A DNA stretch of 64,000 nt from the human T2T-CHM13v2.0 reference genome, Homo sapiens. Shown piece after piece: positions 1 to 64,000 of the stretch; position 1 is the first letter of the stretch, and each line of letters starts with the position of its first letter. The stretch lies in NCBI RefSeq assembly GCF_009914755.1, contig NC_060931.1. One strand, written 5' to 3'. Under the pieces are notes generated by a model. That model ran no database searches and was not told the origin of the DNA. It was given only the letters and a program-made list of their open reading frames with translations. A program made the position numbers and the translations under genes.

Positions 1-399
1 TGTACACTTAAGCCTTGGCATAAATCCTATTTTGATATAACAGAGAACCATGGTAAGAACTCATACTCCCTGGAATAGAATAATTGGAACTCTGTGAAGT
101 GATGTGCAGGTTTTCCTTTACAGCTAAAGTCATTTACAATATGTAATATAGAGTAGGATATTACTCTCATATTTTTTAAATATGAAGAAAGATACTACAT
201 GAGTAAAAATCAGCAGGAATGTAGACTTCTCAAGAAATTCAGATAACAAAGTTATTTTATTTAAAACTATAAAATATATACTAAAATGGAAAAAATATTA
301 AAAATATAATAAACTTCAAATGCATTTGAAAAATGCCAAATAAAACTTCCACATATTATGTTGATATTTTTTCATTTAAAACTTAGGAAATAGGTTAAA

Positions 400-3355
<2,956 letters not shown>

Positions 3356-4481
3356 AGAATGGAAACCTGCCTGAGCGGGGAAAGGGTAGATCCTCTGAAC
3401 ACACCCTCACCTCTCAGTTCCTTTCCTCACCACTAGCTGCTGTTTCTCTTCTGTACTCCTTTGGGAGATGAGTGAATGAGAAGGGGTAGTTCTTACTCAC
3501 CCCACTCTCCAGGCCTCTCAGATGATTCAAACTCACCATCCTGAGGATCTTGAGCTGAACCGCAACTCCCCTGGCCCAAGACAGATGTATCTGCACTCTA
3601 GGTAGCCACTTAGGGATAATCTAGCTGTTCACTTCAAGCTTCTTTCTGACAAGATCCCTTCACTTCTATAGCTGGTCCTATTAAACAGGACCAAGAGCAC
3701 CTCAAATTGCCCTGTTGCAGGCTCAATCTCTCTTGTATTCTCTACTGTATAGTCCCCTTTTGATAGAAAACAAAGATACATCTCTGTTTTAAAAATCCTG
3801 GGAGTGCTATAAATAATGCGGCAGCACTCTCCAATATCAAAGAAGTCTGAAAGCCCTCCTCTAGTTCTCTAGGTTTCTTTGTTTGGACTCAGACCCCAGT
3901 CTACCATCCTGGTCAAGGTTCAGGCAACAATCCTCGTTGTCCCCCAAACACAGGGAACATTTCCAAGCTCACCAGGAATACTCCCTTGAAGCTCCTTTCA
4001 CTAGGCATTTGGTCAGAAAATAACACAACCTACCCACCCCAACCCCAAAGCATAGCAATGGCTCTCTCCAAAAAAAACCTACCTTACTAACCTCTTCAAA
4101 TCTCTCCTAGCCCTTCTTATATGTTTTATCTTGCTAAGTGACCCATGAGCCAAGAAATAGGTCCTATTTTACTTGGTTTGTAAATTCTTTATGAGGGAGA
4201 GAGAGATTGACTCTCATTGACTCTGGTATCCTGATATCTCACCTATTGGAGCCTCAGTCAAAAATAAGGCAGGGTGATAGCACCCTCCAGAAGGGCTAAA
4301 ATGAAAAAGACAGAAGCGTCCAATGTTGGAGTGGATGACAGCAATTAAAACTCTGATACTCTTTCATAGGAGTTTAAAATGGTACAACCTCTAAAAAACC
4401 ATCTGGCAGGATTTGCTAAAGCTGAATTACGTATATCCTATGAACCAGCAATTCCACTGCTAGGTTTACACCCTGAGAGAA

Positions 4482-4482
<1 letters not shown>

Positions 4483-4540
<58 letters not shown>
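4483..4540. repeat. (TG)n microsatellite, about 29 units
   Basis: Direct read. Confidence 0.97.
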
Positions 4541-4541
<1 letters not shown>

Positions 4542-5141
4542 ATGTGTGTATATATACATATACACAAGTAGTACTACTACAAACATCTTTTGGTGAATAT
4601 ATATACATATACACATATTTGCCAAAAACTAGTTGGGGGGGCAGGGAGGAGGGGTGGGAAGGACCAAATCCACAGTAAAATGGATACATAAGTTATGGCA
4701 CATCCATGCAATGGCATACAAAGGGCAACTACTCACAACAGCAAGGATCGGTCTCATGACATAATATTGAATTTTGAAAAACAAACAAAAAATTATATTC
4801 TGCATAATTCTGCCTATATAAAATTTTTAAATAGACAAAACAACCCCAATTATTCTATTTAGAATATGGGATACTTAGCACCTTTTTTTCCAAGTAATGG
4901 CCCTAGTGACAATTCAGAACGATAAAAGAGATCACCCTCAACATACTGCTATAAAAAGACATGAAAATCAAATATTATTGCCTGGAGATAGCCTCCTCTT
5001 TGACATATTACCTTATACAGCTAAGTTTATTTTCTTAAATTAATATCATTTTGCTTTTATTACTGAAGAACAGACTACCTCGAGGAAAAGTTAAGTTTCA
5101 TATTATGAATTATAGCTCAAAGTATACAATTATCATTATGA

Positions 5142-5158
5142 GCCACAAGAGGGCAGCA
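5142..5158 (+). promoter_or_regulatory. CTCF motif
   Basis: GCCACAAGAGGGCAGCA matches CCACNAGRKGGCRS in an AT-rich context. Confidence 0.6.
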
Positions 5159-7460
5159 GCTCCAAGGAATGGAGTTATGAATATGAAATGAAGAAAATTA
5201 CAGAAGAGCAATATAAATTATTGAGCTTGTAAACCACAGATTTTTTAACAGAACTTAAAAATTATTATTCCAAGGCTTTTAATTTGGAATTTTAGAACTA
5301 GAAAAACCCGAAAGATGTCTCTTTTATATAAGAAACTTCATGGATTTCATTTTCCTCCATATATAAATCATATGTGGACTTATATAAAATATATCTGTTC
5401 TACTTTAGTATGAAAATTCTGTATAAAATCATTTGCCATAGAACAATAGCTCGCATATGTATAGGTCCTTGTACTTTTTGAAATACTTTCATAAATGTAA
5501 TATTTTATACTTTTTACTCTATTAAGCCCTCTGAAGTAGACAGGCCAAAAATTATTAATTCCTTTTGATAGATGAAGAAATCGAGGTTTAGGATAAGTGA
5601 GAAACTTGTCCTAATTAACACCACTAATAAGTAGAACAGGCAGAAGCTCATTCAACATATTTTCTATTATTTTGCACAGTTGTCTGTTAACCACACAAAG
5701 ATAACAATGGTATCCTTTAGTCACATAAGAATTTAGAATATTATTTTAACAGAGCTCTGCTCTAACAGAATGTTAGTTTTAAACTTGTCAATAAGACCTT
5801 TCATAGATACCTGGCTAACGATGTTCTCTATTGAAGTACTGACACTTAATAATCTTTGTTATCATCTGACAGAAAAAATGGAAGTAGAAGTGAAGTTTAA
5901 AGTAAAATAAGCAGTATTTCCAGAGGACAATGATTAGGATAAAATGGAAAACAGACACACAATTCTAGGGAGCAGGCTTAACAGTTACCTCAAATACTAC
6001 CATAGTAGTTGTAAATATTTACCATAAGCTATAAATATTCCTAAAGCCACTCAATTTTTACGTTACCAGGAAAATGAATTTATTAATATTGTTTATTAGC
6101 CCTAATGTTTAATTATATTATTTTTGGTAAATAGCATATTATCTTATAGCTATAAAAAGACTCAATATCTGATGCTTAAAAATGTAGCCAATTAGAAAGG
6201 AAACTGCAACTTGAGGAACAGAACATATAACATCCACAAAAAAAATAGTATGTAATGAAACAAACAAATGGAAGAAAATTTGCTTAGTGTTATAAATAAT
6301 CAGAGAGAGGTCAAAAATTTATTTCCTTGGACTAAAATATCCCATTCAACTACAAAAGCCAATTGAGGCTATTTCTAGGTTTTAAATTTTTCTGTGTCTT
6401 CATAAGGGTCTAATTTCTCCACTCTCAGATATCTGGTGTATTAAGTAACTCTTCTGCTCCAGTTATTTCCACCTTACCAGGTACTGCTGGCAAAGCAGAA
6501 GCTAGAGACAGTTGCATTAGTATAACCCTGGATTTCTTCCTTTCATTCATTCATTCATTCATTTTATGAACATTTGTTGGGCATATGAGCTAAGCACAGT
6601 AAAAGGCAGCTCATCAAAAAATAAATGAATTATTCCCTCATGGCAGAAATAAATGTTAAACAAAAGATGTATTATTACTAAAGAAATAACTGAGACTGAA
6701 AAAAAGATGTAGTATTACCAACTGTGGTGATAAAAATGAAAAGTTTCAGGTGCAATGAGGACCATAAGATGACAAAAGAATATCCAACTTATGTTGTCAT
6801 TCACAAAAACCTTTAAGCAGGTGACATTTAACCTGAGATCCAAAGGTGGGCAATGGAGAAACACCTCCAAGAAGGGGAATCGTGTATCTACTGCCTGGGT
6901 AAAGAGTGCCTGGCTTGTTCAAATAACTGAAACTTTTAATTTATCCATGACTAGCACACACACTGTAGAAGAAATAAGGTATAAAAGTCAAGGTGTAGAG
7001 AATATACATTTATATAGTATTATTAATAAGGGGGAATTTTAAAAATATTGCCAAGCCCCTTCTCTAAAGAGCAAAATCAGACAGGATGCTGGATTGAGGG
7101 ATTAAAGAACAGCTCAACTCTGAGTTCAAAATTCCCAAACCACAAGAAAACTAGATTACACAGTACTTTCTCTCTTTATCTCACATGAATGAGGATCAAA
7201 TGAAATAATATACTAAAACTGCATAATTCACAAAGCAGTATGTACATTTTAATTGTTAATATAAAAGCATTTCTAATTTCATTTCAGCCTTAATTCTTAT
7301 TCCAAATATAAAGTGGTATTCATCTTTCAAAATTCTCTACTGCAAATTTCCAAGACATCTCCCTAAAATAATAACACCTTCCTTTTGTCTGCAGTAAATC
7401 TGTTTTTCCTATTAATGAAGAATTTAAAAATATTTTTTGCAAAGCCTGTGTCCAACTTAC

Positions 7461-7671
7461 ATTCTAATGCATTATAAAGAAATTCAAAATCTTCATTTGT
7501 TTTAGGATTATGCCTCCGGTGATAGTCCAATTTTATCCATTCTTCTTTTTCTCTTATCTTCCTTAGTTCTTGCTGTGTTTCCCATTCCAGTCTTAAGCTT
7601 TTCTGTCTTCTTAAATTCTCTACGAAGATTTTAGCATGCCATTGCCTGTAGTAAGTCTGTATCACTATCAC
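7461..7671 (-). CDS. IQUB: IQUB exon 7 with IQ calmodulin-binding motif ([14 protein letters not shown]...)
   Basis: ctatag| acceptor, AAT|gtaagt donor, 211 nt; ORF 7363-7671 contains an IQxxxRxxxAK motif. Confidence 0.95.
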
Positions 7672-9874
7672 CTATAGTTAAATTAAAAGGAAATAGAAAG
7701 TGCCTATCATCAACTTTTTGATCAGACAATAAAGGCAATGATGATTATTTCAATTCCAATTCCACAACAAAATAACTGAGTCTAGTTTTAGCTCCAAATA
7801 CATATTTTCACAAACACTAACATAAAAAACATGTATAATGCATGTGACTGCTATTTGACTTTGACATCTCGCAAATATACCTTCCCAGAAGGATGTTTGT
7901 ACGATCCTTAACAGAATAGACTCTGGAGTAAAACTTAGTTTGAATCTTCCTTCTGCTACTCACTAGTTGTTTGATTGGATAAGTTACTTGCCATCTCTAT
8001 GCTTTAGTACCCTCATGTGTAAAACAGTGATAATAAGAGTATACATATAAAGTGCTTAACCCAAGCCTGGTACATCATGAGTCCTCAATAAATACTATTA
8101 TTGTCATACATATTAATTATCTCCATCTTATCTTAAATGCCACTAGCTTAGGCTCATGTTTATAACAAAACTGTGTTTTCCTAAATACACATCAGGTAGG
8201 TATGTGTGGAAACCACCAAAGGCAGGTTAGATAAAATGGAGACTGAAGCAAACAAATATTTATTAACTTGTATGAAACATGAATATGTTTGAAAGTACAC
8301 CATAGTACTAAACCCTCAAAAAGTTTATGATATAGCTGAGAGAGTTTATCATTTTTTTCTGAGAGTTTATAATTTTATTTATTAAACTCATAAATAAAAA
8401 TAAAATGTGAAGAGGCCGGATCAAGACTGATGATAGAGCTTATGCTGATGCATCCCTTACTCTCATCCTAATGCCTAATAATTGTAGAAAAACTATGTAA
8501 AGCAGATATCGACAAAGATACTAGATCAAACTGAAGGGGTCCCCCAAAAGAATAGAAACTTTGAAGAATCCCTTCAACAAAAGAGGCCAGTAGAATTAAT
8601 TGAAGAAAGAGTCTGTAACCTAATCATGCACTGGAGAAGCAAGTCAGAAAAAACAAGGGGCTCTAGGACTGCTCTAAGCCCAAAACTGATGGATGGTCTG
8701 AGCAGAGTGGCCACTAACCAGGTGACTTTAAAAACTGCAAAAGGGATAGGTTCCTCTAAAATAATTAGGCAAGGAGCAACAGAGATATTTGTCCCTAGGC
8801 AAGAGTGGTGAGTGTCCCAGAAGGTGACACCCAGGATGAAAAAAAAAAAGCCCCCTATCCAGAAAACTAGGTTTCTCCCATAATCAAGCTTTACATTTCC
8901 CCTAAAATCATGGGGTCAGACTGGGTGAACCAATATGCTATTGGCACACTGGACATTAAGAATCTCAAACACATCAGCGGCATCTAGAAAACTATTAGCA
9001 ATGCAAATTTTCAGGCCCCACCCCAGAGCTATTGATCAGAAACTCCTGGGTAAGCACAGCATTCTATATATTCATGAGCCCTCCAGATGATGCTTATAGT
9101 AAAGTTTTAGAACTACTAGAGTAAATCAAAACAAAACAAAATACAAGAGCAGACTAGATATAGTTAATATTTTCACAGAGAAAGGAAAGGCTATCAGTAT
9201 AAAATAATATAATGAACCAAGAAAAAAGACTGGCAAAAATTTTATTTTTGAAATTTAAAAAATTAATAGAATATGGATTAGCCTGAGTGCTATTAAACTT
9301 GTTCAACTTATTTAAAACACCAAAACACAGTTGTTTAAACAACACAGAAGTTTTTTCCCTTTCACATGACAATCCAGGGATTAGCAAAGCAGTTTAGGGC
9401 TCGTAGGAAAGCTCTGTCATATTTAACAAATGGCTTCCTACTTATATGTCCCAGATGGCTGGTCCACTTACCATCTTCCAACCAGTAAATAGAGGGAAAA
9501 GGAACAAAGAGCATTTTAAGAATGATAACTGTAAGTGGCTCACATTGTCCCTCACATCTCGCTGTCCAGATCTTAGTTATATGGCCTCACTGATACACAA
9601 GGGAAGTGATGAAATGTGGTCATCAGTGGAACAGCCACATGCTCAGATAAAGCTTTATTACAATAGGAGAAGGGAAAAAATGGGTATTGACAGAGAACTA
9701 GTAGTTTCTTGTAAGCTGATCTGCAGAATGTGTAGAACATAAGAAGTAATAAGTAGGTAAGAAAATTAGGTGAGAAAATCTTTTAGCATGCAGGACAAAG
9801 GCTCATAAAAATTTAAATGAATGAATGAAAAATAAGAGACACAAAAGATAAATCCCAGCATTCCAAAATGTTTC

Positions 9875-10174
9875 CTTTTTTTCTTTTTTTCTTTTTAGGC
9901 GAAGTCTCACTGTCACCCAGGCTAGAGTGCAGTGGTGTGATCTCAGCTCACTGCAGCCTCCGCCTCCTGGGTTCAAGTGATTCTCATGCTTCCCCTCCTG
10001 AGCAGTTGGGACCACAGGCACGTGCCACTATGCCTAGCTAATTCTTGTATTTTTAGTAGAGACAGGGTTTCACCAAGTTGCCGAGCTTGGTCTCCAACTC
10101 CTGGCCTCGAGTGATCTGCCCACTTCAGCCTCCCAAAGTACTGGGATTACAAGCATGTGCCTCAGCATCTGGCC
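9875..10174 (-). mobile_element. Alu
   Basis: Reverse Alu consensus with T tail. Confidence 0.93.
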
Positions 10175-10517
10175 TCATCCCAAAATATTTCTGAGATAAG
10201 TTCCAGATAAAATAAGGAAAGTTGATTACAGAAATTCATAAAAACATAATAGAGGTATATTTCCCACAGCAAGACATGGACTCTCGGAAAGGGTACATCA
10301 CCAAGTCTCAAGCATATTACAATAAGATTACCAAATACCAAGGATAAAGTGAAAATCCTGACAGCTTCTAGAAAGAGGAAACAAAGAAAGGAGGGGGCAG
10401 AAAATGAAGAAAAGCCTAGTAAGGTTCTTGACTTATTCATGGAAACGATATATAGGCTGATTAGATATGCACTTGGTATAAAAAAATTAGTTATGTTAAA
10501 AAATGTGTATGAGTAAC

Positions 10518-11077
10518 TGTCAGAGGCGTGTGAACCAGAGCAACTCCATCTTGAATAGGAGCTGGGTGAAATGCGGCTGAAACTTACTGGGCTGCATTCC
10601 CAGACAGCTAGGCATTGTAAGCCACAGGATAAGATAAGAGGTCAGTACAAGATACAAGTCATAAAGACCTTGCTAATAAAACAGGTTGCAGTAAAGAAGC
10701 CAGCTAAATCCCACCAAAACCAACATGGCGACAAGAGCGACCTCTGGTCATCCTCACTGCTACACTCCCACCAGCGCCAAGACAGTTTACAAATGCCATG
10801 GCAATATCAGGAAGTTACCCTATATGGTCTAAAAAGGGGAGGCATGAATAATCCACCCCTTGTTTAGCATATCATCAAGAAATAACCATAAAAATGGGCA
10901 ACCAGCACCAGGCAACCCTCAGGTCTGCTCTGTCTGTGGAGTAGCCATTCTTTTGTTCCTTTACTTTCTTAATAAACTTGCTTTTACTTTATTCTATGGA
11001 CTTGCCCTGAATTAGTTCTTGTGGGAGATCCAAGAACCCTCTCTTGGGGTCTGGATCGGGACCACTTTTCTGTAACA
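10518..11077 (+). mobile_element. MER41 solo LTR (MER41A-like)
   Basis: TGTCAGAGGCG...TGTAACA termini, 560 bp, 4-bp TSD TAAC. Confidence 0.88.
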
Positions 11078-12112
11078 TAACCACTAGAAAAAACAAAATA
11101 CTTATTTCTGAACTATGAAAGAACAAAAAAAGAAACATTTATTCAAACCAACAAAAAGAAAAGGCTAAAAAAAGCATAAACAAATAAGAATAATTAGTAA
11201 ATAAAACAAAATGAAATAGCAAGAATGAGTCCAAAAATATCAGTAGTCACGCAAAATATCATCTTTCTTGAAACAAGAAAGATTTAAAATAGTAAGCAGT
11301 GAACTCAAAACCTATTAAAAAAATAAAATAAACATGACCCAAGTAGAAAGGAATCAAGGTTAAAAGAACTTATTAAACGGAAATGTACTCCCTATACCGG
11401 CTTTTAACAAATTCCTCTGTTAACAGGTCACACCTCACTTCCACCTCCCACAGAACCTCCAATTCACCTTTCAAGACTCTATGGGGCAAATCTATTTGGT
11501 TCTTGATGCCATCCTCGTTGGCAGCATTTAGATTTTCACTTCCTCTGCTCTACTAAGTCAAGTTAACACTTTTCCATCTGCTTTAAAACTTCAAAAAAAA
11601 AACACAACTCACATTTACTCTTCTCATGTATTCTTTGTCCTTGTATATTTATACTTTTATTCTTTCAATATCATTTTTTGGAGTTTGGAAAATGACAGAA
11701 ATTTCCATTTCCTTACTTAATATCCATTTTGCCCTACTTTCTCTTACTAAGATTGCAATCTCATTGAGGAGCAATGATATGCTACTTTAAAAATTCATTT
11801 ATCACACACTTTTGCAGTAGGGATAGTCACATGACATAGTTCAAGCCAATGGGATGCAAGTAGAAGTCACTGGGTGGGGCTTTCCGGGGAAATCCTTGAA
11901 GGTGGCATTCATGGAACATGCTGCCTTGACTTTTCCCTTCTTCTCACATGGAATGCAGGCATGATGAAAGTTAGTCAACCATTTTATCTTCATACAGTAA
12001 CAAGCTCATGATGAGCTTAATGGAGTAGAAAGATGAAAGGAGTTTATGATTCTGATGACATCATAGAGTCACCACCCATGCCCAGTATAGTAAGAAAGTA
12101 AAAATTAATTAA

Positions 12113-12820
12113 GACTGAGAAAGTAAAAAATTGTCAGGCTGGAATAACAGGCACTAATCAGGTCAGCTACAAAATTAACAAAAACAGTATTTCTCCCAAG
12201 GACACTCTACAACTATAAAATATTTCAACAATCCCCTTCTTTTAGTGACTGCTATCTTCTTACTCACTGAGAAACTTCGTTCTCTAAATTCAGAAACTAT
12301 CAGAAACTTTCCTGTCTGAAATTAGATCAGTAAGAAACAAACATTCCACTCTTGCCTAGAGGTTGCACGTCACTTTGACAGAGAGAAGCAGCCTCAATTA
12401 TACAACCAAGGTGCTGAACTTCAGAGAACTTCTAAGAAACATTTCCCATCTCTTTTAACTTTGTTTCCAAAGGAACGTGACCTTGGTCTACTTCACAGTC
12501 CAGACCTAATGTTGGCCCATTTATACACACCCTTGTTTTGCATTGAGACAATCAGAATACTGCTTCCCCTAAATCCCACTCAAACTTCACTCTTCCCCAA
12601 ATTATATAATAACTCCATATATTCCTTTATTTGGTGAAATTTAGTTTGGACTGAAAAAGTAAAAAATTATCAGGCTGGAATAACTGGCACTGATAAAGCC
12701 TGCTATAAAGTTAACCCCATGGTTCCCCTGGTATACTGTCTCCTTCAGGGCAATTAAGTCAACAGACTTAACTTTTTTTCACTACAAGTTTGTCTCTAAA
12801 GGTCTTGGGCTGAATAGCCT
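12113..12820 (+). mobile_element. ERV1-type solo LTR (family uncertain)
   Basis: LTR-like composition and 3' end, nested in an MLT1-like fragment. Confidence 0.5.
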
Positions 12821-13361
12821 AGCTCCAGATTTCTTGTCATTTGAAAAGCAAAATCTCTTAAAGTCACTGCTTTCAGGTCATTTTTACTCACAGTAAATTG
12901 ATGGTAGGAGGTAGATCAAATAGGTTGAAAGTAAAAGAATGAAAAATGAGAGACTATGCAAAAAAATAAAACAGAGTTGGAGCGGCTATGTTAATATCAG
13001 AGAAAATCGACTACTGTCCTATTTGGTTTCAATTAGTCTCGAAAGTTCCCTTGGTGATTCTACTGTGACAAGATTTAAGGCCAAGGGACAGCAGTGTTGA
13101 GAAGGCTAATAATGGCCAAAGGCAATACACAAAGAAGCTGGGTTTCCCTAAGAGAAAAGGAAGGATTAGGAGCATTTAGGATGCTGGTTCTTTACATGGG
13201 GGAATACTGGAGATAAAGACTGCTTTGTTAGCAGTGAAATATGACCCATACTCATGAGCATTCTTTCTCAAGCAAATGTGGCTTGGAGAAAGAGACACAC
13301 TCGGAACAACTGGCTTATATATCAAATTTTTAGTATTCATCCACAATAAAAGTTATCTCAC

Positions 13362-13517
13362 CGCCTTTAGTCTTTGAGCATGGTATTCTGCTGCTGAAAA
13401 ATACTTTCCTGGTGTTACCAGTTTATCAGTCATATTTGATACATATACACCAATGTTAGTCATCTGTGTGGATGTTGTATTTGTAGTTTGTTGGAGATTT
13501 TTTTTCTGAAAAACTGT
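13362..13517 (-). CDS. IQUB: IQUB exon 6 ([23 protein letters not shown]...EYHAQRLKA)
   Basis: cttttag| acceptor, GCG|gtgaga donor, 156 nt, phase 0-0. Confidence 0.95.
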
Positions 13518-13708
13518 CTAAAAGAAAACATTAAAAATTTAAATCAGTATCCCCTATATATATACATAAGGGAGTTTTTCTACATATGTGAGTTCATTTT
13601 CTTTTATTAATTGCCATATAATTACTTAAGAGAAATTTGAGAGAGTCATACAGTACAATTATTGAGTCTATACCTTCAAAAACCTAAAGAGACAAATAAA
13701 AACATTAC

Positions 13709-13881
13709 CTGCGTATCCCTACAAAATATACTGAGTCTTTCGGGAATCCTTTTAGGTACAGTTTGTGTTCCAGCATTGTGATACTCTACTCCTGTTACTT
13801 TATGTCTGAATCCACCAAGAAATGGTTTGTGAAAGTCAGATTTGACAATCTCAACAGGTACCTGCTGGTATTGATCAAGTC
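13709..13881 (-). CDS. IQUB: IQUB exon 5 ([58 protein letters not shown])
   Basis: ctctcag| acceptor, CAG|gtaatg donor, 173 nt, phase 1-0. Confidence 0.95.
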
Positions 13882-13966
13882 CTGAGAGATAACACCAAGA
13901 TTCAATGAAAGCTCAACCAAGAAGGGACTCAAAAATACTTTATCTAAAAGACATCAAATAACGAAC

Positions 13967-14128
13967 CAGTTTGGACAGTGACAGTTATGATTTGAGAGAC
14001 ATCAGTTAATCCATCTATTCTTCTGACTGGATACAGATCTGGATTTGTAGAAAAGATTTCCACTTGTACAATTTCCTGTGGCTTAACTCCATGTTGTACT
14101 AGAGTCTCATTATTTTTAAGAATTTTTC
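13967..14128 (-). CDS. IQUB: IQUB exon 4 ([27 protein letters not shown]...; ubiquitin-like domain, second half)
   Basis: tttttag| acceptor, CTG|gttcgt donor, 162 nt, in frame; Ub-like GK.L...TL..GV pattern. Confidence 0.95.
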
Positions 14129-14860
14129 CTAAAAATTGAAATAAAATTTTTAAAAGTTTTATGACAAAGAAATGGCTATTCATTGATCTTATTTTTTGTT
14201 TTTAATTGACAAATAAAAATTGTATATATTGTGTACAACATGCTTTGAACTATGTATACATTGTGAAGTAGCTTAATACAGCTATTAACATGTCCATTAC
14301 CTCATATACTTATCATTTTGTGGTAAGAACACTTAATATCTATTTTCTTAGCAATTTTCAAATATGTAATATATTATTATTAACTATAGTCACCATTTCT
14401 AGAAATGGCTAATTACACATTCTCATTTTAAGGAGATGGAAAATATCAAAGGTGAACTTTGAAACTTTGAACACATATCATTTAATTATTAAATATACTA
14501 TTAATATATTTACTCATAGGAACACATATCGTTTAATTATTAAATATAGTATTAATAGTTTCTACCTCTTGCTCTGATGTTAGTACAAAAAACTCCATAA
14601 TAGGAAGAGTTTTAGTGGCATTCTTGAGAAGGAATTCGGCATTATAAATAACACTACATTACTCTCAGTTCATCAGGAATATAAATACATAACAACCATG
14701 AAACTCCATAAACATTTAAAAAATAAAGACATTCTATGGTATGAGCAGAATAATATGCTAAACATTCATTCTATTAAAAAAACGCAATGTGTTAACTGTA
14801 AGTACAGGACATACCCATATCAAGAGGAAGGATAATTATTTTAATAGCCATCCTACCCCC

Positions 14861-17511
14861 CATATTAGTTCTTTCTCACATTGCTATAAAAAACTACCTG
14901 AGACTGCATAATTTATAAAGAAAAGACATTTAGGCCACACATGGCGGTTCATGCTTGTAATATCAGCACTTTGGGAGGCCAAAGTGGGCAGATCACTATG
15001 GCCAGGAGTTCATGACCAGCCTGTCCAACATGGGAAAACCCAGTCTCTACTAAAAATACAAAACTGAGCCAGGCCGTGGTGGCATATGCCTGTAATCCCA
15101 GCTACTCGGGAGGCTGAGGCAAGAGAATTACTTAAACCCGGGAGGAAGAGGTTGCAGTGAGCCAAGATCACACCCTGAACTCAAGCCTGAACGACGGAGC
15201 AAAACTCTGTCTCGAAAAAAAATAATAAAAGACGTTTAACTGGCTCACCATTCCACAGGCTGTATGGGAGCATGGCTGGGGAGGCCTCAGGAAAATGTGG
15301 CAGAAGGTGAAGAGGAAGAAGGCACATCTTACATGGCCAGAGGAGGAGAAAGAGTGAAGGAGGAGGTGCTACACACTTTTAAACAATCAGATGTCATGAG
15401 AACTCACTCACTATCAAGAAGACAGCAAGGGGGAAATCCGCACCCATGATCCATTCGCCTCCCACCAGACCTCTCCTCCAACACTGAGGATTACAATTTG
15501 ACAAGAGATTTGGGAGAGGACACAAATCCAAACCATATCATTTTGCTCCTGGCTCCTGTCAAATCTCATGTCCTCACATTGCAAAATACAATCATTCCTT
15601 CTTAACAGTCCCCCAAGTATTAACTCATTTCAGCAATAACTCTAAAGTCCACAGACCAAAGTCTCATCTGAGACAAGGCAAGTCCCTTCCACCTATGAGC
15701 CTATAAAATCAAAAACAAGTTAGTTACTTCCAAGATACAATGGAGATATAGGCATTGGGTAAATATACCCATTCCAAAATGGAGAAATCAGCCAAAACAA
15801 AGGGGCTACACATCTCATGCAAGTTCAAAACCCAGCAGGGCAGTTATTGAATCTTAAAGCTTTAAATAATCTCCTTTGATTCCATGTTTCACGTACAGGC
15901 CACAGTGATGCAAGGGGTGGGCCCCCAAGGCTTTGGGAAGCTCTACCCCTGTGGCTCCACAGGGCTCAGCTCGCATGGCTGCTCTCAAGAGCTGGCACTG
16001 AGTGTCTGCGGCTTTGCCAGGTGCACAGTACAAGCTGCTAATGGATCTACCATTCTGGAGTCTGGAAGACTCCACAGGTACAGCTCCACTAGGCAGTGCC
16101 ACAGTGGGCACTCTGTGTGGGGGCTCCAATCACATATTTCCCCTTTGCACCACCCTAGCAGAGGTTCTCCATGAGGGCTCTGCTCCTGCAGCCAACTTCT
16201 GCCTGGACATCCAAGCATTTCCATACATCCTCTGAAATCTAGGCAGAGGCTCCCAAGCCTCAATTCTTGCCTTCTGTGCACCCACACGCTTAATACCATA
16301 TGGAAGCCACCAAGGCTTATGGCTTCCACCCTCTGGAGCAATGGCCTGAGACATATCTGGAGCCCTTTTAGCCAGAGCAGGAGCTGGAGTAGCTGGGATG
16401 CAGGCAGAAGTGTCCCAAACGGCCCTGGGCCTAGCTCACAAAACCACTTTTCCCTCCTAGGCCTCCAGGCCTGTGACAAGAGGGGCTGCCATGAAGGTCT
16501 CTGAAATGACTTTGAGGCATTTTCCCCATTATCTTGGCCATTAACATTTGGCTCCTTTTTATTATATAAATTTTGCAGCCTGCTTTAATTCCTCCCTTGA
16601 AATAGGGTTTTTCTTTTCTACCAAATGATCAGGCTACACATTTTCTAAATTTTTATGCTCTGCTTCCTTTTTAAATATACGTTCCAGTTTCAGATCATCT
16701 CCTTGCTCACACATATGACCATATACTGTTAGAACCAGCTAGGCCACATCTTGAATGCTTTGCTGTTTAGAAATTTCTTCCACCAGATACCCTAAATCAC
16801 CACTTTCAAGTTCAAAGTTCCACAGATCCCTAGAGCAAGGACACAGTGCTGCCGGGTGTCTTTGCTAAAGCATAGCACGTGTGACCTTTACTCCAGTTCC
16901 CAATGAGTTCCTCATTTCCATCTGAGACTACTTCAGCCTTGACTCTACTGTCCATATCACTATCAGCATTTTGGTCACAACAATTTAACAAGTCTCTAGG
17001 AAGCTCCAAACTTTCCCTCATCTTCCTGTCTTCTTCAAAGGCCTCCAAACACCTGCCCATTACCCAGTTCCAAAGCTGCTTCCATATTTTCAGATAACTT
17101 TACAGCAATGCCAAACTTCTTGGTACCAACTTTCTGTATTAGTCCGTTCTCACATTGCTATAAAGAACTACTTAAGATTGGGTAATTTTTAAAGAAAAGA
17201 GATTTAATTGGCTCACAATTCCATGGGCTGTACAGGAAGCATGGTTGGGGAGGCCTCAGGAAACTTACAATCATGGCAAAAGGTGAAGAAGGAGGCACGT
17301 TTTACATGGCTGAAGCAGGGGGAAGAGAGCAAAGGGGGAGGTGCTGAACACTTTTAAACAACCAGATCTCATGATAACTCACTATCACAAGAACAACAAG
17401 GGGGAAATCTGCCCCCATGATCCAATCACCTCCCACAAGGCCCCTCCTCCAACACTGGGGAATACAATTCAACATGAGATTTGGGTGGGGACACAAATCC
17501 AAACCACATCG
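14861..17511 (-). mobile_element. MaLR MST (MSTA/B-like) provirus: LTR 14861-15540 (with an Alu at about 14933-15228), internal region, LTR 17135-17511
   Basis: Two homologous MST LTRs, typical MaLR internal sequence, 5-bp TSD CCCCC (14856-60 and 17512-16). Confidence 0.9.
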
Positions 17512-17916
17512 CCCCCAGAACAGAGAAGCATATATGCAGAATCCCTTACTTTCTCTCTTTTCATAATCAGAAACTCATATAAATTAATTCATGCCACGGT
17601 AGAGGTAAGCCAGTTTTGTGCTAGAAAAAGTATACATTGCTTAATTTTTATGATGCTATTGTTTTAACTTCTACTCACTCCTCCCCCATCTGCCCAGCCA
17701 CTGGTGTATTCAGAAATTGACTAATTTTCTTTCTCTATTTTAAGGTATACAAAAATGTAACTATGTGACTGGCTGCTGTTTTGTGTCATGGAAACTTTAT
17801 TGATGGAATCTATATTAATCTTCAAATTTATGGCCCTTCTAAATTGCAGTTAGGAATGTGAACACTGCAAAAGGTTTACTTATTCTTAGAAATCCATCAG
17901 ACACCACTACATTCTC

Positions 17917-18270
17917 CAGCTTACAATGATAATGGCTCAACTTACAATTTTCTGACTTTATGATGATGCAAAAGCCACACACATTTAGTAGAAACCACAC
18001 TTCGAGCACCCAATCATTCTGTTTTTCACTTTCAGTGCAGTATGCAATAAATTACATGAGATATTCAACACTTATAAAAGAGTCCTTGTATTAAATGATT
18101 TTGCCCAACTGTAGGCTAATGTAACTATTCTGAGCACACTTAAGGTAGGCTAGGCTAAGCTATGAAGTTTGGTAGGTTAGGCTTACTAAATGCATTTTTG
18201 ACATATGATGTTTCCAATTTATGACAGGTTTACTGGGACATAACCCAATCACAAATTGAGGAGCATCTGT
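17917..18270. mobile_element. Tigger3-like DNA transposon remnant
   Basis: GAGGAGCATCTG-TA terminus and typical internal sequence. Confidence 0.7.
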
Positions 18271-18363
18271 AGTCTATTTTGGCTATGTTCAAGAAAGCAC
18301 ATTCTAAGATCTTTGAGTTTCTACTTCACACCCTAAATTCTTCAGTTAAAAAATTAACATGAG

Positions 18364-18649
18364 GGCCAGGTGCAGTGGCTCACACCTGTAATCCCAGCAC
18401 TTTGCAAGGCGGGTGGATCATGAGGTCAGGAGTTTGAGACCAGCCTGGCCAATATGGTGAAACCCTGTCTCTACTAAAAATGTAAAAATTAGCCGGGTGT
18501 GGTGGCACATCCCTGTAGTCCCAGCTGCTTGGGAGGCTAAGGCAGGAGAATCACTTGAACCTGGGAGGCGGAGGTTGCAGTGAGCGAGATCGTGACACTG
18601 ACTCCAGCCTGGACAACAGAGTGAGACTCCATCTCAAAAAAAAAAAAAA
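18364..18649 (+). mobile_element. AluS
   Basis: Alu consensus; TSD AAAAAATTAACATGA. Confidence 0.95.
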
Positions 18650-18679
18650 ATTAACATGAATGTCATATGGACTTTATGA

Positions 18680-19177
18680 TAGGTTGGATAACTGCCCCAA
18701 GTATGTCTACATCCTAATCTCCCGGACCTATGAATATTACCTTATATGGCAAAAGTGGCTTTGCAGATTTGATTGAGAATTTTGAGTTGGAAAGATTTTC
18801 CTGGATTATCTGGTTGGGCCGTAAATGTAATCACAAGTCCCCTTATTAGAGGAAGGAAGAGGAAGATTTGATGACAGAGGAGAAGGCCATATGACAGAAG
18901 CAGACAGATTTGAAGATGCTACAGTTCTGGCTTTTAAAACGGAGGAAGGGCCTAATAAGCCAAGAAATACAAGAAATGCAACTCTAAAAGCTGGAAGGGC
19001 AAGGAATCAGATTCTCTTCTGGATCCTCCAGAGGGACAGCAGCCCTGTAGACACCTTGAATTTATCTCAATGAAATTAATTTTGGATTTTTTGCCTCCAG
19101 AACTATAAGCGAAATATATGTGCTGCTTTAAGCCACTAAGTTTGTGACTGTTAGAACAGCCATAAGAAACCAATACA
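18680..19177 (+). mobile_element. MLT1-type MaLR solo LTR
   Basis: MLT1C/D-like motifs, ending ...aaaccaataca. Confidence 0.75.
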
Positions 19178-20665
19178 GGGTCCCCAGAGCCCCCTTTATT
19201 TCTCTACTTATTTCTGTAATAGGCTTAATCCCACCAAACTGGAGCTCAAGTTCTAGTACTAGCAGAAAGCACTTTAGAGGATGCCTGGCATAGAGTCAAG
19301 CTCTTTTGTAATTCCTGCTGGCATAAGCCTGTTACCCAGTGGTGATGCCTGGTACCTAAAGACGAAAGGTCATGAGGTATAAAGAACAGAGAAATCCTTA
19401 AGTACCACTAGCTGGTTACTACAATCTCAAAGTGCTCTCTCATCCAGTTTTGAACTTCACCTTATAGTTAATGTGCAGCAGTTTCAAATTCCCTCTGGAG
19501 TCATACCTACATTTAAGTTCAGACTCTGCCACTTACAAGTTTTGTGACTTTGCACAAGTTTCTTGAGTTTTGGGTTTCCTTCTCCCCAAAAAAGAGTTAC
19601 TAGTAATTCCTACATCAAAAGGCTGCTGTGTGGATTAAATTATAATGTAGGCAAAACATTTTTTGGAAGTACTAGCACACAGTATATGGTCAATAAATTA
19701 ATCACCAACACCAACAATATGGTCATAATCATTATTACTAATAATTATTTAAATTTTAGCTTTTGTATAGCAAATCAAGTTTTAACAATCACTTATCTGA
19801 ACACATGAACATCTTACATTTACTATAATAGATTTTTTTAAATAATTTGGAAATTAAATTGTTTTTCTCTGGAAACTTTTTGTGGCATCATTATAAGTCA
19901 ATATCAAAACTGTTTAAAATATTAGGATCTGTTCAGACATATTCTATAAAAACATATATTTAGGTATGTTAGTCTGATCAACTGTAATAGTTAATAAAGA
20001 CTATGTCCTCTCAGGACACAAGATTAATATAACTTCAGTGCGCTGTTCAATATCATCCACAAAATATAAATATACCTATCATCATGGAAATGTGCATTGA
20101 CCTTAATGTACAGAATACTCATAAATCATTTTCAGTCCTCTTCCTGTTCTACACATTCTCTTTCATCATCCATTTTTTCAATCTCATCTCCTCCCGCTAC
20201 CCATATATAATCTATTTCCAGCCACTCAACACTTCTTACCACTTCCCGAAACTTCCACACTTTCTCACCTCTTTGTGACTTGGCACAATTATTATCACTT
20301 TTATTAAATGAAACTTTCTAGAATCTACCAAGTTCCTTCCCCTGTTCCCACAGCTTTTTGTGCATATTTCCATGGAAGCGTTTACACATTACATGGTAGC
20401 TACTGCATGCATCTTCTTCCTTACTAATCTGTAAACAATTTCAGAACAGGAATCTTACTTCACATTTCTCTGTATCTTCATTTCTTAGCAAAGTATCTAG
20501 AACAAAGTATGTCCTTACTAAATATGTATTGAATGAGTGAATGCATAACCACAATATAATGTTCAATTAGTACCAAGATATTTAGTTTTTAAAATCAAAG
20601 ATCTTGATTGTTTACATGTTAAAACTAGAAAAGTCTTGATATGTTTTATTAGCCTCCAAACTTAC

Positions 20666-20800
20666 CTGAGTATCTTATCTGCAGTACAGAATGTGGGATA
20701 CCTAATAAGTGTGAAAAATGGTCCTTAAGATATTTAAGAATGGTATCAACCTTAAAAGGTATTACAATTTCCTGGCCCACTGGAATAAGTACAACTTTTA
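20666..20800 (-). CDS. IQUB: IQUB exon 3 ([45 protein letters not shown]; ubiquitin-like domain, first half)
   Basis: tttacag| acceptor, CAG|gtaag donor, 135 nt, phase 1-1, open in frame with exon 2. Confidence 0.95.
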
Positions 20801-22708
20801 CTGTAAATTAAATAGAAAAGAAAGAATTATAGTCAAATATAGCAAAGGTCAGCAAACTACAGTCCACAAACAGATACAGAATTATGTGTTAATTTTTAAT
20901 TACATAGAATACAAGTTGTTCTTGCTAGTGTTTCCCTGCTGTGCCCCAATGATAACAGTTACTTTTAATTTTCTATAAGGAGAAGTAGCCAATATTTAGT
21001 TGCTTTGAAAATCAACCCATAATCTCAAAAATTAGCTCTAATGTTCAATACCTGGTATGTATCATTCAGATATAAGCATAGGATACATCTCAGGAAATCA
21101 CGCATTTTTGCATAGTGAATTTAGGAAAGAGAGACCTGAGACAGAGAGAGTGTCCCAGAAGTTAGAAATGCACTATAACTACTTTTCACAAAGAGGGACA
21201 TTATATGGCTCAATCCCCTCTAGAAAAGAGAGAATCAAGATACTTACACATTAAAAAATTTTTAAATGTTATTATAAAATGATTATCTGTTCATGAATAT
21301 AGGAGGGAAATACAGTATGTAAAAAGTAATTAATATGGGTAAACTGTTTTACATCTACAGACTTCAAATTTTAATGGAGAAGATGTAAGAAGAAGTAGTA
21401 TAGAATAAAGACTGTGGATCAAAAAAGTTTTGTATATTTCTAGATTCCTGAAATTACAGTTTTCGTAAAGCTAAAAATAAGACATTTATCAATAACATGA
21501 CAAAATTTAAGTAGGCATTGGTAATGCGAAGGTTCTTTGAGCTTGTTAAAACTTGTTTCCACAGTTCTCTATCAACAAAGAGAATACTTTCTCAGATGGC
21601 AAATATAAGAAGGTTATTTTAATTAATAAATTTTAAAACTTTCATAGTAGTGACTTCTTAAGCTTTGGGAAGGGGAAATGTGTCAAGGGATTTGTGAAGT
21701 TCAGGAGGTAAAGGACCAAGACAACATTTTTTTAAAAATCACTATGTGTTTAAGTTATAATATCAGGGAATGACAGAAATACCCAAAAATGAAACCCAAA
21801 TTTACATTAAATACTAAAATTGAGAGATACCTGCTTCAGTCAGGTATAACTGGGCTTACGTAGTTTTCTCTCCTTCTTTTCTTTCTTTACTTATATGGAC
21901 ACATCACACAAGGGTAAACTACACCACCAGATTCAAAAGCTACATTTTACCAGCCAAACTAAGCTGCTGTTATTATTGTTGTTAAATCATGGCTCATGTT
22001 CTCCACTCTGTAGGCAGAAACTCTCTCAAAACTCATTCACAAGACGGAAAAGGAGCAGTCAGTTAACCATGCAACTAGAATGGTTCTCTGTGTAACCACC
22101 TTATTGCTGCTGCCACTCTGCTGTTATTAAGAATATAATAATAACTACTGTATGCTATCAACATTATTTTGTGTCTTTAAAATTAACCTACAATGAAAAA
22201 CAATGATTTTTCTGAAGGAAAATATAAGTTAACACTAAACAGACTATAGAAATATGTAAAAGCAACATGATATGTAGAATAAGCGAGCACTGGATACGAA
22301 ACTAGAAAAATCCATTGTCTAGTTCCCATGCACCTCTTGCTATTTAGGTACAACAATTAATTCCAAATTGGCATGTAAAATAATTCCCATTTTAGTCAAT
22401 AATTTCTCCATCATTTTCCAAGGTGGTAAACATTTTTAAAACCTACTTTCTTTGAAAAAATGTATAAATATCAATTTTTAAATTTAATGATGCTCATTCA
22501 TTGACGAAAAATAGATACTGCAGAATAGAGAAGCTTTCACAAATAGTTAAGAGATTCAAGCTATGTAACTCTGGAAGTTTGGTGGATAAGGGAAAGGGAA
22601 AGGAATATCAAATATAAAACAAATCTTTAAGCAAAAATAAGCCAACAAGAAAACGCATTCATTCTTCAAAATGAGAAAATGAAATAGCCTATCTTCCTTA
22701 GGTAGTAC

Positions 22709-23105
22709 CTGTTGCTAGAGAATCTTCCACTGATTCTTGCAAAGATTCCTTTACAGACTTTATTTTATCCAGAAATGCCAAACTATCATCATTTGGCCTC
22801 TGCATTGCATATTGCTTTTCATGATGTTGCGGAGTATATGAAACTTGTCTTGGTGATATAACCTCTTCCATGAGTTGTTCATTGTCTGGTTCCAGGCTTG
22901 AAAAGCTTTGGTCACTCTGCTCCTCAACATGTATTGCATGGCTCTCACTGAATTGTTCTATTCCAGATTCATGCTCTTCAGTTTGATCTGACTCTTGAGG
23001 CTCTTCTGAGGGAACTGGAATAGTGACAGTATCAAAAGCATCATCACTCTCTTCTGTTGAATTGACTATATTCTGAGCTTCATACTTCTCCTGTTGATTA
23101 GACAT
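22709..23105 (-). CDS. IQUB: IQUB exon 2 coding part (MSNQQEKYEAQ...SLAT, acidic N-terminus); exon starts at 23109
   Basis: ORF 22698-23105; acceptor ttcag|GAAAATG; donor ACAG|gtacta; 397 coding nt, phase 1. Confidence 0.95.
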
Positions 23106-24393
23106 TTTCCTGAATTAAGAAAAATAAACACATTTACTACATAGATGAAGTTTCTACACAAAAAATCAAATTCATTGCTAGTATAGAGTAACATTCATAA
23201 TATTCAACTAAAATGTTGCTCAATTTAAAAAAATGTTTATCTTAGTAATAGCATCAGGTTAAAAAAAAGAACCTCAAAACAATAAATTTGACAATACTCT
23301 GCAAAGAATATATGGAAAAACATTTTTTAATATCTTGTCATTTCTTATTTCTTCCTTATTTTAGTCTCATATTTTTTGAAACTTCCTTATTTAATGAAGA
23401 ATGCCTCATGAAAAGACTTTTTGAATTTCTTTTTTCTGAATACGAAACTGATGGATGCTTCTAGCATTACAAATGATTAGAAGCTCCAAGGAACCAGCCA
23501 GCTCTATAGCAAGTGTACCCTGAACAGAATACACTTTTTGTAGTAGCTCTGCTCTTACAAATTGTAGCAGAGGTCTACAGTGACCTCTGCTCCCCCCAAA
23601 TAAACCTATTACAACAAATATGGATTGAGCTTGGAGCTGACTAGACCCACAGCTATAGCAACCACGAGCTTGGGTCTGGAAGACAAGATGACAGCATCTA
23701 AAAGCTTGGGCCAGGATAGTCCAAGGCATGCCAGAGCCGGGCTGCAGATGCAGGAGCTAAATCAGAGAAACAAATGTCCAATATAGCAGGGAGCCCACCT
23801 ATAGAAGTCAGGAAGGGAAAATAGGGAAGGTAGCCCCCAGACCAGATTTCTATGGCAAAGGCAAGGGGAATATGAAACCTTGAAACAGTAGTGAGGTGGA
23901 AAAGCTCTCTCTGGGGCTTCTACTTTGAGCACAAATCTTTATGGAGAAAATAAATTCACCCACAGCCAGTGGAATTCTCTGGCTACTAAGTTATAAATTT
24001 TTAAAAATGGAAATATCTGCAATAAAAATATATAATTGTTTATCTCAGTGAATAAGCTATACAAGATTAGAGAGAGTTGAAGAGAGAATTAGTAAACTGG
24101 AAGATAAATAAAATGATTTTATATAGAATGATGCAAACAGATAAGATACAAAAAATATGAGACTAAAAGCCATGGAAAAGAAAGCCTAGCATGTTTTTGC
24201 TAAGCATATATTTTGTTGTGAGCTAAGAATGATTTTGTATTGTGAAACCAAAAAACAACAAAGATGCATTGGAGACTATGTGCGGTCTTTGCAGTCTAAA
24301 AAAAACCTGTGAAGTCCTTTTCATAAAATGTTTGCCAGCTTCTGAACTAACATATGTCAAAATGGAGTCCCAGAAGGAAAAATAGAAAGATAG

Positions 24394-24713
<320 letters not shown>

Positions 24714-27636
24714 AGGAAAAATATTTTAAAAGGTTATAGCTGAGAACTCTTCAAAACTGATAAAAGAATACGGATCCTCAGATCCAGGAAGCATAACATA
24801 AATATATACCAAACAGGTTAAATAAAAATAATTAATAGTCATATACATTGTAATGAAATTACAGACTATCGAAGACAAAGAGAAGGTCCTGAAAGTACAA
24901 TGATAAAGAATATAACATCTGCTGTTTTGAATCATATTAATTTGCTGACATTAATACAAAGAAAAGTAAAATCACTGCAGACTTATCAGAAAAATAGGAG
25001 CCAATGCAACAATAGGCTAACTGAAAGAAGAAAACTATCAACCTAGAATTGTGCACCCAGCAAAATTACCTCTCAAGAAAGAAAACAGAAGCATTTACAA
25101 GTTAGTTACTAAGTTACCACCAAGATATTTGCTCTAAAGGAACTTCTAAAGAATATACTCAAAGGAGGAAAATGATTTCAAGGGATGTCTGAAGTGCAAC
25201 TTGGAAAGGTAAATGTGAAAAATCATAAACATATGGGTAAATCCAAACAAATACTGTTAATACAAAATGATAGTAAATTGAAATATTAGACAATAATATA
25301 TAATTGAGAAGGGAAAAAAACAGACCAAACTCTCTCAAATCCTTACACTGTTTATAATTTGTTTATTTGTATAGACTTAGGGAGTACAAGTACAGTGCAG
25401 TTTTGTTACATTAATATATTGTGTAGTGGTGAAGTCTGGGCTTTTATTGAGGCCATCACCCTAATAGTATACACAGTACCCACTGAATAATTTCTCATCC
25501 CTCACACCCTTCCCATGCTCCCTTTCTTTCAAGTCTCCAATGTCTATTATTCCACTCTCTATGTTCAGGTATAGATGTTATTTCACTCCTACTTATAAGT
25601 GAGAACATGTGATATTTGACTTTCTGTTTCTGAGTTATTTCACTTAAAATAATGGCCTCCCATTCCAAGGGGGACATATTCTTAACCTTAGACTTTGTTA
25701 CTTAAATATGCACAGTTAAATCTCACTATAAGCAATAAAAAACAGAAACATAGTTTTTAAATTTCAAAACAATCAAGAGGGAAAGAAGTGGAATGAGAAA
25801 AACCTGAACAAAGCTCAATTTTAAAAAAAATCAAGAAACTTCTTCAGGCTCTCACCACAAAAAACAAAAAACAAACAAACAAAAAACAAAAAACACACAC
25901 ACAAAAACACCATTTTGATTATTTTCTCCTGTAACAGAGCTTAATGGCCTAATTAGAAAGAGAATATCATAACAAAGCCCTACCTCCTAGCAACATATTA
26001 GCCAACACCCCAAACTAGCCAAGATGGTATCTTCTAAAAACAGCAATAACAACAAAATCAAGAACTTCTGCTCTTCAGAAAACACAACTGGGAGAATAAA
26101 AAGACAAATCATAGACTGGAAGATACTTTTCACAAAATGCATATCTGATAAAGGACTTATATTCAGACTATATAGAGAATAATAAGAAAAAATAATATTT
26201 AAAAAGGGTAAAAGATTTAAACAGACACTTCACCAAAGAATACATATAGAAGGCAATTAAGCAGGGCCAGGCCTAGGTTGAGGCAAGTGAAGTGCCTAAC
26301 TGCTCTACACTTGTACTCATGTCTGAAAATGAATGCCTCCTAAAATTTTGGGCCTAGGTACATCATTTGCATCACCCTAGTCTCAGCCCTGAGAACAAAC
26401 ACATAAAAATAAGCTCAATATCATTACTCATTATAAAAATGGAATTTCAAATCACAATGAGATAGCACTACATACCTATTAGAATAATTAAAATAATATT
26501 TTTTAAAGCTCTCTAATAGCAAGTGCTAGTGAGTGCATATAAAGACAAGTGGTACACACAACAACATGGATGAAACTCAAATTATGCTCAGTGAAGAAGC
26601 CAGCTTTACTAAGGCTGTGTACTATTGACTCAATTTATATGACAAATCCTAGGGTTAGAAAACATACCAAAGCCTAAGGGTAAAGATAAGAGTTGATTAC
26701 AGAAGGATGTGGGGATTTTTTACGTGATGGAAACACTCAAAATCTCAATTGTGGTAGTGGTTATGCAAACTATATGCGTTTATTAAAATGTATAGCACTG
26801 CAGACTAAAGAGGGCAAATTTTAATGTGTCTAGATTATCCCTTACTAGAAAGATGACAAAAAGTAAAAGCAATTAATGCTCCTTTCAGTAGGGGGAAAAA
26901 AAGTGTGCTATTAAGACTAAGACTCAAGGAATTTCAATAACAATAACAATTTTTGAAAATCGACGAGGCAGGGAAAAAGAACTGATCCCAGATGTAAGGT
27001 CAGTAGTATAGGAAATGATAAATAGCAAAGAAAGTGAAAATACATGGGTAAATATAAATGCACTTTGGCTGTATAAAAATAATGTCATAAAGTCATACAC
27101 ACACAGAAATACAAAACAATCATTTGTCATATCTGTTGTGGGGGTGAAAATGATAAAAAGGGCATTTATCTTATCATAATTCATTAATCTGTAAATGTGT
27201 TTTATGTGGCTTTCTGATTTTGTGCTATACTTAATAAAGAAGCCAAATCAAAAAGAAGAAAGAGGAAGAGGAGGATGAAGTACTCTATATGTTGACAGAA
27301 GTCACACTCCAAGATTTATTAAGTGAGAAAAAGAAAGAAGGTGAAATAAGAATATATATTCATGTTTGTTTCTATTTGGATAAAGAAACACTCAGAAAAG
27401 TATGAAAGAAACTAAGAAAACTAGTTATCTGATGGGGGGCAAGGTGAGTAGGAAGTAGCCAGAACAAGGGTGGGCTCCAGAATTCTCAATGTATTATTTT
27501 TAATATTTTTAAACAATATAAATGTATTACCTGTTTTAAAAATTAGATAAGACATCATAGGGAAAACACAAGGTGGCTGGGAGAATATGTGATCAAGAGT
27601 GGTAAAGCCTCTTTAGGAATAGGAACTAAAAATTAT

Positions 27637-28445
<809 letters not shown>

Positions 28446-29372
28446 ATGAGGAATCAGAACCATCCATGGACCAACAACAAAAAAGCTTCTGAGAGTCAGT
28501 ATCTAGTGATTATTTTCATAGCTATGTAGTAAGAATAACCATTTCACAACAGCAATTACATTGTCTTTCCTACAGCCAGCAAGAACAATGCTTGCTCACC
28601 TATGCCCTGAAACTTTGTTAGGTTCCATCTGACACTACCCAATGTGAACAAGGCCCCATTTAACAGACACAACACTTAAAAGCAGTCCGAAGGTATAGAT
28701 ACCTAAAGGGCAAGCCATGCCTATATCTGTCTAATAAGGTTGAAAAGGATTAAACCAGCTTGAATGCCCACCAGGGCATGAGAGTTGATCCAATAGGCCT
28801 AAGATAATAAATTTCATAACTGTAACATGAGTAAATTATATCTAACAGTATAATAAAACAATAATATAACACAACCAAGGAAGGTCTACTTTTAGAGTCA
28901 TCCTTTTATTTTTTTTTTCTTTCGCTCACCCATTATCCAGCCACTCAAAAAGCACTGTCAATACTGACCTGAAAATTTAGTCTCAGTCTACTTTTTTCTG
29001 CCATCCTATCATATTTTGACAGTACTACTGCAACAGTCTCTTAGCTGGTTATCTTAATTTCATTCTTGAAACTCCTACCCCACCAACCCCTGCCAAAAAA
29101 ATCCATTATTCTCACAGCAGCCAGAAAAATATTTTTTAAAGAAAATCATGCCATGCCCCTCTCATACTTGCTTAAATACCTCTAAAATAAAATGCTTTCC
29201 AGAATAAAATCCAAACTACTCACCATGGCCTTCAAGGTCCTAAATGATCTAGCCCCTGCCTCTCTGACCTCATCTTCTAAACAACCCCACCTTTTACCAT
29301 ATCTAGGGCTGATCTCCCTCTTGGGGCTTTTGCATTTTATGTTTCCTCTGTCAGAAATGTGTTACTACAAAC

Positions 29373-29680
<308 letters not shown>

Positions 29681-29779
29681 TAATTCCTCATCTTCCATGT
29701 CTCAGTTTCCAGGGAGGCCTCCCTAATCATACCTCAAATACCCCCTAATTTATTTTTTTCATCAATATAATCACTACAT

Positions 29780-30695
29780 TTCTCAAAAGAAGACATAAAA
29801 ATAGCCAACAGGTATATGAAAAAATACTCAACATCAATAATAATCAGAGAAATGCAAATCAAAACCACAATAAGACATCATCTCACCCCAGTTAAAATGG
29901 CTATTGTCAAAAAGAAAATAACAGATGCTGGCAAGGATGCAAAGAAAGGGGAATGGTAGTACACTGTTAGCGGGAAATGTAAATTACTACAGCCATTGTA
30001 GAAAACAGCAGGAAGTTTCCTTAAAAAACTAAAAATAGTTCTACCATATAATCCAGCAATTCCACTGCTGGGTATATAACCAAAAGAAAGGAAATCAGCA
30101 TATTGAAGAGATATCTGCACTCCCATGTTTACTACAGCACTATCCACAATAGTCAATCAACCTAAGTGTCTACCACCGAATAAAGAAAGAAAATGTGGCA
30201 TGTATACACACAATGAAATATTATTAAGCCATAAAAAAGAATGAAATTATGTCATTTGCAACAACATGGGTGAAACTGGGGGACATTATGTTAAGTAAAA
30301 TAAGCAAGGCACAGAAAGACAAATATCACATGTTCTCATTCAAAAGTAGGAGCTTAAAAAGTTGATCTCACAAGGATAGAGAGTAGAATGATGGTTACCA
30401 GAAGCTGAGAAGGGCAGGAGGGAGGAAGGATGAAGTAAGGTTGGTTAAGGGGTTCAAAAATACATTTACATAGAAGGAGTAAGTTCTATGTTTGATAGCA
30501 CCGTACGGTGACTATAGTTAACAATATTTTATATTTCAAAATAGCTAGAAGAAAAGTTTTGGAATATTCCCAGAACAAAGAAATGACAAGGTAACAGATA
30601 TCCTAATTACCTTAATTTGATTATTACAAATTGTATGCACGTATCAAATATCACAGTTGCTCAATAAATATGTACAATTATGTATAAACAAAAAT
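29780..30695 (+). mobile_element. L1MA-like 3' end
   Basis: L1 ORF2 C-terminus and 3' UTR similarity. Confidence 0.8.
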
Positions 30696-31142
30696 TTTTA
30701 AATTTTTGAAAAGCATTGGCCATGGCTGAATTCATTCATGCTTTCAACAAATTTTTATTGGGTACCTACTCATTACCAGTCCCCCTTTTAGCTGTGTGTA
30801 GAGACACTTCTATGTTTCTACACACAGCCATGGACAAGGCTTTTCAAAAATTTTTAAATTTTTGTTGATACACAATTATTGCACATATTTATTGGACACA
30901 CGTGATTATTTGATACATATCTTTATCTGACCCAGTATATATTTTACTAATTTAGTTGTTACTTGCCCATTTTCCTCACTAGAATATAAGCTTTTTTTAC
31001 TGCAGGGATTTTGATCTGGTTGGTAGTTTGCAGTTTTTACTGCAGAGATTTTGATCTGCAGTTTAAAAAAAGCTTATATTCTAGTGAGGAAAATGGACAA
31101 GTAATAACTAAATTAGTAAAATATACATTGGATCAGATAAAG
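30641..31142. repeat. Compound inverted/direct repeat array
   Basis: Inverted repeats 30641-30728/30825-30916, 30921-30998/31065-31142 and 30791-30806/30813-30828; direct repeat 30994-31018/31034-31058. Confidence 0.9.
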
Positions 31143-32125
31143 AGCTAGCAAAATAATAAAGCAAAGAAGGTGGCTAGGAAGTATGAGACTATCAGGAAAG
31201 AGTATGGCAGAGCAGAGTGGCAAGTTTTGCTAAGTATATGTGTGGGGAAGGAATGCCTCTCTGGTTGAAATGACATCTGAGCAGGAGGCTGAACTGAGAA
31301 AATAAGCAAGGCATGAGGACAAATGGAGAAATGAGAAGCATCACATATCTGAGGAATAACTAGCTAGTCAACTTATGTGGCTAGAGAGCAGTGAGTTAAG
31401 AAAAGAGCAATAGAAGATGAAGCTAGAGACGAGGTTGTGGGGAGAGGGCATTAGATTGTGGAAGGTAGGGGAGTGGGAAGCTGGTAGGACATTAGGAGTC
31501 TACTGGAATCTATTGTAGTAACCTTGACATGAGGTGAAATGGACCTGGGTGACAGTAGAGGAGATGATGAGAAGTGCTGACTGGATTCTGGATATATTTT
31601 TAAAATACAGCTGAAAGGATTTAGTGATGAACTAAATGTGGGCTATGAGATAGAGAGGAATCAAGGATACTGCTAACATTTTTAGCCCAAGTAACCAGAA
31701 GGATAGAGCTACATTTACAGAAATAAGGAAAACTTCAAATAAAGGAGGCCTGAGGTATGCATGGAAATTAGATCAGTCTGATTTGGGGTATGCTGAGTTT
31801 GAGATGCCCATTGGACACTGGGTTAGCAGTTTGAAGTTCTGAGAAGATGTTGTCCTGGAAATTGGAGAGTCAGAAGTCTATGGTATTTAAAGCCATGAGA
31901 CATGTGAAATCAATGCAGTCAGAAACGGAAGCCACATATTATAAAGTTCCTTTCATAGGTACTGGATAAATCCTTACCCCTCCATCTTCCTCCTCAATGT
32001 GTCTGCCTCCATTTCCTAGTTGCTATGGTTTCTAATGCTTATATTTATTTCACCCTAATTTTAGTATGTTAGGTGTCCTAGATTGCTCCCCTCCAAGCAA
32101 TCTATCTCCTTACAAACAAAATGAG

Positions 32126-32414
32126 GGCTGGGTGCAGTAACTCACGCCTGTAATCCCAGCACTTTGGGAGGCCGAGGTGGTCAGATCTCTCGAGCCTAGG
32201 AATTCAATACCAGCCTGGGCAACATAGTGAGACCCTGTCTCTACAAAAAATACAAACTTAGCCGGGCATTGTATTGTGGCACGCACCTGCAATTCTAATT
32301 ACTCAGGAGGCTGAGGTTGGAAGATCGCTTCAGCCAGGGCGGTGGAGATTGTAGTGAGCCAAGATCTCACCACTGCCCTCCAGCCAGAGTGATGGAGTGA
32401 GACCCTGTCTAAAT

Positions 32415-32446
<32 letters not shown>
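32126..32446 (+). mobile_element. AluJ with (CA)n tail
   Basis: Diverged Alu followed by a CA repeat. Confidence 0.9.
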
Positions 32447-32450
<4 letters not shown>

Positions 32451-33477
32451 ATCACAGTTCTCTGTAACCTGTAGATTGTATGTATAGTAGTGCCTAAGGT
32501 TCATAGGTCCTTAATTAATGATATGAATGACCCAAATAACTACATGTTTTCAAGACATTAGTTGTTTATAAAAAGGGTGATTAGCAACTGTGTTTATGAT
32601 GGTTAGCAGTGATAAGCATTTATTCAACCTAAAAATAAGAAATGTCAAGGTTTCTAAGTCATGACTTCATTGCCATGCAGTACAGTGATTCTCAGCTTTG
32701 GTTTCCTAAAGTGGAATATCAGAAGGGCTGACTGGAGCCAGCCCACCTGAGTTTGAATCTAGACTTAACAACTTCTTGTTGAAAGAAGCAATCGGCCATG
32801 GGTCTTGAGTGTCCCTACATGTTCCTGTGGGTGTGACAAAAATGCAAGGCCATGACCACTGTTTACCCAGACCATTTCTCAGGGTTCTGTTTGCACCGAG
32901 AAACTGCAACAGCTGAGATAAACTCTTTCCCCAAAACAAAGAGCAGGCTTTCTTTGGTTTACTGTAAAAGCAGTAAATTCCCCATGTGCAAGCATCCATG
33001 TAGACTCACTGGTGTTTCCCCTGTTGGACTGGGTGGGGCTTGGGAAATTGGCACAAACTTGAAGCACTGGCTACTTCTTTTGCATGTGTCCTTTGACCCA
33101 GCATCCAAGAAACAGTGACTAATTTATTAGTTTGTACATAGGGTAAAACGCCAGACCCCTCACAGTTCCTGATACTTACTAGCTATATGACTTTGAGATA
33201 CAGAGGTTTCTTAACCTAAGTCTCATATTCCACACTTGTGAAATGGGATATTAGTAGTTTCAACATCAAAGTTTCTTCCAAGAATTAAATAAAGTAGTGT
33301 ATATAAAGTACTTAGCAAACAGTGCCTGGCACACAATAAGCATATAATAAATGTTAGCTAATTAGTAATGAACTATTTCTAAAATTTCCAAATGGCTAAT
33401 GATAATTATACATTAATAATGACTCCTAGGTATTACATAATTACTCGTTTTATAAAGTAGGAGAAAAAAATACTTTT

Positions 33478-39106
<5,629 letters not shown>

Positions 39107-40370
39107 GAAAAAAATACTTTTAAAATAAAGCATAATATTAGCAAATACTTATACCAAATTATTTAATTCTCACAGATGATATCATTATGCCCATTTTACA
39201 GATAAAGAAATTAGCACAGAGAGGTTAAGCAATATTTTCAAGAACCCAGAGCTAGTAGGCAGTATATCTGGGATCCAAATCCAGGCAGTCTGGATCCAGA
39301 ACCCATGCCCTTAACCACTTAACTGTGCTGTATCTCAGTGTAGGAGTCCATGGGGGATTGGGAGGAGAACAGAAAAGGGGTCCTGGTGATGAAGAAAAAG
39401 TCTAGAAACTGATCTCCCTGCAGATGAAAAAGCTAAGACCCAGGAATGCCTCATGGTAGGTTAGTGGTAGTCAGATCCAGAATTTAACTAACAATTTTGC
39501 CATCAGATATATTATCAGAGAATGTCTTTTATTCTTAAGTGACAAACATGACTATGATTTAAAATAGAGTAAAAAATATTCAGCAGATTTTTTTTCACCC
39601 ATCTAGAACAAGGAGCTAATTTTATTGGTTCCTAATACCCCCTCATATGTACATATTAATATGCTCTACTTGCATACATATGTGTAAACTCTCACTGCAG
39701 CAAATATTAAATGTAAATAACAAAGTACACATATTAAAAGTGTGAAATGTAAAATGTGATCTTCCAACCCAGTTTGGAAAGCTACAGTTGGAAAAGACTT
39801 TTCAAAATCATTTTTTCATTATTGTTATCATTCATTTTGTTGTTGTTTTTAAGAGAGTAATATGTGCTTACTAGAAAAAAAACTAACAGAATAGAAGGGG
39901 ATAAAATAAGAAGTAAAAGTATTTCAGACATGCTAATTTTATTTCTCATTGTTAGGCAGTTTATCTTTCCAGGAATTGTCTATAAAGCTACAATTATATA
40001 ATATATATACATTTAAATTTGTTTATGATCATATCAATGTCTTTCATAAACTATATTTCTGTTTATTTTTAAACTTTAATACTATTTTATGACTTTTTAT
40101 AATACGTGCTTAACATTTATTTTTATGTAAAATACGATTCTGCCGCATTCTTTTCAACAACTTCACAGTAACTTCTTTGCAAGGCTAAGCCACATGGTAG
40201 TCAACTGTTGTTCATTGATGGACATTTAAGCTGTCTCTAGTGTTTTTTTTTTGTTTTAATAGGATAATTTATTTTTTAAGAATCAGTTTTTAAAGTTATG
40301 TTAAAGATCGAACTTTTAAATGCATGCAATTATATATAAACAATAATCTATATTAATTTTTAAATTTTCT

Positions 40371-41264
<894 letters not shown>

Positions 41265-41437
41265 TCAAAAAATAAAAAAATTTAAAAAAGCACTTTTTAA
41301 TTTTCAGGGAAAAAAAATCTAAGGCTGGTGTTCACAATGTCAATTTTATTTATGGTTTGTTCTCACTATAAGCTTCCCTGTAATCCATTTCTACCCATTT
41401 TTTACTCTGCACAAACTTTTTACCTTTTTGCTCTTTG

Positions 41438-41719
41438 ATTTTTTTTTTTTTTTTTTTTTGAGATGGAGTTTCACTCTTTTTGCCCAGGCTGGAGTGAAGT
41501 GGCGCGATCTTGGCTTACTGCAAACTCCACCTCCCAGATTCAAGCAATTCTCCTGCCTCAGCCTCCCCAGTAGCTCAGATTATAGGCACCCCCCACCATG
41601 CCTGGCCAATTTTTGTATTTTTAGCAGAGACGGGGTTTCACCATGTTGGCCAGGCTGGTCTCAAACTCCTGACCTCAGGTGCTCCGCCCGCCTCGGCCAC
41701 CCAAAATGCTGGGATTAGG
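41438..41719 (-). mobile_element. AluS, inverted relative to the adjacent cluster
   Basis: Reverse Alu consensus. Confidence 0.93.
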
Positions 41720-43399
41720 CTGCTCTTTGAGAGCTTTACAAATTTATTTAATCCTTACAATGACTCTGAGGTAGATCTTCTTGTCTCTGTAGATAGGAAA
41801 ACTGGAACTGTCAAGAAACTTGCTTAAGATCACAGAGTGCATTAGGTTCGGATCCATAATCAAATTGGAAAAAAAGAAAAACACAAAGAACAATTAAGAC
41901 TCCAAAGCCCTAATGCATAGTCTTTGTATCCTATCACACTGTGGCATTATATATATAAAACAAAAAACTTTATAATAAAGAGAAATGTATTTTCCAAACT
42001 GTGGTTCTCCAGATAACAATGTGTCTCCGTGAGGACCATATAGTAAATACATCCCATAAAAAATGATTACCAACCAAAAGCTTGCAATTAATGTTCCAAC
42101 TAAAGAAAAAGACTCAAAGTAAAAGCATCAGCTATCCTAGGTACTGCTTGGAGGCAACACCAAACACGACACATAAATCATTGTTGAAAAAAACCGTAAA
42201 ACATAATGCTGGGTATTTAGTTATGTTGAATGCTAAAACTAATCTTTCCTTAACTAAAGGTCTCCGTCAAATGAAAAGTGTATTTTAGTCAAGTCAGGAT
42301 TTCTGTTTTGCAAACTCAAAGTCTTATATTATTAAGCATATATTCAGGTTATTTATTTTCCTGATCATAATTTTCAAATCAAATTAAGATCAAACTCCAC
42401 TGACCGTCAGGTACTGTATATTCTCATTTTGATAAATTTCAAATTAATGATAAAAATGTATTAACCTGCTGGTCAATTATACATTTTATAAATATATTTT
42501 AACCAATGACATATTATCAGTAAGTACAGATTCAACGGCAAGATTTCATTAAGAAAGTGTTTCAAGCTTCAGATGCCCAAGACTTATTTAATGTGTAAAT
42601 CTTCACCACTACAATAACCACATGGTTAAACGATCACCACTTCCATTAGCAAGCTCAAGCCTAATAAGTGATCTCCTGGGACTTCAGCACAGAGGTTTTC
42701 TAATTTTATTCCTCCACTCAATGTGGCTATTCTCCCTTATCTATTCACGCTGGCAAAGCTTCTAGTTAAACTGGAATTAGTAACTATTTGATGATAATAA
42801 TTAACATATACTGAGTGCTTCCGATGGCGCAGTTAATTCTTACAGTTGATAAAAGTGTGGCACAAAAAGGTTAATCAAGTAGCAGAGGCAGGATTTGAAC
42901 CCAGGAATTCTGGTTCCAGGGCCCGGATTCGGAGTTACAAAGGTGAGTAAACTGAAAAGAGTCCTACTTTTATTGTCATTGCTTTCTAATAAAAATTATT
43001 TTTTTCTTCCAATTGTTTAAATCTCTTCTCATTCTCTATTTAAATATTAGGCGTTCATTTAAATATTAGGCGTCTACCTTACAGTAGGACATCTTTAAAC
43101 AACGTAAAAAAGGAAAGCTTTGTCTTCACCTTCACACATACCGGTCTGCCCATAAATTTTGCAATCCAGTTCTGCCTGATTCTAAACTGCTTGTCTCTTG
43201 AAGCGAATGCCTTAAAAAGTGACACTGGGATCAGGATAGTTATCTCCATCCATCCTCCCTCAGAAAAACAACTATATTCGAGTAATTCTTGGGACCACTG
43301 AGAACAATACACAGACCTTTGGGTAACTTCAAGACAAAAAAGGCAAAAAGTCGGGGAGAAGGTGTGGGAGGATGATTTTCCCCTTCTAAACGTAAGGTA

Positions 43400-43950
43400 T
43401 AAAAGGGCTCAGAAAGCGGAAAAAGAACCCTAAAAAGCAAGGTGCGGGACGGCGTGAGGGACCACACATTGGGCGCTCCGCCCAAGGGGTCCGGCTCCTT
43501 CTCCGCGGCGATGGCGCGTCCTTGGGCTCAGCAACCCTCCTGAAGACACCTAACCTCCTCCTTCTCCAGCCTGCCCCTCTGGGGCCTGCGAGCCCCGTCC
43601 CGGGCCGGGGGTCGGAAGCCGTGCCATGTAGGACCCCGAAAAGGCCCCCAAGCTTGGCGCGGAAGGCGCCGCCAGTGACCGGCTGCGGCTGGGGGCGGAG
43701 GCCGGCAGTTGCTCGGAGCTCCGGCGGGTCAGGAGGTGACGGGAGGAGGAGGAGGCAGGAGGAAGAAAGGGGGGTTGGGAGGTAGCGTCCGGTAGGTCTG
43801 CGCAGACAGCGCTGCCAGACCTCTGACTCCCCCAGTCCTGCCGCCGCCGATAGCCCCACAAGGCGACATGGGAAGTCCGCCGGAGCAGAGGGGAGAAAAT
43901 TCAAAACGAGTCTACTCAACCTCGTCTTGGCTCCGAGGCCCCGCCATGCA
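43400..43950. promoter_or_regulatory. Intronic CpG island at the 5' end of the retrocopy
   Basis: High GC and CpG density ending abruptly at the TSD. Confidence 0.8.
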
Positions 43951-45257
43951 GACCCCTCTAGTTTTTTACTATTAAAAATAGTGCTGCAACAAACATTTTA
44001 TACATCTATCTCTGTATATATGTGTAAGTATACTGAAAATGAGTTCCCAGAATTAGAATGGACAAGTCAAAGGGCATACAGATCTTAATTTTGTTAAATT
44101 CCATCAAACTGTTTTCTATTATAGCCCCAAGAAGTTCCCCTTGACTGTTTCCTTACATCCTCATATTGTTTTATGAGTCCTAATAATTAAATATCCCTTT
44201 GTTGTGTGTTGCCCTTATATTTCCCATTGTATGTTTGATGTTGTTTTTCTCTTACTATATAAAAGTTTTAGATTGTTAGGTAGTGACATTTATCAATCTT
44301 TTTGCTTATGAGAGTTTCCAAATTTCCTGACATGCTTCGAAACACCTTCTCACAATGAAACATAAATACATAAATTCATCCATAAATGCATAAATGAGAC
44401 AGATCTGTAAATATTGATAGAAAACAACTGGACACACAGTCTTAAGTGTAAAAGCCAATCACAGAAGAGTATGCACAATGTTACAGGTGTAACTACATAT
44501 TTGCGTATGTCTAAAACACCTGTGGAAGGTGGCCTGGAGATGGGGAGAAATGGGTAGATGGAGGATTTTCACTCTTCATTCTTTTTACTATTCGAACTAT
44601 TTTTTTATGTATTATCTATTCAAATGAAAATGTTTAAATCTTATTGTTTAAAAAGCAACCTCTATCATGTTTGCATACAAAAAAGTCTCCCTTTTCACCT
44701 ACATTTCATTCCCTACCATTTAAAGCTTAACACATTTAGAATGTAGTATAATTAGTGAGGCAGGGATCCAGTATTGCCTTCTACCAAATAGATCTGTTGA
44801 ATTTTTAGGTTTGTTAAGAGGCAAAGACCAAGGGTGGAGAGGAAGGAGTGAGAGTGCCAGGTGAGGAAAGTCTAAAATCTCTCGACTTAATATGAGAATG
44901 GTGGCCACGGAAGGCTAAGAGTCTCTAGTGCCAGGTGTGGGTTATACACACATCTTCTATGCAATTACCGTGACAAGCACCCAGGGTGTGAGGTGAGGTG
45001 TACCTCCTAGCTTGATGCTGCTGGTTCAAGTCCCAAATCAGAGAGGGGAAGCCAAAAAAGGAGCCGAGAAAGATGAGATGCTTCGCACGGTTTTTAAAGT
45101 AAAGTCGGAACATTCCTGACCGACTAGGCAGCCCCAGGCGCTCAGGTGGGAATCACTGCCCAGCACACAGAACCCAGAGTCCAGCGCGGCTGTCACCGGC
45201 TCTAGGCTGGATCTAAGCGTCGGACCAGGAGGCCGCAGTCAAAATCTGTTCTCCTAC

Positions 45258-45357
45258 CTGTGTACGAAACCAAACTATTCTCGTCGAAGTGCTTTCCCAG
45301 GCTCCTAAGACGCAGCTTCCATACTCGCCGCGTTCTCAGCTGTTGGTCGTATCCTAG
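45258..45357 (-). other. IQUB: IQUB non-coding exon 1 (5' boundary approximate)
   Basis: Donor CAG|GTAGGA at 45258/45257 inside a CpG island; X-box at the probable TSS; exon 2 starts 4 nt before the ATG, so an upstream non-coding exon is required. Confidence 0.75.
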
Positions 45358-45361
45358 CAAC
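45349..45361 (-). promoter_or_regulatory. RFX X-box (GTTGCTAGGATAC)
   Basis: Matches the RFX palindromic consensus at the likely TSS of a motile-cilia gene. Confidence 0.7.
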
Positions 45362-45409
45362 GGCCCTGGCACCACCTCTTCCTGCCGGAGCACGGCAGGG
45401 GTGGGAAGG

Positions 45410-46007
45410 AGAGGAGCCAGAGGCGGGTGGGGGGGAGGAGCCAGAAGAGGGCAGCGGGGAGGGGCCGGGAAGGAGGAGCGCGGCAGGGTAGGGGGAGGAG
45501 CCAAAGACTGGGGGCGGGGCCGGGAAGGAGGAGGGCGGCAGAAGAGAAGGGGATGAGCCAGAGGCGGGGAGGTGGGGCCGGGAAGGAGGAGTGCGGCAGG
45601 AGAGAAGAGGAGTAGCCAGAGGCGGAGGGGCGGTGTCGGGAAGGAGGAGCGCGGCAGGAAATAAGGGAAGGAGCTAGAGGCGGGCTGGGGGCCGGGGTCT
45701 GGAAGGAGGATCGCGGTAGGGAAGAAGAGGAGCCAGAGGAGGGGGATGGGGGCTGCAAAGGAGGAACGCGATAGGGAAAAGGGGGAGGAGCCAGAGGCGA
45801 GGGGGCGGGGAGAAGAAACATGGCAGGAGAAAGGGGAGGAGCCAGAGGCGAAGAGACAGGAAGAGGGACGCGTCAGGGAGAAGGGGAGGAGTCAGAGGCG
45901 AGCGGGCGTGGAGGAGGGAAGCGGCAGGGAGAAGGGGCGGGGCCAGAGGCGAAGGGGCGGGGAGGAGGGACGCGGCAGGGAGAAGGGGAGGAGCCAGAGG
46001 CGGAGGC
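45410..46007 (+). repeat. Degenerate purine-rich minisatellite, about 11 units of 50-60 bp
   Basis: GGAGCCAGAGGCG-like anchor recurs at 45437, 45497, 45554, 45612, 45670, 45729, 45787, 45838, 45888, 45939 and 45990. Confidence 0.85.
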
Positions 46008-46348
46008 TGTTACCAACTGGCTACCTAGATCCAAGTGAATCAGGACACTAACTTCTCTCCAAGATCTTTTACACTTGTGAAACGGCACAGCTCTCTAAAC
46101 CAAACACTGACAGCAGTTTAATTTTACAGATATAAAAAAAATCCGAGTCAGAGAAATCATCACGATGAAGTCAGAGGCGAGAAACTGTCAGGTGCCTACT
46201 TGCTTTTGTTAAACTAACAACTTGGCTCTCAGCTTCCTGGCAGCCAAAGAGAAAAGGGAGATAGTAGCTATCAAATAATTCTGCTTAGAAGAACTTTTGT
46301 TAATCACTAAATTAGTTAATAAACTAAATTTTGTCTAACAACAAATTC

Positions 46349-46645
<297 letters not shown>

Positions 46646-48015
46646 TATCAATGAATAAGAAAACTTTTAAAGAACCACAGGATAGTATTGGAGGTCAAGT
46701 CAAGTATGTTCCTCTTGGAAATTTAGTAACAAACTACATGTTGCTATCTCATAATAGCAGCTAACATTTATGAAGTATTCATTGTCATGAGGCACCGTAC
46801 ATAGATTTCTAATTTAATCCTTACAACGATTTTATTAGGGAGAAACTGCTATTAGACCCATTTTGTAAATGAGAAAACTAAGGCACACAAAGTTTAATGA
46901 GGGAACCAGGATTAAACCTAAGCAATCTAACTCCAGGTCCCAGATTTTTTAACCATTACAGTACTGTTTAATTTGATTTGATATGTTAAAAGGATTAATA
47001 AAATTAATACAGGTCCATTCCCTTATTCATAAATGTTCATTGTCTTCATTTATTTCTTTATACTGTTCTGCTGAAATTGCACTCTCATCTCCCCAATAAC
47101 TTTGTAATATCCAATGCCATTTTTTTCAGTCATCCCATTTTAAAATATATTTTTACTAGAATAGTGAAATATATATTCAGATAAAATTGGCTTTGTTTTA
47201 ATAATGATCAGTAAAAGTAAATTCATTTTAATCATTTCCACACATTCATGAAAAGTAAAGGGGAAAAATGGGCATAGAGGTAACCACTAGAATTAGGCTT
47301 TCTTGGATGGGTAGACCAGGTGTGGAGGTGTGCAGATAAGATTTTACAAACACTCATACACTCCCATCTCCAAAATCATAATTTATCTTACATTCTGCTA
47401 CTAATAAACATTCCACTGGTTTTAAACATTCACTTTGCTGGGTCTCCTCTTTAAAATTTGTCATTCACTGTTCTCAATGTTAGAGACGGTATGCAAACAG
47501 TAGGTTTAGGAATAGAGTCAGGAGATGGGGGAAGAAAAACTGGTAGGAGAGAACTTAAGTGTCTCACAGTGTTAAATGTGACTTGATAGCCACTATTCAT
47601 TTTTTTTTGTAGTTTGCTGTGAGGATGACTTTATACAATTTAATCTTAAATAGGAACCTAACTTAGTTAGGCTTCCTTGGGTAGTCTGTGGAGCATGGAA
47701 AAGTTATTAGCATGTCAAAATCCTGTCCACGCACACATACACGCACATACACACAAATGTAGTTTGGTTACATAATAAATTTATATTCAAACTTAATGAA
47801 AACAACCAATAGGAAAAAGCTTCTCAATTCCAAAAGTGAAAGAGTAATTTTACAATACCATTTTCCATTTTCCTTTTCATGATAAATCTATGCATTTTCT
47901 CAGGATTTATTCCACCAAACGACTTCGTATTTCTCATGAAACATCTACCTTTATTCATCTCAGCATTTATTTATGTAATAAACATTTCTTTTGATGTGCT
48001 TTTATTTTTACAAAG

Positions 48016-48032
48016 ATGCCACCTAGTGGCTT
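48016..48032 (-). promoter_or_regulatory. CTCF motif
   Basis: Minus strand AGCCACTAGGTGGCAT in an AT-rich context. Confidence 0.6.
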
Positions 48033-49318
48033 GATAAAATCAAGCATTTCAAAGTATCTCCTGTTGTTACTACAGGTTAAAATGAATAATGAATATTTTT
48101 AATATTAAAATAATTTAGAAAACTAAGGACCTGAAAATTTTTGTTTTGGAAATTATTTAGATTAAATTTGGATCATAATACCACTTTGTGAACTTGTTAA
48201 GAGAATGGAAATATAGGTCTATTGTCCCTTTTCTGAAACCTTTTAAGACAGATGTGTTTGATATTCACAATTTTTCAGATTTTTGAAAGGAAATATGGGC
48301 ATATACTTTACATTATGTAACACATTAAGAGGGTCTGAGGAAGCAGTTTAGAATCAAATATATTGATACATCTGTGGCAAAATATATTCATATTCACATT
48401 GAAGTGCGATAAATACCACAAATAGCCTCATGTAATTCAGGTGGGGTTTGTTGCCAAATGAGTTATGAAAAAACTTTGTTTTCAGAGATTTTTGAAATTA
48501 GGAATTTAGATAAGGGACTTTGGACCTGTTTTACTCTGGTGAAAAATAATTCACCCTCCAGTTATAGAGAGATTAAAATGCCAATATTTTGTAAAAAAAA
48601 AAAAATAGTTATCTTTAGAAAACCTAATAGATTCACCTAAAAAAAAATTGAAGATCATGAGAAATACCAAAATAGAAATCTTTGCAATGCTTTTCATTTA
48701 ATTATATACAGATGCCAATCATAAATTACATTTAAGTGTACCACAAAAAATTAGCTGCTAATGTAAACCTAAAGACCAATTTGAAAATTATTAGTGATGC
48801 ATGGCAAGTTCAATTCATAAATTTTGTGGCACAGTCAAAAAAAAATTTAACCTTGGTTGTTTCTTTTTTTTTATTCCTATGTGTAATTTACCATGTTCCA
48901 ATTCCCCACCACCACTATGGTCATGGAAATATATGTTGATGGTGCCACACTCAGCCTGGATTCCTTGTGGGTCTATGAGCACTCCTTGCCAACCCTCCTT
49001 AGACATGCAGTATGAATAAAAAATACACTTAAGACACTGGGATTTAAGGATAACCCATGCTAAGTCACTACATGACTCACTATTTTACTTCACGATCTAG
49101 AATACTGACTCATCTCTAGTCTCTCAAATGAATTCTTCCTGTCCCCATCAATCATTCAAACCCCTTATCACATTCCCACTGTGATTTCCTGTGAATTTTG
49201 TCTAAAATAAAACGTCGACCTCCTCTAAACACAACTGGTAGCCTCTCATTTACTTTTCTCTAAAACAATTGGCATTACTATTGTTGTAGCATAGGCTACA
49301 ATCTCACTGAACACTTAG

Positions 49319-49465
<147 letters not shown>

Positions 49466-51640
49466 TAGTTTTAATGGGAAGACTGCACTCAGCAAATCCA
49501 AAATACTAGTGATATGTTCAGCAATTTGGTACTTAATCCCATACCCCACAATACACTTGTGTAGGGTGTTAGACTTCTGTATGTTTACATAATCATAGAG
49601 GATGGGAGGAAAAAGAAAAAGCTGCTATTAGCCTACATGTGGGAATTTTCCTATATATTGTCATCTCCCTTTTAAAAAAGATACATTCATAAACATTGTT
49701 ATTGGCTTAATTAGCTTCGCTCCTCTGAATGTGATTAGAAAATTGACAATAAAATATAAGCTCTCTTTTCTTCCATCCCCCAATTCTGAGGGAAAAGGAG
49801 GGGGAGGGGAGAATGAGGGAGAGTGAAAGGATACAATAAAACTTGAGGCCTGATTGCACATGATGACTACTACTGCTGGCATCAATTCATTCTATTCCAA
49901 TGACAGACTAGTTGATCCTACTGGTGTGGGAAAGATGGCAACCTTGAGACCTGAGCCTTACTCCAGTAGGGTGCCCCCCTATATCTTGTTTGCCCAGGAC
50001 AGTCATGGTGTACATCTGTTATCCTTATGTAATTATTTTCACTCAAAATCATTCCAAGTGGAATGATAAATTATCCTATAGTTATCCTAAATATAAGCCA
50101 TTTTCATCCCAAAGGAAAGAATGCCAAGAAATTGGAATCGTCTGCACTAAGTCCCAGTGTGGGAGAAAGGGGGCATCAACTTTGTTGCCATTTCTTCTTT
50201 CTTAGCAAAGCTCAAATTGATTAGCTTCTCTTTCTTTTGAAGTATCTGCAGTATGATGATTAACTAGAATGAAACCCATGGGAGAACTGAAATAGGCCAT
50301 TCTGAAAATTATTAAAATTAGTTTAGTAGCCACTCAAAACACTGAAGATCTCTGAATAAAAGAATCATTTGCAAAGTGATCAGGAGACTTAACCTGGATG
50401 TTTATAGGAAGCAACTGGGAAAAGACTGAAGGAGTAAAAACGATCAGGTGTAAAGTTCTGTGAGCAATTGAGACAGGAGAAAGAACCAATGACCAAATTG
50501 CAATACCTTTTAGATACCTATCCCATTAACATAATCTGCCTATAACCTATATGCAGCTCTTTGCAGAAAATGAAATCGTTTACTACTTCTGCTCATATTT
50601 GTTCTTTACAGATAATTTTGACAGAAAAGGTAAAGAGAGCAGGATCTAGTTTCATTTGGTACAGCCCATACAGCACAGGAAGAAGTCACAACATCCCAAG
50701 CATATTCATAAATAATAATATAACAGGAGCATCAGTTCTAGAACCAGACTGCCTGGGTTCAAACTTCAGCTTCACATCTTACTAGCTATGTGACCTTGGA
50801 TTTGTTATTAAATCATCTCTTGGTTTCAGTGTCCCCAAGGCCCCAAGTTGCATAATTGCAGGGGAAAACTACTCACGTAGGGTTCTGGTTTCTTATCTGG
50901 AAAATGAAGATAATTTGTAGTATCACTCTTAGGGTTGTAGTGCAGGTTTAATGAGTGAAATTAGTCAGGTACTTATGATAGTGCCTGACATTCATATTAA
51001 AGTCTCAACAAACATTAGCTATTATTGTTATAATATTATTTTTACAATGACTATTATTCTGCAACTAGCATTTCTAATGCAAACACCAGTAAGGTCCCCT
51101 TTTAGCAAAAAAGTTCAGTAACACTGTTGGTGAAACATAAAAGATGCCCAAGAATCATGGCAGATACGGGACTGAAAATATGACAAAAACACAGCAAGCC
51201 ATCTTTGTTTCTGTGTTGTCCAAAGGACCTGAAAAATAATGGTTGGCTAGAAAATTACCTTGAAAGTACCCATGCAAACACACTTCAGCATCATGTTTTA
51301 ATAAATATATTATATATTCAAGAAATGTTTAGAACTGAAAATGTTGTTATAAATCATATTCTATTTCTTTTGCAGCATTAGAAATAGGCCATTCTGAGAA
51401 ACAGGCCAAACTTGCCTCAATGTAGTCATTGAGTTAACAACACTAGAACCATGAGAATGAGAAACCCTGGGCTTCTAACTCCCCCTCTAACACTTCCCCA
51501 CCAGAAGGAGCCTTCTTGCACTCTAACCTCTAAGAATCCACCTTATTTAATATTTATTTAGTATTCATGTTACAGCTCTATGAGGGGAGAAATATACTGG
51601 AAAGAAGGAAAAATACCATTTTTTTCTCATTCTGAGCAAA

Positions 51641-51655
51641 TGTGCGCATGCGCGT

Positions 51656-51705
<50 letters not shown>

Positions 51706-51712
51706 ATACACA
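51641..51712. repeat. (CA)n microsatellite with alternating purine-pyrimidine flanks
   Basis: Direct read. Confidence 0.95.
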
Positions 51713-51820
51713 AAACCCCACAAGAGTATAGTACTATCTATGAAGGAAAGAGATACCACGTTAAATTTAACCAAGTATTTAGGAATGACAGGGAGCTAGG
51801 AAGGCGAAAACACATGTAAT

Positions 51821-51826
51821 TTTATT
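51821..51826 (-). terminator. NDUFA5: NDUFA5 polyadenylation signal AATAAA (about 1.1 kb 3' UTR); further distal candidates at 47.8-48.0 kb
   Basis: tttatt on the + strand; a (TG)n tract lies downstream on the minus strand. Confidence 0.65.
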
Positions 51827-52886
51827 TTTGTTTAACCTTAAGCTTGCCAACTTCTTTCCCTGAACAGCATTTGTCTTGTTTTGATACCCACCTACACTTA
51901 TATTAGAAACGTACTGCAAACTATTTAGTGACTCCACTTTTAATTTATGGTCGTATGACTAAGATGTTTTGAATATAAGCCTATCCGTATGCCAGATATA
52001 AATTTCAGGAACTCTTAATGTCTCTTCTTTTACAGAAACTCTACCTCTATCCTGATGTAATTAGGTTGATTAAGAAAATTAAAGGCCACGGGCCAGAAAA
52101 CTAACTTCCACAAATGCAACAAAAGGAAAATTTCTCCAATAACCTGTATGCAATGGGAAATCTTTCTTTTAAGTACCAAGTCAATTTCTTTAACTGTACA
52201 ATGTATTCTAATTTGAAGGTTTTCAAATATAATACAGTAACAACAAAATATAATAAAATTAAGACTATAAGAAAACAGAGTAAATGGTATAATTCAATAA
52301 TGACTAAAATAAAATGACACTATGGATTTTGTAATCAACCTATAATTATCTATTTAAATTTCACTTTACATACATAAGATCACAGCTGAGGTTAACCATA
52401 ATTTCAAATTTTATCACCAGCCACTTGTGCTATTTTATCACATTTGAAAATATTCACTCGTATTATTTACTTCAAACAGTAATCTATAAATTTGTTTAGA
52501 CTATAATAATTAAGGACCTTTCCTTCTTCAGGATAACTTAAAAAATTAAATGATGTATTGAACATACTACTAAAGAAAGTTTACTTTTTGATTATGGTCT
52601 CTGCATTGAAAATCTGTAGGAATTTTTCTTTAATAATTTTCAAATCTTCCCATGGCCTCTCTGTTCACAGAAATATCATCTTTGAAACAACTTGTGTGAG
52701 TACTTTATAAATCAAAAATTGATTCACATGACCATATTACCATAATCACCAATTTTAACAGTCTCCTACATATTTTCTATATCACTTTTCTTGATTACAA
52801 AATGTCAGTAATAAGAACACGCTCTTAATATAACAGAATATTTAATTACATCAGTTTCCCATGAACACACCAAAGTCACTTAATAA

Positions 52887-52991
<105 letters not shown>

Positions 52992-54983
52992 TTAATACAA
53001 ATTTTTTAAAAGATCATTGGATTTTACTCTTCAACAGATATTTATCAGAACAACTGAAATTTAACTATTAGTTACTACTTTCATTTAATATCTCATAATC
53101 TATTCCACCATCAAATGTTGAATATTAAGTAATTAAATTACCTTAATTCTCACATCTACATAATCAGGAGTAAGAAAGGATATCTTTTGTTATCTTCTAT
53201 TTGATTGAAATAGGCTATAGTGTTTAAAAGTTTAGCTGGTGAGGTTTTTTATCTTAATAATATTTCACAAGTTTTTTGAGCATCAGAAGTATGTCTTTTC
53301 ATCTATGTCAGTGGCTTTCAAACTTTATTTTACCATGGCCCACAGTAAGAAAATATGTTTTATTTTGAGTTCCACAATACAAACATATAACTAAAACTTT
53401 TTAAATTATTATCTTTACTGGCAGTGATATATTCTTTTTTCTATTGTGTTTTTTTAAGCTAATCACTATCCAACTAACTGATTCCATGACCCACAGTCAC
53501 TTGAGACCCAGAGTTTATAAAACAGTGATCTATGGAATGTAGAACACAATACATGTATAATTAATATTTACTAACTGAGTAAATTCCTTAATCAAATTAT
53601 GTTTCATTTAATTTTTCCTTTCAAACACAACTTATATTTAACACACACATTTTAGGTAGCTTTTTATTTCATATTTTTTCTACAACAAACAATATTTATG
53701 ACAACTCTAGCCAACTTATAAGATGAATACTATTAAACACCTGTCAGGATGTTAGAAAAGAAATTCAAACACAGAATAAGCGCTCAGATTATATTCAAGG
53801 TAATTATTATTACACAGTTAAAAGATAATACCCCATCTATGACAGCGGTCCCAAAAGTCAATCTATGTTTACAAGCAACTATAAAAAACAATGAGTTAAA
53901 GAGCAGATGAATGGAAATCAGGGGTAGAGGTATTACTAATGCCAAAAGGAGAAAATAATTTAAATACTGATAAAATATTTCCTAAGGTTGCCCTGGGTCT
54001 CACGAACATCCAATGCTTTCTCAATCTCCCCCAGCCATTATAGGGCATGAGGAGGTCACCTAGGCCTCATTCATCCTTGAGAATCAGCCCTATCTCAGGA
54101 ACCTGGACCCAGCTGCACCTGGCCCCTGATGCCTATTTCCTCCTTTCTGACACACCATCATACCATCCATCTAGAAATGGGACTGTCTAATATGTTAGCC
54201 ACTACCCATACATGGCTACTGGGGACTTGAAATGCAGCTAGTCCAAATTCAGATGTGCTGCAAAGTGTAAAATACATACCAGATTTTGATGACTTCATAT
54301 AAAAAAGAATGTAAAATATCTCAATATTTTTATGATTATATTTAAATAATATACTACATATACTGAGTTAAAAAAATACTAAAATTAATTTACCCTTAAT
54401 ACTGACCATGAAAACATGGGGAACTGCACAGCTGACTTAAAAATACTTAATATGCCTTAAAACTTAATTCCATGAAAAATTGATGTATCAACTAAATAAA
54501 GTCATGATCAAAGTGAAATCAGGTGGTACAGAAAAGAGAAATAGGTATAGGGCAACAGTATAAGGTTTGCGGCAAGTTCCCATAACACTGTATCTAGTAC
54601 CACAGCCAACCTGACGAATATAAAGGCCAGGTAAACAGGCCTTTGAATAACTGAAACAGTCTACATTCATAGAAAGCTGTCTGAATGCTATATTCCTCTT
54701 TTTCCAGAGCCATCTAACAATTCTTTTGATTTGGTATATCATGTCTGTTGGTGATATACCTCCCTAATCTCCAATATTATCCAATATTTCCTTTTATCTG
54801 TCCTTCAATCAACAGTAAGAAAACATTAGAAAGGGTTACATTTGAAAAAAGATGCAACAAAATAAAATTAAATGAAACAATTGAATATTTATCAGACACT
54901 TATAAGATGAAGACATTCTAAACCTATAATATGAGGGTTGTAGGGGTGTGGAACAACAAAATTTCACCAAATAAAAAAAATTT

Positions 54984-55288
<305 letters not shown>

Positions 55289-55525
55289 TTGAAAACCTCT
55301 ACATATGGGGGAAAAACCCCATTTGAGAGGCAAAAGCAGGCTAGAAAAAGTATGTGCAGACAATGTCAGAAAAGTTTAAGGTTAATATCTTTTATTATAA
55401 AAAGACACTCATGTATAAATAACACAGACTAAATGACACAGTAAAAATATTAATGACATAATTTATAAAATATAAGAACATATTTTTAAAGTTTAACCTT
55501 ACTAGCAATTGGAGAAAAAAGATGC

Positions 55526-55557
<32 letters not shown>

Positions 55558-56378
55558 GAGTTATCATTATTTTCCCATAGATGCTTTAAAAAACCAACTA
55601 CGGAATACTCAAAATAGTATATTTCCAGCCTATTTACATCAGTAACCTATCTATTTCTATAACCTAACTATGACCAAAGGAAAAGAATTAAAATTCAGAT
55701 TAAATAAAACTAAACTGTGGTGTTTGTTCTCTTGTATAAGCAGCAGGTATAGTGAGAGGAGAAGAAAATTTCCCAATAGAATAATTTAAGATTTAAATAT
55801 TCTAAATGTAATTAATAATGTTAATAATTTTTCTAATCTCAGTCTCTTCATAATCATGCTTACATTTTACTACTCAATATTATTTGTCAGGGTTAGTATT
55901 TGGGAAATAATGTAGAATTAAGCTCTCAAATATACTATGCAATTGTTTTTTAACTTGCTCAAATGCTCAAGAACCAAAAATAAAAATAAAAGTACATTTT
56001 AATTTTATAATTCAAAATGTCTGTATTTTTCCCTACTAAAAATATGCCACACTCTTAAAATAAGATACAACTATTAAAACAACAGTAATATTGTGCTACC
56101 AATTTAAACTAAGGTTAGGCCAAGGAGAACATGCTAATTAAATTAAAAGAGTGTCAAACTCCAGGCTTCTAACAGAAGTCTCATAAATTCATGCTATAAT
56201 CAACAATAAATACTATAATCAACATACACATGAGAAGCACCACATTTTCTATATGTGATTAGTCTTACATATTTGACGAGTTGATATAAACAAGGAAATT
56301 TAGTTTTCCTTTCATTCTAGAACGTCAGTTGTGTGTCTCTATGAAACCAAACACCTAAATAGTCAACTTTTTCTTTAC

Positions 56379-56444
56379 CTGAAGAATCACCTCTTCTAAT
56401 TGACCGCCTTGAAGTTGGTCTTCTAATTTTTTAACATCTGGTTC
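56379..56444 (-). CDS. NDUFA5: NDUFA5 exon 4 (EPDVKKLEDQLQGGQLEEVILQ)
   Basis: ttatag| acceptor, CAG|gtaaag donor, 66 nt. Confidence 0.95.
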
Positions 56445-57576
56445 CTATAATTTCAGGGAGAAAAAAAATTAAAGAAGCATACTAACTGAATGTTTCAATA
56501 TCCTATATATTTTAAAATTCCTATATAAAAACACTTAAAAATACAACTTTTCTTTCATCATACTCTTTTTACTAAATATTTGGTGAAAATTCATTTCACC
56601 TCTGCTATTTCATTGCTTTTCTGTCTTAATATTGAAAAGTGCTAAATGTTTATTGACATGCTGATCAAGGGACAGAAATACAATGTCAAATTCAGTCTTC
56701 CTAAAACAGATTTTAAAATATGACTTTGCTTTCTTAATATTTCCTGTATTTCCTCTGAGAGCATTAGAATTAGAAATAAATGCTACTCTATGACCCAGAA
56801 ATTACACTTCTAGGCATAATGCCAAACAGAAATGCATAATATATTTTTTAAAAAACATGTTTGAGAATATTCACAGCAGCACAAATTATAGCCCCAAACT
56901 AGAAATAACCCAAATGATCATCTGTAATAGAATGGATCAATTAATTATAATATTTGGATATAATACTTCACAGCAATGAAAATGAATAAACTGTATGCAA
57001 CAATATAGGTGATTCTCTTAACCACAGTATTAAGCACAAGCCAGAGTACAGTATGTATAAGACAGTACATACTAATGATTTCATTTATATAAAATTCAAA
57101 AACAGGCAAAAAGAAGTCCAAATAGAGATTAACTTTACAAGTAGTAAATTGAAGGGGAAGAGGCAAGGGTTTTGTTGTTCTGGAAAAGTCCTTTTTTTCT
57201 ACACATTTGTAATGTATATAATTATTTAATAGAAGTTTTTAAGAACAAAATGTTAATAAATATAGTACCTAGAACATTCAATGACATTTAGTTATTTTCT
57301 AGTAAACTGAGCTTTTTGAGCCAGAAATCATGCTCTGTAAATATACCCACATATGTAAATAAGGCTTTGTCTTTTCAGGGTGTTTTTCTGGCCAATAAAT
57401 GGAATAAAGAGGGAGAAAATAATACATTTTGCTTTTCAACACAAGACGTGATATGTTACTGCCTCAGGGTATCTTGCTGGATGGCCCAGGGTATCTGCAT
57501 CACTTGTTTCTTCACCACTTTTCAAATCTTTGCTCAAATAACACCTTCTTATTGATTAACTACTGATAATTTGCAT

Positions 57577-58037
57577 TATGATAGGCTGAAAAATACCACA
57601 AAAGATATACATGTATTAATTTCTAGAAACTGTGAGTGTTACTTTATACAGCAAAGACTTCACATATATGATCAAGTTAAGGATGCTGACATGGGGAGAT
57701 TTTCCTGAATTATCCATATAGTCCCTAACTGCAATTATAAGTGTCCTTATAAGAGAGAGGCAGAGGGATATTACACACAGAAAAGGAAAAGGTAATGTAA
57801 CCACAAAGGCAGAAATTGCAGTGATGAGACCACAAGCCAATAAATGCCAAAAGCCACCAGAAGCTGAAAGAGGCAAGAACAGATTCTACCCAATATCCTC
57901 CAAAGGAAGCACAGCCCTGACAACACCATCTTGATTTGGGTCCCTGATGTTGATTTCCAACTTCTGGCCTCCAGAAGTCTAATAAAATAAACTTACATTG
58001 TTTTAAGCCACCAAGTTTGTGGGAATATTACAGCAGC
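57577..58037 (+). mobile_element. MLT1-type solo LTR
   Basis: MLT1 motifs. Confidence 0.72.
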
Positions 58038-59630
58038 CATACGAAATTAATACATAGTGTAACATCCCCTATCCCCACCATGGCACACATTTTCCTTGTT
58101 TTATTTTCCTTCACTGCACTTACTATTTTCTAACACACTATGTACGTCTTTACTCAGTTTTTACTTTTTTTTTTTCTTTTGGTCTCCCATCACTAACATG
58201 TAATCTCCAAGAAGGAAAGGATTTTTATCTGTTTTGTGCCAACTAGGCACAAGTTTCCATGCCTAGAACCATACATGGCATTCAATAAATGTTTCTTGGT
58301 TAAAGAAGTGAATACATAAAAAACAGCTGAAAGGGGGAGAAAAGGGGAAAAAGTAATAAGCATGTTTAAGACAGATTATTTAACAGGGAATTAACTCATA
58401 TGAGAGACCAAAAATCAAAAACAAAACAGGGAAGCTGGTCACTGTTATAAGAGACTCAGGAGAGTGAAGGTAAAGAAGGCAAGGAAAGTTCAACGACACT
58501 TTCATTTCAGAAAAAGCCTGTGTTAGGTGAACAGTTCAAAATTTGTCTTACCGATAGTGAATAATGTGATTTTTAGTCACCAATGGCATAATGCTATTAA
58601 ACTTGATAAGGTACCATGTACTGAATGCTCACTATATACTTGGGACTATGTTAAGCTTTTACGTGCATTACCTCATTCGGTTCTAACAAAAAGTGTTCGA
58701 GGTGGGTATTATTATACCCACGTTATAGATGATGAAATTGAGACCGAGAAAACTAGCAATATGCCAAGTCACTCCACAAATAAGTATTAGAACTAAGATG
58801 AAAATCTTGGACAGGGACACAAACAACGCTTTTCACCAAAATAGTACTATCTCCCTAGTAATAATCTGAAAAAAAAAGTTACTTTTATTTCCACCTTAGG
58901 CTTAGTAAATAGATATTTTATAATAATGGCAATATTCACTAAAGATTTTGTGTGTGGCTGTATGCAGGGTTAAAAATCTGTGATAATTTTACCAAAAACA
59001 GGAATCAGAGATACAACTGTTAAGTGTTTGGGGTTATATCTAGCCTTTGGGATAAAGACACATTTCTAAGGAACCTTATGTTCCAGGTACCATGCTAGAG
59101 TCTAAGGATACAAAGTTGAATCCAATATCATTAACAAGTAGCTTATGGCTGGTGGAGACATAATACAGCATGAAGGTACAATGGAAAGGAGGTAACAAAG
59201 TTGTCAAACTCTACTTAAGAAAGTAAGAAAAGGTTTCACAGAAGAAGTGATGATTTATGAAGAAAAAGTAAGAACTACCAAACAACGTAAAGGCATTCCA
59301 GGAAATGAGAAAATACAAATGAACACAAAAATAAAAATGCAAGGAATCCACAGAACTGCCAGCAGTTTGGTACTGCTTAAGTATAGAGTATAAAACAGGA
59401 AGCAACAGGATCAGATTGAGAAAATAACCAAGAGCCAGAACTTAGAAGGCCTTCTATACCATGTTTTTACCCTGTTAGGCCAGTGGTTCCCAAACATGGC
59501 CACACATCAAAATCATGCAGATAAAGGTAGCTAAGCAAGCTTCATACAACCAGCTCAACATAAATCCTTAAACTCAGCCTTTGAGAAACACTGAACAGAA
59601 AACCACAGTAAGATTTTAAGCAAGACAGCA

Positions 59631-59941
59631 CAGTTGGCCCTCAGGATCTGCATCTGTGGATTCAACTAAGAATGGATTCAACCAACCACAGATGGAAAAT
59701 ATTCAAAAAAACACAATAAAAATAACAATACAGCAATTTTTAAAATACAGTATAACTACTTACACAGCATTACATTGTAGTATTATAAGTAACCTAGAGA
59801 TGATTTAAAGTATACAAGAGGATGTGCATAGGTTATATGCAAATACTATGCCATTTTATATAAGGGACTTGAGCATCCTTGTATTTTGGCATCCATGGGA
59901 ATCCTGGAACCAATCCCTCATGGATACCAAGGGACAACTGT
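59631..59941. mobile_element. MER2-like DNA transposon
   Basis: Inverted termini CAGTTGGCCCT...AGGGACAACTG. Confidence 0.75.
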
Positions 59942-60259
59942 ACCATCACAAGATTTACATATTGAAAAAAAAATCAGTCTATTATTGGCTGTATGGTGGA
60001 GCATGTAATGAAGTATAATGGAAGTACAAACAGATCAATTAGTTATAAGGCAGTTTAAATAGCAGAGAAAAGGATTTTGGAACCAGTAAGTAAAGAAGTA
60101 TGAGAGTAAACTCTTCTTTGGTTGAAACTGGCTATGGGAGAAAACAAAAATAGGACAATAAGTAAAGGAAAATACAAGCATACAGTTTTTTTTATTTTTA
60201 AGATAGGAACAAGCTAAAAACATTTGAGGCTATTTGAAAGATGATGATAAAATAGGTGA

Positions 60260-60545
60260 GGCACCGGGTGCAGGTAGCTCATGCCTGTGATCCCAGCACT
60301 TTGGAAGGCTAAGGCAGGAAGGTCACTTGAAGCCAGGAGCTTGAGATCAGCTAGGGCAACACAGTGAAACTCCGCCTCTACAAAAAATTTTAAAAATTAG
60401 CTGGGCATGATGGTGAGTGCCTGTGGTCTCAGCTACTTGGGAGGCTGAGGTAGGAGGATTGCTTGAGACTGGCAGGTCAAGGCTGCAGTGAGCTGTGATC
60501 GTGCCACTGCACTCTAGACTGGGTAACAGAGTGAGACCCATCATA
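60260..60545 (+). mobile_element. AluJ
   Basis: Diverged Alu consensus. Confidence 0.9.
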
Positions 60546-61228
60546 TAATACAATACAAAATACGATATAATACAAACTGCATTGTTTTGTTGCATACCTA
60601 ACGAAAGATAGGAATTCTCTTTGAACTATATAGTCTGGTAATCTAATAAGAAGAAATATATGTGACTAGGATCACTTATGCATGTATATAAATTACCTTC
60701 AGAGTTTCTAAGCACTATTTTAGATAATTACATAAAGTCCATTTAATGATTGCTAGTGTGAAAATTTAACAATAGTACAATATAGTTTGGTATGAATCAG
60801 CAGTCTAGACTTTTATTAACTGCTACTTAATAACAGTCTAGTCTTTTTGACAGGTTTCTTTGAAAAAAAAATGCCCTTTTTTGTTTTGCTTTTATTGTTC
60901 TCTAAGATTAGAAAAAGGAGATCAAGATTGATATATCCAAGATAAAAAGCAAAAGATCAATAAAGGACTAAATAGTGAAGAGAGGTAAAAGGAACAGCTA
61001 CAATGTTACTTCAAGGAAGGATCTGATCCTAGTCTCAAACTCCAGTATGTAACAGAGGCCTGCATATAGAAAACACTCAATAAACAAGAGTTTGCTGAAT
61101 AAAAGGGAGGAATGATGGGAAAAGAGCATTCAAGGAAGGAGAATAGAAGAAAAGTGTGTCGAATATATAAAAAATAAGGAACTAAACTTTTTTGGTTAAA
61201 TGTTACACAAGACAACAAAACTGACTTA

Positions 61229-61405
<177 letters not shown>

Positions 61406-61627
61406 TTAATGGAACACTTGTCTCAAAGACAAAACAAACAAAACTCACATCTGTTTTTTTTTTTTGCTTTTTTTTTTTAATTTAACTCTTCTTTGCTCTG
61501 ACTTCTTTATGTCTGTGCCCTATCTACACCCTTTATAACTTAGGAAAAACCTGTATATAAACATGGGAACATTCTGTATTTTCTGTGTATAACAAGTTCT
61601 AGATAAGTCAAAGGTATGATAACAAGT

Positions 61628-62288
<661 letters not shown>

Positions 62289-62972
62289 AAAGTGAGGTCC
62301 GAAGCACTGCAAATTTTTTTTTTTAATTTTTCTTATTTGAATTTCTGTAGAAATAAACACATATAATCATTACATCTGTATGATCAAATTTAACTAAATA
62401 CGGTCATAATACTTCAGTGTTCTTGCTTCTGATTATGAATGAGTTACGACATAAAGTCTGCATAAAAGGCTCAACCGAAAAAGTAGCAAGAGAATTGAGT
62501 CAATGCATAGCATGTACTGAAGCACACTGAACTTAAACTTCAGTATAGAAATCAGTAAGAAGTTGATCCTCTCCAATTTAAATATATAATGCATATATTA
62601 GTTTTTAATATAGCATTTTAATTAAGTTTTAATATGATCTAAAATTCAGGTTTTAAATTTTCATCTTTCCTGACAAAAATGTATCAGTGTCTAGAGAAAT
62701 ACAGATGAGAACAGGGGACTATTAATATAGAATAAAAGAAAAAATGTTATCAATAGGGTGGACACTTAGTTTATCATCCAAACTTGGACACTTATAACAG
62801 TGAAAAGATACCTATTAATCATTACGCCAAAACACAGGTATGAACCAGAACAGTTGAAACAAACAAGACATGATCACTCCAGGAGTAAGTCTCAATAATT
62901 ACAAGTATACAAACCCTTCTCCTAAAGAGCAACCTTTTTTTTCAATTAAAAAAAAAAAATGTGTGCAGTCCT

Positions 62973-63428
62973 CACTATTCATAATAGCAAAGACTTGGAA
63001 CCAACCCAAATGCCCAGTGATAGACTGGATAAAGAAAATATGACACATATACAACATGGAATACTATGCAGCCATAAAAAAGGATGAGCTCATATCCTTT
63101 GCAGGGAAATGGATGAAGCTGGAAACCATCATTCTCAGCAAACTAACACAAGAACAGAAAACCAAACATCACATGTTCTCACTCATAAGTGAGAGTTGAA
63201 CAATGAGAACACATGGACACAGGGAGGGGAACATCACACACTGGGGCCTGTCAGTGGGTGGGGGGCCAGGGGAGGGATAGCATTAGGAGAAATACCTAAT
63301 GTAGATGACGGGTTGATGGGTGCGGCAAACCACCATGGCACGTGTATACCTATGTAACAAACCTGCACGTTCTGCACATGTACCCCAGAACTTAAAGTAT
63401 AACTAAAAAAAAAAAAAAAAAAAAAAAA
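62973..63428 (+). mobile_element. 5'-truncated L1PA (PA7-like) 3' end
   Basis: L1 3' UTR and poly(A); TSD ending TGTGTGCAGTCCT on both sides. Confidence 0.92.
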
Positions 63429-63442
63429 TTGTGTGCAGTCCT

Positions 63443-63835
63443 AATAAGGGAACAGGGTAAAGCAAAAATAAAAAAGCAGATAAGCTAGAAGTCCACCTTT
63501 CTTCATGGTCCAGGACACACAGTCCTCCTCCACAAATAACTCACAATCTTCCTGTGCCCAGCTATCATCAGACCCTCGCCTGATAGCTCATTGCAACCTA
63601 GGTGTTATCAGTACTGCACAAAGCTCTCTTCAGCCCACAGCACAAGCACCATCCTTTAAGATCCCCAGCAAGCCTTTGCTACTTGCATTCAGCTCCTCTT
63701 TTGCTGACTTGCCAATAGCTTTCTTGCAATGTATTTTCATACTTTCTCTAATAAATCTGCCTTTCTTTACCTCAAATGTCTTGGTAAATTATTTTTACCA
63801 CCACGCAACACCAGCCCCAGACAGTCGCTACCCGC
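63443..63835 (+). mobile_element. ERV1 LTR (MER50-like)
   Basis: LTR-like sequence with AATAAA near the 3' end. Confidence 0.55.
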
Positions 63836-63937
63836 GAAAAAATATACTCAGTACTTCCATGTACAATACCACACTGTTTGCGTATAAAGATAGACTGGAC
63901 ATGGATCACACTCCAATATGTTTAAGGTACTATCGAG

Positions 63938-64000
63938 TGTACTTATCTGTTCTCATGCTGCTAATAGAGACATACCTGAGACTGGGTGATTTATAAAGGA
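63938..64000 (-). mobile_element. THE1-like LTR (truncated by the window edge)
   Basis: TCTGTTCTCATGCTGCTAATA.AGACATACCTGAGACTGGG motif. Confidence 0.7.

What the first reader, a model, noticed from the sequence alone, without database searches (positions are those of the whole stretch)
43075..43955. Imported CpG island as a candidate second IQUB promoter or intronic DMR
Seen: the CpGs have not decayed, the block is in sense with IQUB 1.3 kb downstream of exon 1, and it offers minus-strand donors (GAG|GTTAGG at 43555, CCG|GTATGT at 43142, AAG|GTAGAC near 43078). The IQUB ATG is in exon 2, so any of these spliced to 23109 would still encode full-length IQUB. Established: intronic retrocopy CpG islands have become alternative promoters and imprinted DMRs (PPP1R26P1 in RB1, Mcts2 in H13, Nap1l5 in Herc3). 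Inference: the retrocopy may have given a cilia/sperm gene a lineage-specific, RFX-independent promoter or an allele-specific methylation switch.
Basis: partly seen in the sequence, partly recalled or inferred. Interest (0 to 1): 0.8.

Follow-up and report, generated by a model that had tools for sequence, protein, structure and literature searches.

The report
CARF retrocopy CpG island inside IQUB
A young, ape-age retrocopy of the unspliced 5' end of the CARF gene landed in the first intron of the sperm/cilia gene IQUB and brought along most of CARF's CpG island and its splice donors, which the reference annotation already shows as alternative IQUB first exons; it is a clean new example of a known kind of event, and its imprinting is untested and unlikely.

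Summary
Window 43291-43954 is a true CpG island (47 CpGs, o/e 0.73, against 0.23 for the window). It is imported. Window 40254-43954 (minus strand, 3.7 kb, not 0.88 kb) is collinear with chr2:203393744-203397477 at 98.4% identity. The chr7 copy ends after AATAAA plus an A-tail, has a 12-14 bp target-site duplication and an extra 5' G. It is therefore an L1-type retrocopy of an unspliced, intronically polyadenylated transcript. The source TSS lies 49 kb upstream, on the same strand, of the genome's only ALS2CR8-domain exons, so the parent is CARF.

The copy carries 47 of the parent island's 65 CpGs and none of its upstream promoter. All 47 island CpGs are identical in both copies, while 14 of 48 CpGs elsewhere in the retrocopy differ (p=4e-5). 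This argues that the island has stayed unmethylated in the germline.

RefSeq (hub table) already starts IQUB transcripts at 43714 and 43938/43940 and uses donors 43921, 43555, 43142 and 43130. The "second promoter" is thus annotated, though I could not see expression data.

No evidence bears on a DMR or imprint. In a published survey, 1 of 104 such islands was imprinted. Most retrocopy-derived leaders add uORFs that overlap the IQUB ATG. Verdict: new member of a known kind.

The parts
43956..43967 (-). 5' copy of the target-site duplication (AAAAAACTAGAG), in AT-rich IQUB intron 1
   Evidence: same string, with a 2-base indel, follows the A-tail at the 3' end; absent from chr2
43955..43955 (-). 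extra G between the TSD and the first base homologous to chr2 (possibly copied from the mRNA cap; inference)
   Evidence: boundary comparison; homology starts at 43954
40254..43954 (-). body of the retrocopy: unspliced 5' end of the chr2 parent (CARF), including parental Alus
   Evidence: collinear with G000:C2:203393744-203397477(+), 57 substitutions in 3680 aligned bases (1.55%), one 50-bp and several small indels; one search places the parent
43291..43954 (-). imported CpG island: 47 CpGs, the downstream about 72% of the parent's 900-bp, 65-CpG island
43921..43940 (-). RefSeq alternative IQUB first exon (start 43940 or 43938, donor GAG|GTTGAG after 43921), 15-17 nt inside the retrocopy
   Evidence: hub table; one search shows the GT donor and no AG before the start; identical in both copies
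43555..43714 (-). RefSeq alternative IQUB first exon starting at 43714 (241 nt inside the retrocopy), donor GAG|GTTAGG after 43555; longer forms run on to 43142 or 43130
   Evidence: hub table; one copy-specific base at 43630
43130..43210 (-). retrocopy-derived internal leader exon: acceptor ...TTTTTAAG|G at 43210, donors after 43142 (CCG|GTATGT) or 43130 (AAG|GTGAAG)
   Evidence: hub table; 43142-43210 is identical in both copies and 43132 differs
   Evidence: hub table lacks it
40268..40273 (-). AATAAA polyadenylation signal shared with chr2, 14 nt before the end of homology
40243..40253 (-). remnant poly(A) tail (C then A10), present in chr7 only
40235..40248 (-). 3' copy of the target-site duplication (AAAAAACACTAGAG; its A-run merges with the tail)
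22709..23109 (-). IQUB exon 2, with the ATG at 23105; the common acceptor for canonical and retrocopy-derived leaders
   Evidence: hub table
45258..45361 (-). canonical IQUB exon 1, in its own CpG island (45021-46100)
   Evidence: hub table

Best explanation
About 6-12 million years ago (inference from divergence), L1 machinery reverse-transcribed a capped, unspliced CARF transcript. That transcript had been polyadenylated 3.7 kb downstream of the CARF TSS, inside an intron. The copy was inserted in sense orientation into IQUB intron 1, 1.3 kb downstream of exon 1. Because the template began at the TSS, the copy carries the transcribed about 72% of CARF's CpG island but none of its upstream promoter. 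Because the template was unspliced, it also carries functional 5' splice sites and one acceptor; that these are CARF's own sites is inferred. The imported CpG-dense DNA has stayed unmethylated in the germline (inferred from complete CpG retention). It behaves as a second CpG-island promoter. Transcripts start at about 43940 and 43714, use the imported donors (43921, 43555, 43142/43130), and splice to IQUB exon 2, encoding unchanged IQUB behind a new, mostly uORF-bearing leader. The 43714 start has 240 bp of parental sequence upstream of it. It is best read as a downstream parental promoter that was carried inside the transcript. Shown: retrocopy origin, extent, parent locus, CpG retention, splice-site sequences, ORF compatibility. 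Taken from annotation, not from data I saw: the transcript starts. Inferred: germline hypomethylation, promoter autonomy, age.
For: Retrocopy: an 881-base query finds exactly 2 places in the genome, itself and C2:203393744-203394623 at 99%. Collinearity extends to window 40254. The chr7 side alone has AATAAA followed by an A-tail, a TSD and an extra 5' G, while chr2 continues as CpG island upstream and unrelated sequence downstream (coordinates). Parent: all 5 genome matches to Pfam ALS2CR8 (PF15299) lie at C2:203442806-203455910 on the + strand, 49-62 kb downstream of the source start on the same strand. Island share: the parent island is 203393510-203394409 with 65 CpG, and the copy starts at 203393744. 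CpG retention: island 47 of 47 identical; rest of the retrocopy 34 of 48 identical, 14 different, plus 1 site lost differently in both; Fisher p=4.0e-5. If the chr7 island had decayed at the mean per-lineage rate seen outside it, 7.2 losses would be expected and P(0)=4e-4. Non-CpG divergence in the island (3 of 511) is not significantly below the rest (38 of 2977, p=0.26), so homogenisation by gene conversion is not required. Promoter use: the RefSeq first exons in the hub table start at positions not preceded by AG and end at GT donors. Precedent: about 3% of expressed retrocopies inherit a parental promoter carried inside the transcript (PMC4772013, passages read). Intronic retrocopy islands can act as host-gene promoters (PMC3839921 and PMC3760807, abstracts in the listing).
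Against: I saw no CAGE, RNA-seq, chromatin or methylation data. The transcript starts rest wholly on the hub's RefSeq table, whose models may be predicted ones. Exons 43921-43940 and 43142-43210 are base-for-base identical to chr2, so CARF exon-junction reads would multimap here and could have inflated support for that part of the models. The copy lacks the parent's upstream 234 bp, including a GCGCNNGCGC palindrome 9-18 bp before the parental TSS (motif recalled), so the start at about 43940 has no parental promoter upstream of it. With the chr7-specific CpG loss rate outside the island (3 of 49), zero losses in 47 is only marginally unlikely (P=0.05). Base rate: about 75% of 104 comparable imported intronic islands are fully methylated in monocytes (PMC4122923).
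Confidence: 0.6

Rival explanations
1. Passenger island. The retrocopy is real but functionally inert or nearly so. The island is methylated in most tissues, as most imported intronic islands are. The annotated starts reflect rare noise transcripts or model-building helped by multimapping CARF reads. The imported donors and acceptor matter mainly as occasional cassette exons in transcripts from the canonical promoter.
For: About 75% of 104 imported intronic islands were more than 80% methylated in monocytes (PMC4122923). Two of the annotated exons are identical to the chr2 parent. The copy lacks the parental upstream promoter. The leaders carry uORFs overlapping the main ATG, which speaks against a leader shaped for IQUB output. 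The selected RefSeq transcript uses the canonical exon 1 (hub table).
Against: 47 of 47 CpGs are retained while 14 of 48 neighbouring CpGs in the same insert differ, which fits poorly with germline methylation. Three RefSeq exon forms share one start at 43714, and two more start at 43938/43940 (hub table). Junctions to IQUB exon 2 cannot come from chr2.
Confidence: 0.3
2. Imprinted or allele-specific DMR of the RB1/CpG85 type. The island is an intragenic CpG island 1.3 kb downstream of an active promoter. It is methylated by transcription run-through in oocytes, stays unmethylated in sperm, and drives a paternal-allele IQUB transcript or interferes with the canonical one.
For: The architecture matches RB1: a retrocopy island in a 5' intron, sense orientation, host-gene transcripts starting in it (abstracts of PMC3839921 and PMC4537222). 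CpG retention is compatible with a maternal-only mark. The published survey could not have seen it, because it considered only islands in introns between coding exons and this one lies in a 5'-UTR intron (PMC4122923 section 14). IQUB is absent from its table of 104.
Against: There is no methylation or allelic evidence of any kind. Only 1 of 104 comparable islands is imprinted, and 2 others showed sequence-dependent allelic differences. No paper pairs IQUB (whole word) with 'differentially methylated' in a relevant way: 2 hits, both unrelated by title and abstract in the listing and not opened. Of the 19 hits for IQUB with 'imprinted' (word-start match), none was a human imprinting study by title and abstract. 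Supplementary tables of imprinting screens were not searched.
Confidence: 0.04
3. DNA-level segmental duplication rather than retroposition, or the reverse direction (chr7 as source).
For: The block is collinear with genomic DNA, keeps introns and Alus, and shows no splicing.
Against: Homology starts inside a CpG island and ends 14 nt after an AATAAA. The chr7 copy alone adds an A-tail and is flanked by a duplicated AT-rich target. The chr2 flanks continue the island upstream and the CARF gene downstream.
Confidence: 0.02

Closest known systems
PPP1R26P1 / CpG85 in intron 2 of human RB1
   Same: [quoted passage not shown] It is primate-specific (abstracts of PMC3839921, PMC3760807 and PMC4537222 in the listing).
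   Different: CpG85 is a maternally methylated gametic DMR that imprints RB1; nothing of the kind is shown here. The PPP1R26P1 island comes from within the parental mRNA, whereas here it is the parent's own promoter island downstream of the TSS. Here the template was unspliced, so splice donors came along. The alternative IQUB transcripts keep the full ORF.
The 104 human intronic CpG islands with a second genomic copy (Rademacher et al. 2014, PMC4122923)
   Same: [quoted passage not shown]
   Different: This island is not on that list, because it lies in a 5'-UTR intron and the survey used introns between coding exons. Its methylation state is unknown, whereas theirs were measured.
Parental promoter inheritance by retrocopies (Carelli et al. 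2016, PMC4772013)
   Same: A transcript from an upstream parental TSS carries a downstream alternative promoter into the new locus (their Fig. 2A, about 3% of expressed retrocopies; passages read). The 43714 start, 241 nt inside the copy, fits this.
   Different: Here the inherited promoter drives the host gene's coding exons, not the retrocopy's own ORF; the copy has no CARF coding sequence. That the parent uses the equivalent start was not checked.
Mouse retrogene-associated imprinted loci (Mcts2/H13, Nap1l5/Herc3 and others)
   Same: Intronic retrocopies with promoter CpG islands that alter host-gene transcripts. I saw only the listing and abstract of PMC1796624; the gene pairs themselves are recalled.
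   Different: Those are intact retrogenes with maternal germline methylation that act on host polyadenylation. This is a non-coding 5' fragment feeding the host's ORF.
L1MdTf intronic alternative promoter of mouse Iqub
   Same: An independent retroelement-derived intronic promoter producing chimeric Iqub transcripts (PMC13503937, passages read).
   Different: A different species, a different element (L1 antisense promoter), and a different place (upstream of exon 7, giving a truncated transcript).

Membership tests
L1-mediated retrocopy | 3' poly(A) tract immediately after the parental cleavage site, absent from the parent locus | tested here: met
   C then A10 at 40253-40243, following AATAAA at 40273-40268; chr2 continues with unrelated sequence
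L1-mediated retrocopy | Target-site duplication flanking the insert, A-rich at its start | tested here: met
   AAAAAACTAGAG at 43967-43956 and AAAAAACACTAGAG at 40248-40235, differing by a 2-base indel
L1-mediated retrocopy | Corresponds to a transcript of the parent (starts at a TSS, same strand as the parent gene) | tested here: inconclusive
   The copy starts inside the parent CpG island, on the strand of the ALS2CR8 exons 49 kb downstream, with an extra 5' G. The parent's annotated TSS was not available to me.
Processed pseudogene (spliced retrocopy) | Introns of the parent removed | tested here: not met
   3.7 kb collinear with chr2 genomic DNA including Alus; the only large gap is a 50-bp deletion inside an Alu. 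It is an unspliced (semi-processed) retrocopy.
CpG island (length >=200 bp, GC >=0.5, observed/expected >=0.6; criteria recalled) | All three thresholds | tested here: met
   43291-44020: 730 bp, GC 0.60, o/e 0.73
Retrocopy-derived alternative promoter of a host gene (RB1 CpG85 type) | Island lies in a retrocopy within a host intron, in sense | tested here: met
   hub gene table
Retrocopy-derived alternative promoter of a host gene (RB1 CpG85 type) | Host-gene transcripts initiate in the island and splice to host exons | not testable with these tools
   Only the hub's RefSeq exon table says so. I confirmed that the listed starts are not acceptors and that the ends are GT donors. No expression data are accessible.
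Imprinted gametic DMR | Parent-of-origin-specific methylation, established in one germline | not testable with these tools
   No methylation data. Literature searches gave nothing relevant among the hits: listings by title and abstract, with three papers opened for their IQUB passages.

The most novel reading that the evidence does not exclude
The imported CARF island is an ape-specific, germline-protected promoter that gives IQUB a second, CARF-like regulatory input. Because it is an intragenic island transcribed through from the canonical promoter 1.3 kb upstream, it may acquire oocyte-specific methylation. It would then be an unrecognised human maternal DMR, or an allele-specific switch between a uORF-free and a uORF-laden IQUB leader. 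The one systematic survey would have missed it because it sits in a 5'-UTR intron.
Probability: 0.05. Interest if true: 0.75.

Novelty: new member of a known kind. Interest (0 to 1): 0.4.

Why it matters
The case shows, with base-level clarity, how one retroposition event can hand a host gene a ready-made CpG-island promoter together with working splice donors. The donors came along because the template RNA was unspliced and prematurely polyadenylated. It adds a recent, lineage-restricted regulatory change to IQUB, a gene the literature listings here tie to sperm flagella and male infertility (titles). It exposes a blind spot, 5'-UTR introns, in the published catalogue of imported intronic islands. 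The paralog comparison (island CpGs against flanking CpGs of the same insert) is a sequence-only test of past germline methylation that could be applied to other retrocopy islands. The event type itself is well known, so the finding is incremental unless allele-specific methylation is found.

Tried and rejected
- The first own-genome search did not complete. The same request was answered later.
- An 8.5-kb query (window 36000-44500) was swamped by a young L1 at the low-coordinate end and did not list the chr2 match. I fetched chr2 directly instead and aligned it locally.
- I tried to place WDR12, which I recall as CARF's head-to-head neighbour, with Pfam NLE (PF08154). There were 4 matches, none on chr2, so a bidirectional parental promoter remains unconfirmed.
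- A-to-I editing signature in the copy: the parent A / copy G and parent G / copy A classes looked balanced by eye in the listing. I rejected it without a formal count.
- Gene conversion as the reason for the clean island: non-CpG divergence in the island is not significantly lower than in the rest (p=0.26). It is not needed, but not excluded either.
- Full X-box pattern (recalled consensus) in either promoter: 1 match in the whole window, at 25105, and none at 42900-46200.
- Rfam on 40000-46500: 0 families at gathering score.
- Literature: IQUB+CARF as whole words, 0 papers. The word-start version gave 26 false hits such as carfilzomib. IQUB+retrocop, 0 papers. IQUB+'differentially methylated', 2 papers, unrelated by title and abstract, not opened. 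IQUB+methylation, 34 papers, 30 listed; of these I opened two here, plus PMC13503937 already. The twin study's hit is the NDUFA5 promoter island, not this one.
- Supplements of PMC4122923: IQUB, CARF and ALS2CR8 are absent from the 3 spreadsheets. The index html and the PDF supplement were unreadable.
Full report
**What is in the sequence.** Window 43075-43955 has GC 0.57, 51 CpGs and an observed/expected CpG ratio of 0.71. The dense part, 43350-43955, has GC 0.65, 47 CpGs and o/e 0.73. A 200-bp scan with the usual thresholds (recalled) calls one island at 43291-44020. The window as a whole has o/e 0.23. A second, separate island (45021-46100) surrounds the canonical IQUB exon 1.

The IQUB ATG is at 23105, four bases into exon 2.

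**The island is imported, and the block is larger than reported.** The 881 bases find exactly two places in the genome: themselves and C2:203393744-203394623 on the + strand, at 99% identity. Local alignment of the window against 20 kb of chr2 shows collinear homology from window 43954 down to 40254, matching chr2:203393744-203397477. It comes in two pieces of 97.98% (2963 columns) and 97.04% (743 columns).

A global alignment gives 57 substitutions in 3680 aligned bases (1.55%) and 75 indel columns, 50 of them in one deletion inside an Alu. The imported block is therefore 3.7 kb. 43075 is not a boundary.

**It is a retrocopy of an unspliced transcript, copied from chr2 to chr7.**
- At the 3' end, both loci share AATAAA (window 40273-40268) and 14 more bases.
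- After that point the chr7 copy has C plus ten A's and then ACTAGAG, while chr2 continues with unrelated sequence.
- At the 5' end, the chr7 flank reads AAAAAACTAGAG, then one extra G, then the homology begins.
- Upstream of that point, chr2 continues as CpG island.

A poly(A) signal, tail remnant, 12-14 bp A-rich target-site duplication and an extra 5' G are the hallmarks of L1-mediated retroposition of a capped, polyadenylated RNA. That the extra G derives from the cap is my inference. Because the copy is collinear with genomic DNA and contains the parent's Alus, the template was an unspliced RNA polyadenylated at an intronic site. This is why splice donors exist in the copy at all; a spliced template would have lost them.

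**The parent.** All five genome matches to the Pfam ALS2CR8 domain (PF15299), the family that defines CARF, lie at C2:203442806-203455910 on the + strand. That is 49-62 kb downstream of the source start and on its strand. I therefore read the parent as the 5' end of CARF. No annotation of chr2 was available to me, so an intervening non-coding gene is not formally excluded.

The parental island spans 203393510-203394409 (900 bp, 65 CpGs). The copy begins at 203393744, so it took the downstream 47 CpGs and left behind 234 bp with about 18 CpGs. The part left behind includes a GCGCNNGCGC palindrome 9-18 bp upstream of the parental start. The copy retains an ATGGCGG core at +8, two GGGCGG boxes, a CGTCA and a CCAAT. 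These motifs are recalled consensus strings and are weak evidence.

**Age.** Non-CpG divergence between the copies is 41 of 3488 (1.18%, 95% CI 0.84-1.59%). This is about the human-chimpanzee genome-wide figure as I recall it. The insertion is therefore of hominine age, roughly 6-12 Myr depending on the rate assumed. It may or may not be shared with chimpanzee and gorilla. No primate genomes were available to test this.

**A sequence-only test of germline methylation.** Within the island, 47 of 47 CpGs are identical in both copies. In the rest of the same retrocopy, only 34 of 48 are identical. Of the 14 that differ, 9 are TG/CA in chr2, 2 are TG/CA in chr7 and 3 are other changes. One further site decayed differently in both copies. 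Fisher's exact test gives p=4.0e-5.

The 29% difference outside the island is what methylated CpGs should show at this age (inference), so the insert is old enough for decay to be visible.
- If the chr7 island had decayed at the mean per-lineage rate seen outside it, 7.2 losses would be expected and P(0)=4e-4.
- With the lower chr7-only rate (3 of 49), P(0)=0.05.

Non-CpG divergence in the island (3 of 511) is not significantly below the rest (38 of 2977, p=0.26). Gene conversion is therefore not needed to explain the clean island, though it is not excluded. I conclude, with moderate confidence, that the imported island has been largely unmethylated in the germline since it arrived. A mark confined to oocytes would not be excluded by this test.

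**Promoter use.** The hub's RefSeq table lists IQUB exons 43921-43938/43940, 43555-43714, 43142-43714, 43130-43714, 43142-43210 and 43130-43210. In one search I checked the sequence around each of them.
- 43714 and 43940/43938 are not preceded by AG, so they are transcript starts.
- 43921, 43555, 43142 and 43130 are followed by GT.
- 43210 is preceded by a pyrimidine run and AG.

The annotation thus already contains two start clusters inside the imported island, 15-17 nt and 241 nt from the retrocopy's 5' end.

The 43714 start has 240 bp of parental sequence upstream. It fits the inherited downstream parental promoter route described for about 3% of expressed retrocopies (PMC4772013, passages read). 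The start at about 43940 has no parental promoter upstream. Only the AT-rich chr7 flank lies there, including a T/A-rich run 22-40 nt upstream. Whether that run acts like a TATA element is speculation.

Two cautions apply. First, I saw no expression data. Second, exons 43921-43940 and 43142-43210 are identical to chr2, so CARF junction reads would multimap to them. Only junctions into IQUB exon 2, or reads over 43949, 43767, 43630, 43225 or 43132, are locus-specific.

**Consequence for the protein.** Any of these leaders spliced to 23109 leaves the IQUB ORF intact. However, I built the leaders from the listed exons, and every one except the 20-nt exon joined directly to exon 2 carries out-of-frame uATGs whose uORFs run across the IQUB ATG. 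There are one to six uATGs in leaders of 93-589 nt. The canonical leader has a single short in-frame uORF that ends before the ATG. The actual exon combinations in RefSeq were not given to me. The new leaders probably translate IQUB less efficiently (inference).

**DMR or imprinting.** Nothing I could run bears on this. The closest systematic study found 104 human intronic islands with a second genomic copy.
- About 75% were more than 80% methylated in monocytes and about 15% were unmethylated.
- Five were intermediate, and only the RB1 island was imprinted (PMC4122923, sections 14, 15 and 17 read).

IQUB is not among the 104 (supplementary table S3 read in full; no hit for IQUB, CARF or ALS2CR8 in the three readable spreadsheets). 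That is expected, because the survey took only islands in introns between coding exons, and this one lies in a 5'-UTR intron.

Full-text searches gave the following.
- No paper names both IQUB and CARF.
- No paper pairs IQUB with retrocop*.
- Nothing relevant turned up for IQUB with 'differentially methylated', 'imprinted' or 'methylation' among the listings by title and abstract, nor in the three papers I opened for their IQUB passages.

Supplementary tables of imprinting and placental-DMR screens were not searched and could hold the locus. I put the imprinted or allele-specific reading at about 4-5%.

**RFX.** The full X-box pattern (recalled) occurs nowhere in 42900-46200. The canonical TSS overlaps an AGCAAC half-site with a one-mismatch partner. 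The imported 43714 start also sits on an AGCAAC half-site. 'RFX-independent' can be neither supported nor refuted.

**Comparison and verdict.** In how it works, this is the RB1/PPP1R26P1 type of event: a retrocopy island in a 5' intron starting host-gene transcripts. It lacks any evidence for the imprint that makes RB1 special.

In membership, it passes the tests for an L1-mediated retrocopy (tail and TSD met) and for a CpG island. It fails the 'introns removed' criterion of a classical processed pseudogene. It is an unspliced 5' fragment without coding sequence, which probably explains why no pseudogene is listed in the hub table.

The alternative first exons are already in RefSeq. Their origin from CARF, the co-import of island and donors, and the CpG-retention evidence do not appear in the literature I could search. 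Verdict: a real feature and a new member of a known kind. Interest is moderate (0.4), and would rise substantially only if allele-specific methylation were found.

Noticed in passing
window 40254-43290 versus G000:C2:203394410-203397477: Outside the island, CpG-to-TG/CA differences are lopsided: 9 losses on the chr2 parent against 2 on the chr7 copy (binomial p=0.065; 10 against 3 with the doubly decayed site, p=0.09). This may be chance, or the copy's surroundings may be less methylated in the germline than CARF intron 1.
   Followed up: partly
window 43962-43980 (minus strand): The AT-rich target flank just upstream of the retrocopy (a T/A run ending in the TSD) lies 22-40 nt upstream of the annotated start at 43940. 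L1 target sites are A/T-rich, so a chance TATA-like element next to an imported island is conceivable.
   Followed up: no
window 45341-45361 (+ strand): The canonical IQUB TSS overlaps an X-box-like sequence: an AGCAAC half-site with a partner half one mismatch off the recalled RFX consensus. No full-pattern X-box occurs within 42900-46200.
   Followed up: partly
window about 36000-37800 (part of masked block 33453-37625): The L1 in IQUB intron 1 matches dozens of copies genome-wide at 96-98% identity over about 1.6-1.8 kb, so it belongs to a young L1 subfamily. Mouse Iqub separately has an intronic L1MdTf acting as an alternative promoter (PMC13503937).
   Followed up: no
It is present in both the chr7 copy and chr2, with one substitution at 43064, so it predates the retroposition.
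   Followed up: yes
window 40996 / G000:C2:203396694-203396743: The chr7 copy lacks 50 bp inside an Alu relative to chr2. A T-run is 9 bases longer in chr7 at 40509-40517, and a GT-rich microsatellite differs at 41230-41245.
   Followed up: no
window 45400-46000: A strongly G- and A-skewed stretch on the + strand (GC skew about +0.6, AT skew up to +0.87) lies immediately upstream of the canonical IQUB promoter. It coincides with the RefSeq 'silencer' features and the lncRNA LOC124901740 first exon (hub table).
   Followed up: no
G000:C4:106065313-106065510, C12:84427994-84428191, C15:98401028-98401225: The Pfam NLE domain matches as single uninterrupted stretches at three places (one with 4 stops), besides a partial match on C17. 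These look like intronless copies of an NLE-domain gene. No match was reported on chr2, where I had expected WDR12.
   Followed up: no
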